This document shows positions 1-64,000 of a stretch of 64,000 nt of DNA, piece by piece. The stretch spans positions 188,527-252,526 of IMG/VR virus record IMGVR_UViG_3300033069_001378. The stretch is one strand, 5' to 3'. Numbering within the stretch: position 1 is the stretch's first letter; each line of letters opens with the position of its first letter. Both the position numbers and the translations under genes were made by a program. The notes beneath the pieces are model-generated. The model was given only the letters and a program-made list of their open reading frames with translations, did no database searches and had not been told where the DNA came from. The DNA comes from a virus. Its lineage: Duplodnaviria > Caudoviricetes.

Positions 1-172
1 ACTTGGCATTGAAATTTGAAACAAGAGCAAGTTCTGCTTCGGTTGGTTCATTATGATCAAGCACAATCTCAAGCTTGTCAAAACAAGTTTGCTTTGGAAG
101 CTCATTTAGAAACTTCTCAAGATAGCGTTCTCCCTTGAAACAAGGGGTTATTGTACTGACTTTGTTGTTCAT
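1..172 (-). CDS. GT2-family glycosyltransferase, N-terminal part (runs off window)
   Basis: Manual translation from ATG at 172: MNNKVSTITPCFKGERYLEKFLNELPKQTCFDKLEIVLDHNEP, a typical GT-A N-terminus; ATGA overlap with upstream stop. Confidence 0.75.
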   Translation of the reverse strand, partial: MNNKVSTITPCFKGERYLEKFLNELPKQTCFDKLEIVLDHNEPTEAELALVSNFNAK

Positions 173-1011
173 AGTGTTTTCAGTATCTCAATGTAAGCTT
201 TTGCTTTTTCAAGAAAGCCGTGCTCTTTCAAGATATAGTCTCTAGGTTTGTAAGAACCGAGGTTGTCCCTAAGCTCTTGGATTCTTGAGCAGTCAAGATT
301 ATCTACGACAATGCCACAGGCATCAGAGAAGTAGGGTACAGAAGAGGCTGGAACGGTTATCTGACCGTCGTCGCTGGTCCACGTAGTCTTGTTGAGGACG
401 TAGCATGGCACATTGCAAGATAGCATCTGCATGTACGCAAGTCCTTGACTTTCCGTTCCCGTTAGGAGTACAGCAAACTTTGCCCTGTCACAAAGAGAGC
501 TAAGAGCATTCTCATGGTAGGTTCCGTAGGAAATTACTTCATACTTCAGTCCCATGGAATCCAATTGCTTCTTCACTTCGTCGAGTTCAGATTGTTCTCT
601 GTTCTTGAAATAGACAAAGCAGTCGAGGTCTTTGTTCGCATTCAAGCTTGGCTTCCATGTTTTTGTGTCGATTCCTGCCGACCACACATGTATGGTTTTT
701 CCATTCATTTCGGGGAACTGCTCGTACAGTTTCTTTACCCAAAGAGAAGGAACGACAAAGTGTTTTCCAAACTTGCAGAGTTCTTTGTTGTCGCTTGGAA
801 CGACGAAAACATTTGGACCAATTAAAGTGCGATCAGGATTTAACTGTTGCCAGGTGGCTCCAAGGTCTTGCAAATAAGCGTAATAATCGCAGTTGCCTTG
901 ATTGTTGTATACCATAACATCGCGACAAACAGATATACCCCAATAGAGATTTCTATATACACCTCCGGGACCACGATGGCTTGTGTTGTTTGCCAATAAC
1001 GATATCTTCAT
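169..1011 (-). CDS. GT-B (GT4-like) glycosyltransferase
   Basis: GPGGV N-terminal loop, VVPSxWV, GIDTxxW, ESQGLAYMQMLSCNVP (ExFG..E-like donor-binding motif). Confidence 0.7.
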   Translation of the reverse strand: MKISLLANNTSHRGPGGVYRNLYWGISVCRDVMVYNNQGNCDYYAYLQDLGATWQQLNPDRTLIGPNVFVVPSDNKELCKFGKHFVVPSLWVKKLYEQFPEMNGKTIHVWSAGIDTKTWKPSLNANKDLDCFVYFKNREQSELDEVKKQLDSMGLKYEVISYGTYHENALSSLCDRAKFAVLLTGTESQGLAYMQMLSCNVPCYVLNKTTWTSDDGQITVPASSVPYFSDACGIVVDNLDCSRIQELRDNLGSYKPRDYILKEHGFLEKAKAYIEILKTL

Positions 1012-1014
1012 GTG

Positions 1015-1674
1015 TCACTTCTTTCTAAGATAGAGAGCATCGCCCCAACCGTACTCCGTTGGGCAGGTTGCAGCAGGATGAAATCCATAATTTCCCAACA
1101 GTACGTTCAAGAATGGCATAGTCTTGGCTCCTTTGTAAACCTCTTCGAAGTTTACTTCGGTGTAGACTGCATCAATTCTAAAGTCTCTGTTGTGGTGAGA
1201 AAGTAAATCTCCAAATCCTTGAAGGACTTCAAACTCTACACCCTGCACATCTAGATTCACAAAAACACTTCTGCCTTCTAGCTTGTATTGATTTGGCTCT
1301 TCTTTGATTAGCGAATCAAATCTTCTTGTTGTCACTTTGATTGTTTCTGTAACAGAGATTTGAGGATAATGTTTCTTGTGCGTTCCCATTTCCAAAAGAG
1401 AGCTTGATTGACCGTTGTTGGTTATCTTGAACTCAATCTCTTTGCCATCAACGTTGAACAAAGCTGCGCATTCAAAATCATCAAGTGCTCTGTACTTCTC
1501 TACGTTCTCAACAAGAGGCTTAATCAAATTTGGATTTGCTTCATACCAGAATGTCTTTTTAACGCCATATTTTGCGTAATCTTGAGCTTCTTCTCCAAGA
1601 TGGGCTCCGATATGAATTACGTAGTCAAAAGAATGTCCAGCAATCTCTAAGCATTTCGAGTAAGGTATCAACAT
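1015..1674 (-). CDS. FkbM-family SAM methyltransferase
   Basis: IHIGAHLGEE, YEANP, NLDVQGVEFEVLQG, YTEV; start moved to MLIPYSK (1674). Confidence 0.85.
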   Translation of the reverse strand: MLIPYSKCLEIAGHSFDYVIHIGAHLGEEAQDYAKYGVKKTFWYEANPNLIKPLVENVEKYRALDDFECAALFNVDGKEIEFKITNNGQSSSLLEMGTHKKHYPQISVTETIKVTTRRFDSLIKEEPNQYKLEGRSVFVNLDVQGVEFEVLQGFGDLLSHHNRDFRIDAVYTEVNFEEVYKGAKTMPFLNVLLGNYGFHPAATCPTEYGWGDALYLRKK

Positions 1675-1687
1675 TGTTTTCGGTCTT

Positions 1688-2416
1688 TCAGTTTTTGACG
1701 AGGAGTTCGTTTTTGATGAATAATAGATTTTCCCAGTTGTCAACAGACACAACGTCAGAAGCGGTCTTCACTATATTTCCAGGAGCTACGTCACCGTAGA
1801 AGATTGAGTATCCAAAGCTATCGAAGAACTTAACGAAGTCATCAATAGAGATACCTGCATCTTTGAATGTGTCACCAATCTCAAACTGTCCAGCATTCAC
1901 GATGCCAGATTGAAAAGTGTTGACGGCTCCTTTTAATGCTTCAAGTTCATGACCTTCAACGTCAATTTTCAAGTAGTTGATTTGGGTTATGTTGTTTTTG
2001 GAAACATAAGAGTCGATCGAAATCAAACTTACTTCAACGGGCACAGGCTGGTCCTCTGGTTTGAACCCTTCATATGCCTTTCGATTGTATAAGCTCGCTA
2101 TGGCAGAGCCGACACTACCTGGGTCATAGAGGTCCATCTTGTGTTCGGACGAGCTTACGCCTACGTTGTTGAGCGTTACGTTAGGTTGTGTTCCGTATCT
2201 CTCGTTGAGTCTTTCAAAGGCTTTTGGATTTGGCTCAAACGAGTGAACAACAAAGTTTGCCTGAACCATCGAGTTGAGAAGCTCAATGTAGTCTCCTATG
2301 TTGGAGCCGACGTCAAATATCACAAAAGGAGACGACTTGTCTGTTTTATGGGTTATGTATTTTACTGCCCTATGAAGGCATAGATTGTCTTGAGTTATCA
2401 TAAACCTCTTAGCCAA
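1688..2416 (-). CDS. FkbM-family SAM methyltransferase
   Basis: FDVGSNIGDY, SFEPNP, LKIDVEGHELEALKG. Confidence 0.9.
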   Translation of the reverse strand: MAKRFMITQDNLCLHRAVKYITHKTDKSSPFVIFDVGSNIGDYIELLNSMVQANFVVHSFEPNPKAFERLNERYGTQPNVTLNNVGVSSSEHKMDLYDPGSVGSAIASLYNRKAYEGFKPEDQPVPVEVSLISIDSYVSKNNITQINYLKIDVEGHELEALKGAVNTFQSGIVNAGQFEIGDTFKDAGISIDDFVKFFDSFGYSIFYGDVAPGNIVKTASDVVSVDNWENLLFIKNELLVKN

Positions 2417-3159
2417 GCATCATTCGTGCTTGAATTTCTACGATAGCAGTATAGTGGCAACTTGACTGCGGAGGTCTTTTGCAAAAGCAAAGTGAACTTC
2501 GTATTGAGATCAGAATCCTCTGCTCGTTGTATCCTTAGATTCATATCGGGTGGAACATATCTCATCCCGTCTTGCCATTTTGATGTTTCAAACATGCAAG
2601 CTCCACCATGGACTTCATATTCAGGAGAAGCAACATAATGCCCAATTCCGGGAACAGATCTGGAGTTACGACAAGAATCATAGGTATGCTTATGGTCCAA
2701 AAGCAAACTTCCCAAATTCGATAAATCATACGTTTCATTATAGTGGCTCTCCATATCCTCATCTGTGTGACAGTGATAAAATCCAACAAGATTGTGGCAG
2801 CTTCCTAGTAACTGCATTGCTTTGACCTGCACCTCAATCTTTTGAGACAAGGCTACGTCGTCAGCATCATGAATCATAACAAGAGGAGAAGAGACTTTGG
2901 AAATGGCTTCATTCAAAACTGCCCACTTTCCCTTGTTCTTGTCGTTCAGGATTGTTGTTATGGACTCATCTTCCCAACAGATTTCACTTAAGACCTCTTT
3001 GGTATATGGATCGGTTGAACCATCATCAATCAAGATGATTTCGAAATTCGAATAAGTCTGTCTTTTGATTGACTCAATGGACTTCTTCAAATACTTTCCA
3101 TGGTTGTAGTTCGTTATGATAACGGAAACTTTTGGATCATCACTTGACATATTCATCAA
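2398..3159 (-). CDS. GT2-family glycosyltransferase
   Basis: VSVIITNYN, IDDGSTD, DADD, ED motif. Confidence 0.9.
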   Translation of the reverse strand: MMNMSSDDPKVSVIITNYNHGKYLKKSIESIKRQTYSNFEIILIDDGSTDPYTKEVLSEICWEDESITTILNDKNKGKWAVLNEAISKVSSPLVMIHDADDVALSQKIEVQVKAMQLLGSCHNLVGFYHCHTDEDMESHYNETYDLSNLGSLLLDHKHTYDSCRNSRSVPGIGHYVASPEYEVHGGACMFETSKWQDGMRYVPPDMNLRIQRAEDSDLNTKFTLLLQKTSAVKLPLYCYRRNSSTNDAWLRGL

Positions 3160-4012
3160 ACACTTTCTTTGGAATTATGAAATGAGCAGCGTTAACAACA
3201 ACGTTTTCTCTAATCATTTTGATGAGTTCACTTGTTGACATTTTGGTTCCTCTTAACAAAGCTTCATTCAATTCTTCTGGAGAGTAGGTGTTTTCGTGCT
3301 TGTTTTGGATAACGCCTTGAACTCTGTTGCATGGAAAGTTGAACAATCTTGAAGCCTCGGGATAGCAAGTCAAAACCTGTGGGACGGTTCCAGAGAACTT
3401 TCTCATTTGGGCAAAATCGTTAAGAGCACCTTCAAGAGTGTTTGGATGCGTGAACTTTTCATCAGGTATCTTTGTCAAAATCTCGAGAATTTTGCTTGTG
3501 TGAAAGACGTTTCCGTCAAGTGACATTGGATATGCAAAGTCACCATCTGCTTCGGTCCATTTCCAGGCACAGTTCTTGTAAAAGTTTGGAATCTTCTGCT
3601 CACGACTTATTGGATAGCAGTAGTTCGTTTGAGAGCTAAGTCTTAATGAGACAGCCAAAACTCCATCAGGATGCTTTTCAAGCAGCTTGAAAGGTTCATC
3701 TTGCAATGACCAGTCATTATAGAAGAAAATATCATCCATTAAGAACATCGTGTATTTGCAATATGGATCAATCGAATCAAGCGTGTTCTTTTTGAAGTCT
3801 GTTTCTTGAACAAATTTTACGTTTTGAAACATAGGTACAACAAGATTCAGATAAGCATTCTCATATGCAATGTTAGAAGTCTTGAACACAACAGTTACGT
3901 TTGCTTCGTCTTTGTCCTTGAAGCATTCTAAAAACGAATGAAGGGCAGACGTAAGCTGCATTGCTCGGTCCTTGCTATACACGACGACATTGATTGTCTT
4001 TGACTTTATCAT
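3140..4012 (-). CDS. putative GT-A glycosyltransferase
   Basis: YSKDRAMQL, FLMDDIFF (DxD-like), YPMSLDGNVF; inside glycosylation cluster. Confidence 0.6.
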   Translation of the reverse strand: MIKSKTINVVVYSKDRAMQLTSALHSFLECFKDKDEANVTVVFKTSNIAYENAYLNLVVPMFQNVKFVQETDFKKNTLDSIDPYCKYTMFLMDDIFFYNDWSLQDEPFKLLEKHPDGVLAVSLRLSSQTNYCYPISREQKIPNFYKNCAWKWTEADGDFAYPMSLDGNVFHTSKILEILTKIPDEKFTHPNTLEGALNDFAQMRKFSGTVPQVLTCYPEASRLFNFPCNRVQGVIQNKHENTYSPEELNEALLRGTKMSTSELIKMIRENVVVNAAHFIIPKKVFDEYVK

Positions 4013-4509
4013 TTTTTCACGTACAGAGTTGCTTTATCAATTGAGTAGATCTTATCGAAACCACGTTCTTCAAGAAGCTTTTCAATTTCCCTAGAATCGT
4101 TTGTGACGCAGATGCCCTTGATTGAAGGGTACTTATCGGTTAGTCCTCCAAGACCCTCTACAATGCTTTTAGAATCCACAGAGGCACCTTGAATTGGGTT
4201 TACCTTGAGCAGATTGAACGCATCAAGATCAATGTGCATTACGTTTTCGTTAACATAGCTCTCAAGGCGCTTTGTGAATTGAGCATCTTCGTTACTTAGT
4301 TGAAGGGTGACAAACTGATTACGATAGTTCTTTACCGCTGTAGCTGGATAGAGCGTTGAGATCACGGCATTGTTTGGATGAATCCAAATTACCTTCTTGA
4401 CGCCGCTAAACTCATAATCAGCAATCTCAGCTTCAATGGCATCGCCGTAATGTATCACTCCGTTAATCTTGCTACCTAGAGCATTCGTAATCAATTTCAT
4501 AGGAATCAT
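4009..4509 (-). CDS. degenerate FkbM-like methyltransferase
   Basis: GVIHYGDAIEAE, VIWIHPN, LLKVNPIQG resemble the 1015-1674 paralog with eroded motifs; start MIPMKL. Confidence 0.5.
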   Translation of the reverse strand: MIPMKLITNALGSKINGVIHYGDAIEAEIADYEFSGVKKVIWIHPNNAVISTLYPATAVKNYRNQFVTLQLSNEDAQFTKRLESYVNENVMHIDLDAFNLLKVNPIQGASVDSKSIVEGLGGLTDKYPSIKGICVTNDSREIEKLLEERGFDKIYSIDKATLYVKK

Positions 4510-5525
4510 GGTGTCTTGTTCTCCTCTGCCCATTTGACAATCCACTTTGGCATGGGCTTGTTGATGGTCACACTATTTGTCTTTGTGCCTGTCCAAGCAG
4601 TATGGAAAATATGTCCAGAAGTTTCTGATTCTAACTTGCGTGCCATATCAATCATTTCTTGATCTGTTACGTCATTCAGACTCTTGCCTTCAAAGAATGG
4701 ATTCCAACCTTGTGGTCGCTTGTCTCCGTATAGAGAAATCCAATGTGCATTCCAATACTTGTCATACTTCTTGATCTTCTGGTAAACAGACCACCAAGAG
4801 TAATGATAAATGGTTGGAAGTTCTGTTGTAACGATATTGAACCATTGCTCGTATGTTTGAGCCGTTGATTCATCGAGAACAGCATGACGACGAAGAACTT
4901 CTACGTCGTTGTTCATGAAGTTTGCAAAAGGAACCACTTGTCCAGAGTCTTCATAGATGTAGTCACAACCGTCTGTTCCCTGTAGAGCATACAGGAGTCC
5001 CGATTGTGGATCTAGCTTTCTTAGATTGGCAGGAATGCCGTGGGTAATGTTCGGATCGTTCTTTGAGATTCTCCACTTCCATGGATTAACGTCAATTCGG
5101 ACCTTTCCAGACGAACCCCAATACTCAACGATTGGAATCGCGACAATTGGAACGCTTTGAAGTTGGTTTAGTTGTCCAAGAAGATGGTCAATCTTTGGTC
5201 TTGCGTTTTCTTCTATGATCTCATCGGAGTCAAGTTGAAACAGAAAATCACCAGAGCATTGAGAACGAGCAATTGCCTTTAGCTTACCATCCCATATTCC
5301 GTGATTTGCCGCAGTCCAGTCGATTTCTGCATATTCATAGACGTTCAAATTTTCAGGAAACTCTCTCACAAGCTCAAGTAGAGCCTTTGATGTTCCGTCT
5401 TCGACAGTTGAAGCATCTATCACAACAACTTCGTCACAGCAATCAAGCATAGACCGAATGGATGCTTCAAATGGGTAGTTCATTTCTACCGCGTTCTTAA
5501 CGTATGTGTATCCAGATAGCTTCAT
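4506..5525 (-). CDS. GT2-family glycosyltransferase
   Basis: CDEVVVID..STxDGT, QLDSDE, IYHY. Confidence 0.8.
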   Translation of the reverse strand: MKLSGYTYVKNAVEMNYPFEASIRSMLDCCDEVVVIDASTVEDGTSKALLELVREFPENLNVYEYAEIDWTAANHGIWDGKLKAIARSQCSGDFLFQLDSDEIIEENARPKIDHLLGQLNQLQSVPIVAIPIVEYWGSSGKVRIDVNPWKWRISKNDPNITHGIPANLRKLDPQSGLLYALQGTDGCDYIYEDSGQVVPFANFMNNDVEVLRRHAVLDESTAQTYEQWFNIVTTELPTIYHYSWWSVYQKIKKYDKYWNAHWISLYGDKRPQGWNPFFEGKSLNDVTDQEMIDMARKLESETSGHIFHTAWTGTKTNSVTINKPMPKWIVKWAEENKTP

Positions 5526-5532
5526 AGTTCTC

Positions 5533-6186
5533 TCACTTTAGTTCCCAAGACTCAAAATAAAATGTGAGCATGATTGTTGAAACTTCAATTGTATCATACG
5601 CGCATCCAGAAATATCCACAATTGGCATAGAAAGACCCTTCACTGTGGTTGTTGCGAGAACATCGCCAACACCATTCAAATGACGGATTTGCATATTTGT
5701 GCTTGTACGCTTAACCGAATCAAAGGGATTAAGATTCCAGCGGCGATTATGAACCATTTTGCTCTTAAGCTTCTCAATCATCTTTCTTGTGTTTGGATTA
5801 ACTGAATCATAGAGCATTACAACAGCTTCTCCGTATCCAGACAGTCTTGAATGCTCAGATACCTGTACTTCTTTGACAACGGTTGGATCAATCTCTTCAA
5901 GATCCAATACGTAATGACTGGAGATCAATGGTTGAAAGCTCTTTGGTTTCAAAAGAGTACCGATGTTTTCAACTGTGTTTGGCTTCTTTTCTTCTACCAC
6001 TTGTTCTGCAACTGGAGCCTGTTCTTGTTCTTCTGCTTGTTGTGGCAAGATTGTCCTTACCAACTCAACAGACACTTTGTCTGGTGTCGCTACATATCTC
6101 ACTTGACCACCAATAGACTTTATCTCGGTGTCTTCTATAGCAGTTGTCTTTTGTTCTTCTTCTTTTATTTTCTTTGGTCTAGCCAT
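5533..6186 (-). CDS. hypothetical protein, C-terminal half resembles T4 gp19-like tail tube
   Basis: MLYDSVNP ... IRHLNGVGDVLATTTVKG ... AYD...STIMLTFYFE pattern matches tube-protein strands. Confidence 0.45.
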   Translation of the reverse strand: MARPKKIKEEEQKTTAIEDTEIKSIGGQVRYVATPDKVSVELVRTILPQQAEEQEQAPVAEQVVEEKKPNTVENIGTLLKPKSFQPLISSHYVLDLEEIDPTVVKEVQVSEHSRLSGYGEAVVMLYDSVNPNTRKMIEKLKSKMVHNRRWNLNPFDSVKRTSTNMQIRHLNGVGDVLATTTVKGLSMPIVDISGCAYDTIEVSTIMLTFYFESWELK

Positions 6187-6189
6187 TCT

Positions 6190-6441
6190 TCAATCCTCTT
6201 CCTTTTCATTAGCAAACTTTTCTTTACACGCTGGACAATACGTCTTTGTTATGAGCCCTATCTCAACCGTAATCCACCCTTTTCCATTTAACTCTTCTGG
6301 ATACTCAAGAGCAATGAACCTTCTTACCGAGACTTCATTTCCTTTTTTCACACTTAGCATCATTGGTTCAACCAAGACTGGTGTGGTGAAGGTTCCTTCA
6401 CAGCATCCATCGCATGAAATTGTAAATGGGAGACTGATCAT
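6190..6441 (-). CDS. small Zn-binding hypothetical protein
   Basis: CDGC ... CPAC; overlaps upstream stop. Confidence 0.6.
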   Translation of the reverse strand: MISLPFTISCDGCCEGTFTTPVLVEPMMLSVKKGNEVSVRRFIALEYPEELNGKGWITVEIGLITKTYCPACKEKFANEKEED

Positions 6442-7412
6442 GTGCAGTATTCCGTGTTGTTATACTTACAGAACTTGCACGACATTCTGTTCTTTGAATA
6501 GAGTCTCTTGTTCAAGTGCATAAGCATTTTGGTTACGATATCCAAAGCCTTCTCTTCTGTTTTTGGTCCAACGGATACCATGACAAGCTCACAGATTGCC
6601 TCCGGGTTTGACTTAGGTGGCTTCCTCTTCAAGAGTACAAATCCACAACGAATGTCCTTCATTGGGATATTGTAGGTCTTTGAAATAAAGTGCTTATACA
6701 GAACAAGCTGCAACTGTTTGTTGAAACTTGTCTTCTTCTCAAAAGACCATCCCCAAGAGGTTGTCTTCCAATCCAAAACGTAATAAATGAACTCGCCCTT
6801 CTTCTTTGGGTTTGGCATCTTGATTACACAGTCAACGAAACCCTTAAAGAATCTGTTCTTGATTGAATCGTTTACAGATTCGTAAAGCTTAAGCTCTGCT
6901 CCGAAGATTTCCCAGTCAGGGAACTGCTCATCCATCCACTTAGGAACGGCATCAAAGATTGGTTCAAAGCTTGAATCAAATTCAGATGCTTTGTCTGTGT
7001 AGTCCTTATAGATTGAGGCTGCAACTCTTTGCTTGAACTCTACAAGATGCTTCTCTGTCCAGTCTTTCTGGACTTGCTCTGTGTTAATTGCTACTCGTGA
7101 ACCCTTTGGTTGGCTTACATAACCTTCCAAAGAATCATGAACAACTTGTCCGAAAAGAGTATGGATACTCTCAGAGTCAAGATCAATCTTGTCGATGTAC
7201 TTTAGCTTATGACGCCATTGGCACTCAATCCAGTCGTGCATTTCAGAATATGAAATATGTGGACGACCAGTTGGAAGAAGATCGGAAACGGGAATGATCT
7301 TCTCTTCCTTTGGAGTCACAACTTGTTCAATTTTCAGGTCATCAGCTTTGTCGTCTAAATCATCAATGATGCTCAAGAGAGCATCCTTGCTACTTGCTTT
7401 TTCCTTTTGCAT
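6438..7412 (-). CDS. PD-(D/E)XK nuclease, RecB/AddB/Cas4-like
   Basis: ISYSE..DWIECQW, G.VVH..LE, KGFVD, LDWKT, QLVLY, C-terminal CKFCKY...C. Confidence 0.85.
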   Translation of the reverse strand: MQKEKASSKDALLSIIDDLDDKADDLKIEQVVTPKEEKIIPVSDLLPTGRPHISYSEMHDWIECQWRHKLKYIDKIDLDSESIHTLFGQVVHDSLEGYVSQPKGSRVAINTEQVQKDWTEKHLVEFKQRVAASIYKDYTDKASEFDSSFEPIFDAVPKWMDEQFPDWEIFGAELKLYESVNDSIKNRFFKGFVDCVIKMPNPKKKGEFIYYVLDWKTTSWGWSFEKKTSFNKQLQLVLYKHFISKTYNIPMKDIRCGFVLLKRKPPKSNPEAICELVMVSVGPKTEEKALDIVTKMLMHLNKRLYSKNRMSCKFCKYNNTEYCT

Positions 7413-7483
7413 TTTTCATTCTACAACTTTCTTCTTTTCTTATTCTATCACAGAGAAGTCTAGAAGAAAACAAGAATCAAAGC

Positions 7484-8437
7484 TTATTGCACAAGATTTT
7501 GTTCGGTTAAGCTTTCCCAAAACGCTTTTGGACGGTCATAGAGGAATTGCAAAAACTTGGATGGGTCCGGTTCTGTAAACCATGACTCATTTCTCATTTG
7601 AACATTTTCGTTAATGTCAAGCTCAAGTCCAAGAACCTTTGCTTCAACAACAAGTCTTGGGCAGGTGTCATATCCAATTGGATGAAAGACAAGTCCCTTG
7701 TACTTGTTAAGCTCTTTCAAGAAATCACGATAAGGGAGTTTTGGAACCACCTTGTATGGCATGTTGTTGGTTTTGCAATATGTCTCGGTTCCAGCCTGGT
7801 TCTTAATCCAAGAAGAACCACCATGAAGAATTGCCCATTCCTTAGCTTCACTCGAATGCTCAAAACTTAACTCAACAAGGTAGTCCAAATCTTTTTTGGA
7901 CCAAGTGCTGTATTGGCACTTTAGATTTGTCCATGTTGCCATGTTTGGAAACTTGGAGATATAAGTGTCCCTTTGAGTCTCGGACATAAAGTAGACAGAC
8001 TGTGCTCTTCTGTAGAAAGCTTGAGTCCATTTGCCATAATCCTTGACCTCATGACAATCGCAAAGTTTCTTTTCTTGAACAAAATGATGATGTTCAGAAC
8101 GATGCTTGCAATACTTGTAATCGCACTCGACGATTACGTAGTTGCATTTATTCAAAACAAGAGAGGACAGAGCTTCTCTTTTAGCCAACGAGTAGTTAAC
8201 CAAAATCCAAAGCTTGTCCTTGTTGTCTTCAACCATCTGATAGGTGAGCGAAGTGCTGTGAATCTTTTGAGACTTTAGAGGACAAGTCTCATAAAGCGAT
8301 TCAAGCGTAAGTTCTGCTCCACCTGTGTAATCTTCCAAAAAGAAATCGGACACAAAGATTACCCTTGCGTCCTTGGAAATCCAAAATTCTCTTGGTATTA
8401 CAATGCTAGATCCCGTTTGTTGCTGTTGTTGTTCCAT
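7484..8437 (-). CDS. GT-B (GT4-like) glycosyltransferase
   Basis: GGAELT, YKGLVFHPIGYDTCPRLVVEAKVLG; start probably MEQQQQ at 8437. Confidence 0.7.
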   Translation of the reverse strand: MEQQQQQTGSSIVIPREFWISKDARVIFVSDFFLEDYTGGAELTLESLYETCPLKSQKIHSTSLTYQMVEDNKDKLWILVNYSLAKREALSSLVLNKCNYVIVECDYKYCKHRSEHHHFVQEKKLCDCHEVKDYGKWTQAFYRRAQSVYFMSETQRDTYISKFPNMATWTNLKCQYSTWSKKDLDYLVELSFEHSSEAKEWAILHGGSSWIKNQAGTETYCKTNNMPYKVVPKLPYRDFLKELNKYKGLVFHPIGYDTCPRLVVEAKVLGLELDINENVQMRNESWFTEPDPSKFLQFLYDRPKAFWESLTEQNLVQ

Positions 8438-10904
8438 TTGTGGTATTGGTCCCTGCTGCTTGTGCAGCTTGGGCTTCTGCCTCGGCTTTGTCTTGGCATT
8501 CCTTGACATAAGCTGCCCATGCTGTCTTGTACTCTTCATCGAGTTTATCATCAGAAACGTGTCCGGGATAACCCTCTGCAACACGATAACGGAATCGCAT
8601 CTTATATTCCTTCTTCTGGTCTTCAAATCCAAAAGGCTTGAAAACGATTTGTGTCTTTAGACGACCAAAATCATCTCGTTCCTCGGACTCAGGATCGTAC
8701 TCAGCATTTCGTCGATAGATGATGTTGAAATGATTCATCGCAAGAGCGTACGAAATATCCTCAAAGGTAATGTATTGAAGATTGACGTCAACCTCTGGAT
8801 CCTCTGTGATAATCTGATTGAACGGACGCCACTTGCGGTCCTTGATTTCACCGTTCCATGGACGGCAAACAAGAGTATCTCGGTCTGTAAGGCGCTTTAA
8901 AACCTCAAGAGCATACGTGTTTGTGGGCTCATCAAGAGTAAGCGTTCCGATAACGTCACCTTCTTGAATCGAATCAAAGGCAGCAGCAGTTGCATCAACA
9001 TCGCGAATGAAAGCAAGATTTCCAAAAGCTTCACCCTCTTCTGGTGTCACCGTATCAATGAAATTTTGGAAGAGCTTCTCAAGATCAAAATGTCCATTGA
9101 CAGGCATTCCAAAACGGAAATACTTTGTCTCGTCTGGATGGCGAATGAAATCGCCGTACTTGATTACCACCTCATCCTGATAGCCTGGAGGAACGAAGGC
9201 ATCAGCCTGATCTACATTCTCACCGTAGATAACATGAGGCTTCTCTGTTGTTGATGCCCATGTAGGACGAGTATTTTCTGTCGTTGTCTCGTCTGTTGTT
9301 GACGGAGCGGGAGCAGCAGTACCCGCAATAGTACCCGCGATTTGCGAAGCAATATTCGCCATCGCGCCTGGAATTCCTGCTGGTGTGGTTCCGATTGTAA
9401 TTGTTGTCGTCATGGATAAGTCTTGCCTTGTTGTTATTGAGGTAGAAACGTTATTTCTTCTGTTAGAATATACCATAAGTGAATTTGAATAAACATCCAT
9501 GTTCTTTTTCTTTGGAATATCGATTATTTTCTCCCAAGCAGGAACGTGAACATTCCATAGATTTCCTTTTGCGGTTCTTTTGCGTTGAAAGCCAAGCTCT
9601 TTAAGTCTTTCTGCAAGGAACTTCTGTGGATATCGGAAGAAACCATGCAATCCATGGTACTCTTTAATGTACGCATCTCTCATTTCATGTATTTTGCTGA
9701 TTGGAAGAAATACGTCTTGACCATTTTCGTTGCATGTTGTAAGACGACCAAAGAAGTCTTCGTCACATTTCAGAATATCAGACTTCTCTTTCTTGGTGAA
9801 CTTCACGTTATGAAGATTCTCTTTCCAAATGAAATAGTTTCTTGCTAGGTCTTTGTGGCTTGTTACCTTGAGAACCTTTGGTTTGTTCTTGTGTGCAGAA
9901 GAAACAATAGTATGAATCTCTTGCATCTTTATCGATTTATGGTCCTGACAACGAGTTCTGTAATACTTTCCCTTTTCAACAAGCATCTTTCTGTTGGCAC
10001 CCATGCTTCTATCGTGTGCAAGCAGTCTATAAATGGTTTGATTCCTGGCACCTTCTGGTATCATATAGCTAGGATTGCTTCTCAAAATCTTCTTTAGGTC
10101 TTTGATTCCGTTTGCTAGCGGAGGTAGAAGCATTGAGCCCAATGATCTTTTGTTCTTGACACCCTGGAGCTTGTTCTTGTCACTCTTTTTTATCTTTGGA
10201 ATCCTTGCACCGTTGGAAGCTACGATGGCTTCTAGGGCACTCTGAGGCAGTTTACGGATGGGTAGGTGAAATCCTTGATTATGCTCTTTGTCGAAGTCGT
10301 ATAGGTTTCCAGATTTGTGCAAGCTTCCTGGGACGACTCCATACCCATTAACTCCTCGAATGTCAATTCCTGTTTCAACCTTTGATACACTGTTATTGTG
10401 AATGCCATAAGACTTATCCACCGCATACCAAAGGTGCATTCCACCGGAACCAGTTAGGTATCCAAATGTTTCAAGAGCTTCTTTGCCATCTTTGTCGAGA
10501 ACGTTCTTAACAAAAGGAGTATTCCAAGGATCTTTGGAGTCAATATCAACAATGATCAGCACCGTATCAGCTCCATGGGTCTTGTCAAGGCTATAGCCAC
10601 AGATAGCTCCCATGTTGTATCGGTTAACTCTGTCTTCTTTGAAGTCTTTTCTTGAATAGTCAAAGGCTTCTCCAGTTTTGATCTTGCTAACAAAAAGACC
10701 ATTTGGGTGTTTTGCTAGAGCATTGCAGTCTTTATGCTTTCTACAAGTACATTCTGAGAGGTTATTGAGTTTTGGAGCGTGTAACAAAGCAAGAGGAACC
10801 TGTCCCTTGAGATTGGTAGACAAGTAATCAAAAAACTGAGCCCTTAGCTCAGTCAGTTGTTTCTTCTTTTTGGTTGAGAGTTCTTTTTTGTTGATCATCA
10901 TCAT
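8406..10904 (-). CDS. bifunctional DNA primase/polymerase (Prim-Pol, PriCT-like) with long acidic C-terminal region
   Basis: IVDID, TGSGGMHLWY, IDIRGVNGYGVVPGSLH, EGARNQTIY. Confidence 0.8.
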   Translation of the reverse strand: MMMINKKELSTKKKKQLTELRAQFFDYLSTNLKGQVPLALLHAPKLNNLSECTCRKHKDCNALAKHPNGLFVSKIKTGEAFDYSRKDFKEDRVNRYNMGAICGYSLDKTHGADTVLIIVDIDSKDPWNTPFVKNVLDKDGKEALETFGYLTGSGGMHLWYAVDKSYGIHNNSVSKVETGIDIRGVNGYGVVPGSLHKSGNLYDFDKEHNQGFHLPIRKLPQSALEAIVASNGARIPKIKKSDKNKLQGVKNKRSLGSMLLPPLANGIKDLKKILRSNPSYMIPEGARNQTIYRLLAHDRSMGANRKMLVEKGKYYRTRCQDHKSIKMQEIHTIVSSAHKNKPKVLKVTSHKDLARNYFIWKENLHNVKFTKKEKSDILKCDEDFFGRLTTCNENGQDVFLPISKIHEMRDAYIKEYHGLHGFFRYPQKFLAERLKELGFQRKRTAKGNLWNVHVPAWEKIIDIPKKKNMDVYSNSLMVYSNRRNNVSTSITTRQDLSMTTTITIGTTPAGIPGAMANIASQIAGTIAGTAAPAPSTTDETTTENTRPTWASTTEKPHVIYGENVDQADAFVPPGYQDEVVIKYGDFIRHPDETKYFRFGMPVNGHFDLEKLFQNFIDTVTPEEGEAFGNLAFIRDVDATAAAFDSIQEGDVIGTLTLDEPTNTYALEVLKRLTDRDTLVCRPWNGEIKDRKWRPFNQIITEDPEVDVNLQYITFEDISYALAMNHFNIIYRRNAEYDPESEERDDFGRLKTQIVFKPFGFEDQKKEYKMRFRYRVAEGYPGHVSDDKLDEEYKTAWAAYVKECQDKAEAEAQAAQAAGTNTTNGTTTATNGI

Positions 10905-11036
10905 GTTCCAATGTCTACACCATTGGAGAATATATGTTTACCACTATGAAGTAACTCATAATAATAGGTTATGCATTCATCCAGTTCTCTATCTCTCTTC
11001 TATTGTCTTATAAGGTTCCACTGTTAAGAGATATCA

Positions 11037-11804
11037 TCAGATAGGAGTTGATCTCTCATATCTGACTCCCATCCAATCTATATCAAAACCACGCGCAGTA
11101 GTACCAAGGCTCTTGAGTATGCCTGCATGGACTCCTGTAGCTCTTGCAACCAATGTTGGAATGGTTCCTGTGTTTGTAGCAACTATAACGCCGTTGATCG
11201 AGTATCTAACTGAGCTTGTACCAACCACTTCTATCTCCAAACACTGATATAGAGAACCTGTTGCGTTTGTTGAGGAGCTAACAACGGTTTCAACGCTGTT
11301 TGCTCTGTTGACACATTGCCATTGACCAGACATTACGTTATGCGTATATCTGAAATATGCGCCATCAACACCGTTTCCTGGTGCAGCAACGTCGTTGAAT
11401 CCAAACCAAGTGGTGAAGGTGTTTGATGCGTCACTTGCAACGTCTTGCAAAACATCTGCTCTATATCTAAATGTGCCAGAACCAAACACAAGTGTTGCAG
11501 GCAGAGACGTAATTGAAGCAGATCCAGATGCACCTGCACCTGTACCACAACGAACAATTCCAATTCTTCCCATTACTGCTGTGCCTGTGGCAATTGTTCC
11601 ACCAACAGCAACGGTTGAGATAAATGGAGCCAGTCCGTTTGTTATGTTAACAAAATCCGAGTAAAGTGTGGTTACATCTTGCGATCTATAACTTGGAAAG
11701 TTGAACATCGGATCAATGTCTTGGGTATATGCTCCGCTGACTGTATCTGTTCCGTTGTAAAATAGTTGTGTGTTAGGATTTCCTAAAGTTCCATAATATG
11801 CCAT
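11037..11804 (-). CDS. putative virion protein (beta-sandwich/lectin-like)
   Basis: T/G/S-rich, beta-rich C-terminus (DIDW); follows tail fibre genes. Confidence 0.55.
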   Translation of the reverse strand: MAYYGTLGNPNTQLFYNGTDTVSGAYTQDIDPMFNFPSYRSQDVTTLYSDFVNITNGLAPFISTVAVGGTIATGTAVMGRIGIVRCGTGAGASGSASITSLPATLVFGSGTFRYRADVLQDVASDASNTFTTWFGFNDVAAPGNGVDGAYFRYTHNVMSGQWQCVNRANSVETVVSSSTNATGSLYQCLEIEVVGTSSVRYSINGVIVATNTGTIPTLVARATGVHAGILKSLGTTARGFDIDWMGVRYERSTPI

Positions 11805-11810
11805 AATAAA

Positions 11811-14800
11811 TCAGCTTACTCCCCACATACTACTTCCGTAGTACGTTATATCAATAGATCCGTAATTAGTTGTGATTTTGACAACCGAAGCTCCGTCTAT
11901 TTTGTAGTTGCTTGAAGAGACAACGATGTTGCTTGTTCCCGCGATTCCCTTCATATCTTTGATTCTGTAAGTTCTTCCGTAGTTTGGATTTGTTGGAAGA
12001 GACATTGTGATAACAGTTGTTCCGCTAACGCCAATCAAATAGTCAGTTAGTAGTGCTGTGTAGGCACCTGTGATGATTGTTGGGTCAAGGGTTAGTCCAG
12101 AACGCAAGTCAAGACCACCAGAGATAAGTACATCGCCTCCAAAGACAGACTTTCCTGTGCTTGCACCAACGGTTCCAGAGATAGCACCAGATACATAGAA
12201 GAACGTATCCGATCCAAGATCTTGAGCGAACACGCTTGTACCTACAGCCAAAGAAGCAGAGGTTCTAAGTCTTGGCGAAGGTGTTCCTTCTTGGAATTGG
12301 TTACTTGTTGCAGTAGCAGAACCAGAGACTTCAATCTGTCCAAGGCTGTTGGTTGTAACAGTGATAAATGGACCACCAATAATGTAGCTGTTGCCAGTCA
12401 ACGTACGCTGTAGCGAGCCAGTAAGTCCACCAGACACAACGGTTGAGAAGTTGGTACCTCCAAGAAGGATTCTGTTTGACAAGCTGGAGCTTAGACCCGA
12501 ACCAATCAAGATGTTGTTGTTCGCACCTGCTGTTAGTCTGTTTGTGGAACCACCAATGATTATAGAGTTTGTTACGTTTGTGATTGAGTGAGTGTTTCCA
12601 CCAAATATGACAGAACCAGTAGATGCTCTTATGAAGCTTGAAGAAGCAACCAACAAAGATGAGTTTTCTCCACCATTGATTGATGAATTTCCTCCTCCTA
12701 GAACAATAGAATAGATTGCACCACCAGATACGACGCTAAGCGCACCTCCTATAATTACAGAGTAATCGGAGCCAGTTAATGCGTTTGAGTTTCCTCCAAT
12801 GATAGTTCCGTAGGCTGTTGAATCAAGCTTGTTTGCATTTCCACCAATTATCACATCTCTTAGATTTGGAGTAACGTAATCAGAGGTGGCATAATTCTGA
12901 TAGCCTCCGATAATAACAGTTTCAGCATTGTTGCCACCCAAAGAATTGTCAGTACCAGCAATTGTTACAGAATCGCTAAATCCTTCTGGACCATATTGAT
13001 TGGAACTTCCTCCAATTGCAACGTTTCGAAAGGCGTCTTTTGTCAAAGCTCTAGAGCTAGACAGATTTGCAATAATATTGTTTGCTCCTATGAGAGTAAA
13101 TCCACCAACGTTAACTCCATTGTTGGCAAAAACATTGTTGGCACCACCAACAATGTTAACGAATGATATTCCCTTAACTGTAGCATCACCGTCTGTTATA
13201 TTGTTTTGAATTTGAGAGTTGTATCCACCGATAAATTGGTTAAGGTAGACACCTCCGGTAAACGTATTTCCGTTATCGCTGTTTATGATAGAACTAGCAA
13301 ATCCACCAAGGATGCCGTTGTTCCAAGTAGCTTTGTTGATTTGGTTATTTGAGCCACCAACCATGTAGGCAAGAGAAGCACTGTTTATGATTGAGTTTGT
13401 GTCACCACCAAGAATAATAGCGCGCTCAGAACCAGATATTGTAGCTACATTGGAAGAATATATACCATTCATTCCATCGATACTTCTAGAGATTGCCGAG
13501 CCACTGGAGCCGATTATAACTTGATTGTTAGTTGTTGTGCCCGATGCTGTTGAAGCAGATATGACTGTTGAGTTACTTGATAGTATGATTCCTGATTTGG
13601 AGGCTCTTTGTACATTGTTTGTTGTGCCACCTAAGACCAAAGCATAGTTGCTTGTTTCTATAAGACTGCTATCTGTTCCTAGAACAATTGAGCTTGTTGA
13701 AGCATTCCTTATTGCAGAGTTTGTGCTTCCTCCCATAACAGAATACTTTGAGTTGATTGTTATTGATCCAGTTGCTCCTGTAAGAATAACACCACCGAGC
13801 GAAGTGCTTATGGTATTGTTGTTGCCACCAATAATAGCAGCCAAGCCGCTTCCACTAAGGTTGTTGTCGCTTCCACCAATGATAGCAGAGTTTACGCTAG
13901 AAGAAACATGATTTAAGTTTCCTCCACCGACAATCGAGTTGGTTGCTCGAATGATTTCATTGCTGCTTCCACCAAACACAGCGGATTGCAAACTTGCAGA
14001 TATTGTTATTCCTGTTCCACCAACAATAACAGAATCATTCGCTGTACTTGTTATTGTGTTTGAGCTACCGCCAACCAAGACAGTTCTAGCAGATCCAGAG
14101 ATCAATCCGGTAGCACCTCCGAGAATCAAACTGTTCGCAGCATTGTCTTTTATAGTATGAGTGTTTCCACCAGCAATCATTGCTGCATCAGAAGAGCTTA
14201 TAGTGGTAGTTAATGCACCAATTATTGCCGAGTAGTTACTGTTATTTATGAGGTTATCGGACCCACCAACAATGACAGCTCTTAGGGAAGCCGAATTTAT
14301 TGTTCCTTGAAATCCGCCAAATATTGCAGAGTTTGAACTGCCATCTTTAATAAGATGACTGGATCCTGCGTATATGCCTGCTGCCGTAGAGCTAGAAATT
14401 TGATTTGTGCTTCCACCTGCAATAATCGCGTTCGTTGCACCACCAATGATGATATGCGTTGTACCACCAACAATCGATCCTCTTATGGAACCAGATATGT
14501 TATTGAGTTGTCCACCCAATATCATTGCTTGTGTGCTGCCTGTTATTGCACTGGTGCTTCCACCCAACATTGCGCTATCAACGCTTCTCGATATTGTGTG
14601 GGTAGCTCCACCAATTATAACAGCTTCGGAAGCTGAATCGGCAATTTCATTTCCAGATCCAGCAAATAAACCAGAATTCAATGAGGCTGTAATCAGGTGA
14701 TTTCCACCACCTATGATTGTTGAGTTTGTTGCAGCATTTAGAATGGTGCTTGTAGTACCACCAATAATCGTAGCTCTTTGAGTGCCTGTTATTGTATGAG

Positions 14801-17800
14801 ACAAACCTCCCATAATGGTAGAGTTGGTGGACGTATCCTTAATGGTGTTTAAGTTGCCTGCAACTATTGCATTTTGCTGTGAGGTTGAAATACCATTTGT
14901 GACACCACCAAGCATTACGCTGTTAGCAGAAGCAGATAAGAATGAGGACGCACCAGCAAAGATGCCACCGTTTGTTGAGTTAATATGAGTGTGCAAAGTT
15001 CCATTGACAATGGTGCCTCTAGAAGAAGCCGACATGTTGTTGGAGAAACCACCAAGGATCACACCTTGTACGCTTCCCGTTAGTCCATTAGACTGTCCTG
15101 CGAACAATCCTGCTTCTAGGCTGGCTGACAATACGTTTGTTGTTCCTCCAACAACCACACTGTCTGTTGAGGTTGCCAAAATCTTGTTGGTCAAACCACC
15201 AAGCATACCTGCGTTGTTTGAGCTTGAAATGATGTTTGAGTTACCGCCAATGATGGCAGATCTAAGAGAGCTTGATACTGTGTTTGTATTGCCTCCACCA
15301 ATAAAGGAATCCAAAGAGTCAGCAGATATAGTTTGGCTTGTTCCTATGTGAGCAACTCCAGATACAACAAGATCACCACTAAAGACAGCTACTCCTTGCG
15401 TGTAGCCCTTTGCTCCAGAAACATAAAAGAATATGTCGGATCCAAAGTCTTGAGCAAATCCTGTACCTGAACCAATTGCAACGGAAGCACTCGTACGGAT
15501 ACGAGGAGACGGAGTTCCTTCAAGCCAAGAACCTGTGCTTGTTGCAGCCGGAGCAGATCCAGATATTTCTATTTGACCAAGAGAGTTCGTTGCAACCGTT
15601 ATATTTGCACCAGCAATGATAAACGGATTGCCAGCAGCGGTTCTTTGCAAACTTCCAGAAAGACCAAGAGGGAATGAAACAGATCTGTTTGACGCAGTAA
15701 GTATATTTACTCCATTTGCCGTCAAGTCAAAAGTTGCAACGTCCAAAACAGTTGCACCAGAGCCGCTCATTCTGAATGCATAATCCAAAGAAGTCCATGG
15801 GGCAATAATCAGACCACCTGTGCCCATTGAGCCCGTTCTAAAGATGATTCCAGAATCATTTGCTTGTACGTTTGGGTTATACGAACCTGCGCTTAACTTT
15901 GCATGAAGATTGATTGATGTAGCTAAATTATTTACAGCAAAATCTACTGTTGAGTTAGCTACGCTTGATTGAGAAATGGTAAGGGTACTTGCCTTTGTTT
16001 GAGCAAGAGTGCCAGTTTGAATGAATCCAAGAGAATCGATTGTATCTAAGGTGTCGGCATTTAACCCTGTGGTGTTTACCGATATTGTTATTTGTCCATT
16101 AGATGCAGTCGCAGTCGTTATGTTTGTGCCGCCAACTATGTAAGCAGAACCGTCCAAGGTTCTTTGTAATGAACCAGTTAAACCACCGGAAACAATTGTT
16201 TGATAGCCTGTGCCACCAAGAATAATAGAATTGGCAACATTGGACGTGAGACTAGAGCCAATTAACACAGAATTATTGGCATTTGGAGATACAGTGTTGG
16301 AGCTTCCTCCAATGATAACAGCATTTGTGCTTGCGTTGATTGTATTGCTTTGTCCACCTGCTATAACGGAATATGTGCTTGTATCTTTTACAGTGTTTGT
16401 AGTTCCACCGATAATGCCTGCTCGTGTTGAAGCTGAAATTATATTGACAGCACCACCTCCTATAAAAGAATAGTGACTTGCATCTTTTACAGTGTTGATT
16501 TGACCGGCAACAATTCCAGAGTAATGGCTGCTAGTAATTCCAGAATTGAATCCACCAATAATTGCAGAAAGCTGTGAGCCAACAGCACTATTGGTAGTGC
16601 CACCTGCTATAAAAGAGTTATGGCTTATATCTTTTACAGTGTTTGTTGATCCTCCAACAATCACAGACTGTAAAGAAGCAGAGATTTTATTGAATCGTCC
16701 ACCACCAATAAAAGCTTCATAGTTATTTACAATTGCATTCGTATAACCGCCCACCAATACAGCACGATCAGAACCAGTAATTGCATTAGTGTTTCCAACT
16801 AGGATTGCCGCAGTACCACTTCCCGTAACTCCAGAATTGTATCCACCAACGATTACAGACATTGGTGATGATGCTGATATTTTATGAAATTGCCCACCAG
16901 CTATAACGGAATCATAACTTGCATCTCTTATTAGATTTCCATAGCCTACTACCATTCCTGCACGAGTGGATCCAGAAACTATATGATTTTGTCCACCCGC
17001 TATAACAGCATAGTGACTCAAATCTTTTATAGTGTTTGTTTGACCGCCAACAATCGCAGCAAGTTGTGAGCCAGAAATTATATGAGATGCACCTCCACCG
17101 ATGAAAGAGTTAGTGCTCGTATCTTTTATGGTATTTATGTTTCCGGCAACAATTCCAGCCTGGAGAGAATCAGAAATAACGTTTGTTAAACCACCACCAA
17201 TAAAGTCATTAGAAATTGTAGTGGTTGCACCTGTGATTACATGTGCAGTTCCAATTAACATGTTTCCTGAAACATGAACATCTCCACCAAAAACAGACAT
17301 TTTGAGATTGTCGAACTTAGATCCAGATGCATAAAAGAATACATTTGAACCGAAGTCTTGAGCAAAGCTTGCTCCAGTTCCGATAGCTACAGATGCCGTG
17401 GTACGCAATCTTGGGGAAGGTGTTCCTTCAACCCAGGTACCTGTTATAGCAAGCGTCGCGCCATTAACAGAAATCGTATAAGCTCCGTTTGCGCCGCCAT
17501 CAGAGGAAGACAATCCTGCTCCCATGGCAATGGTACGTTCTGCTGTAAGTGTAGCATCTGTGGTTAGTGTAAGATATGTAGCTGTTGAAGGAGCTATACC
17601 AGTGGTGCCAATAGTGATCTGACCATTTGATGCAGTAGAAGTTGTTATGTTGGTTCCACCAACTATGTAAGCCGCGCCCGCAGCAGTCTGTTGAATCGAA
17701 CCAGTCAATCCAGCAGAGAAGGTCATGTTGCCAGCTTTGGTTTGAGTTAAAGATCCAGTTTGGATAAAATCTGCCGCGTGCAATGCATCAAGGGTGTCAG

Positions 17801-18350
17801 CATCCAAACCAGATCCGGCTCCGTCGTTTGTGGAATGCCAGATTTTTGATGTAGCTCCTGCTGCGGCTGTAGATATGTCTATATATGCACCTCTAAATGG
17901 AGAGGCGGACTCGAAGAATCTTAAGTTGTTGATATAGTTGTCAATGTCGATTCCAGCACCAGACAAAGTGGAAGTAACAGCCTTTTCTAGAGTTAGCTGA
18001 CCTCCTTCGTTTGCAAGATCTTGTTTTCTTACTGTTAATACAGATGGAACAGAAACGGCAGATGAGAAGAAAGCGACACCAGATACGGTAAGATCTCCAC
18101 CAAATACTGCCTTCTTTAAGCTTGTTCCACCAATTGCACCAGAGACATAGAAATATACGTCAGAGCCAATTTGGTTGGCATACTTTCCAAGAGAATCAAC
18201 AGAAACAGAAGCAGTAGCAACAAGTCTATTGCCACCATCTGTCCACTCATTCCATTCAGAAGCAGAGATTATGATCGAAGAAGTTATGAACTTCGTTCCA
18301 TCCCATTCAATGAATTCTTCTTTGTTTGATGGTTTTCCGCTAAATGTCAT
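11811..18350 (-). CDS. giant tail fibre/adhesin-like protein (2,179 aa) with ~15-aa IxGGxxN beta-repeats
   Basis: Dozens of IIGGxxNxI repeats and repeated linker modules; start MTFSGKP (18350) chosen because a terminator lies in the longer ORF extension. Confidence 0.8.
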   Translation of the reverse strand: MTFSGKPSNKEEFIEWDGTKFITSSIIISASEWNEWTDGGNRLVATASVSVDSLGKYANQIGSDVYFYVSGAIGGTSLKKAVFGGDLTVSGVAFFSSAVSVPSVLTVRKQDLANEGGQLTLEKAVTSTLSGAGIDIDNYINNLRFFESASPFRGAYIDISTAAAGATSKIWHSTNDGAGSGLDADTLDALHAADFIQTGSLTQTKAGNMTFSAGLTGSIQQTAAGAAYIVGGTNITTSTASNGQITIGTTGIAPSTATYLTLTTDATLTAERTIAMGAGLSSSDGGANGAYTISVNGATLAITGTWVEGTPSPRLRTTASVAIGTGASFAQDFGSNVFFYASGSKFDNLKMSVFGGDVHVSGNMLIGTAHVITGATTTISNDFIGGGLTNVISDSLQAGIVAGNINTIKDTSTNSFIGGGASHIISGSQLAAIVGGQTNTIKDLSHYAVIAGGQNHIVSGSTRAGMVVGYGNLIRDASYDSVIAGGQFHKISASSPMSVIVGGYNSGVTGSGTAAILVGNTNAITGSDRAVLVGGYTNAIVNNYEAFIGGGRFNKISASLQSVIVGGSTNTVKDISHNSFIAGGTTNSAVGSQLSAIIGGFNSGITSSHYSGIVAGQINTVKDASHYSFIGGGAVNIISASTRAGIIGGTTNTVKDTSTYSVIAGGQSNTINASTNAVIIGGSSNTVSPNANNSVLIGSSLTSNVANSIILGGTGYQTIVSGGLTGSLQRTLDGSAYIVGGTNITTATASNGQITISVNTTGLNADTLDTIDSLGFIQTGTLAQTKASTLTISQSSVANSTVDFAVNNLATSINLHAKLSAGSYNPNVQANDSGIIFRTGSMGTGGLIIAPWTSLDYAFRMSGSGATVLDVATFDLTANGVNILTASNRSVSFPLGLSGSLQRTAAGNPFIIAGANITVATNSLGQIEISGSAPAATSTGSWLEGTPSPRIRTSASVAIGSGTGFAQDFGSDIFFYVSGAKGYTQGVAVFSGDLVVSGVAHIGTSQTISADSLDSFIGGGNTNTVSSSLRSAIIGGNSNIISSSNNAGMLGGLTNKILATSTDSVVVGGTTNVLSASLEAGLFAGQSNGLTGSVQGVILGGFSNNMSASSRGTIVNGTLHTHINSTNGGIFAGASSFLSASANSVMLGGVTNGISTSQQNAIVAGNLNTIKDTSTNSTIMGGLSHTITGTQRATIIGGTTSTILNAATNSTIIGGGNHLITASLNSGLFAGSGNEIADSASEAVIIGGATHTISRSVDSAMLGGSTSAITGSTQAMILGGQLNNISGSIRGSIVGGTTHIIIGGATNAIIAGGSTNQISSSTAAGIYAGSSHLIKDGSSNSAIFGGFQGTINSASLRAVIVGGSDNLINNSNYSAIIGALTTTISSSDAAMIAGGNTHTIKDNAANSLILGGATGLISGSARTVLVGGSSNTITSTANDSVIVGGTGITISASLQSAVFGGSSNEIIRATNSIVGGGNLNHVSSSVNSAIIGGSDNNLSGSGLAAIIGGNNNTISTSLGGVILTGATGSITINSKYSVMGGSTNSAIRNASTSSIVLGTDSSLIETSNYALVLGGTTNNVQRASKSGIILSSNSTVISASTASGTTTNNQVIIGSSGSAISRSIDGMNGIYSSNVATISGSERAIILGGDTNSIINSASLAYMVGGSNNQINKATWNNGILGGFASSIINSDNGNTFTGGVYLNQFIGGYNSQIQNNITDGDATVKGISFVNIVGGANNVFANNGVNVGGFTLIGANNIIANLSSSRALTKDAFRNVAIGGSSNQYGPEGFSDSVTIAGTDNSLGGNNAETVIIGGYQNYATSDYVTPNLRDVIIGGNANKLDSTAYGTIIGGNSNALTGSDYSVIIGGALSVVSGGAIYSIVLGGGNSSINGGENSSLLVASSSFIRASTGSVIFGGNTHSITNVTNSIIIGGSTNRLTAGANNNILIGSGLSSSLSNRILLGGTNFSTVVSGGLTGSLQRTLTGNSYIIGGPFITVTTNSLGQIEVSGSATATSNQFQEGTPSPRLRTSASLAVGTSVFAQDLGSDTFFYVSGAISGTVGASTGKSVFGGDVLISGGLDLRSGLTLDPTIITGAYTALLTDYLIGVSGTTVITMSLPTNPNYGRTYRIKDMKGIAGTSNIVVSSSNYKIDGASVVKITTNYGSIDITYYGSSMWGVS

Positions 18351-18386
18351 TAAGTAAGCTCCACAAATTCTATCAATAGCTAAATA

Positions 18387-18416
18387 GAAAGGGGCAATAA
18401 AAATTGCCCCTTTTTC
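18387..18416 (-). terminator. intrinsic terminator (possibly bidirectional)
   Basis: aaaggggcaat-aaaa-attgccccttt hairpin with T-rich tails on both strands. Confidence 0.75.
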
Positions 18417-18467
18417 ATAATGATTTCTGAAACCATATTTTCTGTGCCATAAGCACAGCAACAAGAA

Positions 18468-19829
18468 TCAGGTAATGCCCCAATGAGTTGGAGCTCCGAA
18501 GTATTGAACTCTAACAGACTCGTAGTTAACTGCCATGTTCCAAGTAGAGGCACCGTCAATAACACCATTGCTGCAAGAAATGATGATATTGGCTGTAGAA
18601 GCATTGCCTCTTACGTCCTTGATGAAGTAGTATCTGCCAAACTCTGCAACTGTTGGTAGAGTGATTGTGTAGCTTGAAGCACCAGAGCAAGCAATGGTAG
18701 AATCGTCAGGAAGAATGGTGTACGGTCCAGTAACGATAGTTGGAACGTCAATCCAGCCACCAAACGATGTAACGGTTCCTGAGATTGTTGTCGATGGAAG
18801 TATTGCCGAAGAAGCAGATGTTGCAAGAGTACCAGAGACGTAGAATACAACGTTGGTTCCCTTATCCTGAGCAAAGACTGCACCCGCACCAATAGCAATA
18901 GATGCAGTAGTTCTAAGTCTTGGAGCAGTTGCGCTTTCAAGCCATTGTGTAGTAGAAAGAGTCCAGTTACCATTTGCACCACCATCGGAAGCGGAAAGAC
19001 CGTTTCCAAGGGTGATTACACGTTCTGCTGTTAGGGTTGCATCTGTAGCTAGAACAAGGTACTGTGCGTTTGAAGGTGCAAGACCTGTTGTTGCGATTGT
19101 AACCTGTCCATTAGACGCTGTTGCTGTTGTGATACCAGAGCCAGCCAAAAGATAGGACTGACCGTTTTGAAGGTTTACAAGAGAGCCTGTGAACCATGGA
19201 GTAGACATACCAACCGAGGCTGAAATGATGTTGGATACGTTTAGGGTTCCTGTGATTACCGCTGAAGAACGGATATCAACAGCGCCGGAAACAAGTACGT
19301 CACCTCCGAATACGGAAATGCCGGTGGTACCTGCTCTAGAGCCAGAAACGTAGAAGAATATGTTGGAACCAAAATCTTGGGCAAAGCCTGTTCCAGATCC
19401 TATTGCTACGGATGCTGTCGTTCTAAGTCTTGGAGAAGGAGTACCTTCAAACCATGTACCAGTTACAGCAAGAGCTGAAAAGCTGGCAGAGATGGCGTAG
19501 CTGTTGCTGACTTGGTTGATTGTGATATTAGGTCCAGCAAGCAAGGAAGCTGAAATAGCAACGTTGTTTCCTGCGCCGTAATCTGTAATGAAGATACCTG
19601 GTCCAGCGGCAAGCGTTCTTTCATTCGCAAGAGAACCTGTTGGTCCCAATGTGATATAAGAAGCAGACGGATCAAAAGATTGACCCGTGTTTGTGATAGT
19701 CATCTTTCCATCTGCTGTAGAGCTAGCAGATAGACCTGTTCCAAGAAGAATGCTGGAGGTTAGTGGTATGAAATACTCACCGTTCCATAAGGAACCGCTA
19801 ACCCAATTAGAACGACCTGAAAATGCCAT
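18468..19829 (-). CDS. modular tail fibre/virion protein
   Basis: Shares PRLRTTAS, YLxLxxDxxLxxER and C-terminal TITLP..G..Y.IKD..G..IDG..W modules with neighbours. Confidence 0.75.
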   Translation of the reverse strand: MAFSGRSNWVSGSLWNGEYFIPLTSSILLGTGLSASSTADGKMTITNTGQSFDPSASYITLGPTGSLANERTLAAGPGIFITDYGAGNNVAISASLLAGPNITINQVSNSYAISASFSALAVTGTWFEGTPSPRLRTTASVAIGSGTGFAQDFGSNIFFYVSGSRAGTTGISVFGGDVLVSGAVDIRSSAVITGTLNVSNIISASVGMSTPWFTGSLVNLQNGQSYLLAGSGITTATASNGQVTIATTGLAPSNAQYLVLATDATLTAERVITLGNGLSASDGGANGNWTLSTTQWLESATAPRLRTTASIAIGAGAVFAQDKGTNVVFYVSGTLATSASSAILPSTTISGTVTSFGGWIDVPTIVTGPYTILPDDSTIACSGASSYTITLPTVAEFGRYYFIKDVRGNASTANIIISCSNGVIDGASTWNMAVNYESVRVQYFGAPTHWGIT

Positions 19830-19861
19830 TTTTTAAGAACTCCGTGCTTGTAATGAAAGAA

Positions 19862-20416
19862 TTACAATATCGACCAATAGCTACCAAAGTTAAATAGCTG
19901 GACACTTTGATAATTCACCAGCAGATTATACTTATTTCTCCCGTCAATTAGATTACCATTGCCATCTATCGTGTATGCATGAGAAGACGCATTTCCTGCT
20001 ACGTCTTTGATTATCAACAGCCTGCCATTTTGATATATCGTTGGAGACGGAAGAATGATTGAAGTGGCAACAGAAGACGAAATGCCTATAATATAGTCAG
20101 AATCGAGAACACCATAAGAAGATGCTGTCACAACCGTTGGTGTTGAATAGACGGCTTGCCTAACAAACATCGAACCAGAGATAGCAACGTCACCACCAAA
20201 AACAGAAGTGCCTTTGACGTTCCTTCGCATCGAGTTAGAAGAGCCAGATACGAATAAAAAGGTATCCCTTTGGCTTATTTGTGCAACAACGGTAGAATCG
20301 GTAATGGCACCAGCGGTGCCTGCCACGTCAATGCTATAAACAGCAAGACTGCCAACCGAACTTGTGACAATAATCTTTCCTGTTTGTATCTGGCTGGCAC
20401 GAAAATCTGCGGACAT
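19862..20416 (-). CDS. short virion protein with shared C-terminal domain
   Basis: FLFVSG..SVFGGDV and IILP..GRLLIIKDVAG..IDG..W modules. Confidence 0.7.
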   Translation of the reverse strand: MSADFRASQIQTGKIIVTSSVGSLAVYSIDVAGTAGAITDSTVVAQISQRDTFLFVSGSSNSMRRNVKGTSVFGGDVAISGSMFVRQAVYSTPTVVTASSYGVLDSDYIIGISSSVATSIILPSPTIYQNGRLLIIKDVAGNASSHAYTIDGNGNLIDGRNKYNLLVNYQSVQLFNFGSYWSIL

Positions 20417-20517
20417 TTGGACACTTACCTAATCATAATTGTTGGTAGTCTATATGGAAAATATGGCAAGCTCCAACAGTGATTTTGATGAAGCAAAATT
20501 GATTGTTCATCTTCTTG

Positions 20518-23133
20518 TTAGTTTGATATTACACCCCAAGTTACGTTTGAAGCCGCTGTATCGAAACAGGTTAAGGTTACTCTTCCATAGCTTTGCGAAA
20601 TGACATAGGTTGCAGCAGAGTCAATCTTTCCATAACTTGCAGACACGGTTATGTTGTTGGAAGCAGCCGAACCACCCACGTCCTTGATTACAAAAGCCCT
20701 TCCAAGCCTCGCAGCAGCACTGTCTAGGATAACTGTCCTTGTGCCACCTGCGGAGTTTACAGGGATTATGTAATCGCTTCCGCTAACTGTATACGTTGTC
20801 GTCTTGGCAACGGGAATATGGTTAAACACAGAACCAGATAAGTACAATCCGTTTGAAGCCGAAACCACAACGCTGAATCCTGTGGAACCACTTCCACGTC
20901 CACCAATCATGATTTGTTGAGGAAGACTTGCTGTCAATCCAGAACCAATCAAAATAGAACCAGACATTCCACTTGGAATGCTATTGAACTTTCCTCCAAT
21001 GACAACAGACATTGGAGAACCTATGATTGAAGATGTTGCAGAGGTTAGGATTGATGAGTCCCAAGAGCCAGATATTTGATTATATCCACCACCGACAACT
21101 ACAGCGTTTCTCGTCATTCCATATATCTTGTTGGCAGTACCAACAATTATTGCGTTTTGACCATCGGCAGCGGGGTCTGAGCCAGACAATACGTTTACAT
21201 TGCCACCAAGAATAACAGAGCTTCCATTAGAAATTAGACTGTTTGAAGAACCAGCAAACACGGCATTATAGTTTCCATCAGTAATACTGTTGCTTGTACC
21301 TCCACCAATTATGTTGTAGGCTGCGCCGTTTATTCCACCTGAAATAACTGGAAAGCTTGTGCCTATAACAGCAGATTGCTGTGTTGTTCCAAAATAACGA
21401 GCAGTATCGGTTCCCAAACATACGTTTAAGAATCCATTGTTTAGTTGACAGTCATATGCCGCAATTGCAGCAGAATGTGAAGAACCACTAAGAATGTTGT
21501 TTCTTCCGGCAACTACAGCCGAGTAGGTTGCCTGAAAAGCACCGACACCAGCTAATGTGTTTGAACTACCAGCAACAACTGCCATGTATCCATAGCCGTT
21601 CGTATTGTCACTAAGATCGTTCAATTGTCCAGCGACAACAGCACTCTTCTTTGTTCTTGTAAATGTGTTTGAGTAGCCTGCGACAACCGCTGTTTCCGAA
21701 CTGTCATTCACATTGTTTGACAAAGAAGCAACTGCCGCAGAGTCAGTGGATCCAGAAATAGAGTTATTTGATCCTCCAAGAATGCTGGAGTTGTACGAGA
21801 TTGTAACTCTGTTGTTCTCGCCAGAAAGAACGGAAGACTTGTAAGAGTTAGAAACTACGTTTGCATTTCCACCAATGACCACGTTTCCGTCTTGAGAACT
21901 TCCATTGTTTACTTCGTTGTTGGAGCCTCCAAGAATAGCGGCATTTGATTGCGAACCACTGATTCTGTTTCCAATACCACCAGCAATAAGCGAAGTAGTT
22001 GTATAGCCAATTGCGCTTCCGCTTGTTGCAAGCATCATGCTTACATGAGCATCGTTCATGTGAACTTCTTTTGCAGAAACAATGGCATTTGAACCGTAGT
22101 TAAAATCTGATGAACTTACACTTGAATTAATTGCAGAAGCGACCAATGTTCTGTATGCTGGTCCAAGAATCTGTACGTTATCTGAGTTTAGAAGACTTGA
22201 ATATCTTGTTTCAAGAAGAGAACCATTAGTTGTGCTTGCAATGAAGCACTCCTCGGAAAAAAGAGATTCGTTGAAGCTACCACCAGCAATAACTGTAGAG
22301 TATCCGATTGTTGGAGCTGAATAGTCTAGTTTTATTGTGTTTGTGTAACCGCCTAGTATTGCAACTCCACCGTTGGCAGCAGCCAAATCCAAATCAGAAC
22401 CAGTTATGACGCAGTTTACAGTTCCAAGTGCTAATCCGTTCAACATGTTTTTTACAGTTGTTGAATCGCAGCCCAAAATTGCGGAATAAACAGAGTCGTT
22501 TATTGTGTTGTTCGTTCCAGCAGCTAATAATGTAGAAAATGATCCGTAATTTGTAGAGTTAGTATTGTTTCCACGTCCCGCAAGACTGACGTTGTTGTCA
22601 GAACCAGAGATTCCATTTGGTCCAGCGTCCTGAAGACTTTTCTGTATTATGTTTCCACCAAAAAATGCGTCGCCTTGGATTGTGACAAATTTTGAGTTGT
22701 CATATTTTGATCCAGAAACGTAGAAGTTTGTGCTTGGATCGATATTCTCAGCAAATACAGAGTCAGAGCCGATTGCAACAGAAGCCGTAGTTCTCAATCT
22801 AGGGGAAGTAGAACTTTCAACCCATTGCTGAGTTCCTCCCCCGTTTGAGGTTATGCTTCCTGAAACATGAACGTCTCCACCAAATACTGTGATAGAGCGG
22901 TTGTTCGTATTCTTTTCGCCAATGCCACCAGACACAAACAAGAAGATATCTTTGCCGTTTAAAGAGCCTGTATTGAAGGCATTTTGATTGATTACTCCTG
23001 TGTTGTTTGGAGTCCCCTGTGCTTCAATTGGGTAAATAACAAGCTTAGCACCTGTGCCATCTTTTCCAAGTGTTCCAGATGCTATTATCTGCTTTGTTTG
23101 AATTTGAGTTGCTCTATAATCATTTGTTGTCAT
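20518..23133 (-). CDS. tail fibre-like beta-repeat protein
   Basis: IxGGxxN repeats, shared N-terminal DYRAxQIQT and C-terminal domain. Confidence 0.75.
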   Translation of the reverse strand: MTTNDYRATQIQTKQIIASGTLGKDGTGAKLVIYPIEAQGTPNNTGVINQNAFNTGSLNGKDIFLFVSGGIGEKNTNNRSITVFGGDVHVSGSITSNGGGTQQWVESSTSPRLRTTASVAIGSDSVFAENIDPSTNFYVSGSKYDNSKFVTIQGDAFFGGNIIQKSLQDAGPNGISGSDNNVSLAGRGNNTNSTNYGSFSTLLAAGTNNTINDSVYSAILGCDSTTVKNMLNGLALGTVNCVITGSDLDLAAANGGVAILGGYTNTIKLDYSAPTIGYSTVIAGGSFNESLFSEECFIASTTNGSLLETRYSSLLNSDNVQILGPAYRTLVASAINSSVSSSDFNYGSNAIVSAKEVHMNDAHVSMMLATSGSAIGYTTTSLIAGGIGNRISGSQSNAAILGGSNNEVNNGSSQDGNVVIGGNANVVSNSYKSSVLSGENNRVTISYNSSILGGSNNSISGSTDSAAVASLSNNVNDSSETAVVAGYSNTFTRTKKSAVVAGQLNDLSDNTNGYGYMAVVAGSSNTLAGVGAFQATYSAVVAGRNNILSGSSHSAAIAAYDCQLNNGFLNVCLGTDTARYFGTTQQSAVIGTSFPVISGGINGAAYNIIGGGTSNSITDGNYNAVFAGSSNSLISNGSSVILGGNVNVLSGSDPAADGQNAIIVGTANKIYGMTRNAVVVGGGYNQISGSWDSSILTSATSSIIGSPMSVVIGGKFNSIPSGMSGSILIGSGLTASLPQQIMIGGRGSGSTGFSVVVSASNGLYLSGSVFNHIPVAKTTTYTVSGSDYIIPVNSAGGTRTVILDSAAARLGRAFVIKDVGGSAASNNITVSASYGKIDSAATYVISQSYGRVTLTCFDTAASNVTWGVISN

Positions 23134-23206
23134 AATACCCGCTCACATAAGTCAGTAGGTAAATATACCGAAAACAAGAAACAACGAAATTATAGATATC
23201 TGAGAC

Positions 23207-23941
23207 TCAAACTATTTGAGCAATGAAGTGGAACCAGTTCACATATTGGGCAGAAATGCTTCCAGAAGCGTTTGTTGTAGAAGTTGTTGCCTGATAAAAA
23301 GATACGTTTGATAGTCCATTGTCAACAGTATCCCAAGGCGTGTCATAGAAGTAAGTTGGAACCGCAGGTAGAGTTGCATACGTCGTATTGAACGTCTCAC
23401 CACTTGCATTTACCTTGCCTGCTGACGCAGTTATAGCAATTGAGGCTGAAGCTGGCTCTGAACTTGTGACAATTGTTGGATAAGAAGGAGCCCAAATTGC
23501 TCTGTATCTAATTGTTCCGCTAAACGGAGCACTTGTTCGAACTGTTAGCTCTGTTGGATCATAAACAACTCCGAAGATATTCACATTTCCAAGGTTGTCA
23601 TAGGCATCTTCCATAGACAAAACAATGTATGGATCCCCTGAGAACGAGAAGTTGAATACAGCAGTTGATTCATCCGTCATGGAATCGAAGTAGATAAGTC
23701 CTTCATCATATTCGCCAAACGAGTATGAAATAGGGCTTGTTACAATCTCAACAACAAACCCAGGCTTTACCTCAAAGTAATCTCTATGCCTTATGGTTGA
23801 CTGCAAGTCAATTGAATATGTGATATGTGTAGCTGGATCTGCGATTGTTGCTATTTGTGGTCTTGGAGGCACACCATATCCAGCGACCTTTCTCCAAAGG
23901 TTTCTGTTGGTTCCATATTTCTTGTCGTTATTAGATGCCAT
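23207..23941 (-). CDS. hypothetical virion protein (paralog of 28336-29130)
   Basis: WRKVxGYG, TIRHRDYFEVK, GEYDEG, IRYRAIW shared. Confidence 0.7.
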   Translation of the reverse strand: MASNNDKKYGTNRNLWRKVAGYGVPPRPQIATIADPATHITYSIDLQSTIRHRDYFEVKPGFVVEIVTSPISYSFGEYDEGLIYFDSMTDESTAVFNFSFSGDPYIVLSMEDAYDNLGNVNIFGVVYDPTELTVRTSAPFSGTIRYRAIWAPSYPTIVTSSEPASASIAITASAGKVNASGETFNTTYATLPAVPTYFYDTPWDTVDNGLSNVSFYQATTSTTNASGSISAQYVNWFHFIAQIV

Positions 23942-23946
23942 ATTTT

Positions 23947-24252
23947 TTACACTTGTCCAACAATCACAATGTCTACTGCTCCACCACCCGGAGGAGAACC
24001 TATTGAGTAAACATAAGTAGCCCCTATTCTTCCTCTATATACAAACTGAGTTGTCTGTACTGATCCACAAACTACTGTCACTATGTTGTTTGTGGGAATA
24101 GAGCCAGCACCAAACAAAGGTCCACTTCCAAGGTTAGCGTTTTTGAAAGTTTCACCTGGCAACAAGTAAGTTGTAAAGTTACGTCCTTCAGCAGTCTCAT
24201 ATAAGAGCTGATTGACGTAATCGTTTGTAAATCCGAAAGAACTTGTTGCCAT
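23947..24252 (-). CDS. hypothetical protein
   Basis: 101-aa ORF tightly packed in operon. Confidence 0.6.
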   Translation of the reverse strand: MATSSFGFTNDYVNQLLYETAEGRNFTTYLLPGETFKNANLGSGPLFGAGSIPTNNIVTVVCGSVQTTQFVYRGRIGATYVYSIGSPPGGGAVDIVIVGQV

Positions 24253-24269
24253 CTTTTACTATATACCTA

Positions 24270-25589
24270 TCACAAGCTATAATCTGTGATTGTAAAGTTG
24301 ATTCCATCGCGAGTAAGATTTGAACCTGGCGAGTTACTGCCGCTCCATGGTGTAGATGCCATCTGATTGGATGTAACTGCCGTACCACCAAAGACCGCTC
24401 TTAAACCATCTGCTCGAACATCGTGAGTCTGCAAACCTACAACGGATCTAAGTAATGGAGTATTTAGATATCCAGCCATTCCGTTGAAGTTAGGCTCGCC
24501 AGCGGAAATAACCATCAATGCCTTTTCGTCATAAACAGATCCAGAATTGATCAACTTGTTTGGACTATATGTTGTTGTATTGAAGTTGCTGTAGCTCAAT
24601 TGAAGAACTCTTACTCCGTTGTTTGTTTGTGCAAACACTCCACCCTCTCTTGTAGCTGCCGTAGCCGTAGCTGTTCCAAGACCAACTTCGTGAGGTATTG
24701 TTGTGGTTGTTGAAAACACACTAGAATCAGAGCTTTCTGCCCTGGAGCCAAACGACAAGAAACCTTTTGAACCACTTATTCCAAGAACTTTTCCTGGGTT
24801 TGATTGAGATATGGCGTCAATCATTGAGTATGGACCATAAAATGTGATATTATACGTTGTCAACAAAGCAGGAGTTGTACCGTTTGCAAAAGCCACGTCT
24901 TGTAGCATCAAAAAGCTATCTCCGTCTGAAAAGAAGTGTGCTCTCGCTTTCACTTGTGTCTTAGCCGCTCCTGTTGCTAATCTTGTTGACTGTTGCATAC
25001 ATTGCCTATTTGTAGCAAATGTGCCGCTTGTATTATTGATTCTTGGAAATACGTGAACAGAACTTCCGGGACTGGATCCTGATGCCCACACTATTGCTCC
25101 TTTTGCTCCGGTACCTGTAGTATTAACAGAACCGCTCCATGGCGTGATTGAATTGCCGCTCGCATCAAGAGCAAAAGCTCCTGCTGTTAGAAAGCAATAT
25201 GCGTTTATTGCGCTTGCGTTATCTTCCGTTCTTACAGGCAATGATTGCGCAGCAGCAGAGTCAAGCGCGTTGGCACCAGATGTGCATTGCAACATCAAAT
25301 ACCAATCCCAAGATCTTCCAGTTGCAGCATTTGGTTTAAATCTCCAAACCGAAAAAGGATAGTTTCCAAATCTAGAAGCTTGGTCCCAATAACCAACACC
25401 AAAAGTACCACCAGAGGTCATTGTACCAGAGTACATCGTGTAAAGTTCCGTGACTCCAGCAGTCTCAAGATATTGCATGAACTTATAGGCTTGAACGTAA
25501 GTTTCATTCACCAATCTTGCATCTGACGTACCAGCCGCACCAAGAATATCACTGTAGCAGTCTATTTTTCCATATATTGTAGTTGTCAT
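24270..25589 (-). CDS. hypothetical virion protein
   Basis: 439-aa S/T/G-rich ORF in structural block. Confidence 0.65.
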   Translation of the reverse strand: MTTTIYGKIDCYSDILGAAGTSDARLVNETYVQAYKFMQYLETAGVTELYTMYSGTMTSGGTFGVGYWDQASRFGNYPFSVWRFKPNAATGRSWDWYLMLQCTSGANALDSAAAQSLPVRTEDNASAINAYCFLTAGAFALDASGNSITPWSGSVNTTGTGAKGAIVWASGSSPGSSVHVFPRINNTSGTFATNRQCMQQSTRLATGAAKTQVKARAHFFSDGDSFLMLQDVAFANGTTPALLTTYNITFYGPYSMIDAISQSNPGKVLGISGSKGFLSFGSRAESSDSSVFSTTTTIPHEVGLGTATATAATREGGVFAQTNNGVRVLQLSYSNFNTTTYSPNKLINSGSVYDEKALMVISAGEPNFNGMAGYLNTPLLRSVVGLQTHDVRADGLRAVFGGTAVTSNQMASTPWSGSNSPGSNLTRDGINFTITDYSL

Positions 25590-25612
25590 TTTATTCTTTG
25601 CCTACCTTTGTA

Positions 25613-28321
25613 TCACGTTCCTACAATTTCGGAACCATAATGAAATGTTAAATGTATGCTTCCACTTCCATAATACTGAAGTTCGTAGATTGAAGCAGAA
25701 GAAGAGTTGAAGTTTGTTGCACCATAGAGATTAACAGATTCTAGAAAGCTTGGAGTTGTATTGCTGGTTGTTAACACAGTTACGCCAATTCCTCCAATAT
25801 GGACATAAGTTCCTGATGTTACATTATACATTTGAACGAATGCTTTATCTGACCCAGTGCTTGTTGCGAGAATCGTTCTTAGCGCATAAGAAGATTTTGT
25901 TGATTCATTTGGAACGAAATATGTGCTTCCAACTGTCTTTGGATTGCTAGAAGTTACGGCTGAGCTATCATAGCTTCCTATGTATTGATGAGTTACAGGA
26001 CTCGTTCCAGCACTTGATGAAATTGCGTAAGAGCCACTAACTTGGTTTATTGTTATGTTGTCTCCAGCAAGAAGGCTTGCACTTATTGCAATGCTATTTC
26101 CTGCTCCATAATCTACAACTGCTATGCCTGGTCCTGAACTAAGAACTCTGTCGTTTGAAAGCCCTGGATCTAAAGAGACAACAATGTATGAAGCACTTGT
26201 GGAAGCAAAAGAAGAAGGCAAGTTATCAAGCTTTAGCTTGTCTGCCGAACTCATGGCACCATCGGAACTTGTTGTCGCGTTGATAATGCTTATGTTTGGA
26301 GTAAGTCCATTGCTTGACGTAAGTGGAGCTGTTGCGGTTACAGATGAAACAAAGCTGCCAGAGACTCCTCCGCTCGAAGAGATGGCATAAGCATTTCCAA
26401 CTTGATTGATTGTGATATTGTCGCCTGCCAATAGCTGTGCAGACAAAACAACATTTCCATTTGGTCCGCCATCGCTCATGGAAATACCAGTGCCAATGGT
26501 TAAAACTCTTTCGTTGGTTAAAGTGCCATCGGTTGACAATGTAACATAGGAGGCACTCGTGCTTGTGTAGTCACTTGGAAGTCCATCAAGCTTGCTCTTG
26601 TCAGGAGCACTCATATAGCCACCAGCAGTCGTTGTAGCGGCAGGAAGAGTTATGTTTGGACTCTGACCCGCACTAGCTGTCAAAGGGCTTGTAGCGGTTA
26701 CAGTAATCACTGACGCACTAACAGAAATGGAATCAAGTTTTTCCTTATCTGTTTTTGACATATAGCCACCAGCGGTGATTGATGCCACTGGAATGCTGAT
26801 TAAAGGAAATTGACCTGCGGAGCTTGTGAGAGGTGCGCTAGCACTTACAGCTATTACAAATGTTCCCTGTGAAGCTGAGATTGCATAGGAATTGCCGACT
26901 TGATTTATGGTAACGTTGTCCCCTGCCAATAGAGAGGAAGATATAGCAACTGTTGAGCCCGCACCATAATCACTAATTGCAATTCCTGGTCCTGCTGCAA
27001 GAGCACGCTCATTTGGAAGCGATGAAGTTGTGCTGATAACAATGTATGAAGCACTTACGTCTGCTGCAACAACTGTTGCAGGAAAGCTTGCACTTATTGC
27101 CAGTTCATTTCCAACTTGGTTAATTGTAACGTTTGTACCTGCTAGCAAAGACGCGGAAATGGCAACATTTGAATTGGCACCATAATCGTTTAATGACAAC
27201 CCTGGTCCAACTACAAGAACTCTTTCACTTGTTAGAGTTGTATCTGTTGTCAAGGTGACATAGGAAGCACTTGTGCTTACGTATCCACTTGGAAGATTAT
27301 CGATTTTGGTTTTGTCTGCTGCGCTAAGTGTTCCCGCACTTGCAGTTGTTGCTGGAGAGATAGAAATTACAGGTGTAGCTCCACCAGAACTTGTGATTGG
27401 CGAAGTAGCAGAAACGGAGCTAACAAAGCTACCCTGTGAAGCAGAAATTGCTAAAGAGTTTCCAACCTGATTTATGGTGACATTATCACCAGCAAGAAGG
27501 CTTGCACTTACTCTGACGTTTGAGTTCGCTCCATAGTCTGTGATTGTAATTCCCGGACCTGAGCCCAATACTCTTTCATTCGAGAGAGTTGAATCCAGTG
27601 CAAGAGTTACGTATGAGCTACTTGTGCTGGAAAAGCTTGTTGGAAGGTTGTCAAGTTTTGACTTATCTGCTGCTGACATAACACCAGCAGCGGAAATCGA
27701 AGCTGTACTTATGGAAAGGGTTGGAGTCAATCCTCCGCTTGAGGTTATTGGAGCTACAACGGCAATTGAGCTAACAAAGCTTCCTTGAGAAGAAGAAATC
27801 GCGTAGCTGTTTCCAACCTGATTGATTGTTACGTTTGTACCAGCAAGTATGGAAGAAGAGATTGTGAAAGAAGAACCAGCACCACCGTCAACAAAGCCTA
27901 TTCCAACTCCTGCCGTTATCACTCTTTCATTTGCAAGAGAAGAAGTGGCAGATAGAACAAGATAAGAAGCACTTGAATCAGCCCAAACAACAGAAGAAGT
28001 AGGAGAAGTGCTTGAAGATACGGTCGATGAAATGGTTAATGAACCGCCAGAATTGGAGAAGCTTATTCCTGTTCCTGCTCTTATGATTCTTTGATTTGGC
28101 AAGGCACTGTCAGAAACGACAAGAAAACTTGCCGACATAAGACTTCCAGAAGTGGTTCCATCTGCAAGTCCTTGCTGTTGAGCCATTTCATAGATGGCTT
28201 GCGCTCCAGTGTTCCATTCACCAGCGGGTAGAACACCCGTTGAGTACAAGATGACGTTTTGGTCTACCTTGTTGGCACCCAAACTTCCAGACGTTCTTGT
28301 TGGTAATGACGTTAATCCCAT
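25613..28321 (-). CDS. repeat-rich tail fibre protein
   Basis: Multiple SASYVTLxxDxxLxNERVL, LAGxNxTINQVGN and AGxMSAADKxKLD repeats. Confidence 0.75.
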   Translation of the reverse strand: MGLTSLPTRTSGSLGANKVDQNVILYSTGVLPAGEWNTGAQAIYEMAQQQGLADGTTSGSLMSASFLVVSDSALPNQRIIRAGTGISFSNSGGSLTISSTVSSSTSPTSSVVWADSSASYLVLSATSSLANERVITAGVGIGFVDGGAGSSFTISSSILAGTNVTINQVGNSYAISSSQGSFVSSIAVVAPITSSGGLTPTLSISTASISAAGVMSAADKSKLDNLPTSFSSTSSSYVTLALDSTLSNERVLGSGPGITITDYGANSNVRVSASLLAGDNVTINQVGNSLAISASQGSFVSSVSATSPITSSGGATPVISISPATTASAGTLSAADKTKIDNLPSGYVSTSASYVTLTTDTTLTSERVLVVGPGLSLNDYGANSNVAISASLLAGTNVTINQVGNELAISASFPATVVAADVSASYIVISTTSSLPNERALAAGPGIAISDYGAGSTVAISSSLLAGDNVTINQVGNSYAISASQGTFVIAVSASAPLTSSAGQFPLISIPVASITAGGYMSKTDKEKLDSISVSASVITVTATSPLTASAGQSPNITLPAATTTAGGYMSAPDKSKLDGLPSDYTSTSASYVTLSTDGTLTNERVLTIGTGISMSDGGPNGNVVLSAQLLAGDNITINQVGNAYAISSSGGVSGSFVSSVTATAPLTSSNGLTPNISIINATTSSDGAMSSADKLKLDNLPSSFASTSASYIVVSLDPGLSNDRVLSSGPGIAVVDYGAGNSIAISASLLAGDNITINQVSGSYAISSSAGTSPVTHQYIGSYDSSAVTSSNPKTVGSTYFVPNESTKSSYALRTILATSTGSDKAFVQMYNVTSGTYVHIGGIGVTVLTTSNTTPSFLESVNLYGATNFNSSSASIYELQYYGSGSIHLTFHYGSEIVGT

Positions 28322-28335
28322 GTGATCTTACCTAA

Positions 28336-29130
28336 TTAGGTTCCAAAACTAAATCCGAAGGTATAAGTAAATCCGCTTCCAGAGCTTGTGATTGGAGCAG
28401 AGACTCCATCATAGACAATGAAATGAATGTCATGATTCTTTGGAGCAGAAACATCGGCAATAAAATAGCTGTTTGTTAGGAATACGTCCTCGACAAAAAC
28501 ATCTGAATACAGATTTGCTGAATCCCACGCACTCTCAAGAGCAAAGTCTGGCTGAGATAGCATCGTTCCAAAGGTTTGATAATAATACGTAACGTTTGAA
28601 GGGTTTGAGGTACCTGCTGAAGCTGTGAAGTACGATGTTGTAAACGTACTGGACACAATGGCTGGATAAGATGATGCCCAAATTGCTCTATACCTTATGT
28701 TGCCACTGTACGGAGCAGATACACCAATATACGCACCCGTTGATGCATATGTGATACCGTATGTGTTTATGTTTGACATATCGTCATTGCTATCAACAGT
28801 CAAAACAACATAAGGGTTTCCTGAAAACGTAAAGTTGAAGTTGAAATACTTCGCGTCACCATCTGAATAATCAAACGTGATCACTCCTTCGTCATACTCT
28901 CCAACAGGAAAGGGAACAGGAGTAGGGTTTGGAGGAATTACACCCGAGACAACAAACTGCTTCTTGACTTCAAAGTAGTCTCTGTGTCTTATCGTCTCTT
29001 GTTCGTTGTAAGTGAACGATTGGCTGTTGGCAAGATCAACATACGTGTCATAAACAGGTTTAGGTTGCGGACCATAGCCCACAACCTTTCTCCATACGTG
29101 CTTATTGCGTTTGTTTTCAGAATCAGCCAT
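28336..29130 (-). CDS. hypothetical virion protein (paralog of 23207-23941)
   Basis: Shared motifs with paralog. Confidence 0.7.
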   Translation of the reverse strand: MADSENKRNKHVWRKVVGYGPQPKPVYDTYVDLANSQSFTYNEQETIRHRDYFEVKKQFVVSGVIPPNPTPVPFPVGEYDEGVITFDYSDGDAKYFNFNFTFSGNPYVVLTVDSNDDMSNINTYGITYASTGAYIGVSAPYSGNIRYRAIWASSYPAIVSSTFTTSYFTASAGTSNPSNVTYYYQTFGTMLSQPDFALESAWDSANLYSDVFVEDVFLTNSYFIADVSAPKNHDIHFIVYDGVSAPITSSGSGFTYTFGFSFGT

Positions 29131-29152
29131 TACATCTAGTAAATAGCTTTAC

Positions 29153-30568
29153 TCACAACAAGTTAGCTGCCTCTGTAGCTAGCGCACTTCTTTCTCCCTT
29201 TCGAAGAGAAACGTGCGACGCTAGGTTGCTATCTTTGAACTTTTCAATTGCAGTTGTAAGACCGTTTGTTACCGAGTCAACATGAAGGTTATCGATTTGC
29301 TCAATGTCGCCGATGAGAACAATCTTTGTGTTCTCGCCAACTCTTGTAACAATCGTCTTTAGTTCATGGTGGTTCAAGTTCTGAACTTCGTCGATAATCA
29401 TGAATGTGTTTGCAACGGAACGACCTCTCATGTATGTGATAGCTTCCATCTCAATGACGCCAGATTCAAAGTAATCGTGAAGAATCTTCTCGGTTTCAAT
29501 GTTTCTCTTGCCTTTACCGATCAAGTATCTAAGGTTGTCCTTGATTGGAGCAAGCCATGGTTCAAGCTTTTCAGCCTTGTCACCAGGCAAGAAACCAATG
29601 TCCTTACCTACAGCGTGAACAGGTTTTGTAACCATCAACGAATCATAACGCTTGCCGTTCTTCTTACCTTTGTTGAACTCTGTGTTGACCTGTTCAAGTC
29701 CCGCAGCAATTGACAAAATGGTTTTTCCTGTGCCGGAAAAGCCTGTCATTGTGCAAAGCTTAACGTCGTCGTTCATAAGCATATCAAATGCCATTCTTTG
29801 CTCAAGATTTCTTAGCTTCAAGGTATTTCCCTTGTAGTCAAGAAGCTTCATTCCCAAGCCTGTTGAAGCATCATAGCGCAATGTTTCTAGGGTTATGTTT
29901 GCTTCATCGCATCTAAGGGTTATGTATTGGTTTGGATATAGCTTATCATTGCAGTCCACAAGGAAAGGAGCTACCAATTCTGCAAGATAAAACTTACCTT
30001 GATGGTCTGGTCTGTTGAAGCATTCGTAATACGTTTGCATTACCTTGGAGTCAACTACAATTCTTCTGTGCCCTGTGTAAAGCTTGCTGACGTTTGAAAT
30101 GACAGCATCTTTTCTTCTATTCTCGCATGGAATCTTGAGAGCGTCACACTTGACTCTAAGAAGAACATCTCTGGTAACAAGAATTGGAGCTTCCAATCCA
30201 TTTGCCTTGTGGTGTCCGATAAGCTTTAGAGCGAAGTCGATGATTCTATTGTCACCTGTACGATAATCTCCAAGTTCCAAATGTCTTGGAACAGGAATGT
30301 TGTCGTAATCAGACAAGGAAGCAACCTTTAGGGTGCCACCAGATTCAAGAGGAACGCCTTCACGAAGATGACCATGTTCACGAATATAGCCGTCAAGCTT
30401 TCTGGATACTTCTCTTGCGTTGGTTCCAGCAGCGTCAGTTCTATCTTTGTGTCTATCGAGTTCTTCAATAACAACAAGAGGAAGCACAATATCGTTATCA
30501 TCAAATGATGTTAGTGATAGAGGATCGTCGAGAAGAATGTTTGTATCGAGGATATATGTCTTTTTCAT
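29153..30568 (-). CDS. phoH: PIN-domain PhoH-like ATPase (PhoH2/YlaK type)
   Basis: ILDTNILL PIN motif, GFSGTGKT Walker A, IGFLPG, YMRGRS, IIDEVQN, GDIEQID; start MKKTY. Confidence 0.92.
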   Translation of the reverse strand: MKKTYILDTNILLDDPLSLTSFDDNDIVLPLVVIEELDRHKDRTDAAGTNAREVSRKLDGYIREHGHLREGVPLESGGTLKVASLSDYDNIPVPRHLELGDYRTGDNRIIDFALKLIGHHKANGLEAPILVTRDVLLRVKCDALKIPCENRRKDAVISNVSKLYTGHRRIVVDSKVMQTYYECFNRPDHQGKFYLAELVAPFLVDCNDKLYPNQYITLRCDEANITLETLRYDASTGLGMKLLDYKGNTLKLRNLEQRMAFDMLMNDDVKLCTMTGFSGTGKTILSIAAGLEQVNTEFNKGKKNGKRYDSLMVTKPVHAVGKDIGFLPGDKAEKLEPWLAPIKDNLRYLIGKGKRNIETEKILHDYFESGVIEMEAITYMRGRSVANTFMIIDEVQNLNHHELKTIVTRVGENTKIVLIGDIEQIDNLHVDSVTNGLTTAIEKFKDSNLASHVSLRKGERSALATEAANLL

Positions 30569-30569
30569 T

Positions 30570-30950
30570 TCAGGTAGCATCCATTATTGGTTCAGCAGTT
30601 TTTTCTTTGATTTTCTCTGGCTTCTTTTTCGAAGAAGTCTTCTTAGCAGCTTTTTTCTTATTTTGTACTTCTTTAACAGCCTTTTTGGCTGGCTCCTTTA
30701 CTTCCTCTTTTTTTGTAGAATTAGCAACGACAACAACAGCGGGAGTTTCTTCCACTGTTGTATTGGCTTCATGTTCCTTGAGTTCGACAAGAGCATTTCT
30801 CAAAATCACAGGATTCTTCTTTTCAATCTCATCGGATGATCGGAAAGCAGGTGCCATGAATCCCTGCTCAGAAAGCTCCTTCTCTGTGTACGGAGTCTTT
30901 CTGTCCAGATTCTTCTCTTCAATGAAATGCATGATCTTCTTGAACGTCAT
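30570..30950 (-). CDS. hypothetical K/E-rich protein
   Basis: 126-aa ORF. Confidence 0.6.
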   Translation of the reverse strand: MTFKKIMHFIEEKNLDRKTPYTEKELSEQGFMAPAFRSSDEIEKKNPVILRNALVELKEHEANTTVEETPAVVVVANSTKKEEVKEPAKKAVKEVQNKKKAAKKTSSKKKPEKIKEKTAEPIMDAT

Positions 30951-31014
30951 ATGTTTTACCTCTATAAAATGGGTGTATTCTTAGATAGTATAAACAATAT
31001 GATTCGAATGAATA

Positions 31015-31200
31015 TCACTTATTCTTTTTGGATGCATTTTTGTGAGGCTTTGGCTTTTCTGGATCAAATACCTCTGGCTTCATCCCAACAGGCGAAGCAG
31101 AAGTTCCTGCAACATTACCCATCGATAAAGCATTCTGTTCCACAATGCTCTCAATCGCTTCTTCAATAAGTCTTTTGAGGAGTTCTTTTCCGTCATTCAT
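31015..31200 (-). CDS. small hypothetical protein
   Basis: MNDGKELLKRLIEEAIESIVEQ; ATGA overlap with upstream gene. Confidence 0.55.
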   Translation of the reverse strand: MNDGKELLKRLIEEAIESIVEQNALSMGNVAGTSASPVGMKPEVFDPEKPKPHKNASKKNK

Positions 31201-31811
31201 TGAATGTAGTCCTTTGCAATATCCCAGGCAAACTTTCCAAAACCACTTACGACAGCCAAGATGAGTGCCCACCATAGTTTATTGAAATTCTTGTGCGCTT
31301 CTACAGCACTCTTGATACTTGTTAGCTGCTTGTCTCCACCAATAAACAACAATGCATCATGGTCGCCAAGCAACGGCTTGATTTCGTTCTTAAGCTTCGT
31401 CTCTGTATCGGCAATATCGCGCTTCAAAGAAGTCTTTGAATCATCAAGGTGTCTCTCAAGAGCATCAAGTCTGCCAGTGATATTGACAAAGCCACTATCG
31501 TTCTCTTTGATTGACGCATAGATGCCCTTCTCGGGATCATAGATTGCATCATGAATCTTGTTTAGAGTACCTTCTCTTGAATCTGCGCTCTTCTTGATAT
31601 TCTCAAGGTCAGCTCCGTGCTTTGCAAAGTTTACCTTAACATCATTGATGTCATTTTTTAGTGAATTGATTTCAGATGAAAGTCTTTCAACGTTTGTGTC
31701 TGCTTTATCAACCTTATTGAGAATCTTCTCAAGCATCACCTCTGTCTTGAATTCAGACATAGCTGGTCCCGGAGGATAACCACTCTTTCTTGTTGGATCA
31801 TTTTCAGACAT
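31197..31811 (-). CDS. coiled-coil protein with C-terminal transmembrane helix
   Basis: Heptad pattern; LWWALILAVVSGFG. Confidence 0.7.
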   Translation of the reverse strand: MSENDPTRKSGYPPGPAMSEFKTEVMLEKILNKVDKADTNVERLSSEINSLKNDINDVKVNFAKHGADLENIKKSADSREGTLNKIHDAIYDPEKGIYASIKENDSGFVNITGRLDALERHLDDSKTSLKRDIADTETKLKNEIKPLLGDHDALLFIGGDKQLTSIKSAVEAHKNFNKLWWALILAVVSGFGKFAWDIAKDYIQ

Positions 31812-31864
31812 TGAACTACCTACTTCCTAGCCTATTTTGATATTGCGACGTATCGGTATTAAAT

Positions 31865-33322
31865 ATGCAAAAACACTCTTCTTTTATTCCCAAGTTAGAA
31901 CTTCATCAAACATTTTCAGAACTCATTGAAAACATGAGGGAAAAGCACTCGAAGCTTGGAGACATTTGTTATATATATGACAAAGAAGGACTAAAACTAG
32001 CCGAAACAGATACATATCAGTTCTTTATTAGCAATCTTTTGCCTAAAACTCCTGTGGAAAAGGTATTCTATGAGATGCTTGTTCGAACAATGTATCAGAT
32101 GGAAGTGAAGAGCGGCGGCTCTGCATACTTTGTGTTCTCATACGCTCTAAACCTTATGGAGCAACTTCTCAAAAATGAAGAGTTGGTCAAGACCCAAGAG
32201 AGTGTCTTGCATGAAGACCTAGAGACGTTCTTTGCATCAACACTCAAACCAATATTTGAATCAAGCTTCGCAGCAATCAATGACACATCTTTGAAACAGT
32301 ATGTGGATTCCTATACGGTGAACAATCGAGATCTTGGATGTGCTGTTCACGAATCCCTTATTTTATCGGGACTTGAGGGAAAGATTTTCGTAGAGAGTGG
32401 AAAACAATCAAACTACATAGTTGAACTAAAAAACGGTTATGTGTTCAAAAGCGTGGAACCTTTCAAGTTTCTTCTGGACAACGAAACCTCTTGGGTAAGA
32501 AACAATGTTAGAATGATGGTCATTGACGGAATCGTTGAAGAAGTTGCTGAACTGGACCAACTGCTTAACAAAGCTAGCGAAATCAAACAGCCTTTACTGA
32601 TCGTTGCTATGGGCTTTGGAGAAGAGATTGCTGCTACATGTAAGGCAAACAATGACAAGGGAAAGTTTGATGTTCAACTTGCCAAGTTCACAAACGACGT
32701 TTGGAGTTTGAACGTTGCCAATGACATTGCCATTGTCTGTGGAACTACTCCAATATCTTCAATGCAAGGGCACGTAGTAGCTTTTGTAAACTGGGATGAG
32801 CTTCCTGTGGTAGACAAGGTGCATGTTGGACTCAAAGAGATTTCAATTGAAAATAGAAATACTCAAACCAACGTTCTCATGCACATGAAAACCATAATAG
32901 AGAGAAAAAATAATGCCAACACTCTTGTTGAAGATATTCAAAACATCTATGACGCAAGATTGAAGTCGCTTGCATCTAACTCTGTGTATCTTTACCTTCC
33001 ACTTGTCTCCGAGATAGAGAACAAGTCACTTCGCATTACAATCGATAACATACTTCGAAATGTGAAAACCCTCTTAAACTATGGCACTTTGAACGAAGTG
33101 AGTTTTCTTGAGAAACTCAACGCAGTCCAAACAAGCACAGATCTAGACAAGATGATTAAGAAGACACTTGGACAGACAATAGCAAAACAGCAAAAAGTGC
33201 CACTTTTGACAGCAGCACTTGGAACTTATTTGGTAACGAAAATGTGTTTGATGCTTATCGGATCAAACGGTCTTATTTGTTCACATTCCCAAGCAAGCCG
33301 TTATTCATCAAAACAGATGTAA
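31865..33322 (+). CDS. divergent GroEL/Cpn60-like chaperonin
   Basis: GxEGKIFVE, IDGIVEEVAELDQLL..KQPLLIVA, NDIAIVCG match apical/intermediate domains; GDGTTT absent. Confidence 0.7.
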   Translation: MQKHSSFIPKLELHQTFSELIENMREKHSKLGDICYIYDKEGLKLAETDTYQFFISNLLPKTPVEKVFYEMLVRTMYQMEVKSGGSAYFVFSYALNLMEQLLKNEELVKTQESVLHEDLETFFASTLKPIFESSFAAINDTSLKQYVDSYTVNNRDLGCAVHESLILSGLEGKIFVESGKQSNYIVELKNGYVFKSVEPFKFLLDNETSWVRNNVRMMVIDGIVEEVAELDQLLNKASEIKQPLLIVAMGFGEEIAATCKANNDKGKFDVQLAKFTNDVWSLNVANDIAIVCGTTPISSMQGHVVAFVNWDELPVVDKVHVGLKEISIENRNTQTNVLMHMKTIIERKNNANTLVEDIQNIYDARLKSLASNSVYLYLPLVSEIENKSLRITIDNILRNVKTLLNYGTLNEVSFLEKLNAVQTSTDLDKMIKKTLGQTIAKQQKVPLLTAALGTYLVTKMCLMLIGSNGLICSHSQASRYSSKQM

Positions 33323-34928
33323 GCTGTCCAGGGTCTTTTCCAAGAGCCTGAGCCAAGGAGCCTATTGCTGTTTGGATATTTGGACGTCCACCTGCGGTCT
33401 GAGGAGCCTGTACGCCACCTGGGAGCTGACCTGTAGCTGTTGCTGATGGGTCTGAAGGATTCTTGTTTCCTGTCACTCCTGGCTTATCTGAAGGGTTCTG
33501 TTGACCTGTTGGTTGTGTCTTTGGCATAGGAGTTTGCTTCTGTTGAGTCAAGCCTGTTGTCAAAGCTTTGCTTAAGCCGTTGAAGAAATCTGATGCCTTG
33601 ATTGCTTCGTATAGAACAGCTTCCTGAACTGGTTGCTGACCAGCTTGAGGCTGTTGTTGCTCTCCACTACCATCTTGAGGTGCTGTTACCATCTTTTCAA
33701 CTTCTTCCATAATGTCTTCTACGATGTTTTGTGCAGATAGACCTGGGAATGGATTCGTCTTTCCAACATTTCCAAAGAAGTTAGAAATAGCCTTGAAGAA
33801 TCCACCTGTTGTTGCCTTTTGCTCAGACTGCTGAGCTACAGCAAGCAATCTCTTCGCTATGAAGTTGAAGTCTTCTTGATCAAGTTCGTTGTCTGTGAAC
33901 AACTTTTGAATTTCAGGAATTGCAGTTTTGATTCCTTGGAAAATTCCAATTGTGTGCTGAGCTTGTCCAAGTAAAGTTCCTAGAGACTTCTTGTCATTTG
34001 CATCAATAGCTCTACGCATCTGCTTTAACAAATTTCCCATCGCTGCTTCTGAAGCCTGAAGTCCCTTGCCTTTTAGTGATCTAAGAAGGTTTGCAATGAT
34101 GGCACTTGACTGATTGACCATCTGTTGTGTCTTTTGATCAAGTTGCTCTTCTAAAAAACTTTGAGATTCGCTCATCACCTGTTCCTCTGCTGGAGAAGGT
34201 GCTGTGATCGATGCCATTGGAGTTTCTGCAACTGGTGCTTGTGGTGCCATCTCTTGTTGTTGTTGCTGAACTGGCTCTGGCTCTCTCACTGGAACTACAA
34301 CAGGAACCTTTGGGATTCCGTTAACAAGGTCCATCAAGTCCGAATATGACATATCTGTAAGCTCTTTGACGATCGCATCGTACGAGTTCTTGTTTATGAT
34401 TTTTCCCCAAAGTCTTTGTTGGACCGTGGTTGGCTTAAGTGCTTGTCTGAAGCAGTTCACCATCATTTCGAAGTCAATTCCTTCAACTGCCTTAAGCGGA
34501 ATCGAGGAATTGCCCTCTTCTCTAGCCCTTTTGAATAAAGGAGCGGATAATACGATTTTTAGTTTATTCCTGAAGAGATCTGACATATGATTGTAAACGC
34601 TGGTGAGATTCTGAAGAAGCTCGCCGGTTCTCTTCTTTGAGCGGTACTTTGCGTTTCCGCTTATGACTTGATTTAGCTCATTTTCTGCATTGTCAATGAT
34701 GGAGGAAATGGTTGGCAATCTATCGCCATAGGTTCTTAGCTTGCTGTCGAACCTTTGGACCAAATCAATAAGGTGCTTTAGTACCTTTGGGTCAATGCCC
34801 TCGTTGAGAGGAATAACGTTTTCTTTGAGCCACTCCATTGCTCCGTCTTCGGTAATAAGTTCTTCTTTTTGCTTTGTCTTGTTTAATTCTTCGCGAAGTG
34901 ATGATATACTCATATTCATACCTACCAT
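33273..34928 (-). CDS. hypothetical protein (possible internal head protein)
   Basis: 551 aa, Q/P-rich linkers, many LxE sites. Confidence 0.65.
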   Translation of the reverse strand: MVGMNMSISSLREELNKTKQKEELITEDGAMEWLKENVIPLNEGIDPKVLKHLIDLVQRFDSKLRTYGDRLPTISSIIDNAENELNQVISGNAKYRSKKRTGELLQNLTSVYNHMSDLFRNKLKIVLSAPLFKRAREEGNSSIPLKAVEGIDFEMMVNCFRQALKPTTVQQRLWGKIINKNSYDAIVKELTDMSYSDLMDLVNGIPKVPVVVPVREPEPVQQQQQEMAPQAPVAETPMASITAPSPAEEQVMSESQSFLEEQLDQKTQQMVNQSSAIIANLLRSLKGKGLQASEAAMGNLLKQMRRAIDANDKKSLGTLLGQAQHTIGIFQGIKTAIPEIQKLFTDNELDQEDFNFIAKRLLAVAQQSEQKATTGGFFKAISNFFGNVGKTNPFPGLSAQNIVEDIMEEVEKMVTAPQDGSGEQQQPQAGQQPVQEAVLYEAIKASDFFNGLSKALTTGLTQQKQTPMPKTQPTGQQNPSDKPGVTGNKNPSDPSATATGQLPGGVQAPQTAGGRPNIQTAIGSLAQALGKDPGQLTSVLMNNGLLGNVNK

Positions 34929-34943
34929 ATTTCAGGTATAAAT

Positions 34944-35705
34944 ATGACTGAACAACAAACAAAACCTAAACGAACGCTAAGTTTGACAGAACTTATCTCT
35001 GCTGACAGGCAAGAGAATGAGCTTGCGTCAACAAAGACCGAGACAACATCGGCAGGAAAGAAGAATACTAAAGCATCAATTGCCGAAGTTCACAAGGCAA
35101 AAAAGGAAAACAGGTTCTATTTACCTGTATTGAGGCTCAACGATAAGTCGGCATGGGAATCCAAGCTGCTCTCCGAGCGAAAGCATTTAACGGATAAGTT
35201 AGCAACAGAAGCTTGCCTATCGAATTGTAACGGACATACCGGACTTAAGAGTGGATGCTGTAAGTTAGATCCAAATGACTTGGAGCACGTTCTTGGACCA
35301 ATCGGTGAAGATTGGATTGAAAGGACGATCAAATGGTTCCACAAAAAGGGAATGGCAGCAGTAACTCGCCATGACCTTGTTATCGATTTTGAAGAAGGAA
35401 AAATTCTCGGAGAAACCTTTTTCAATAGTCATCCTGTATTTATGAAAAAGGACACGTATCCGATTTTACGAATACAAGCTGACGGACCAAGGTTTGCTTG
35501 CAAATTCTTGAACGTACACACAGGAAAATGCACCATATACCCAATCAGACCAGAAATGTGTGCAAACTACTACTGCCAATATCTAAAATCAAACTTCTTG
35601 ATTAACCTAAAAAGAAGTCCAAACCATTCAGGAGAATGGACGGCAGTAGATCTAACAATAGAGCGAAAAAAGTCGTTATCAAAAAACGAAAGTGAAGACG
35701 ACTAG
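34944..35705 (+). CDS. YkgJ/UPF0153-like Cys-cluster (Zn/Fe-S) protein
   Basis: CxxxC..GCC ... CKFL....KCTIYPIRPEMCANYYC. Confidence 0.75.
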   Translation: MTEQQTKPKRTLSLTELISADRQENELASTKTETTSAGKKNTKASIAEVHKAKKENRFYLPVLRLNDKSAWESKLLSERKHLTDKLATEACLSNCNGHTGLKSGCCKLDPNDLEHVLGPIGEDWIERTIKWFHKKGMAAVTRHDLVIDFEEGKILGETFFNSHPVFMKKDTYPILRIQADGPRFACKFLNVHTGKCTIYPIRPEMCANYYCQYLKSNFLINLKRSPNHSGEWTAVDLTIERKKSLSKNESEDD

Positions 35706-35728
35706 AAGAAAACAGAAAGACCCCGAAA

Positions 35729-36322
35729 ATGACCAAGGTAACACAAAAAACAGTAGAGCCAGAGAAGCCAATCAGCGCAGTTGACAAGTGGAGAATTGCC
35801 GACACTCCAGGCAGCTTCACACTCAACGAAATTTTCGATATGACAACATTGATGGTTGCGAAGGCAAAGGATTCAATGGTTGACTACGAAATCTGTGTTG
35901 GTACCGACAGCCAAATCATCAAGCATGGTTATAGGTTCGTGACCGTTCTTTGTGTTTACCTTAAGGGTAAGGGTGGTATGTATTACTACTTCACCGACTA
36001 CAAGGAGACTCACAACTACAATCCTCACAACAAGAAGATGCGTATGTTCGATGAGGTTGGTATCTCGGTAGAGATTGCTAACGAGCTTTTCGAAAAGACT
36101 GGACTTACTTCGACGATTCACATCGACGCCTCGCCAGAGGACAAGAAGGAGTTCACGTCCAGCATCGTTGAGCAGTTGAAGGGTTACGCTATTTCCTGCG
36201 GTTTTGAAGTAAAGATCAAGCCAGATTCTTATGCTTCGTGCTTCCTTGCTGACAAGCACAGCAAGGCAAGAGTTGATAAGAAGAGAAAAAGGCATAGCTC
36301 AATTAGAAACAAAAAAGCTTGA
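35729..36322 (+). CDS. RNase H-like YkuK (DUF458) family protein
   Basis: VGTDSQ, IHIDAS, IKPDSYASCFLADKH. Confidence 0.8.
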   Translation: MTKVTQKTVEPEKPISAVDKWRIADTPGSFTLNEIFDMTTLMVAKAKDSMVDYEICVGTDSQIIKHGYRFVTVLCVYLKGKGGMYYYFTDYKETHNYNPHNKKMRMFDEVGISVEIANELFEKTGLTSTIHIDASPEDKKEFTSSIVEQLKGYAISCGFEVKIKPDSYASCFLADKHSKARVDKKRKRHSSIRNKKA

Positions 36323-36330
36323 ATGCTTAT

Positions 36331-36373
36331 ACTTCTGTAAGCCATGACGTATAAACTCATGGTTTACAGGAGT
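36331..36373 (+). promoter_or_regulatory. 17-bp hairpin sequestering the SD of the 36382 gene
   Basis: acttctgtaagccatga / tcatggtttacaggagt, two G-U pairs, loop cgtataaac. Confidence 0.6.
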
Positions 36374-36381
36374 TTACATTT

Positions 36382-36789
36382 ATGTCTACAACACTAGCTG
36401 ACAACATCAAGGCAGCAAAACAAAAGCTACGTCAAGCAATCGAACGAAAAGTCTTTGAATTCAATGACAGAAAAGTCAAAGAACAAGTCATCGACTTCAC
36501 CGTTCTCTATCTTCGTAGAAACAACATTCCACACGACTCTGAGCAACTCGCCAAGATCTTTGACGTGTTCCGTATGGGCGTTGACGATGCTTACTTCAAG
36601 AATATTGACATTCTCATGAATCAAATCGATTCAGATATCAATACTTTTGCGGAGACAGTTGACCCTTTGGATTCTACCAATACACAGAGCTCCAGCGGCA
36701 CGAAGGTATTGGCAGAAGTAAGAGTATCAGCGGAACCAAAAGCAAGCAAGGGGGCTGGCAAGGCTTCCAAAACTTCAAAAAGTCGCTGA
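36382..36789 (+). CDS. hypothetical protein
   Basis: AGGAG SD, 135 aa. Confidence 0.7.
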   Translation: MSTTLADNIKAAKQKLRQAIERKVFEFNDRKVKEQVIDFTVLYLRRNNIPHDSEQLAKIFDVFRMGVDDAYFKNIDILMNQIDSDINTFAETVDPLDSTNTQSSSGTKVLAEVRVSAEPKASKGAGKASKTSKSR

Positions 36790-36912
36790 TAGAAAAGCTG
36801 TCACTATGGAGAGAGAAGACGACTGGCTTCGTTCGAGGCAAGTTGAGATTCTTGCTTTATGTCATTTTGCTTATTTCACTTGTTGGGAACTTATTAGGAT
36901 ATTTCAGCAGTC

Positions 36913-37479
36913 ATGGCAGTAAAGAAACAACCCAAAACATCAACAACAGCACAACAAACCTCGTCAGTCAAAGAAGAGGACACGAGTAATATCCTAACAG
37001 CGGATTACACAAAACACTTGATTGAATGCAAGTGTGTTAATCCATTGTTCAAAGAAGTTGAGCCGATGGTGTTTCATAAGTTCGTCGTGTTTTCAGAAAT
37101 GGATCCAAAGACTTATGGAATCAAGCCTTCATATGCTCAATGCAACAACTGTGGAATGATTCACAAGATCATTGACATTGGAGTCTCAGCCGTTCTCAAA
37201 AAAGAAGAGAGTACGTTGGTCCCCTCTGTTGATGACATTAAGTTCAGCCTTCCTACACACCTAAGAACAGTCTTGGAAAAATACGACGCGCCAATCCACG
37301 TTTGGCAAGAAGTTAAGTTCATTGTAGACAACAAGCTGTGGGGAAGATTTGTGATCTTGTCAAAAGAAAAAGACAGTGCCGAAGCTACTGTCTTTCATGG
37401 TAAGTATTTGATTATTATCAGCGAAGCTTTGATGAAAGTTGAAACCTTCGAACAAGAAGAAGGCTACATTTCTATCTAA
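36913..37479 (+). CDS. hypothetical Zn-binding protein
   Basis: IECKC ... QCNNCG. Confidence 0.7.
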   Translation: MAVKKQPKTSTTAQQTSSVKEEDTSNILTADYTKHLIECKCVNPLFKEVEPMVFHKFVVFSEMDPKTYGIKPSYAQCNNCGMIHKIIDIGVSAVLKKEESTLVPSVDDIKFSLPTHLRTVLEKYDAPIHVWQEVKFIVDNKLWGRFVILSKEKDSAEATVFHGKYLIIISEALMKVETFEQEEGYISI

Positions 37480-37488
37480 TAGAACTTA

Positions 37489-38007
37489 TCATTTTACCCA
37501 AGTCCAATCTTCGGGATTCCTGCCTTTATTTTTTTCTCTTGTTCGTTCCATTTCCGCAGCCCATTCATTGTCTGATCTACGCTTCTCTTCTTTTCGTTTT
37601 CTAACTTCTTCTGGCGAAAAATATTGTTTAATTTCATCTTCTGTCCAACCTAGACCACGAAGACGGGCTTTTTCTTTCTTAAGCATATCTGCGTTCATTT
37701 GCTTTGCATATTTTTCGTTGTCTGCTTGAATCTGCTTAGCATTACGCCTCGGTGCGGCATTAACTCTGCCACCTTTTGATTTAGCGGCTTTGATATTATA
37801 CATAAGTTTTTGAAAGAAAATGCTATCAAATGCACCAACAAGTTTACCGCTAAGTGCAAGTGGGATAACTTCATTATTGACAATATCAAGAACTTTTTGC
37901 TCTAGGCTTTTCGCAAATTTAGCCTCTTTATCAGATAACACATTAACTTCTTGTATTTCCAATTCTTCTTTGATTACTTGTTTGAGTTGTTTTGTGGTTA
38001 ATCTCAT
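37489..38007 (-). CDS. hypothetical protein with MRLTTKQLKQVIKEE leader
   Basis: Start at 38007 preferred. Confidence 0.65.
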   Translation of the reverse strand: MRLTTKQLKQVIKEELEIQEVNVLSDKEAKFAKSLEQKVLDIVNNEVIPLALSGKLVGAFDSIFFQKLMYNIKAAKSKGGRVNAAPRRNAKQIQADNEKYAKQMNADMLKKEKARLRGLGWTEDEIKQYFSPEEVRKRKEEKRRSDNEWAAEMERTREKNKGRNPEDWTWVK

Positions 38008-38030
38008 TGCAGGGTCTTTCTGATAAATTC

Positions 38031-38981
38031 TCAATCTGCTCCGCGATTCTTGTTTAGAGCGCCTGCATAGACGTCAACTCCGTACCATTCATCTCCTGGC
38101 TCTACTTGCTTTGATAGAACTTTAGGAGCAGCAGGGGCAGGTCTTGATGCGTTTAAGTCATTCCAAGCTTGCTTTGCTGCGAGTCTTACTTCTCTTGGAA
38201 GTGCTTTGTTGTTAACGGTCTTGGCAAGCTCTCTCACCTTTTCAACATAAGAAGCTTGGTCCATCTCTTCTTCAAGAGATTGCATTCCAGCAGCTTGCTT
38301 CATTGCCGCTCTCTTCTTTGCAGCAGCGATTCTCTCGGACTCAGCAGAAGGAGTTCCTGCAAGTGCCTTTGCTGCTTGTTGAGATTGAACTCCACCAGCT
38401 CTACCGAAAGGTTGAGCGTCGTCAACTCTTGATTCTTTCTTCACTACCTTCTTCATTGGAATAACGCCATCTACGCCATTTCCATTGGATTTGACAGGCT
38501 CGGCACTTGGAAGAGGAGATAGATTGTAGTAGTTTTCCTTGACAATCTTCTTTACAATCTGACGAATGACTTGCTCCTCAAGAGTAGGATCAGCGGACTC
38601 TTCAAATCTTTCATGACCACCAAGACGTTCTTCGCGATCATTGTGAGCATAGAACTCATAGTCGTCTTCGAAGGGATGCATATCGTTAGATTCTTCCTCA
38701 TCCCATCTGCCTCCAATGCCAGCCTGATCATAGAAGTCATCATAGTCTGCATCATATTCGCCATCATAGGTATCGAATGTTACATCGTTTTGAATGAGGT
38801 TTTCTTCATCATCAAATGGGCTATGTTCACCAGGAAGTTCTGTATCAAGGTCAGAGAGATCATCAAAACTTGAATCAATCTCTGCTCTGTTAACATCTGC
38901 TCTTGTGGAATGAACTTCTGTTGTCATCTTCTTAGCAAATTCAAGAAGCTGTTCTTTTGATAGTTTGATTGTTGTTGCCAT
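38031..38981 (-). CDS. acidic hypothetical protein
   Basis: Start MATTIK (38981) downstream of TATTTA motif. Confidence 0.65.
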   Translation of the reverse strand: MATTIKLSKEQLLEFAKKMTTEVHSTRADVNRAEIDSSFDDLSDLDTELPGEHSPFDDEENLIQNDVTFDTYDGEYDADYDDFYDQAGIGGRWDEEESNDMHPFEDDYEFYAHNDREERLGGHERFEESADPTLEEQVIRQIVKKIVKENYYNLSPLPSAEPVKSNGNGVDGVIPMKKVVKKESRVDDAQPFGRAGGVQSQQAAKALAGTPSAESERIAAAKKRAAMKQAAGMQSLEEEMDQASYVEKVRELAKTVNNKALPREVRLAAKQAWNDLNASRPAPAAPKVLSKQVEPGDEWYGVDVYAGALNKNRGAD

Positions 38982-39037
38982 TTGTTGTTTCACCCAGGTT
39001 TGTAAAAGTAAATATGGCAAATCAAACAAAAATGCTA

Positions 39038-40123
39038 CTATACGATACCTTTTGTTTTGGCAAGCTCAACAAGCTTATCCTTGTTTGTTTCTCTAAAGAA
39101 AACAATGACTCTGGCTTCTCTAGCTTCTTTTGGCATGATTCTGTATTCCAAGACTTCTTCGAACATAGAGTGAAGCTTATCGTGTGAGCTTACTTCCTTG
39201 GCAACGTAGAACCCGTAATACGCTTCCTTATCGTACTTCATGTGGTCCACAAGTTTCTCTCTCCACTTTGGCTTCTTGTCTTTGAAGAAAGCCTTGTATG
39301 GATTGATGTTGTATGCATAATGAGCAATCTCACAGGTTCCATACCCTGAGAACCTAAGAGGATTTAGCTCAATTGGAATCCACTGTCTTCCTTTCTCATT
39401 GAAGCGAAATTCAAAATGAAATGGAAAGTCAATCAGACGACCATAAAGCTTAGAAATGTCATTGAGAAGATTGGTTATATTCAAGAACTGTTCAACAAGC
39501 TTTACGTTCGTGTAATAGAGTGTGTCGGAACTATCTTTGTCGTCAGCAAACAGATGCTCAGTTATGTTGAGAATGACTGGTGCTCCGTATTCGTCAAAGT
39601 AACCGTCAACCGCATACTCTTTTCCATGAATCATATCCTCTAGAATGTATGGGTTGCTTTCTGAAGCATTGAGCATCAGAGTCTTTTCTTCGGTTCCAAG
39701 TAGGTGAACTCCAAGACTTGAAATGCCAGAAACAGGCTTCAAAACTTTCTTGTTGTTAACGTAATCAGAAGAGTTGAAAAAGGTTGGCTTGGTAATCTTC
39801 TCAAACTGGAAGTAGGGATACAGTGGACTTATCGTCTTTCTGAAGTCGAACTTGTCTTTGAATCTCTTCGCTGCTTCTACAGATGGATGAGGATCATATT
39901 CATCAAAATGTTGATAGAGCCATGGAAGACAGTCTTCAAGACTTGTTAGGATCTTCTGTTCTGAGGCAGATTCAATATCAAAGTAGTCCTCAAAGTTGTT
40001 CAAAGGATATGAACCACTGTACGGCTCTGTAACGCTTTTGTCAAACTTGACGACAAGTTCATTTAGGTTTCGAAGGGATTTTCCAAGAAAAGCTGAATTG
40101 TATGGACCTGATAATATGAACAT
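39038..40123 (-). CDS. ATP-grasp domain protein
   Basis: KDKFDFR, LKPVSGISSLGV, ILEDMIHGKEYAVDG, FHFEFR, IELNPLRFSG. Confidence 0.85.
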   Translation of the reverse strand: MFILSGPYNSAFLGKSLRNLNELVVKFDKSVTEPYSGSYPLNNFEDYFDIESASEQKILTSLEDCLPWLYQHFDEYDPHPSVEAAKRFKDKFDFRKTISPLYPYFQFEKITKPTFFNSSDYVNNKKVLKPVSGISSLGVHLLGTEEKTLMLNASESNPYILEDMIHGKEYAVDGYFDEYGAPVILNITEHLFADDKDSSDTLYYTNVKLVEQFLNITNLLNDISKLYGRLIDFPFHFEFRFNEKGRQWIPIELNPLRFSGYGTCEIAHYAYNINPYKAFFKDKKPKWREKLVDHMKYDKEAYYGFYVAKEVSSHDKLHSMFEEVLEYRIMPKEAREARVIVFFRETNKDKLVELAKTKGIV

Positions 40124-40180
40124 ATGGATAACCTGTTTTCTATACTCATTCTATTCATCAGTCAGTATAAGAGGTACTCA

Positions 40181-40543
40181 ATGTCAGAAATCGATCAGTT
40201 TTTAACCAACCCAGAAGACGCGCAAGAAAACGAAGGCTATATCAAGCCAAACGTAGAAGTAGAACTTGCTCCAAACAAAAGACAAGAATGCAGGAACATC
40301 GTTAAGGAAATCAAAGAGTTTGGAGTAACTCAAAGACAGCTTGTCTATATCATCTATCTCTTATCTTTGGAAGTTGAAAACCTTGATATGATGAAGGCAA
40401 TTACCAAAATTGTTGGTGAACAAAGAAGCAACGTTCCTTTGACTCCAAAGGACAAGAACATAACCGTAATCGTTGGTAACGAAAAAAGCGGAGAAGAAGA
40501 TAAACCTTCCTCAACCGCAATCATCATTCCATCTGGGTATTGA
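40181..40543 (+). CDS. hypothetical protein
   Basis: GAGG SD before MSEIDQ. Confidence 0.65.
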   Translation: MSEIDQFLTNPEDAQENEGYIKPNVEVELAPNKRQECRNIVKEIKEFGVTQRQLVYIIYLLSLEVENLDMMKAITKIVGEQRSNVPLTPKDKNITVIVGNEKSGEEDKPSSTAIIIPSGY

Positions 40544-40578
40544 GCAATGCCTCTAGAGGATTTCTATAACCCCTAGAA

Positions 40579-40899
40579 TCAACGAACTCCCCGACCATAC
40601 TGTAAGTCACCGTAGTCCATTCCAACTGCCACCAAACGCCTTGTAGTGCCATCTGGAAAGGTGTACTCTACCTCTCCATGAATGCTTCTGTATTGCTTCT
40701 TGGATGGGTCTTCGTTCATTGCAATATAGAGTTGACCTTCAATTTGCTTTTGAAGCTTCGAACTGGTCTTTTCTCCACTTTCATTAAGGTAATGAACCCA
40801 ATGCAATAGAACCTCTCGATAGAGTCCGTCTGGTAGTGGACGGAATACTCTTTCGATTCCTGTTGTCATTCTGCCTAAGTTTCTATCTTGTATTCCCAT
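40579..40899 (-). CDS. hypothetical protein
   Basis: 106-aa ORF. Confidence 0.55.
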   Translation of the reverse strand: MGIQDRNLGRMTTGIERVFRPLPDGLYREVLLHWVHYLNESGEKTSSKLQKQIEGQLYIAMNEDPSKKQYRSIHGEVEYTFPDGTTRRLVAVGMDYGDLQYGRGVR

Positions 40900-40911
40900 T
40901 GTCTTATTCTT

Positions 40912-41595
40912 TCACTTCTTGTTCTGGCATTCGTTAAGTATCTCTGTTGCTGTGAGATATGGGAACATGAATCTAAACGGATCCTTCTTGTATGGTGAGT
41001 TTAGTCTTTGCTTCCACTTTGAGAACTCTGGAGAACCTGGAGCTACAATCCAAGAACCACCCTTTGCTGCTTCGTCTGCTGAGATATAGAATCTCTTAAC
41101 AAGAGAGTTTTGTGTTGCGTGTCCTGGCACTGGATGAGCGTCAATCCATCCTTGAGTGAATCCTGCTGCTACAAGGTCATCTCGAACCTTGTCTGCAAAT
41201 CCACCCTCACCACCGGGTTGTCCTGTGGTTGTTTCTGCTGTTGAGCAGGCAAACAAAGTAACGATAAGCTTCTTCTTGTTCTTTGCCTTCTTTACGAGTA
41301 AGTCTGTGAACTTCTTTCTGTTGGCTTGGGTTACATTCGCAGATGGAAGTGAGTTTCTAAGACCATGACCAAGATAAACAAAAGCATCAAATGGTTCGGC
41401 TTGGTCAATCAACTTACAGAACTCTTCAAAACGCTTTGGTCCTGCAAGACTGTTCTTGAAAGGAAAGACCTGTACCTTGTCTCCTGCTTCTGTACGTGTT
41501 CTGTTTAGGAAAACGCTCTCTGGAATGAAAGCTCCCTTTGCGTCGTTACCATGTGAATTTTCTGATGCGTGTAGGACTAATATGTTCATTGTCAT
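40912..41595 (-). CDS. putative caspase/hemoglobinase-fold cysteine peptidase
   Basis: FVYLGHG ... VTLFACST His-Cys dyad after hydrophobic strands. Confidence 0.5.
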   Translation of the reverse strand: MTMNILVLHASENSHGNDAKGAFIPESVFLNRTRTEAGDKVQVFPFKNSLAGPKRFEEFCKLIDQAEPFDAFVYLGHGLRNSLPSANVTQANRKKFTDLLVKKAKNKKKLIVTLFACSTAETTTGQPGGEGGFADKVRDDLVAAGFTQGWIDAHPVPGHATQNSLVKRFYISADEAAKGGSWIVAPGSPEFSKWKQRLNSPYKKDPFRFMFPYLTATEILNECQNKK

Positions 41596-41632
41596 TCATA
41601 TACCTCTTTTGTTCCATATTTATAGCAAGTAT

Positions 41633-42433
41633 ATGAAAACCACAAACGATAGACCAAAAAAGATAGTCCAAGCAAATAGCAAACCTTGCTCGAAGTGCGA
41701 AAAATCAAGTTCGAGAAAAGGCAAGCGTCTGATGTTTGATGACTATGAAGAAGAGCTAAGGGAATATGCTATGGATAGCATAGGCTCTTACCAAGGATCT
41801 AGCGTATGGGCAGGTACGGGCAACGTTGGTCTTGGAGGAACAAGACAACTTGCAACCCAAAGACTAAACAAGGCAACCAAGAAAGTTGCAGACCTTGAAG
41901 TCAATCTTGATCTTGCAGATCAAAGAGGCGACGACAACTTTGAAGACGAATATGCAGAAGAACAGCTAAGGAACATGGAAAAGAAGTTCATGGACCACAA
42001 CATAGTTCCAGAGGCTTTCCCAAAAATGTCTTCTTCACCCGGAGGAAGAGAATCTTCTTTTGCAAATCTTCCCGGATATCCAAGACAGAATAGTCTTGAA
42101 AAGAAAATGGACTTCATTCCAGACGATCAAGAAAAGACCGAAGAAGAGGAAATGAAGGATAATGAAGAAGAGTGGATTGACCACCTTATGACTCAACCTC
42201 AAACTACAGATCAAGCTGCTCAAATGTCAAAAACAATGGGCAAGCAACTTCAAGTACAAGCCGGTCTTCAGAATCAGCCAGAAAAGATTAAGAGAAACTT
42301 CGATACTCATAGCAACGTAGGTACAGTTGGTGGAGTGATTGCTCCCAAGAAGTTTGTACCTGATGAAATAGATCAATACACGGATGGAACAAAGGATATC
42401 TTATGGAAGATTGGCAGAAAAAATATATTCTAA
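41633..42433 (+). CDS. hypothetical protein
   Basis: Start MKTTND preceded by TATTTA. Confidence 0.6.
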   Translation: MKTTNDRPKKIVQANSKPCSKCEKSSSRKGKRLMFDDYEEELREYAMDSIGSYQGSSVWAGTGNVGLGGTRQLATQRLNKATKKVADLEVNLDLADQRGDDNFEDEYAEEQLRNMEKKFMDHNIVPEAFPKMSSSPGGRESSFANLPGYPRQNSLEKKMDFIPDDQEKTEEEEMKDNEEEWIDHLMTQPQTTDQAAQMSKTMGKQLQVQAGLQNQPEKIKRNFDTHSNVGTVGGVIAPKKFVPDEIDQYTDGTKDILWKIGRKNIF

Positions 42434-42885
42434 ACAGACAACAGGGACAAGGTGCATTGGCAGGACAAACTCCTCAACAGCCAATAAACCAAATTGATTC
42501 AAGCGGATATCTTAAACCGCTTACAACCCCATTGCCAAAGAAGCCTTCGAACACATGCTCAATAAGAGCGGGTGCGCTTCTATACAGACCAATCAACCAA
42601 GAGTTCGGCAACACAGCAATCTTGGTTGTGCCCGTTGGTCCAGCTCCACAAGACTTCACCCTTAAGCAGTTTGAATACAAGGAATCAAACAAGACCTGCT
42701 ACTTAGTTGAGAATCAATCTGCCGTGATTGATATGGGAAAGCTAGACCAAAACGAACAAAAGACACTCTCTTTGATCGAGGTGTCTTCTCCATTTGTCGG
42801 TAGATTTCTTGTTCACGAGTCCAACATTGTTTACAACCTTGAGTATGTAAAAGACTCGGACAAACGCTCTATCTTGAGAGGTTGA
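42403..42885 (+). CDS. hypothetical protein
   Basis: 160-aa ORF. Confidence 0.6.
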   Translation: MEDWQKKYILNRQQGQGALAGQTPQQPINQIDSSGYLKPLTTPLPKKPSNTCSIRAGALLYRPINQEFGNTAILVVPVGPAPQDFTLKQFEYKESNKTCYLVENQSAVIDMGKLDQNEQKTLSLIEVSSPFVGRFLVHESNIVYNLEYVKDSDKRSILRG

Positions 42886-43222
42886 TTGGAAACAGGAACT
42901 TCTTGTTGATGAAGGCTTCTGCTACGACAATTTCAACATTGTCATCTGTGGCAAAAATGTATTGATTCATTCTTGCCTCGTAGCGTCTAAAGCGAATCAA
43001 CTCGCCTGTCTTAATCACCATCTTGTTATTCGCATACTCGCGGAAGCTCTTGCTTGTGATATTCCTTGTCATAGGAATGATTGGCAACTCTTCTCCTAGT
43101 TCTTCTCTTAGCTCTTCCCTTACATGTACGCGGAAGGCACTAAATTGATTAAGAATCTTGGGATGACCTTCTGGAAAGGGATCTCCTGAAAGTGCGTAGT
43201 AGTGTGTTCCGTAATTTGCCAT
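42869..43222 (-). CDS. hypothetical protein
   Basis: 117-aa ORF with upstream sigma70-like promoter. Confidence 0.6.
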   Translation of the reverse strand: MANYGTHYYALSGDPFPEGHPKILNQFSAFRVHVREELREELGEELPIIPMTRNITSKSFREYANNKMVIKTGELIRFRRYEARMNQYIFATDDNVEIVVAEAFINKKFLFPINLSR

Positions 43223-43228
43223 GTTAAT

Positions 43229-43267
43229 ATGGTAACAAAAAAAGAGCAGGATGTAAATGCCTGCTCT
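43229..43267 (-). promoter_or_regulatory. intrinsic terminator overlapping a sigma70-like promoter
   Basis: AGAGCAGG..CCTGCTCT-T-run hairpin; TTTACA-N17-TACCAT with TG extension, 6 nt before ATG 43222. Confidence 0.6.
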
Positions 43268-43300
43268 GATTATGAGATATTATTTCCTAGATAATCCGAC

Positions 43301-43825
43301 TCAAACTGGCATTCCACCACCTTGAGGCATTGCTCCTGGATTTACTGGAGTGGTTGGTGGACCTGCTGGTTGTGGAGGAGGTGGCTGTTGTTGATCCATT
43401 GGATTTTGTTGACTTTGATCTTCTGGTCCATTAAGAGTAACAACCTTTGCCAATTCGTCGAAAGTCTTTTCTACGGTTTGCTTTGTTGCGTCATCCCAAC
43501 TCTTGAACAAGGTTGTAAGTTGTCCATAGATTTCTGGATCTGTGAATGAACGACCACCTCTGATGACATTCAACTTCTCAATCATCTTATCAAGAGTGAA
43601 TTGCTCAGATTGTACGCCAGGCTGTTGAGAGTTTTGATCTGGTGTTGCAGGAGGTGGAGGAGTCTGTGCTTGTGGAGGAGCAGGCTGTGCTGCTGACATT
43701 GGATCTGCTGCCAATGGAGCTTGTTGTTCCGCAATGGTATTTATAACCGCTTCTTTGATTAGGTTAGCTAGAGCACGATTGCGACGTTGCTTCTCAAGTT
43801 CCATTTGTTCTCTGATTGTTGACAT
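43301..43825 (-). CDS. P/Q-rich hypothetical protein
   Basis: LANLIKEAV leader; KLNVIRGGRSF core. Confidence 0.7.
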   Translation of the reverse strand: MSTIREQMELEKQRRNRALANLIKEAVINTIAEQQAPLAADPMSAAQPAPPQAQTPPPPATPDQNSQQPGVQSEQFTLDKMIEKLNVIRGGRSFTDPEIYGQLTTLFKSWDDATKQTVEKTFDELAKVVTLNGPEDQSQQNPMDQQQPPPPQPAGPPTTPVNPGAMPQGGGMPV

Positions 43826-43858
43826 GTAGATTCACCTATATTTCTCTTAAATATGAAG

Positions 43859-44386
43859 CTAGCTCAGTTTTACAACCAGTGCAATGTTAAAAACATTTAC
43901 CGCGATATCTTGAATTATCGACCCAAACACGTCAACATCAAACATAAGCTCTTCGTTCCACTTTATGTTATGGAAACACAGGCTATTCTCGGAAGCTGGA
44001 CCCTTCATAAAGGACTTTACTAGTTTTGAAGCCTTTGTCTTCACAACGGTATCGTACGAATTGATAGAGACTCTCAAAATCTTGTCGTCTTCATTGTAGG
44101 CAACCGATTCAATCTCGCCGTGGATGATAAGGTTATTTCCACCTACAGAGAACTTGATGTAGTCTTCCCATTCTTCAAAAGATTCTTCGGAATCGGACTC
44201 TTTGAGAATTGGCTCTTCTTCTCTAACCTTCGGCTTCTTGAACTTCTTTTTGTCTTTTTGTTGCTGCTCGTCAGAAAACATTGAATCTACGTCAACATCA
44301 TACCCTTCGCTAACGAGGGTCATTTCATCTTTTTTTCCAACAAGAACCTTACTGTTCTTCTCTTTGTTTTTTGCCATGATCTTCAT
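43859..44386 (-). CDS. hypothetical protein
   Basis: 175-aa ORF. Confidence 0.6.
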   Translation of the reverse strand: MKIMAKNKEKNSKVLVGKKDEMTLVSEGYDVDVDSMFSDEQQQKDKKKFKKPKVREEEPILKESDSEESFEEWEDYIKFSVGGNNLIIHGEIESVAYNEDDKILRVSINSYDTVVKTKASKLVKSFMKGPASENSLCFHNIKWNEELMFDVDVFGSIIQDIAVNVFNIALVVKLS

Positions 44387-44753
44387 ACTCCTTATCTAAG
44401 ACTAGGCAAGTCTTCAAGCAATGAATATAGAGCCTGCCGTCGTTACCATCTGAATATACATTTACGCTGACCAACATTTTCTTGCTTGCGTTCATATCAA
44501 TGTGAACGTGACTGGAGGTCTTTTCGGTAAATGCCTTTAAGCAAAAGTCTGAGAACTCTTTGTTGTTGTCGAATCTATAAGATTTGCAAAACGCAAAATG
44601 GGCAGCATCCTCGTTTGGATACCACCCATGCTCTTCAACTGTTTTGTTAAGGTTTTGTATTTGTTCTGGTTGCTCTAAAAGAAGGTCTTCTTCTGGTAGA
44701 GAGAATAACGATCTGAGTTTAGCTAGGAATGTTTGTGAGGAGTTGTGTCCCAT
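44349..44753 (-). CDS. hypothetical protein (possibly pterin-4a-carbinolamine dehydratase-like)
   Basis: GW......CKSYRF....F, H..I pattern; weak. Confidence 0.4.
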   Translation of the reverse strand: MGHNSSQTFLAKLRSLFSLPEEDLLLEQPEQIQNLNKTVEEHGWYPNEDAAHFAFCKSYRFDNNKEFSDFCLKAFTEKTSSHVHIDMNASKKMLVSVNVYSDGNDGRLYIHCLKTCLVLDKEYEDHGKKQREEQ

Positions 44754-44768
44754 ACCTAGCTAAATAGA

Positions 44769-45605
44769 TCAGACCTCACCCTTCTTCCTACGAGGACTTG
44801 CCTTACGTGCGACAGCAGCCTGGAAGGTCTTCCAAATACGATCGGAAGGATCAGACTCCGCATCAGAAATAAGCATTTCCATAGCTACATCGCGACCATG
44901 AGTCTTGAGAGAATTGTAGAGTTCCTTGATTGCGCTCTTCTCGATGTTGCTGACCATGCCGATATCATCTTCGATATTGACAAGCTTCGCTGCCTGGATT
45001 GCCTTCAAGAAAGAATTGACATTTCCCTTGCTTGCGTTGAGAAGCACGAGATAGTCTGCTGCTGCGGACTGACGAGCCTTGTCCACGTTTGCAAGCATCG
45101 TTGCAACGCCATCGTCTTCGTCTCCACCACCGGCAAGACGCTGTAGCTTCGCTGCTGCGGCATCAATCTTCTTTGCCGCACCCATCTTGGTCATTCCCAT
45201 TTCCTGACCAATTACGTCAAGAGGAACATCACCCTGACGATACGAAAGCTTATCTTCCTGCTCTTCGTCGTCTGGAACGACTTCCGAATCCGAAGGAATG
45301 GAACGACCGTTATCACGGTTCTTAAACTGATTCAAGAGACTTGCATAGGACGCAGGAATGGTCTTGCGTGCCTCAAACTCTTCTGGCTTGAGCTTAAACT
45401 TGCTTCCCTGTAGGAAATCGATTACGTTGCCCACGTTGATCGAAGCAGGAATCTGACTTCCATACTCAGACTTGAGTAGATCAAGTGCCCACTTGTTAAA
45501 GCTATTCTTACCAACCTGCTCCTTCACGAGCTTGCCTGCTTCCTCACGAATCATCTTGGTGAGCGGAGAAAGGTTAAACGACTTATTCTTCTTAGCGAAA
45601 CTCAT
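44769..45605 (-). CDS. hypothetical protein with possible HTH
   Basis: LDVIGQEMGMTKMGA; LTKMIREEA leader. Confidence 0.65.
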   Translation of the reverse strand: MSFAKKNKSFNLSPLTKMIREEAGKLVKEQVGKNSFNKWALDLLKSEYGSQIPASINVGNVIDFLQGSKFKLKPEEFEARKTIPASYASLLNQFKNRDNGRSIPSDSEVVPDDEEQEDKLSYRQGDVPLDVIGQEMGMTKMGAAKKIDAAAAKLQRLAGGGDEDDGVATMLANVDKARQSAAADYLVLLNASKGNVNSFLKAIQAAKLVNIEDDIGMVSNIEKSAIKELYNSLKTHGRDVAMEMLISDAESDPSDRIWKTFQAAVARKASPRRKKGEV

Positions 45606-45991
45606 GATCTTTTGCCTCTTTTATTGGTAGTTGTAGTTGCTGGAGCTACTGTTACGGGAGCTTGTTCTTCTTCTACTGTTTCTTCTTCTTGTTGTTCTGT
45701 GGTTTCCTCTTCTTCTTCTTCTGGAAGCGATTCGTCAACAGCTTCATCAGAGCTTTGACTCGCATCGGTAACTTTTCCTTCATTCCATCTGCGACCAAAA
45801 TACAAACCGAGCAATGGAGTCATATACCCCATCGCTACAGTTGACTCAAATGCCGGAATGTTGTGAAGACCGAATGCTGTACCTACTACCCAAAATACCA
45901 ACCAAGCAGTAACAATGACGAACGACAAAAGTGCCATCGTCAAACTGGCAGATGGCTTTCCATCTGAGTTCTTCATATACAACTTACTCAT
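45602..45991 (-). CDS. two-TM membrane protein (holin-like)
   Basis: Two hydrophobic helices, YFGRR, charged C-tail. Confidence 0.55.
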   Translation of the reverse strand: MSKLYMKNSDGKPSASLTMALLSFVIVTAWLVFWVVGTAFGLHNIPAFESTVAMGYMTPLLGLYFGRRWNEGKVTDASQSSDEAVDESLPEEEEEETTEQQEEETVEEEQAPVTVAPATTTTNKRGKRS

Positions 45992-46061
45992 AATAACACC
46001 TGATTTCCTAAATGTAAACTACTTGGTAAATATTCTTTAGCTGCCCTATTTCCCGACAGTT

Positions 46062-46628
46062 TCAATGATTTCTACCAATGACGTATGCTGTAGCGGTACC
46101 CGCTGCACCGATGGTAAGCACAATAAAGCCAACTAACAAGACTGGACGTAATACGGAACGCCTTGACAATCTTCGTGTCAAGGCGATTTCTCGTTCCAAC
46201 GCAGCCTGCCTGATTCTTCCGTCTTCACGTTCTGTGGCAAGACGAAGATTTGTTTGTTCAAGCTCCATGTAAGTCCATGCAACCATCTGTGCTGTGATTG
46301 CATTTTGGTATTCCGCTAGATAGCGTGGAAGGGCAGTTCTTTCTGCTTCAAGCCATGCACTTGCTGGTCCATTGAACAATACTCCGTTGTATGGAGCTTG
46401 CTCGCGGAACATAAGTGGATATAGTCTTGCGTCTGATGGCGGATTTGACAAAATCGTTGGTGGAGTAAGCGTAAGTGTTGGTGGAGTCGGTAAGACGTAT
46501 GTTACAGTTGTCTCTCCAACAGTGACACTTCTAGCCCCAGGCTGTGTTAAGTCTGGATCTTGACCATATGCCGTAGTTGACAGACATAAAGACAAAGCCA
46601 CAATTGCTGCAAGAATCTTTTTTCTCAT
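46062..46628 (-). CDS. exported protein with C-terminal TM
   Basis: MRKKILAAIVALSLC signal, QAPYNGVL, coiled coil, terminal hydrophobic helix. Confidence 0.6.
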   Translation of the reverse strand: MRKKILAAIVALSLCLSTTAYGQDPDLTQPGARSVTVGETTVTYVLPTPPTLTLTPPTILSNPPSDARLYPLMFREQAPYNGVLFNGPASAWLEAERTALPRYLAEYQNAITAQMVAWTYMELEQTNLRLATEREDGRIRQAALEREIALTRRLSRRSVLRPVLLVGFIVLTIGAAGTATAYVIGRNH

Positions 46629-47071
46629 GGACGTTCTCCGTTTTCATAAAGTGGAATACCGAGAACCATGTTCAGTCTTGATGCCATGATTCTTGGATTG
46701 TCTTGAGTATCGGTAATGATTTGGCGAATGGCTTGACTCTTTTCTCTGTCAACCTTTGCAACTGCCTCACCGTACTTCTCAGTTAGGTCTACAATGACCT
46801 TCTTGTACTTTTCTTCAATCAAGTCTCTGCGAAGAATCTCCTGTCTGTGATTCTCGGAAGCTTTATCAAAGTCCTTCCTTGAGTCTTCCAGAGCCTTTTG
46901 TAAGCTTCTGACAAGTTCGTCATTTTTTCTCTTGGTGAATATACCGTATCCAATGACTGCTGCCATTGCCAATCCGATACCGATGGTTTTCCAATTGTGC
47001 TTAATCCAAGCAAAAGCAAGAGCCATCTTTGTCTTCAATAAAACAGTAGTAATCATAATCATAATCCTCAA
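46625..47071 (-). CDS. N-anchored coiled-coil membrane protein (i-spanin-like)
   Basis: N-terminal TM then coiled coil; ATGA-coupled to next gene. Confidence 0.5.
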   Translation of the reverse strand: MRIMIMITTVLLKTKMALAFAWIKHNWKTIGIGLAMAAVIGYGIFTKRKNDELVRSLQKALEDSRKDFDKASENHRQEILRRDLIEEKYKKVIVDLTEKYGEAVAKVDREKSQAIRQIITDTQDNPRIMASRLNMVLGIPLYENGERP

Positions 47072-47074
47072 ATT

Positions 47075-47524
47075 TCAGTTTAGGTCATATTTCTTTGGAA
47101 TGGATACGGCACTACCTTGCTGTTGAGAGGAAGGAGAAGTTGTCTTAACCATAACGTCGCTTTTCTTCTTTTTTTCTTGCAGCGCAGGAAGTTCGTTCTT
47201 TGATAAGATTCCCTGCTCTTCAAGAGAGTAGAGAACTTCTTCAAAAACCGTTGTCATCTGTATGAGAATCTCTTGTTTTTCTTTTTCCTTAACAATGAAC
47301 TCATTAATCTGAGCCTTGAGGACGGTAATGTTTGCTTCAAGTCTGCTGATCTTCTCAATCAACATTTCGTTTTCGAACTTTCTTGTTTCATTAAGAAGCT
47401 CTTCTTGTGAAGGGTTAATCACAATATTTTTGGACGACTCTCTTTCCATTCTGGAAGAGTTGTACCCTTCAAGGAAGGCGTCTTTGAGTTCTTGAAGTAA
47501 AGGTTTTTTGTTGTTGTCAGTCAT
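47075..47524 (-). CDS. coiled-coil hypothetical protein
   Basis: 149-aa ORF. Confidence 0.6.
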   Translation of the reverse strand: MTDNNKKPLLQELKDAFLEGYNSSRMERESSKNIVINPSQEELLNETRKFENEMLIEKISRLEANITVLKAQINEFIVKEKEKQEILIQMTTVFEEVLYSLEEQGILSKNELPALQEKKKKSDVMVKTTSPSSQQQGSAVSIPKKYDLN

Positions 47525-47825
47525 TATCCGACTCCTCTATGTTATTGTCGAGTTTTTCCTGCTCTAGCTCTTCTTGGATCATCGCGTATATTGCGTTCGC
47601 ATCCAAGCTTTTCTTTCTCATGTTGCTCTCTTTGAACAAATCAGACTTCTTTTCCTTTGCTGCCTCCTTAATCAAATTCAATACGGCTTCGTCTCTCGTT
47701 GTGCCCCTTCGGACCAAGTGAGAGAAAAAGGTTTCTGCTGCGATACCTTGTTCAAATAGGATTTTTCGGAAATCCAAAAGGGAATCCGAATCTATCTCTA
47801 CTCTAACTAACGATTTCTTTTTCAT
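47517..47825 (-). CDS. small hypothetical protein (RHH-like N-terminus)
   Basis: KSLVRVEID..L..FR. Confidence 0.55.
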   Translation of the reverse strand: MKKKSLVRVEIDSDSLLDFRKILFEQGIAAETFFSHLVRRGTTRDEAVLNLIKEAAKEKKSDLFKESNMRKKSLDANAIYAMIQEELEQEKLDNNIEESDND

Positions 47826-47845
47826 GGCTTTTCAGCCTTTGCGTT

Positions 47846-48568
47846 TCAGCCTTCACCACCAACCGCACCACCAGAAGAAGGAGCTGAAAGATCTCCTCCA
47901 CCTGTTGCGCCTAGTGTATAGTCAGTTGGAGACTGATTCTGTGGATCTCCCTGACCGTATTCGCTACCATCTTGAGTAACAGCGGAAAGACCGTAGTTGT
48001 TCTTCAACATATCTACAAGTTCTTTACCTGTACGCTCGTCGTAGTTATTTGCGATATACTGCTCTGCACGATTAAGAATAATCGATTTTGGATCAATGAG
48101 AGATTGGTAGTTGTTTACAAGACGTGCCACGCCCATTGCGAAGTTGTTGAGGTCAATTCTTGGGGTCTTTGTCATTGGAGGACCGTCGGTTCCTCCACCG
48201 CCACCAGAGTCTCCACCAGCGTCATCCATGCCACCACCAGCATCGTCTCCCATATCCATACCTGCCATTGGATCATCTTGTTCTTTCATGATAGCTTCGA
48301 ACAAGTCAATCAACGAACCCTTTGCAAAAGCACTTTCGTACATTGCGGAAGATGGGATTGCTTCTCTTTCATAACGAACAAGGTAGCGATCGATTGCTTG
48401 GTCCAAAGAAACGTTCTTTTGAACCACAGGAGCAGTATCGCGCATAGCGCCAGGATAAGGAGATTGTTCATCTTCCTTGATTAGCTTTTTCTTGCTGTTT
48501 GCTCTGCGTTGCTCTTTGAGCTTTTCTGCACGAGCGATTTGAAGAATCATTTCTTTAGAGATTTTCAT
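47846..48568 (-). CDS. acidic hypothetical protein
   Basis: MKISKE..LIKED leader; SLDQAIDRYL, FAMGVARLVNNY. Confidence 0.7.
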   Translation of the reverse strand: MKISKEMILQIARAEKLKEQRRANSKKKLIKEDEQSPYPGAMRDTAPVVQKNVSLDQAIDRYLVRYEREAIPSSAMYESAFAKGSLIDLFEAIMKEQDDPMAGMDMGDDAGGGMDDAGGDSGGGGGTDGPPMTKTPRIDLNNFAMGVARLVNNYQSLIDPKSIILNRAEQYIANNYDERTGKELVDMLKNNYGLSAVTQDGSEYGQGDPQNQSPTDYTLGATGGGDLSAPSSGGAVGGEG

Positions 48569-48574
48569 TTTGTC

Positions 48575-49525
48575 TTATCTTCCTTGATTGCTTCCGTCTG
48601 GTCCGCCTTGAAACCCTGGACCCAAAGCTGGTCTTGCCACTGGTGCAGGGATTGAGGTTGGTTGTACTGGTGTTGGTAGAGCGTTTGCAGAAGCGTTGTT
48701 CAACATAACTTCTGGTTGGTTGTTGACAAGAGGAACGATCTGATAAAGCTTTGTAAGCTCCGATCTCTCTGCCACGATCATTCTAGCTTCGATCACATTC
48801 CAGTTTAGTTCACGCATCATGGATATGACATAAGCTTTCTTGTCATTCGCATATTCCTTGTAGTACGAATGGCTCCACATATCCATAACGATAATAGGTA
48901 CGCATCCCATTGGAACTCCAACTGCGTGTCCGTCAATGACTGCATTAACGTAGACTCCGCGCATTGGTTCGTAATAGGTTACTGCCCAACCTTCTCTTGA
49001 TGCCATGCAGCAAGCAATGAAGTCATATTGCCACTTCTCAAAGTTACCAAAGCTCTGATTGAGCTTGATAAAAGGAATGGATTCGAAGGTTATTTCAGAA
49101 GCCAAGTCTCCGATATTTCCAAAATACAACTCATGAAGCTTAATGGCATTCAAGTTGTATTGTTCATCCATTTTGAGAGAACGGAAATCGCTTGCGTTTG
49201 AGCTTGCATCGTCTCTAGCGGCAGAATCAAGCTTTATGGAAACCTTGTTGAAGGTTTCGATGTAGCCTTTGTAGAGAACTTCGTGTGCCTGCTTTGTACG
49301 CTCTGAGAGCTTTTCTGTTTTGTTCAAGAAGGCTTTTGGGGTAAGGACAAGGGCTTCCTTGAGAGAGGCTACAATCGCTTTTGTTTTTTCCTTGGCGGAC
49401 TCAACAATGGTTGTCTTCTCACTCTTTTTGGTGACTGCCACAGGAAACTTTACTCCGCTGCTCTTGAGTACACCATCTAGCGATTCTTTCACTAGAGATT
49501 GAATGTCTTTTTCGTTAATGGTCAT
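48575..49525 (-). CDS. sod: Fe/Mn superoxide dismutase with N-terminal extension
   Basis: AHEVLYKGY, LHELYF, FGNFEKW, GWA, MDMWSHSYY metal ligands. Confidence 0.85.
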   Translation of the reverse strand: MTINEKDIQSLVKESLDGVLKSSGVKFPVAVTKKSEKTTIVESAKEKTKAIVASLKEALVLTPKAFLNKTEKLSERTKQAHEVLYKGYIETFNKVSIKLDSAARDDASSNASDFRSLKMDEQYNLNAIKLHELYFGNIGDLASEITFESIPFIKLNQSFGNFEKWQYDFIACCMASREGWAVTYYEPMRGVYVNAVIDGHAVGVPMGCVPIIVMDMWSHSYYKEYANDKKAYVISMMRELNWNVIEARMIVAERSELTKLYQIVPLVNNQPEVMLNNASANALPTPVQPTSIPAPVARPALGPGFQGGPDGSNQGR

Positions 49526-49582
49526 TTCTGCATATCTCCACTATTTTCCAGGATAGTGTTAAATATGCAGCATAACTCATTC

Positions 49583-52500
49583 TCACTCTTTTTCAAGAGA
49601 CGGAGAAGTATTATCGTGCTCAAAAACTACATCAACCTTGTTCATCTGCGTTGCAAATCCAAAATCAGACTTCTTGAAACTGCCAAGAATCAAAGTGTTT
49701 TCTGGCAATGGCTTATCTTTACCTTCTCTGAAACTCCACATGAAGCAGTTGACGTTTGAGTCAAGTTCTCCACGAAGCTGTGCCTTCAAATAGGTCTTGC
49801 CAGTTTTTGTCTTGGCAATCTTGCAGGTTGAGACGATTGCCCAATAGGTTTCCGACTCATCTGAGTAGTTGTCGATTGACCTTATGCCAGATGACCTTAG
49901 ATACTTCTGAATATCTGGTGTGATAATCAATTCGATTCCTACGTTTCCTGCCAAAGAGCGGAAAGACTCAATCTTTTCCTTCTGATTCCAATCGGGAATT
50001 TCCTGTGCTTCGGCAATGAGATTGGTGATTATCTCTTGAACGGATTCCTTTGTGGCTTTCTTCTTCGCAGACTCACGCTTAAGCTTATCTGCATTTTCAA
50101 CAATAACGTGGTGAAGCTGCTTGTAGTTCTTAAACTGCTGACCTTCTGAACCGACGAGATTCATAGAATCAAGAGCACCAAGACGAACAAGGGTTTCAAG
50201 TGCGCGCTTATTGAACTTGCTGTGTCTCCAAGTCTTACCGTCTCTTTCAAACATTATGTCATTAAGAGACTTGTAGGGACGGTTCTTCTTGATTTCATTG
50301 ACAACGCTAACGCCGCAATACTTCAACGAAGCAAAAGACGGAGTGAGAATCTTATCCTCCCCTTCTCTGCGAACAGCATATCCAATATCAGAATAGTTGA
50401 TATCTGCTTTACCAATGAGATAACCAAGAGACTTAGCTTCTCCGATAGCCACTTCCTTTGGATCATCCTTGCCAGTTACCTTGCCCTTTTCGGTGACACA
50501 ATAATCGATATAGGTTGTGATCCATTCGTCTGGATAGTAGTTCAAGAACCAAGCACACTGATACGATACGGTGGCATAGGATACAGCGTGAGACTTGTTG
50601 AACGAGTAGCTAACGTACTTCTCTAGGTCATCGAAGATTTGTCCCGATAGCTTCTCTGGAACGTTGTTTGTTGCCAAGCAACGCTTCAAGAAATCCTCAC
50701 GAAGCTTCTGTCTGTCTTGTGCTGCCTTATCCTTGTTGGAAATGTCTTTCTTGGTGAAAGCCTTACGAACCGCGTCTGTTTCTTCCAAAGGCATTCCGGC
50801 AAGTTTGTGATAAACAAGCTGTAGCTGCTCTTGGAAAATAACCGCACCATACGTATCGGAAAGCACCTCTTCAAGAAGAGGATGATCGTACTTGATCTTC
50901 TTTGGATTCTTGCGGTTTTCAAGGTAGATTTTATCTACACCTGCTCCAAGAGGACCGGGACGGAAGATAGAGGTTGCTACAGCAATGTCAATGACGTTGC
51001 GTGGTTTCATTCTCTGAATGAACTTCTGTGCTGGTGGTTGAACGAACTGGAAAATACCTGCCCATTTACCTTCCCAATAGATGTTTTTGAAAACGTTAAT
51101 GTCATCCATCATGTTGTTGTCTGGATGGACGTTTTTGTAGTACCAATCGTTTATCTCTTTGAAAGAGACGTATCTTGGGTTTACGCCATTCTTCTTTGCA
51201 ATGATCTTCCTGATTGTTTCTTCAAACATTCGAAGAGTACCAAGACCAAGAATATCGAACTTCAAGAATCCAAGACCTTCAAGATGACGATAGTTCAATC
51301 CTTCTGTCCATGGAGTCTGTACGACACCACCACTCTTTACGAGAGGCATGTTTGCTGGAGCGTTGTCCGTGATAAGAACTCCTCCAGCGTGTCTTGACTG
51401 AGACTTGATCTGCTTAAACAAGACTTGAATGGTTTGAGCGAACGATGGATTATCCTCGATTAGCTTTCTGAAAGTCTTTGAGTTGTTGAACGCTTCGTTG
51501 TAGGTGAGAACCCAAGTAGCTGCGTCGAATCCCGAAACAGACTTTGCCACCTGACGTGCTTCTGCTTCAATGGCACCTGTCTGCTTGTTTACCTCTTCAA
51601 AGGAAAGACCATAGATACGCGAGACGTCTTTGATAAGACTTCTAAGCTGCAACTGATTGAAGTTGCTGATTGCGACAACGTTTTGCTCACCGAAATATTT
51701 GGTGATAATCTCAAGTGCCTTTTCTCTGTCAGAGCAATCGGAGTCAATGTCTGGCCAACCGAACTTGACCTTCGACAAGAAACGACTGAATAGAAGACCG
51801 TACTTGATTGGATCGACTTGAGTAAGCGACAAACAATAAGCAACAAGACTTCCTGCTGCCGAACCTCTTCCGGGTCCGGTCAACATTTCGTTCTGTAGCT
51901 CTTTCATGAGCTTCTCGTAAGTAAGGAAATACTTGGCAATCTTAAGATGCTTGATTGTGTCAAGCTCATACTTCATCTGGTCCACGTACTTTGGATCAGA
52001 ATCTTTCTTGCGCCATACAAGACCTTCAATTGACTTGTGCTTTAACTCTTGGAAAGCAACAAGATCCTCATCTGTCTCGCCATCAGAGTTTTTGAACTTG
52101 TCGTTTGAGAAATATTCAGCAAGACGCTTCTTGTTGTCAACCAAGAGTCCGATAGCTGGAAGCTTTACTTTCTTGTTTGGTTCAATAACGTCTTTGTCAA
52201 TCTGGTCATGAGCAATGATGTAAGACTGCTCGATTGCCTTTTTGACAATTGAGTCATCATAGAAATCATAGGTCTGCTTCAAGTCTTTGTAGGTTGACCA
52301 AAGCTGCTGTGCGTTCTTTGGATAGAGTTCGCATTTAAGCTGTTCAATCTTTTCTGGAATCGAATCCTTATCAACAACTTCCTTTGTCTTGGAAGACCAT
52401 GACATAAGCTTATAGATTTCCCTCTCGCGCCATTGCTCAGGACGGGCATAGTGGCTATCACAAGTTACAATGAGTGGCGTAGAGAGGCGCCTAGAGGCTT

Positions 52501-53440
52501 CCATGAGGTGATAATTGACAAGGTGTTGGGTAGGCAACTTGTTGAACTGCAACTCAAGGTAAAAACTCTCCCGATTCTTGTCTCCAAGAGCTTCGTGGAA
52601 CCTTTCGATGACCGAAGCAAGTTCCGCTTGAATCTTTTCCTCGTTGTCGTGAATGGTATCAAGACCCCACTTCTCAAACTCGGCAGACTGATTATCAAAA
52701 ATGGTTCTCGCAAGACGACCACCGATGCAGGCAGAGCTTGCAACAAGATTCCCCTTTGCATACTTCCTAAGCAGATCAAAATCGATTCGAGGATACTTGT
52801 AGTATCCGTTGATGAAGGATTCTGATGTTAGCTTGAAAAGGGAGTAAAGTCCTTCTTGATTTTTTGGAAGAAGAACAAGATGGTTTCTTTGCTTGATTGG
52901 ATCGGAGAACTTGTTGTAGGTTTTCGTTTCCTGTTCGTTCTCAACGGTAGAATCTCCAGATTCGTCTTCATCAACAACGACCTTTACTTCGCCACCTTCA
53001 TACTCTTCTTGGAGGTCTGCCTTTGTTTCTGCGAACTCGTCTCCAATCAACTCAACAGCAGGATCGTTCTTGTTTTTCTTAGCAAGTGCAGCCTGTTCTT
53101 TTGCTGCCTTGTCTGTACGAGCCTGCTCTTTGCGCTCTTCATTAAGAGTCTTCCATGTACTTAGAGAGTCAATGAAATAAGCTTCTACGCCTGGAATTGC
53201 TTTGAACTTCGATCCGCTCTTCTTTAGCTTCTCGTGGTGAAAGTATTGATGAGAATAACCGTTAAGGTTTCCATGGTCTGTCAATGCCAGAGAATCAAGA
53301 CCGTTCTCGATGGCATAGTCAATATGCTCTTGTGGAAATCCAATAGCGTCGCCAATGCTGAAATTGGAGTGCGCGTGCAGATTAACGAACTTTGTTGGTG
53401 CCTGCTGCTGGTTATTGTTTTCGTCTTGCTTTTTGGTCAT
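49583..53440 (-). CDS. dnaE: DNA polymerase III alpha subunit
   Basis: LHAHS, ALTDHG PHP motifs; GPGRGSAAGS; PDIDSD; RHAGG; KFDILGL; YSFNKSHA; start MTKKQD. Confidence 0.97.
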   Translation of the reverse strand: MTKKQDENNNQQQAPTKFVNLHAHSNFSIGDAIGFPQEHIDYAIENGLDSLALTDHGNLNGYSHQYFHHEKLKKSGSKFKAIPGVEAYFIDSLSTWKTLNEERKEQARTDKAAKEQAALAKKNKNDPAVELIGDEFAETKADLQEEYEGGEVKVVVDEDESGDSTVENEQETKTYNKFSDPIKQRNHLVLLPKNQEGLYSLFKLTSESFINGYYKYPRIDFDLLRKYAKGNLVASSACIGGRLARTIFDNQSAEFEKWGLDTIHDNEEKIQAELASVIERFHEALGDKNRESFYLELQFNKLPTQHLVNYHLMEASRRLSTPLIVTCDSHYARPEQWREREIYKLMSWSSKTKEVVDKDSIPEKIEQLKCELYPKNAQQLWSTYKDLKQTYDFYDDSIVKKAIEQSYIIAHDQIDKDVIEPNKKVKLPAIGLLVDNKKRLAEYFSNDKFKNSDGETDEDLVAFQELKHKSIEGLVWRKKDSDPKYVDQMKYELDTIKHLKIAKYFLTYEKLMKELQNEMLTGPGRGSAAGSLVAYCLSLTQVDPIKYGLLFSRFLSKVKFGWPDIDSDCSDREKALEIITKYFGEQNVVAISNFNQLQLRSLIKDVSRIYGLSFEEVNKQTGAIEAEARQVAKSVSGFDAATWVLTYNEAFNNSKTFRKLIEDNPSFAQTIQVLFKQIKSQSRHAGGVLITDNAPANMPLVKSGGVVQTPWTEGLNYRHLEGLGFLKFDILGLGTLRMFEETIRKIIAKKNGVNPRYVSFKEINDWYYKNVHPDNNMMDDINVFKNIYWEGKWAGIFQFVQPPAQKFIQRMKPRNVIDIAVATSIFRPGPLGAGVDKIYLENRKNPKKIKYDHPLLEEVLSDTYGAVIFQEQLQLVYHKLAGMPLEETDAVRKAFTKKDISNKDKAAQDRQKLREDFLKRCLATNNVPEKLSGQIFDDLEKYVSYSFNKSHAVSYATVSYQCAWFLNYYPDEWITTYIDYCVTEKGKVTGKDDPKEVAIGEAKSLGYLIGKADINYSDIGYAVRREGEDKILTPSFASLKYCGVSVVNEIKKNRPYKSLNDIMFERDGKTWRHSKFNKRALETLVRLGALDSMNLVGSEGQQFKNYKQLHHVIVENADKLKRESAKKKATKESVQEIITNLIAEAQEIPDWNQKEKIESFRSLAGNVGIELIITPDIQKYLRSSGIRSIDNYSDESETYWAIVSTCKIAKTKTGKTYLKAQLRGELDSNVNCFMWSFREGKDKPLPENTLILGSFKKSDFGFATQMNKVDVVFEHDNTSPSLEKE

Positions 53441-53530
53441 ATTTGTGTTTCCGATTCTGATCCAAGAACGTACATTTGGATTCTGTAGGATAGATCGGAA
53501 TGACAAAACTATAAACAGGATCGATTATTA

Positions 53531-54157
53531 TCAATCGTCCAGCAAACTTGAATCAAGTTCAAACGTGCCTATTTGGGTCTTTGCTATCTGAATTGAGCCA
53601 ATATAGTGCTCATATATCCTCTTTTGACGCCTAAATTCAAGATAAACAGACGATAATTCAAATCCGCTGTCACCACTTGTAGCAGCAGAGGTTGCAAGGT
53701 TGTCCATAGTTAGAATCAAAGGCTCAAGTTCTGAGGCTAGTCTTTGCAACTCATGCAATGTTAGCTCAGATTCAAACAAGTTTACTTTGACGTTTAGCTC
53801 ATATAGAGACTTGACTTCATTCCATTTTGCAATCTTTTTGCTTAGATTTATGAGAATTTGGGCATAGGTAAGAATGTTGGCAAGCTCTTGCTTTGAGTGA
53901 ATCAGTTGATTCATCTTTTGATGAGCTAGCTGATACTCCTTTTCGAGTTCCCTTATCCTTGACTCTATCCTGAAGCCGTTTACATCTATTGGCTTCTTAA
54001 CAGAAAAAGAAGAAGCACTACTTTTCGATGGTGTCACACTTGTTGGCTGAGATTCCGAGGGAGTCTGTGACGACTGCATCGGTTGGGTAATTTGTTCTAC
54101 CTGTTCCGTTGGCTCTTTCAGCTTCTTCTTGGGTTTGTTGATCTTTCGTAGAGGCAT
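53531..54157 (-). CDS. coiled-coil hypothetical protein
   Basis: GGAG/GCAGGT SD; 208 aa. Confidence 0.6.
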   Translation of the reverse strand: MPLRKINKPKKKLKEPTEQVEQITQPMQSSQTPSESQPTSVTPSKSSASSFSVKKPIDVNGFRIESRIRELEKEYQLAHQKMNQLIHSKQELANILTYAQILINLSKKIAKWNEVKSLYELNVKVNLFESELTLHELQRLASELEPLILTMDNLATSAATSGDSGFELSSVYLEFRRQKRIYEHYIGSIQIAKTQIGTFELDSSLLDD

Positions 54158-55112
54158 ACCTGCTCCATGACCTTCTCTTTACAGAGACTTTCCTTCTGGA
54201 AGTATAACCAATATCTACCATTTCGTTTATGAGCTTCTGATCAAAGTTCAGGGTTTCGCTTGTTAGATAAGAGACTGGCGAATATACGTCGATGTTTATG
54301 TTTTGGAAAAAGCAAATCTCTTTCAAGTCATTTAGAAATAGTTCATCTGACAAGATTTCTGTTGTTCTTACAATAACGTCGATGAGATTCTTGTTCTTCT
54401 TTAGAGTCTTTGCGTGATCTCCGTAAGGTTCACACAAGATTACGTCGATATGTTTAACATCGAAATGAAGAGCATCGTTGATTGGAACGTTGTTTCTAAG
54501 TCCGCCATCAATGTATTCATCATTTGCAACCTTGATAGAAGGAAACAAGATTGGGAATGCGGAGGATGCCATGATCCAGTCTGTCATTCCCTCGTGGTAC
54601 TTGTTGATGTTCTCGTATCTGCCTGTGAGAAGAGAAGTGGTCCCAAGAATGAAGTCAACATCAGAACGTCTTAGCTTTTCAAAGTCCCAATTCTCGTTGA
54701 TAAGGTTTCTTAGAGGTTCGGTTGAGTTGACGTACTTGGTGAAGAATGCAATTGCATATTTCCAAAACCCTGGTCCACAAGGCTTATAGATTGTATCGTT
54801 CTTAATCTTGGTCCTCCAGAAATTCTCAAGCTTGTCAACGCCTTCTTGAATCTCGCTCTTGTTATACATAGCAAGATAAGAACCTGTCAAGGCTCCGACA
54901 GATACTCCAATAATGAGATCCCACTTGATTCCTTGCTCCATCAAAGCTTTGATAGCTCCGATTTGAAAGGAACCTTTGACTCCACCACCACCAAGAATTA
55001 AAACTCGATCGTATTTCTTTTTTGTTGTTTGGGTTTTGACATTTTTAGTTTTGACAGTAACGTCTTCATTGCGGCTGTTGAAACTTGATGATTTTGTTGT
55101 TGTCATATCCAA
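54018..55112 (-). CDS. patatin-like phospholipase
   Basis: LGGGGVKG, GVSVG nucleophile, IDGG. Confidence 0.92.
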   Translation of the reverse strand: MDMTTTKSSSFNSRNEDVTVKTKNVKTQTTKKKYDRVLILGGGGVKGSFQIGAIKALMEQGIKWDLIIGVSVGALTGSYLAMYNKSEIQEGVDKLENFWRTKIKNDTIYKPCGPGFWKYAIAFFTKYVNSTEPLRNLINENWDFEKLRRSDVDFILGTTSLLTGRYENINKYHEGMTDWIMASSAFPILFPSIKVANDEYIDGGLRNNVPINDALHFDVKHIDVILCEPYGDHAKTLKKNKNLIDVIVRTTEILSDELFLNDLKEICFFQNINIDVYSPVSYLTSETLNFDQKLINEMVDIGYTSRRKVSVKRRSWSRYASTKDQQTQEEAERANGTGRTNYPTDAVVTDSLGISANKCDTIEK

Positions 55113-55171
55113 ACCCCTTTACCTTAATTACTCAAGGTAGCTTATGTTTTACAACATGTTGCTCAAGTATT

Positions 55172-57100
55172 TCAGTAAATTGTATCTTCCGTAACAATAA
55201 GCTCAACGTCAAAGGATCCCAAAGCAGATGCCGTTATTTGCTTAAGACTCAATCCCTCATTTGGTCTAATTGTTATTGGTTTTAGTCCAGGTTTTGCTTC
55301 ATAGCTATAGAAAAGGTTTTGCAATGCAAGTTCGAACGTTGGGGGAATAAGTGTTGCCGGTGTGAACTCATCCGATTTCCAATAACGTCTCATGAGAGGT
55401 CTTACGGCTTCACCAGTGATTGTAGCATTTGTTTTTGCTGTTATTCTTGCATCTATCGTATCAATTGAATCAAATGCGTCATAGAACAAGTTGACACCTG
55501 CTGAATGGCTTGTGATTTTTAGCAGTTGAAACTGTGCCTGGATACCTGTAATTGATGCAGATTGTGCGTTAATAATTCTGATTGATTGCACCTTGACAGT
55601 TCTTTCGGTTGATGCATTGTGCAAACTTACCATAGATTTTGTCAAGGCTATTGTTGAACCAGTTACAAGAACAACGAAAGTTTTTGGGGTGTACTCTTTT
55701 GCTATGACCGCATTGTTGAAGTCAACCGTTGCTTTTCTCCAAGGATATGCTCCGTCAGAAATTGCTACGCTGCTTCTTGCCGAATCTGCCATACCAACAG
55801 CACGAAGAGATGATGTGGGTTGTGAAGCAGGTCCAGAGCTGTGATTAAGCGTATGGAATCTGATTGGCAAGCTGTAGGCTGATATTAACGGAAAGTTAGT
55901 TGAAGCGACAGGAATTTCAATACCATCTTGGTACCAGAAGGCAGCATCGGCTCTTGTTACAAGAGCATATCTATGGATAGCGCCGTCTGTAGGCTTGGTT
56001 AGTGATTGAGAGAAAATTCTCGAGTTGTCCGAATAAACAGAAGCAAAAAACTCTCCGGCTATGGTCTGTTCAAAACCAATTCCGTTTGTGATTGGAGCAG
56101 TAGTAGTCCATGTGCCAGATTGGCTTGCAAATCCCCAAAACTTATGATTGTTGGTGATTGCGGCAGTTTCTATTTTGTTGGTGAATCCAAGAAGTCTAAA
56201 CCCAAGACCAACAGAAGGAAATGCTGCTTTGGATTGTATGTATGTGCCTGCGTTAGCCGCGACACCGACAGACATTGTTAAAGCTCCGCTGATGATTGCC
56301 ATGTTGGCACCAGATTGAGAGCCTGTTATCCACTTGTTTGTTGTGTCGATGGTTGCCGAATCAAAGTCTTCTGAAAAGAGAGCAACTGGCTCGTCTGAGG
56401 TTCTCAACGTTCCATAAGTCGATACGAAAGCAGACAACCCTGCCAAAGCTCCAGAAGGAGAGGTGATTGTTGTATATTGAGTACCGGCAGCATCAACTTT
56501 GATTTCTTGGAATCTGTTTTGAGAGTCTGTTCCCCCAACGAGAACACCGCTTATTGGAGCAGTTGAGCCTGTGCCTGCTGTAACGCTTGGTTGAAGAACG
56601 GACATTGTTACAGAAGACGTTACCAAAGTAACGTTCAACGAACTAGGAAAAACAGCACTAGATTGTACTGCGCCTGTGACCCACAATGGAGTATTGGAGT
56701 TAAAGCCTGCTGCGCCAGAAACAAGATAAACGCTTTGTGTAACAGACGAAGTAACTACAGTTACGTTCAATGAACTTGGGAAGACTGCGCTTGATTGAAC
56801 AGAACCAGTTACCCAAAATGGACTGTTTGCGTTAAATCCTGCTGAGCCAGTGACCAAGTTAACTGCTTGAGTTATAGGCATATTCGAAACGGAAACAATG
56901 GAGTTTGTTCCCGAAATGATTACCTGCATACTTCCGCTACTGTCTACTTTCAAAAACCTTGCAGAGTTTGTTTGGTCAACGCCACCAAAGATGAAAAAGC
57001 TTTGAGATAAGCCGTTGATTGAATTGGCAACTCTGACGTCCATCGCGGAGCCGGAAACGTCGTTTAACGCAATAAATTGATCGTCAATAGTAAGTGGCAT
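55172..57100 (-). CDS. putative virion/tail protein
   Basis: 642 aa, S/T/G rich, internal tandem duplication (AGFNxNxPxWVTGxVQSSAVFPSSLNVT twice). Confidence 0.65.
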   Translation of the reverse strand: MPLTIDDQFIALNDVSGSAMDVRVANSINGLSQSFFIFGGVDQTNSARFLKVDSSGSMQVIISGTNSIVSVSNMPITQAVNLVTGSAGFNANSPFWVTGSVQSSAVFPSSLNVTVVTSSVTQSVYLVSGAAGFNSNTPLWVTGAVQSSAVFPSSLNVTLVTSSVTMSVLQPSVTAGTGSTAPISGVLVGGTDSQNRFQEIKVDAAGTQYTTITSPSGALAGLSAFVSTYGTLRTSDEPVALFSEDFDSATIDTTNKWITGSQSGANMAIISGALTMSVGVAANAGTYIQSKAAFPSVGLGFRLLGFTNKIETAAITNNHKFWGFASQSGTWTTTAPITNGIGFEQTIAGEFFASVYSDNSRIFSQSLTKPTDGAIHRYALVTRADAAFWYQDGIEIPVASTNFPLISAYSLPIRFHTLNHSSGPASQPTSSLRAVGMADSARSSVAISDGAYPWRKATVDFNNAVIAKEYTPKTFVVLVTGSTIALTKSMVSLHNASTERTVKVQSIRIINAQSASITGIQAQFQLLKITSHSAGVNLFYDAFDSIDTIDARITAKTNATITGEAVRPLMRRYWKSDEFTPATLIPPTFELALQNLFYSYEAKPGLKPITIRPNEGLSLKQITASALGSFDVELIVTEDTIY

Positions 57101-57175
57101 ATGACCTGTTGAAAAAGTTTAAGTGGATACCAAGTAAATAGTACCCACTCAAAAAAGCTTCTATTTTAGTTATTC

Positions 57176-57889
57176 TTAGAATGTAACTTCTGTTGAAACC
57201 ACGGTTCCGGCACCAGCAGCCGAGAAGATTATGTCAATCTGACCTGTGTATCTCTCAGGGATTTCGTAGTAGCCGTTGTTTTGTAGCTGTACGGTGTAGC
57301 TTGTTGGAGAAGCTGTTGCACCAAGCTTAAGGTATGCGGTTCCACCACCTGTTTTGTAGAACAACGCATGTGATCTATTTTGATTTGATGGCATTATTGT
57401 GAAGTTTGTTATCGAAGCGTTTGTTGAAGAAACAACAGTTGTTGTCGAAGCAATTGTCTTTGCAATAACGGAACCTGTGACGGTTACAACGTTAGCAACG
57501 GTCATTGCACCTGTAACCCAAAGAGGAGTTGTGGAAGTGCCAAAGATCGAGCTGTTTGCGTCTGTGATAACAACCTTCCAAGCATTCACAAAGGAGCTTG
57601 AAAGACCTTGGTTAACAAGAAGAGCGTTGTTGCTTGCTGTTGCAAATGCCCATGGATTTGAGACATAAACGTTACCAGTTATAGTCTGTGTACCTGCTGC
57701 CACGGTGCTCAAAGCGCCAGTGATGAAAAGAGTGCCATCTGTGTCTAGCTTTAGAAATCTTGTTCCAAGGGAGCTAGAGCCTGCAACCATTAGACCTGGC
57801 TGAGTCGTTGCGACTGCCATGGACTGACTTAGGGTTACTTCGAACCCTTCTGAGTTATAGATTATTGAAACTGGTGATGCTAACGACAT
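57176..57889 (-). CDS. putative virion protein
   Basis: RFLKxD and PLWVTG shared with 55172 gene. Confidence 0.65.
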   Translation of the reverse strand: MSLASPVSIIYNSEGFEVTLSQSMAVATTQPGLMVAGSSSLGTRFLKLDTDGTLFITGALSTVAAGTQTITGNVYVSNPWAFATASNNALLVNQGLSSSFVNAWKVVITDANSSIFGTSTTPLWVTGAMTVANVVTVTGSVIAKTIASTTTVVSSTNASITNFTIMPSNQNRSHALFYKTGGGTAYLKLGATASPTSYTVQLQNNGYYEIPERYTGQIDIIFSAAGAGTVVSTEVTF

Positions 57890-57942
57890 TTTGTTTTACC
57901 TCAAACTTGGTTACAATCTATGACTAAATAGATCCGAACGAA

Positions 57943-58689
57943 TCAAAATATGGACCTGCTTCTGTGAGTTTCTATAATTCCAGAATAATAGATTGTGTCA
58001 ATTGTTGTTTTCCTTACAGTGACACCATCGGAAGCGTAAACACTCTGCGTTATGCTGCTAATTGTTTTGTTTCGGTTATACAGAATGTTAGTTTGCAAAA
58101 TCTTTTTTGCCTTTGCAGGAGTCTCCCACCAAGTAGACTGCGTTAGGAATACGTTATTGATGTATCCAGACTCTCTATAAGCTCCGGGTTCATAGCCTTC
58201 GTACGGACCTCCAGCATCTTCTGATAACAAGAGCAACTGCCTTGGATCAAGGGACGCTGTTACGACTCCACTCACATTCAACAAAGCAGAACTCACATGG
58301 AGCAAGTATTGGTTGATCTCATCAACAGCATACCCAACAGGCGTACTGCTGCTGAATGGAAATAAACCAGATACAAACGAGTAAACTCCGTCTACTACGG
58401 AGCCTTGCACTAACGGTATGCCTACTGCTGCTGGTCTTGAGTTGATACCATCATGGCTATGACCAGAAACTACGTTGTGGATTCTAAACTCTATCGTGTA
58501 AGAAAGACCGCCTGTCATCGGCATTGATGCCGAGACACCAATCCAATTTTGAACCGCTGTCATCGCATCATTTATGTTCGAATGCTGAGCAGCGTGTGGG
58601 ACTGCTGCGTCACTTAAATGATTTGTCGATGCGGGATTGTTGTAAATATCAATCCCATATGGATAGTTGGTTGCCACACGATTCTCCAA
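57943..58689 (-). CDS. putative tail/virion protein
   Basis: HAAQHSNINDA, GHSHDG motifs typical of fibre N-termini; start may be GTG at 58677. Confidence 0.6.
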   Translation of the reverse strand: MENRVATNYPYGIDIYNNPASTNHLSDAAVPHAAQHSNINDAMTAVQNWIGVSASMPMTGGLSYTIEFRIHNVVSGHSHDGINSRPAAVGIPLVQGSVVDGVYSFVSGLFPFSSSTPVGYAVDEINQYLLHVSSALLNVSGVVTASLDPRQLLLLSEDAGGPYEGYEPGAYRESGYINNVFLTQSTWWETPAKAKKILQTNILYNRNKTISSITQSVYASDGVTVRKTTIDTIYYSGIIETHRSRSIF

Positions 58690-58716
58690 TTGGGACTTCT
58701 TAAGCGGAACAAAAGA

Positions 58717-58749
58717 AGGTCATACTATAGTTTAGTCTAAGTATGACCT
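58717..58749 (-). terminator. hairpin/terminator containing TACTTA motif
   Basis: Perfect 10-bp stem AGGTCATACT/AGTATGACCT followed by TCTTTT on minus strand. Confidence 0.55.
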
Positions 58750-58788
58750 GCACGAAACATGAAGTAATATACTTATTTTTTTATTGTA

Positions 58789-59571
58789 TCACTTGTTTTT
58801 GGAGTTTGTGACAATGCTCATAAGTTCTTCAACGGATAGCTTCTCTTTTCTTTCTAAGAGAGGAACGGTTTTTGTTGATGATGATGATGGCGTAGCATGG
58901 GTTTGAGCTTCCTTTATCATTGCTCTTACCTTTTTGAAGGCACTCTCAACATAAGGAAGGAACTCGCTTGAGTTTCTTGGAATCTGTTGCGCTACCTTTT
59001 CTGCAATGATAGCTTTCAACTGAGTCTCGCTGCCGTGGGAATTTCTGATATCCTCGGCAGTAATCTTGAACTTTGGTTGCACATGAACTTGTGGCTGTTG
59101 ATGTTGTTGTTGCGGAGCAGAAGATACGACGCTAACATATTCAGAGGTAACAGTTGCCTGTTGCTCGTTGAGTGAAGCTTGAGCAGATGAAGCTGGTGCC
59201 TTTTGAACAATCGCTTCTGCTGTGATCTTGAACTCTCTTTCAAACTGAATGTCTAGAACGGTTGGTGTGAAGTACCTTGAGCCCATCAAGACTTCCATCT
59301 TGCCAACGTAATACTTGTTTTCCTTGATAAGTCCTTCATCCATGGAGGGAATGCAAACGGCTACGGTTCCGTTCTCTTCTTTTCTAACAGGGAAAACAAG
59401 ACCCAAACCTTTGCCATCTCCATCTTTCTCGGTTAAGACAAAGCGAAACTGAGGGTTCTGAGCACCTGGCTCTGAGGTTGTTCCTTGAACATGAAGCTTG
59501 AACTTCAATTCTTGGCTTTCGTTAAGCTTCAATTTTACAGTTGTTGAACTCATCTTAGAATCTCCATACAT
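58789..59571 (-). CDS. hypothetical protein
   Basis: 260-aa ORF (start may be MSSTT at 59553). Confidence 0.65.
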   Translation of the reverse strand: MYGDSKMSSTTVKLKLNESQELKFKLHVQGTTSEPGAQNPQFRFVLTEKDGDGKGLGLVFPVRKEENGTVAVCIPSMDEGLIKENKYYVGKMEVLMGSRYFTPTVLDIQFEREFKITAEAIVQKAPASSAQASLNEQQATVTSEYVSVVSSAPQQQHQQPQVHVQPKFKITAEDIRNSHGSETQLKAIIAEKVAQQIPRNSSEFLPYVESAFKKVRAMIKEAQTHATPSSSSTKTVPLLERKEKLSVEELMSIVTNSKNK

Positions 59572-59594
59572 TTTTATTCATCGAATAAATAGTG

Positions 59595-60164
59595 TCACTC
59601 ATCATCTTTGTCTGCATCAGAGCCGGGAACTTTCTCCACAATAAGCTCACAATCAATTCTATAATCCGAATACGGCTCCAAAACTCTTTCGAGGACCACA
59701 GGTGGTTCCATAGATTTGGTGGTTATATAAAAGCTTGAGGACACGATAACGTTCTCAAGAACTTCTGCCTTGGATTCAAAGCTTCCGCTGTAGTTCATGA
59801 TTCGTTTAACGGCTTCCAAGAACTTACCTTCAACCATTGGCTTGGTAATGTCAATCTTGACGCCATCGATGACGATATCAATCTGATCGTTTTCTCCAAC
59901 GAATCGAAACCATTCTGGATCTTCGTCTGGATGATAGGGAACTCCGTTAACAGAAATGAGCTTGTGCTCAATGAATATGTTGACAAAGTTCTTCTTTGGT
60001 TCCTCAACACGCTTCTTACCTGAATCGGAAGAACCTCCACCCTTTCCAACAATGACCGGACCTGCTAAGCAAACAAGGTCATATCCTCCATCATAGAAGA
60101 AACAAACCTCGTCATATAACAATCTAGGATCATCATAGGTATATGGTGGATCAGGAAGCGACAT
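59595..60164 (-). CDS. hypothetical protein
   Basis: 189 aa, YD-rich N-terminus. Confidence 0.6.
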   Translation of the reverse strand: MSLPDPPYTYDDPRLLYDEVCFFYDGGYDLVCLAGPVIVGKGGGSSDSGKKRVEEPKKNFVNIFIEHKLISVNGVPYHPDEDPEWFRFVGENDQIDIVIDGVKIDITKPMVEGKFLEAVKRIMNYSGSFESKAEVLENVIVSSSFYITTKSMEPPVVLERVLEPYSDYRIDCELIVEKVPGSDADKDDE

Positions 60165-60187
60165 TGATTGTTTTCAGAATATCACAA

Positions 60188-60757
60188 TCAAAAACATTTG
60201 ACTTCTGGAGAGCGGAGTTTGATTGAATCTGTGTCTGGATCAAACTCTACGTCAAACATAACCGTATGCTTTGCTGATTTGTATCCGTAAGCTTGGTTAA
60301 CCAAGTCAATGTATCCCCACTTGCCCTCTGTCTTTGCTGGATACATGTAGTCGCCCCAATAGAAGTCGTTACCAATTTGATAAACACAGAAAGCGTGACC
60401 GCTACCGCTCCAGTTGATTGTTGTAAACCAAACTCTGTCTGCAAGCTTGTTCTTCAAAATCATAGCACACCAATAAACTGCATGATCATCGCAGTCCATG
60501 TTCTTTGTTCCAAAGCTCTGAGTATTGATCTTATGTTGAACTGCGCATGGATGAATGCTTTGGTCCCATCTTCCCTTCTTGCCTGGATCTGGCTTATAGT
60601 CTCTGCCAAAATCAAGAAGCTCCGCAAGCCTTCTAGGTGAGTCGATTGTTATCAATCTATCTCCCTTTGCGTTATCAAGGGATTGTCTCATGGTCAATCC
60701 ACGCCAGTACATTTCTTTTATCGCGCCAAGTTTTATGAAGAATGCTTTTGCTGACAT
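60188..60757 (-). CDS. transglutaminase/papain-like cysteine peptidase
   Basis: DCDDHAVY, GHAFCVY, WGD Cys-His-Asp triad; AGGAG SD. Confidence 0.65.
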   Translation of the reverse strand: MSAKAFFIKLGAIKEMYWRGLTMRQSLDNAKGDRLITIDSPRRLAELLDFGRDYKPDPGKKGRWDQSIHPCAVQHKINTQSFGTKNMDCDDHAVYWCAMILKNKLADRVWFTTINWSGSGHAFCVYQIGNDFYWGDYMYPAKTEGKWGYIDLVNQAYGYKSAKHTVMFDVEFDPDTDSIKLRSPEVKCF

Positions 60758-60793
60758 TGTTTTGTTGTCTCCTTAAGCATAAGTATGGAAACG

Positions 60794-60824
60794 AAAAAGC
60801 CGACACGGAATCGTGTCGGCTTTT
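60794..60824 (-). terminator. intrinsic terminator of tRNA operon
   Basis: aaaagccgacacg-gaat-cgtgtcggctttt perfect hairpin. Confidence 0.85.
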
Positions 60825-60831
60825 CTTGTTT

Positions 60832-60854
60832 TGGAGCGGGTAGCGGGATTCGAA
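60832..60854 (-). repeat. displaced 3' fragment of tRNA-Gly (T54-U73 plus CCA); direct repeat of 61614-61633
   Basis: TTCGAATCCCGCTACCCGCT-CCA; 20-bp exact repeat. Confidence 0.95.
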
Positions 60855-61613
60855 AATGAAATTTGCATCATACTTAATTGTATGAAACCGCTTTTTACTG
60901 ATAGAGAATACCGCACAGCCAAATCTGGTGATATTTTACTGTGTGAATGTTATGTATGTCACTCGCACTTTGGCAAACAAAAAAGAGCGATTACAAAAGT
61001 TTACAACAAATCCGATTCAAACACTGGTCGATTCTGCTCTCAGAAATGCTTTGCGATATATAAGACCAAGCAATTTGCTACCAACTGCAAACAATGTAGT
61101 ACGCCAATTGTTAAAGCCGCGCGCGTAGCAAAAGACTCAAAGAGTGGAAACTTGTTCTGCTGTAGGTCTTGTAGTGTCACCTATAATAATAAAAACAAGA
61201 CTCATGGTACCAGAAGATCCAAGCTGGAAGCTTGGCTGGAATCGGAACTTGTAAGTTCATATCCAAACCTAGAGATTCACTTTAACAGGAAAGATACAAT
61301 CAACTCGGAACTTGATATCTTTATCCCTTCGCTTAAGCTGGCATTTGAGCTTAACGGTATTTTTCATTACGAGCCCATATTTGGCTCTGATAAGCTGACT
61401 CAAATTCAAAACAATGATTCTAGAAAATTTCAAGCTTGCTTAGCTGCAAGCATCGAATTTTGTATCATTGATACAAGTCAACAGAAATACTTTAAAGAGA
61501 AAAACTCTGCAAAATATTTGTCCATAATTCAGACAATTATAGACAATAAGTTGATTTTTAGCCGTGATAATCACGTTTCTAGTTCCGCCACGTAGAGGCA
61601 AATCAATGGAACC
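60855..61613 (+). mobile_element. endonuclease cassette inserted at tRNA-Gly 3' end
   Basis: 759 bp between 20-bp direct repeats; single ORF antisense to tRNA. Confidence 0.8.
60882..61595 (+). CDS. Zn-finger plus Vsr/DUF559-like PD-(D/E)XK endonuclease
   Basis: CxxC/FCSxxC repeats; SKLE, ELDIFIPSLKLAFELNGIFHY; start MKPLF at 60882. Confidence 0.8.
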   Translation: MKPLFTDREYRTAKSGDILLCECYVCHSHFGKQKRAITKVYNKSDSNTGRFCSQKCFAIYKTKQFATNCKQCSTPIVKAARVAKDSKSGNLFCCRSCSVTYNNKNKTHGTRRSKLEAWLESELVSSYPNLEIHFNRKDTINSELDIFIPSLKLAFELNGIFHYEPIFGSDKLTQIQNNDSRKFQACLAASIEFCIIDTSQQKYFKEKNSAKYLSIIQTIIDNKLIFSRDNHVSSSAT

Positions 61614-61684
61614 AGCGGGTAGCGGGATTCGAACCCACGATAACAACTTGGAAGGATGCTGTGTTACCACTACACCATACCCGC
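61614..61684 (-). tRNA. tRNA-Gly(TCC), no encoded CCA
   Basis: GCGGGTA/TACCCGC acceptor, CT-TCC-AA loop, GTGGG-TTCGAAT-CCCGC, U73. Confidence 0.92.
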
Positions 61685-61693
61685 ATGTTTTTG

Positions 61694-61903
61694 TTACTTG
61701 GAAAGTGGTCTGCTTAAAATCTCAAGCCTTACTTCTACAAGAAAGTCTTGGACCAAGATTTCCAAAAAAGTCTGTGACTTAAGCTCTGTTTCAAAGTCAA
61801 TTAAGCTTTGAAGATATCTTACTCTGTCTTGCTCGCTAGGTATTACCCCTAAACGAATCTGATTCACGGATGCGCAAATTTCTTCAAGTCTGTCAGGTGT
61901 CAT
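61694..61903 (-). CDS. small hypothetical protein between tRNAs
   Basis: MTPDRLEE..., 69 aa, purine-rich upstream. Confidence 0.45.
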   Translation of the reverse strand: MTPDRLEEICASVNQIRLGVIPSEQDRVRYLQSLIDFETELKSQTFLEILVQDFLVEVRLEILSRPLSK

Positions 61904-61975
61904 TTGTTTGTTCTCTTTCCAACAAAGAGTAAGTGTACGACAAGTTCTTGTTGGTGTCCATTTTTCTAAATGAGT

Positions 61976-62062
61976 TGGTGCGAATGGAGAGACTTGAACT
62001 CTCAAGCCCATTACAGGCAACAGCTTCTAAGGCTGTCGTGGTTGCCATTTCACCACATTCGC
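61976..62062 (-). tRNA. tRNA-Leu(TAG)
   Basis: ACAGC-CTTAGAA-GCTGT, long variable arm, ACCA end. Confidence 0.95.
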
Positions 62063-62068
62063 ATAATT

Positions 62069-62091
62069 TGGAGGAAGACAGACTAATCGAA
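62069..62091 (-). repeat. displaced 3' fragment of tRNA-Ser(CGA) (T54-N73 plus CCA); direct repeat of 62738-62757
   Basis: TTCGATTAGTCTGTCTTCCT-CCA; 20-bp repeat (21 with one adjacent matching base). Confidence 0.95.
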
Positions 62092-62737
62092 AATTCAGTT
62101 TCGATATATACTTATTGATATGCCTACCATATACACATTGCAATGTTCGTTTTGTTCTAAAGCTTTTCTACGAACTAAAAAAGATTTGAATAAATCAAAA
62201 AAACAAAATTCCAAAAATTCATACTGCACAAAATTATGCAAAAACTTGGCTTCTAACGCAAAAACAAAATATAAGTGTCATTTGTGCCAAAAAATGTTCG
62301 TTAGAAAAACGAGCTCGTCAAAAAACTCAAAATTAATTTTTTGCTCCAGGGCTTGCAATGCAAAGCATTATAACGCAAATAAACAATATGGAAACAGAAT
62401 TTCAAAGCTTGAAATTTGGTGCCAAAAAGAATTGGCAAAACAATACCAAAACTTAGAATTTCACTTCAATAGAAAAGACGCGATCAATTCAGAGCTTGAT
62501 ATCTACATTCCATCTCTCAAACTTGCGTTTGAGCTAAACGGGATTTTTCACTATGAACCTATATTTGGCAAATTGCAATTGAGCAAAATTCAAAACAATG
62601 ATTCTAGAAAATTTCAAGCTTGTATAGAGCGTAGTATTTCACTTTGCATTATCGACACATCATCTCAAAAATATTTTAAAGAAGCTTCATCTAAAAAATA
62701 TTTAGACATTATCACCAATTTAATTGATGAGAAATTC
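62092..62737 (+). mobile_element. endonuclease cassette inserted at tRNA-Ser(CGA) 3' end
   Basis: 646 bp, AT-rich, between direct repeats. Confidence 0.8.
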
Positions 62738-62752
62738 AGGAAGACAGACTAA
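62120..62752 (+). CDS. Zn-finger plus Vsr/DUF559-like PD-(D/E)XK endonuclease (paralog)
   Basis: 69/87 identical residues to the 60882 ORF in the catalytic domain; stop codon lies within the tRNA repeat. Confidence 0.8.
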   Translation: MPTIYTLQCSFCSKAFLRTKKDLNKSKKQNSKNSYCTKLCKNLASNAKTKYKCHLCQKMFVRKTSSSKNSKLIFCSRACNAKHYNANKQYGNRISKLEIWCQKELAKQYQNLEFHFNRKDAINSELDIYIPSLKLAFELNGIFHYEPIFGKLQLSKIQNNDSRKFQACIERSISLCIIDTSSQKYFKEASSKKYLDIITNLIDEKFRKTD

Positions 62753-62827
62753 TCGAAAGCCAACCGTTTATTAGACGATCCATCCGTTTTCGAGACGGCG
62801 GCAGCGAACCTTGCTGCTTTATCTTCC
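62738..62827 (-). tRNA. tRNA-Ser(CGA), no encoded CCA
   Basis: GGAAGAT/GTCTTCC acceptor, CCGT-CTCGAAA-ACGG, long variable arm. Confidence 0.85.
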
Positions 62828-62838
62828 ATGTTTTTATT

Positions 62839-62923
62839 TGGCGTTCCCGATAGGATTCGAACCTACATTAAGCTTTCGCTTTCCGCTTAGGAGGCGGGTG
62901 CCTGTCCGTTAGGCTACAAGAAC
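62839..62923 (-). tRNA. tRNA-Arg(CCT) with long variable arm
   Basis: CCGC-CTCCTAA-GCGG; extra AAGC-GAAA-GCTT hairpin; GCCA end. Confidence 0.88.
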
Positions 62924-62932
62924 ATAAAAAAT

Positions 62933-63006
62933 TGGCACCCATAATAGGACTCGAACCTACATCCCCCCGGTCGAAGCGGTTGCTCGTCCTTTTGAGCTAT
63001 ACGGGC
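62933..63006 (-). tRNA. tRNA-Arg(TCG), weak anticodon stem
   Basis: GCTC/GAGC D stem, CCG-CTTCGAC-CGG, GTAGG-TTCGAGT-CCTAT, GCCA. Confidence 0.7.
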
Positions 63007-63011
63007 ATAAT

Positions 63012-63086
63012 TGGCGGTTCATACAGGATTCGAACCTGTTCAAAGAGTTTCGTAGACTCTTATGCTATCCGTTACATCAATGAACC
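63012..63086 (-). tRNA. tRNA-Arg(ACG)
   Basis: AGAGT-CTACGAA-ACTCT; GGTTCAT/ATGAACC; GCCA. Confidence 0.95.
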
Positions 63087-63091
63087 ATAAT

Positions 63092-63164
63092 TGGAGGGGT
63101 GTATTAGAATCAAACTAATCTCAACCTGATTTGCAGTCAGATGCTCTCTCAGAGAGAACACCCC
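63092..63164 (-). tRNA. tRNA-Cys(GCA), non-canonical fold
   Basis: GGGGTGT/ACACCCC, CT-GCA-AA loop, U73-CCA; tiny D loop. Confidence 0.85.
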
Positions 63165-63171
63165 AAAAAAT

Positions 63172-63267
63172 TGGCAGAGAGCACAGGTTCCGACCCTGAT
63201 ACCTAGCCTTATGGTAGGCACAATCTGTTTAGCAAACAGTTCCGATCGCCATCACGGTTTACTCTCT
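63172..63267 (-). tRNA. tRNA-Ser(GCT)
   Basis: CTGT-TTGCTAA-ACAG, long variable arm, GCCA; T loop GTCGGAA. Confidence 0.85.
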
Positions 63268-63985
63268 ATAATATTTGAAATCACCCTTAAGATAATTTCT
63301 TAAATTCCACTGTATACCAAGAATATGATCTGTAACAATTCCATCTTGATACCTGATCGTTCTTCTCTTATCGCCTCTCATTCCGCTACCTACTTGGTTT
63401 TTCCTGTCCAACGATAGACTCTTGTTGTTCTTTTCGTTTTCTATGGAAACCAGCTTTGCTTTAAGCTGTTCGATAGCAGTCATCTTGTTTTGATACTGAG
63501 AGCGTCCGTTTTCGGATCTAACCGCAAGTCCTGTTGGGATATGCGTTACTTGCACAGCGGTTTCTGTTTTGTTTCTATGCTGACCGCCAGCACCAGAACC
63601 TCTGCATGTTTTGATCTCTAAATCTTTGGAGTATTCATTTAAGTCAGAATACGGTCCATTATCTTTTTCTTCTTGTCTTTCAGAGTCAGAAGCAAATACA
63701 GCTACAGTAATTGTGCTTGTATGAACCCTTCCTCTTTTCTCGGTTGGTGGCACTCTTTGTATTCTGTGACCACCGGACTCATTTCCAAATAACTCTTGCA
63801 AAAGAGCGTCTTTTCCTTTTACTTGAAAGACAATGAATCCTTCTGATTTCTCTGTGATTTCGATCTTAGTATCCGGGTCAAAGTCCGTGCAAAGCGCAAC
63901 GCTTGACATACATTCTGAATTGGTCTTCGACCAATAGCTTAGAATCCATTCCACCTTCTGCTGATCTAATCTCGATAATCATCAT
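63259..63985 (-). CDS. short class-I peptide chain release factor (PxT, GGQ), expressed via +1 frameshift, ~241 aa
   Basis: AGGAGA SD at 63993-63998; MMIIEIRSAEGG...RMY in frame 0 up to CTT TGA C; ESGGHRIQRVPPTEKRGRVHTS, GAGGQHRNKT, RSQYQNK in +1 frame. Confidence 0.9.
63877..63883 (-). promoter_or_regulatory. prfB-type +1 frameshift site CTT-TGA-C
   Basis: Codon 35 CTT, then in-frame TGA and C; +1 frame continues the RF domain. Confidence 0.8.
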
Positions 63986-64000
63986 TTTCCCGTCTCCTGT

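Follow-up and report, generated by a model that had tools for sequence, protein, structure and literature searches.

Organization of the cassettes

The tRNA operon described here belongs to a 252.5-kb IMG/VR virus record, estimated to be 66% complete, and its features are listed (Table 1) by position in the window, which is the whole 64,000-nucleotide stretch analysed. Two of its tRNA genes end at N73 and are directly followed by a cassette, and CCA stands directly behind a far copy of positions 54-73 of each tRNA. The copies 60835-60854 and 61614-61633 are identical, as are 62072-62091 and 62738-62757, and each 20-mer occurs exactly twice in the record; the tRNA-Ser repeat is formally 21 nt because position 53 matches too. 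tRNA-Ser(CGA) (62738-62827) is missed by ARAGORN at default settings, is called with a relaxed score and folds as a cloverleaf. The inserts measure 759 bp (cassette 1) and 646 bp (cassette 2), and the ATG lies 27 nt (ORF1) or 28 nt (ORF2) from the far repeat; repeats, ORFs and displaced CCA are exactly as the original prediction had them.

Table 1. Positions of the cassettes and neighbouring features in the window
Feature	Position	Strand	Basis
Terminator-like hairpin at the tRNA operon end, just past cassette 1	60795..60824	.	Fold of 60788-60834, z -6.45; equivalent hairpin in relatives
Displaced original CCA of tRNA-Gly, behind the far copy	60832..60834	-	Sequence
Far copy of tRNA-Gly 54-73 (58-73 from the target; 54-57 probably a T-loop mimic belonging to the cassette)	60835..60854	-	Identical to 61614-61633
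Cassette 1 left end: A-N6-TTT motif beside the T-loop copy; TACTTA (60871-60876), candidate phage promoter	60855..60881	+	End profile
ORF1, 237 aa: two FCS/TRASH-type Zn fingers and Vsr/EDxHD-fold nuclease	60882..61595	+	
HDV-like (theta-type) predicted self-cleaving ribozyme of cassette 1	61551..61613	-	RF02682 and structure parse
tRNA-Gly(TCC), intact to N73, CCA not encoded; near copy 61614-61633	61614..61684	-	
tRNA-Leu(TAG), uninvaded, CCA encoded	61976..62062	-	
Far copy of tRNA-Ser 54-73 (62072-62091) and displaced CCA (62069-62071)	62069..62091	-	L481 empty allele: CCA directly after N73
Cassette 2 left end: palindrome TCGAAA-N6-TTTCGA spanning the junction; TACTTA (62109-62114)	62092..62119	+	Sequence
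ORF2, 210 aa, of the ORF1 family; stop codon within the near repeat; no ribozyme	62120..62752	+	
tRNA-Ser(CGA), intact to N73, CCA not encoded; near copy 62738-62757	62738..62827	-	

The cassette ends carry no terminal inverted repeats and consist of the ribozyme and an AT-rich motif. As predicted, no terminal inverted repeats, integrase, transposase or reverse transcriptase were found in the cassettes; DDE, HUH, Cas1 and serine/tyrosine catalytic domains were likewise not found, the Vsr-fold being the sole enzyme-like domain. The description of the cassettes as single-ORF, nuclease-only elements holds for cassette 2, but cassette 1 carries in addition a predicted HDV-like ribozyme, which overlaps the end of ORF1 in antisense. 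The hexamer TAYTTA is present at 41 of 64 left ends (11.2 expected) and is also enriched upstream of this phage's ORFs (36 vs. 12). Read along the tRNA strand, a full cassette is seen, at the level of sequence, to comprise N73, a predicted HDV-like ribozyme, an antisense nuclease gene with its own putative promoter, an AAA-N6-T-TTCR end, a copy of 58-73, and CCA.

Contigs from a separate study (X2) span all four repeat junctions, and both cassettes are present in two independent assemblies (L490 and L491). The concern, raised from the outset, that the repeats are an assembly artefact was refuted by these sequences.

Target duplication and its end points

Homologs were collected as 171 loci that are related to each other and were picked by similarity, so that counts among them do not represent independent events. 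The nuclease gene lies antisense behind a tRNA in 125 of the 171, and 29 retain a near-perfect duplication. A match of at least 18/20 was found in 20 of the 125 loci, versus 1 of ~2,480 null trials in which another locus's tRNA end was substituted. Among the 29 near-fresh copies, the outer positions rarely match (position 53 in one, position 74 in three), which indicates that the ends are fixed in position. L115 and L220 are sister copies (dS 0.8-1.2), and the repeat of each agrees at 20/20 with the tRNA variant present at its own locus. The targets of L029, L195, L134 and L147 are candidate tmRNA-like ends.

The proposal that the repeat comprises exactly positions 54-73 is true of the sequence, but the cassette itself appears to contribute 54-57 of the far copy. 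No near-fresh copy (0/29) has a mismatch at position 58, whereas 12 of 29 have mismatches at 54-57 (p 0.007, a value inflated by the filter on 58-73 and by the decayed copy L015; 8/23 without L015). In L029 and L195 the target loop reads TGCAA, yet the far copy begins with TT. The target-derived repeat is therefore probably 58-73, with TTCR (54-57 of the far copy) supplied by the cassette. The far flanks are enriched for C74-x-A76-A77 (16/29 vs. a background of 37%, p 0.035), which mirrors TTxR in the manner of the I-Bth0305I half-sites (PMC3239194).

In many loci the near and far copies differ because recombination exchanges the near tRNA. Of 46 diverged far copies, 19 agree in at least 17/20 positions with the end of some other real tRNA (null 13/920), 11 of the 19 being of the same isotype, and identity is kept at positions 70-73 (0.46-0.85 vs. 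0.24-0.38). Simple decay in the middle of the repeat was considered and dropped, the identity at 70-73 being better explained if these far copies are the ends of other alleles of the same isotype.

The HDV-like ribozyme

The RF02682 model matches 61551-61613 with E 0.0015 and 33 bits, and its scores across copies span 33-38 bits, all below the gathering score of 44. The assignment to the HDV-like fold is supported by structure: a nested double pseudoknot of P1, P1.1, P2, P3 and P4 was parsed in full in cassette 1, where it is the only one in the genome, and in 36 homologs, but at none of 1,830 random starts. P1.1, which the parser did not impose, pairs in 35 of 37 cases with five covarying types; changes in P1 of L486 are compensatory; J1/2 is 1-4 nt long and P4 is present. 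The predicted catalytic C at the start of J4/2 (window position 61561) is C in 35 of 36 readable copies, although any base was allowed. G1 of the cassette 1 ribozyme is the base after N73, and the ribozyme begins at offset 0 from N73 in 34 of 37 parses.

Among 109 tRNA-adjacent copies, at least 42 bear such a ribozyme at N73. They are distributed over 15 isotypes, with 21 different tetramers at positions 70-73; on a quick tree the isotype changed at least 18 times (the phylogenies are quick searches with long branches), and their targets include a CUA suppressor tRNA (L028). With so many acceptor tetramers and isotypes, the N73 junction forms without microhomology. Because cassette 2 has no ribozyme, this part appears dispensable; L047 and L252 are likewise fresh copies without one, and no partly truncated remnants were found among 43 ribozyme-less copies. 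A ribozyme-less group (SH-aLRT 88, weak) is found at Ser, Asp, Gly and His. Internally deleted copies also exist (L362, 173 bp, repeat match 20/20; L378, 201 bp, 18/20), and a nuclease is still present at 11 of 41 motif-found tRNA-adjacent ribozymes with enough flank. The genome encodes PF09414 RNA ligases; neither a CCA-adding enzyme (PF01743) nor RtcB was found in the record, which is incomplete.

The nuclease family

ORF1 and ORF2 are 51% identical over 207 aa. As predicted, their best 87-aa stretch is 79% identical (69/87) and their Zn-finger N-termini have diverged, with 25% identity over the N-terminal 110 aa. The nuclease has invariant residues E116, E143, D145, E156, N158, G159, H162 and E164, with D179 nearly so and no Asp at H+9; the D145-H162 spacing of 17 equals that of D196-H213 in I-Bth0305I. 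A predicted model of residues ~95-225 has a Vsr-like fold, matching I-Bth0305I (3r3p) with Z 9.9 and rmsd 3.1 over 98 residues and Vsr (1cw0) with Z 9.6. Because of a tie with 3hrl, this fold is shared rather than family-specific. PDB sequence and Foldseek searches returned nothing at E <= 0.001, and a homodimer prediction score of 0.01 was uninformative. The N-terminus consists of Cys-rich FCS/TRASH Zn fingers, with a zf-FCS match in 21 of 48 family members; NUMOD/HTH N-terminal motifs were not found, and no NUMOD family was among the top Pfam matches. Counted with its distant relatives at E <= 0.001, the wider protein family comprises 4,496 clusters, and it reaches cyanobacterial tRNA arrays.

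The suggestion that the element is retargeted through its Zn fingers is unsupported. Although the N-terminus evolves faster (pN/pS 0.33 vs. 0.19), it shows purifying selection in each of the 11 scorable pairs, and no positive selection on the Zn fingers was seen. Purifying selection likewise acts on the ORF.

Empty alleles, transfer and relics

Related phages L481 and L483 are syntenic and empty at both tRNA-Ser(CGA) and tRNA-Gly(TCC). These alleles surfaced only via the protein collection: an exact search of IMG/VR for the empty Ser junction, a comparison of in-silico empty alleles with the collected homolog loci, and a search of IMG/VR with the flanking genes gave no match. No cassette was found in 50,697 phage records searched for a cultured carrier. 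Read joints skipping either cassette were not seen, which carries no weight as evidence.

Transfer is visible in L491, whose flanking genes are 72% identical to those of the window, whereas both cassettes and the upstream cluster are 90-100% identical. The stretch that runs from far position 58 up to and including the left end is 100% identical. Of the far copy, only 60850-60854 are common to L491 and the window, and the L491 far copy equals positions 54-73 of the empty tRNA-Gly allele of L481; in L491, cassette 1 has its T-loop junction with another allele of tRNA-Gly. Co-conversion is one-sided, stopping at far position 58, and the whole near tRNA is donor-like. The T-stem of tRNA-Gly has been swapped, with compensatory changes, in L490, L491 and X2. 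A third related phage retains only the ribozyme and the far copy, and L362, L378 and L486 represent stages of nuclease loss. These sequence comparisons show that unoccupied alleles exist, that the cassette has spread among diverged phages and that some relics have lost the ORF. Together with the homologs that carry repeats, they bear out the proposal of a minimal mobile family that has no integrase, targets tRNA genes, here those of giant phages, and keeps its ends at fixed positions whatever the isotype.

Mechanism and alternative explanations

The reading that we favor, with a probability of about 85%, is a selfish nuclease cassette of tRNA 3' ends that is accompanied by a neutralising ribozyme. 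How it moves is less certain. Staggered cleavage and repair, as originally proposed, remains the best mechanism, and a route in which staggered nicks are followed by DNA copying by phage enzymes has, in our judgement, an even chance of being correct. The Zn-finger/Vsr-fold nuclease would bind an empty tRNA gene from the T-arm to CCA and introduce two nicks, one at 73/74 in the tRNA-sense strand and one in the T-loop (~57/58) of the opposite strand. The two 3' overhangs (58-73) might then anneal to the copies on either side of a donor cassette, or to short microhomologies at these points, and serve as primers for DNA synthesis by recombination and replication enzymes of the phage. Each move would therefore regenerate the duplication from recipient sequence and destroy the two halves of the target site. 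If the upstream end were instead repaired by ordinary homology, the donor tRNA would be co-transferred and the near and far copies would differ. The ribozyme would cut the transcript at N73, allowing the tRNA to mature and leaving the insertion nearly harmless. Against the staggered-nick route, I-Bth0305I makes 2-nt 5' overhangs rather than 16-nt 3' overhangs, and perfect duplications are also possible if donor and recipient share a tRNA allele.

Ordinary homing like that of T4 SegB, which recognises a conserved T-arm motif (PMC2330249), is an unlikely alternative. A single double-strand break in the T-loop would be repaired by copying the donor tRNA end, ribozyme and ORF upstream and by joining at TTCRA microhomology downstream; perfect repeats would require the donor tRNA to be identical to that of the recipient, and rare illegitimate recombination filtered by selection would account for new isotypes. 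L491 fits this scheme exactly, and the far copies that match other tRNA ends are in accord with it. However, it leaves unexplained why the junction falls exactly at N73 across 15 isotypes and 21 acceptor ends; junctions at C74-A76 should be tolerated, yet 34 of 37 ribozymes begin at offset 0; and a jump between isotypes would first yield a broken, chimeric tRNA.

An RT-less retro-element is rather improbable. R2 elements combine an HDV-like ribozyme with Zn fingers and a restriction-like nuclease, and in an R2/SIDE-like scheme the ribozyme would set the 5' end of the RNA, the nuclease would nick the target and a host or phage enzyme would carry out target-primed reverse transcription. The geometry and the one-sided co-conversion fit, the antisense ORF keeps its promoter within the RNA, the ribozyme-less fresh copies resemble 5'-truncated insertions, and the internally deleted L362 and L378 would also be accounted for. 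Nevertheless, of 31 carrier phage records, 16 of which are at least 90% complete, just one gave a convincing RVT_1 match, and this incomplete record gave none; no partly truncated ribozyme was found among the 43 ribozyme-less copies, and the weakly supported ribozyme-less group sits at four isotypes.

T-loops are classic cores for tyrosine integrases, and the left end has a small inverted motif with a 6-bp spacer (TCGAAA-N6-TTTCGA in cassette 2); still, integration of an excised circle by a recombinase acting in trans, the other mechanism first suggested, is very unlikely, as crossover in the T-loop would place donor 59-73 on recipient 1-58, while the near tRNAs are self-consistent and that of L491 is wholly donor-like, no PF00589 match occurs in the incomplete record, and the conserved nuclease would be left without a role. 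Equally slight is the chance of a non-mobile locus, either artefactual or consisting of a gene that the phage has domesticated (for example, for competition with co-infecting phages) and a neighbouring ribozyme that processes tRNA: purifying selection and the proposal that theta ribozymes are beneficial tRNA processors (PMC10879173) would agree with it, but empty alleles, scattered targets, exact duplications, bridging contigs and the near-identity of cassettes between phages whose flanking genes differ by 28% do not.

More broadly, and tentatively, the selfish cassettes may represent a class of mobile element without an integrase, transposase or RT of its own, in which a small nuclease makes a long staggered cut set by invariant tRNA geometry (T-loop and CCA), the duplication is renewed, jumps occur among isotypes and to tmRNA-like ends, and self-cleavage by the ribozyme renders the insertion neutral; many of the theta ribozymes that stand alone would then be relics of such elements.

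Comparison with known systems

A literature search, with most subscription journals outside its coverage, found no published description of the combination of nuclease, ribozyme and tRNA-end duplication. Theta ribozymes share the HDV-like fold, the cleavage site at the tRNA 3' end, CCA-less phage tRNAs, many isotypes and PF09414 RNA ligases in the genome, but were treated as phage tRNA processors, mostly of gut phages (PMC10879173). The ribozyme described here instead forms an end of a nuclease cassette, and differs further in its J1/2 of 1-4 nt and in having P4. The main text of that paper contains neither 'endonuclease' nor 'duplicat' (Kienbeck et al., 2024; PMC10879173). The cassettes point to a possible source, open to testing, of the HDV-like ribozymes that lie beside phage tRNAs, and may explain how many theta ribozymes originated.

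T4 SegB is likewise encoded by a free-standing gene among phage tRNAs, targets a T-arm motif and drives inheritance of the tRNA region; it is a GIY-YIG enzyme leaving mostly 2-nt 3' overhangs, and its abstract reports neither duplication nor ribozyme (PMC2330249). The cassette differs in its Vsr-fold, antisense position at N73 and fixed duplication at many isotypes. I-Bth0305I, an EDxHD enzyme, shares the Vsr-like C-terminal domain, the D-to-H spacing and an N-terminal DNA-binding region, and its half-sites TTxG/CxAA resemble T54-G57 and C74-A77 of the cassette target, but it is intron-encoded, has NUMOD/HTH motifs rather than Zn fingers, and cleaves a 6-bp-spaced site to leave 2-nt 5' overhangs (PMC3239194). 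The second Asp of the cassette nuclease also differs in spacing.

R2-type non-LTR retrotransposons and their short deleted derivatives resemble the cassettes in having an HDV-like ribozyme at the element end within a structural RNA gene, Zn fingers with a PD-(D/E)XK-superfamily nuclease, and short internally deleted copies; the cassettes differ in lacking an RT domain, in an ORF antisense to the ribozyme, in residing in a prokaryotic virus and in their size of 0.65-0.8 kb. Group I introns with homing endonucleases, and IStrons, similarly pair a ribozyme that renders the insertion harmless with an enzyme that spreads the element (PMC4227781); in the cassettes self-cleavage at a gene end replaces splicing and there is no transposase. 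The cassettes would thus be a prokaryotic-virus parallel to both R2 elements and intron/endonuclease pairs and, if the long staggered cut is real, a protein of 210-240 aa would provide site-specific, duplication-forming insertion into a universal target without an integrase, a new route of mobility.

Duplicated tRNA ends flank two cassettes

The window, which closes a 252.5-kb virus record of an estimated 66% completeness, contains two cassettes, each lying between identical copies of positions 54-73 of its tRNA: the near copy, which belongs to the tRNA itself, and the far copy, which precedes CCA at both sites. The inserts measure 759 bp behind tRNA-Gly(TCC) (cassette 1) and 646 bp behind tRNA-Ser(CGA) (cassette 2), the ORF start codons lie 27 and 28 nt, respectively, from the far repeat, and the stop codon of ORF2 falls within the near repeat; repeats, lengths and distances are all as originally noted. 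CCA is encoded in the six remaining tRNAs of the cluster within the window. Because contigs of a separate study bridge all repeat junctions and both cassettes are present in two further assemblies, an assembly artefact is excluded. The description of a single-ORF cassette holds for cassette 2, which has no ribozyme, but not for cassette 1, in which a ribozyme had been overlooked.

Positions of cassette features and of neighbouring or related elements (window coordinates unless a locus is named)
Feature	Position	Strand	Remark
tRNA-Gly(TCC) 54-73 copies	60835-60854; 61614-61633		identical
tRNA-Ser(CGA) 54-73 copies	62072-62091; 62738-62757		identical
Ribozyme of cassette 1, 63 nt	61613 (first base)	minus	begins at the base after N73 of tRNA-Gly
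Segment between tRNA-Leu and tRNA-Gly	61687-61974		288 bp, small minus-strand ORF; 23-nt spacer instead in relatives
tRNA-Cys and tRNA-Ser(GCT)	63092-63267	minus	non-standard T-loops; both missed by default ARAGORN
Class I peptide release factor homolog	63259-63954	minus	phage-encoded, immediately upstream of tRNA cluster; orthologs in L486 and L491 match PF00472 and PF03462
Different Vsr/DUF559-like nuclease, 252 aa	whole record (G000 C1) 123974-124732	same as tRNAs	outside window, upstream of other tRNA cluster
Second HDV-like ribozyme	L486:1180-1251		follows a tRNA-Tyr that lacks CCA; L486 is a relative of the source phage
Ribozymes of the same type	L376:5871; L448:3724; L400:6525; L416:785		directly behind ARAGORN-called tmRNA 3′ ends; no nuclease nearby
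Fresh copy at CUA suppressor tRNA	L028:2671-2743
GOLLD-like RNA near a homolog	L021:616-1020		below gathering score

The encoded protein and the ribozyme

ORF1, of 237 aa, and the 210-aa ORF2 share 51% identity over 207 aa; the originally noted 79% identity between catalytic domains was reproduced in the best 87-aa window. Across 48 homologs, the N-terminal half carries FCS/TRASH-type zinc fingers, and the C-terminal half has invariant residues E116, E143, D145, E156, N158, G159 and H162. The predicted structure (pLDDT 91) matches the catalytic domain of I-Bth0305I (Z 9.9) and Vsr (Z 9.6), the D-to-H spacing is the same as in I-Bth0305I, and the fold suggests that the protein is a nuclease. 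Purifying selection acts on both halves, with faster evolution in the N-terminus.

The predicted HDV-like ribozyme of cassette 1 scores below the gathering threshold of Rfam RF02682 (E 0.0015). It parses in 37 homologs, beginning exactly after N73 in 34, versus none of 1,830 random starts; P1.1, whose pairing the parser does not impose, pairs in 35 of the 37 with five covarying types, and the catalytic C is found in 35 of 36 copies. The element resembles theta ribozymes (PMC10879173), in the main text on which endonucleases and duplications are unmentioned. Its likeliest role is to release the tRNA at N73; tRNA healing and CCA addition would depend on host or uncharacterised phage enzymes.

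Distribution of the family

Among 192 non-redundant homolog loci, 171 have sufficient flank, with a tRNA directly behind the stop antisense in 125 and sense in 10; loci are related and ranked by similarity, so that such family counts do not represent independent events. The proposed search of homolog flanks returned 20 loci with a 54-73 match of at least 18/20 upstream of the ORF, a score that the null reached once in ~2,480 trials. In 29 near-fresh copies (those with near-perfect duplications, tRNA-like ends included), the match extends to position 53 in one and to position 74 in three. Five nuclease copies (L029, L195, L134, L147, L272) lie at tRNA-like ends to which no tRNA call was assigned. 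Ribozyme-bearing copies span 15 isotypes and 21 acceptor-end tetramers, and a quick tree places 18 or more changes of isotype among them. About half of copies are older, the ribozyme being gone and the far copy diverged or lost. At the left end, an AAA-N6-T motif adjoins TTCRA, and TAYTTA (41 of 64 copies, 11 expected) is likely a promoter, since it is also enriched upstream of the source phage's genes. Cyanobacterial homologs (L285, L288, L292-L302, L305; Kamptonema, Microcoleus, Nostoc, Tolypothrix and others) lie antisense within 23-26-gene tRNA arrays, full-length at tRNA-Leu in L285 and lacking the zinc-finger half beside tRNA-His in about ten genomes; they may be domesticated, or may still spread the array.

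Relatives as natural experiments

The empty alleles that had been sought exist in L481, where synteny with the window is conserved and neither site is occupied. In L490, which shares 99.7% identity with the window, the far Gly copy is retained, but the T-stem of the near tRNA carries five compensatory changes; these lie within a difference tract (61539-61636) whose alleles also occur in the L491-type relative. Near tRNAs are thus exchanged through recombination, far copies remaining. In sequencing run X2, two alleles of about equal depth cover 61451-61599, across the ORF1 end and ribozyme, and one matches the diverged relative, indicating ongoing recombination in that population. In flanking genes L491 shares 72% identity with the window; identity is 90-100% over the two cassettes together with the upstream cluster, and 100% over the stretch that starts at position 58 of the far copy and takes in the left end. 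The far copy of L491 is identical to positions 54-73 of the L481 tRNA-Gly. The pattern is one of lateral transfer, joined precisely in the T-loop at one side and by homology at the other. L486 combines a different tRNA-Gly with the same ribozyme (55/64 identical, P1 changes compensatory) and has no ORF, with the far copy and CCA two bases past the ribozyme. A ribozyme motif search gave 41 copies that adjoin a tRNA and have sufficient flank. The nuclease is present in 11 of them; two internally deleted copies retain the duplication, L362 (173 bp, 20/20) and L378 (201 bp, 18/20), the latter with a clear N-terminal ORF remnant.

Start point of the duplication and route of movement

A duplication of exactly 54-73, as noted, is present in sequence, but 54-57 are probably cassette-supplied. 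Far copies at L029 and L195 start TT although the target loop is TGCAA, L270 differs at 55-57 only, and no near-fresh copy differs at 58, from which the target-derived repeat would be 58-73, with T54-R57 mimicked by the cassette end; the statistics are only suggestive (8 of the 23 mismatches fall at 54-57, one decayed copy removed). TTxR at positions 54-57 and CxAA at 74-77 make up a pseudo-palindrome whose halves are 16 nt apart, CxAA occurring in 16 of 29 copies against a 37% background. Half-sites of this type are reported for I-Bth0305I with a 6-nt rather than a 16-nt spacer (PMC3239194), a parallel that offers a lead, not a result.

The favoured route, with a probability of about 0.5, is that staggered nicks at 73/74 and ~57/58 would leave overhangs that both prime DNA copying from the donor's two flanking copies; we infer all of the catalytic steps. 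It would account for fixed ends without microhomology at N73, repeat renewal in the diverged sisters L115 and L220, ribozyme-independent movement and, if the upstream end was resected, L491. Ordinary homing, started by a single break in the T-loop, accounts for L491 just as well but leaves the exact N73 junction across isotypes unexplained, and is unlikely. Less probable still is target-primed reverse transcription with an RT supplied in trans: its geometry fits, but an RT occurs in only 1 of 31 carrier records, and partial ribozymes were looked for and not found. The phage of L115 is the sole tested carrier with a clear RT. Of the two routes originally proposed, staggered cleavage and repair is thus retained, whereas a recombinase in trans is very improbable, as it would give chimeric tRNAs, none of which were seen, and the record, at 66% estimated completeness, has no PF00589 match.

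Comparison with known systems

No published description of the composite of nuclease, ribozyme and tRNA-end duplication was found in the literature searched, nor a cultured carrier among 50,697 phage records; that the mobility route is categorically new is a tentative suggestion, somewhat short of even odds. The parts are already known: theta ribozymes, the EDxHD fold and homing nucleases that cut the T-arm, such as SegB (PMC2330249). The protein shares its fold with the EDxHD group, but its DNA-binding domain sets it outside, and the cassette is not an R2 element, an IS or an integrative element. The cassette probably works like a homing endonuclease plus a neutralising ribozyme.

Follow-up and report, generated by a model that had tools for sequence, protein, structure and literature searches.

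The question raised by the last gene of the window (the whole 64,000-nt stretch of DNA that was analysed) is how a release factor whose reading frame is broken by a stop codon could be made, and why the break is kept. The window is the final 64 kb of contig G000 (252,526 bp, 42% GC, linear, 66% complete according to CheckV), which holds one release factor gene and on which no terminal repeat was found. The original prediction described this gene as an RF1-type (PxT) factor gated by an RF2-type +1 frameshift at UGA. Its features were located as follows.

63994..63998, minus strand: Shine-Dalgarno (SD) sequence AGGAG of the true start (from the sequence)
63878..63985, minus strand: ORF1, frame 0, 35 codons plus TGA, from ATG 63985 (Pfam PCRF and RF1 alignment)
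63877..63883, minus strand: +1 shift site CTT TGA C, with CTT at 63883-63881 and TGA at 63880-63878 (sequence and homologues)
63259..63879, minus strand: ORF2, +1 frame, 206 codons plus TAA, encoding the rest of domain 2 and domains 3 and 4
63742..63750, minus strand: PPT recognition tripeptide (PxT-type), residues 79-81 (RF1 alignment)
63580..63588, minus strand: catalytic GGQ, residues 133-135 (RF1 alignment)
62839..63164, minus strand: co-oriented tRNA cluster directly 3' of the gene (three tRNA-Arg and one more), outside the switch

The true start had been missed by the ORF track, as the original prediction stated, and was confirmed as the AGGAG-led ATG of a 35-codon frame matching PCRF. 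This frame encodes the first strand and helix alpha-5 of RF domain 2, the E. coli RF1 counterpart of which begins at about residue 110, and its 3' end reads GGA CTT TGA C. Frame 0 matches Pfam PCRF positions 102-133, whereas the +1 frame matches PCRF positions 153-194 and RF-1 and, as predicted, supplies both PPT and GGQ from ORF2. When TGAC was read as one step, the frames joined into a 241-aa RF1-like protein without domain 1, of which residues 3-236 align with T. maritima RF1 (E 2e-47) and residues 3-225 with E. coli RF1 112-325; the match to RF2 was weaker (E about 1e-25).

The joined protein is a class-I bacterial-type release factor, with a GGQ domain 3 inside a PCRF codon-recognition domain. 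Like RF1, it carries PxT together with Q76, R77, H88 and T89, which are the equivalents of Q185, R186, H197 and T198 in the RF1 loop, but it has neither domain 1 nor the length of about 360 aa, its D14 aligns with the invariant Glu123, and its prfA profile score of 205 bits lies below the cut-off of 423 (TIGR00019). No SPF motif was present and the prfB score was 124 bits against a cut-off of 370 (TIGR00020), and only the GGQ region matched the PrfH profile (81 bits; cut-off of TIGR03072, 166.65). The heptamer itself is found in the window at chance frequency (19 found, 15.1 expected), and therefore the significance of the site rests on its frame, position and conservation. Neither a downstream stimulatory RNA structure (z 0.31) nor an internal SD sequence was found at the window's shift site, so that shifting may be inefficient in this lineage.

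The integrity of the site was examined in Logan contigs (contigs, not raw reads), and no indel was found in four runs from four studies; near-identical DNA was present in river, freshwater and wastewater metagenomes. Among the strain variants, 27 of 36 substitutions in ORF2 fell on third positions and the single substitution in ORF1 on a third position of frame 0. Relatives of 91% and 69% identity keep CAC GGA CTT TGA CCC. A 231-aa ORF from GTG 63954 does exist in the +1 frame, and truncated products of this kind are annotated in databases, as would be expected if ORF2 were translated alone. However, in the family described below the open stretch of the +1 frame extends as little as 3 codons above the site, 90 of 119 shifted members have no start codon of any kind within 12 codons upstream, and none has an ATG within 8 codons downstream; ORF2 alone would also be without the helix that reads the first base of the stop. 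On these comparative data, a pseudogene or an assembly error is refuted by conservation, the shift being shared by 119 members.

Truncation at the contig end was considered as a reason for the missing domain 1, as the window stops 15 nt above the ATG. It was ruled out by the 91% relative, in which the equivalent ATG is immediately preceded by a tRNA-Trp gene; the absence of domain 1, as originally predicted, is therefore real. Consistent with this, the frame above the start motif is usually closed within a few tens of codons in the homologues. A search for longer members that include domain 1 yielded identities of 41-48% at best; the 40 non-redundant matches examined were canonical RF1, which hints that such members are absent from the family.

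Homologous loci were collected by patterns in the PxT/GGQ region (56 and 80 viral loci, 80 genome loci), from which 148 distinct members, comprising 147 homologues and the window copy, were parsed by regular expressions, and about 40 loci were left unparsed. The best 120 protein-database matches were 162-231 aa in length and mostly lacked the ORF1 part. Gates were found in about 95% of the members: 119 have a +1 shift and 22 an early in-frame stop, and 7 are open. Large phages and bacterial assemblies, mostly of Myxococcota, carry the family, and 76 of the shifted members are viral or metagenomic and 43 lie in bacterial assemblies. Chromosomal copies were found in Minicystis rosea, Archangium, Nannocystis, Pyxidicoccus, Thiobacillus and Achromobacter, among others, and canonical RF1 and, mostly, RF2 are also present in the copy-bearing bacterial genomes checked; the setting is thus not confined to phages.

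The original prediction proposed a check for CTT-TGA in homologues, and CTT was found directly before the stop in all 119 shifted members. The stop is TGA in 86, TAG in 30 and TAA in 3, so that UGA, the predicted gate and that of the window copy, is not the only one in the family, in which a further 22 members have in-frame stops. C follows the stop in 97 of 119. The shift occurs at the window's codon in 110 members and at six further positions in the rest, and the consensus site is CGG AGG NGT CTT stop C. SD-like purines were detected in 91 of the 119, with GG[AG]GG at -11..-7 (the exact prfB spacing) in 63; the window lineage is among the 28 without an internal SD, and the predicted lack of a strong one accordingly describes the window copy and not the family. 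Across the site, the wobble-position entropy moves from frame 0 to frame +1, and the entropy of CTTT is zero (96 co-linear genes).

The 22 in-frame-stop members contain 25 TGA codons before codon 50, often at the conserved Trp of RF1, and nearly all of their gates are UGA. All 44 later Trp codons are TGG, a count partly forced by the parser, and nearly all of the proteins attain normal length. Reassignment of the genetic code (TGA=Trp, TAG=Gln) was tried as the reason for the internal stops and rejected for the sampled genomes, which use code 11. The coding coverage of G000 was 0.90, 0.83 and 0.88 under codes 11, 4 and 15, respectively, and in the sampled genomes neither code 4 nor code 15 brought a substantial gain and TGA serves as a gene end, as judged by a crude gene tiling with most genomes sampled at 20-80 kb. 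Since the later Trp codons are TGG and neither code brings a substantial gain, the in-frame stops are candidate readthrough gates. Two in-frame TGA codons within the first 50 codons, a doubled candidate readthrough gate, were observed in L028, L034, L039 and L172, and L276 (G079) alone has an in-frame TAG at the usual shift codon, with no gain under code 15, which makes it a candidate for amber readthrough. In Pararhizobium sp. BT-229 (G047:C3:960090-961802), a readthrough-type member is followed by two more partial RF-1 domains in tandem.

In the phylogenetic tree (186 rows, quick search, no bootstrap, unrooted), the family was set apart from canonical RF1 and RF2 by a branch with an SH-aLRT of 100. 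By motif and score the family is RF1-like and may derive from RF1, but the tree has no root and RF2 nests inside RF1. Six of the seven open members adjoin the RF1/RF2 branch, which suggests that the gates were gained later than the open state. The TAG label changes 22 times on the tree, at least 13 of these being forced by strongly supported branches, and the almost identical proteins of L131 and L134 have different gates (TGA and TAG, respectively). Gate type and position together showed 18 changes over 15 states. Shift sites of the CTT-stop type occupy 7 different codon positions and 22 more members carry in-frame stops; by sequence comparison, the stop gate is placed repeatedly in this family. 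The independent origin proposed for the window's prfB-type CTT TGA C site, which lies in domain 2 at a position not homologous to that of prfB, is supported.

To describe the stop-reading residues, the 148 members were compared with 50 canonical RF1 proteins. All 50 RF1 proteins have E123, T190 and H197. In the family, E123 is replaced by D in 144 of the 148 members, T190 is retained in 110 and replaced by N in 28, and H197 is retained in 96 and replaced by Q in 52. Q185 is present in 146 members and R186 in most, and the T198 position always holds T or S. No recognition residue was found to co-vary with the gate codon. Outside the loop, the residue encoded by the stop's own bases did so, and the distant column 165 was associated with the gate codon at p 4e-6, uncorrected for kinship. 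L218, L232 and L267 have lost the PxT part of their recognition loop and retain the stop gate. A neighbouring loop has 5 residues in 131 members, in contrast to 10-11 in RF1 and RF2, and may be the equivalent of the RF2 167-172 loop. Charge flips in the RF2 167-172 loop widen specificity to UAG and UGG (PMC7530605), and the shortened loop gives a weak hint of altered specificity. E123, T190 and H197 have been implicated in reading the second stop position, with T198 contacting the third, and the affinity of wild-type RF1 for UGA is 650-fold lower than that for UAA (PMC3974865). In the window copy, D14 and the short loop are combined with the retained T and H; E123D and the short loop, the only such signs in this copy, hint at an altered specificity.

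An alignment-based model of the open homologue P0072, built with RF1 sequences included, had a pLDDT of 90.6, the fold of RF1 domains 2-4 and a TM score of 0.86 to ribosome-bound RF1, while prediction from the single sequence reached a pLDDT of 44. In the model, residues 1-33 are predicted to form a strand and a helix corresponding to the part encoded by ORF1 in the window.

Taken together, we consider it somewhat probable that the gene product is an accessory factor that works independently of RF3, has a widened stop specificity and restricts its own production. A factor composed of RF domains 2-4 only would be a working class-I factor acting without RF3 recycling; domain 1 is required for RF3 stimulation and is dispensable for codon reading and release (PMC1586002). 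Translation would begin at ATG 63985 and meet CUU-UGA-C at codon 35/36, where efficient termination at UGA would leave a 35-aa peptide without a catalytic motif. If termination were slow, the P-site peptidyl-tRNA-Leu would re-pair from CUU to UUU, the next codon would be GAC (D36), and the 241-aa factor would be made. This factor would most likely terminate at UGA in addition to UAA and UAG, and so shut off its own synthesis. In a phage in which about two thirds of the genes end with TGA (161/241, ~67%), the factor would supplement the capacity for termination in the course of infection, and the gate would cap a factor that may be harmful in excess, for example through release at UGG. Broadened RF2 variants mis-terminate on UGG, which is costly without the frameshift (PMC7530605). 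The TGA share of 67% at 42% GC is also high in comparison with sampled relatives of similar GC.

Feedback is favoured by the repeated invention of a stop gate in a release factor gene, which negative feedback would predict, with prfB and the Mimivirus eRF1 as precedents. Furthermore, the prfB gate is always readable by its product, and the gate of this family moves while the loop is unchanged; if the same logic holds, the family would read all three stops under feedback. The wider claim, namely a natural bacterial-type factor that reads all three stops free of RF3 and has repeatedly evolved stop-codon autoregulation to cap its toxicity, is put forward tentatively, at rather less than an even chance. 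Against the reading as a self-limiting factor of broadened specificity, the window copy keeps an RF1-like loop (PPT, H, T), free exchange of the gate codon would also be expected for pure host sensing or attenuation, and 7 members are ungated. Of the two proposals made originally, autoregulation by a UGA-reading factor appears to fit the comparative data better than the sensing of low RF2 activity.

The latter proposal takes the factor to be RF1-specific (UAA/UAG), with the UGA gate reporting RF2 shortage or inactivation, or slow termination, in the host and no feedback; autoregulation would then be confined to the UAG- and UAA-gated relatives. The complete retention of PPT, Q, R, H and T of the RF1 loop in the window copy speaks for it, as does the prfA score of 205 bits, far above the 124 bits for prfB. 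The gate codon also loosely follows the stop usage of the phage: TAG-gated phages have a median TAG/(TAG+TGA) of 0.45, and TGA-gated ones a median of 0.29 (uncorrected p=0.003). With kinship taken into account, however, the trend was no longer significant (p about 0.5 on 5 independent pairs), and it does not discriminate between the models. Moreover, a factor blind to UGA would give no relief at UGA in a phage with 67% TGA-ended genes, both gates occur with the same recognition loop, and the chromosomal copies live beside the cell's own RF1 and RF2. Host sensing is thus regarded as unlikely, though it is the first of the alternatives.

A fixed attenuator, in which shifting or readthrough sets a low and roughly constant yield of a toxic factor and feedback is incidental, would account for the interchangeable stops, the several positions, the coexistence of frameshift and readthrough forms, and the SD-less variants. 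A weak start would be a simpler route to low expression, yet the ATG is led by AGGAG, and all solutions use a stop codon, with no stop-free slippery site in any of the 119 shifted members. We therefore consider fixed attenuation distinctly unlikely.

More doubtful still is a ribosome-rescue factor of little codon specificity (PrfH- or ArfB-like) that would free peptides from ribosomes stalled at damaged tRNA or rRNA, its gate being needed because the factor is active at any stop as well. The architecture without domain 1 is shared with PrfH, viral copies often lie inside tRNA arrays, and RNA-ligase- or Pth2-like neighbours were found by motif in a few loci. However, the scores are far below the cut-offs for PrfH (81/166.65 bits) and ArfB (35.5/100 bits), and the stop-reading loop is strongly conserved and RF1-like. 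No recurrent partner gene was found within 2.5-4 kb of the 148 loci (the upstream DNA of the window copy lies beyond the contig), and no RtcB operon was found for the family. Finally, an assembly error, a pseudogene or the translation of ORF2 alone is, given the checks above, almost certainly wrong.

Several observations concern the RNA genes around the family and in the window. An amber-suppressor-type tRNA (anticodon CTA) lies less than 3 kb from the release factor gene in L033, L037, L039 and L056, three of which have a CTT TAG C gate at a second site without an SD and show no gain under code 15. In the closest relatives (L117, L119 and L120), a tRNA-Trp(CCA) is located just above the gene; this is not general in the family, and would be of interest if the factor competes at UGG. 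Directly upstream of the Minicystis rosea copy (L123:6850-7830) is a gene matching phrog_24943 with a nucleotidyltransferase-like motif, which is not a conserved neighbour and hints at a phage origin of this copy. In the window, ARAGORN called 16 tRNAs. A sequence at 63095-63164 (-) was found by Rfam (39 bits) and missed by ARAGORN; its anticodon looks like GCA (Cys), and a tRNA-Cys occupies the equivalent place in the 69% relative. A tRNA-Ser(GCT)-like sequence with a CCA end was spotted by eye at 63171-63267 (-), without a call by ARAGORN or Rfam. Its acceptor stem starts within the final three codons of the release factor gene, the TAA of which lies inside the 5' stem, and this overlap may explain the short C-terminal extension of the window copy. 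Directly 3' of a tRNA-Gly, 61549-61612 (-) matches the HDV-like ribozyme RF02682 with 33 bits, below the gathering score of 44 bits, and is flanked by ORFs on the opposite strand at 60813-61595 and 62120-62752, the latter matching HNH/homing-endonuclease PHROGs. The comparison of GroEL for host assignment gave matches of 41-44% only, spread across phyla.

In a literature search with subscription journals mostly outside its scope, no published description of the family was found. The release-factor survey of Burroughs and Aravind makes no mention of phages or frameshifts, and release factors are not described in the jumbo-phage review. The family was missed because annotation truncates its members to fragments of 160-230 aa. 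Stop-gated expression of bacterial release factors was previously thought to be limited to RF2 and UGA/UAA: a programmed frameshift is reported for prfB and none is known in prfA, the prfB gate is always a codon that RF2 reads and was never TAG in 8,164 genomes (PMC12421855), and readthrough-gated bacterial release factors were stated to be unknown (PMC12421855, PMC5009743). The family breaks all three of these rules, having an RF1-like frameshift, TAG in a prfB-like motif and candidate readthrough gates. It offers natural material for testing determinants of stop specificity beyond PxT and SPF and the possibility of an omnipotent bacterial-type factor; if its members do read all three stops, they would offer a natural answer to why two release factors seem necessary in bacteria.

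Among the known systems, prfB, a precedent for a stop-gated release factor gene (PMC5009743), is among the closest. The family shares the slippery codon, the stop and the weak +4 C of SD-N3-CUU-UGA-C (PMC12421855, PMC5009743), the functional protein being in the +1 frame in both, and most relatives share the SD spacing, whereas the window copy has no internal SD. In contrast to prfB, the protein is RF1-like and not RF2, the site falls within domain 2, where a conserved Trp follows helix alpha-5 in RF1 (that of prfB is at codon 26, in domain 1), UAG is used in a quarter of the frameshifted members, and readthrough variants, of which none is known for RF2, are present. RF1 (prfA, TIGR00019) is the closest match in sequence and structure, with PxT, Q185, R186, T198 and GGQ in common, but the family lacks domain 1, has D for E123 and forms a clade separate from RF1 and RF2 (SH-aLRT 100). 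PrfH/RFH (PMC1586002, PMC9304027) is likewise a sporadic accessory class-I factor without domain 1; unlike the family, it recognises cleaved 16S rRNA, has no PxT and is paired with RtcB. The eRF1 of Mimivirus and Megavirus (R726/mg280; PMC3521657) is also a viral release factor gated by its own internal stops, with both types of recoding, but it is unrelated, with a eukaryotic-type fold and host, and in the family the two types occur in separate sampled members. The recoded Lak, Agate and Jade phages similarly encode RF1 or RF2 homologues, which are reported only together with a change of code and without a described frameshift (10.1101/2021.08.26.457843), whereas G000 and its sampled relatives use code 11, which would make them large phages that manage termination under the standard code.
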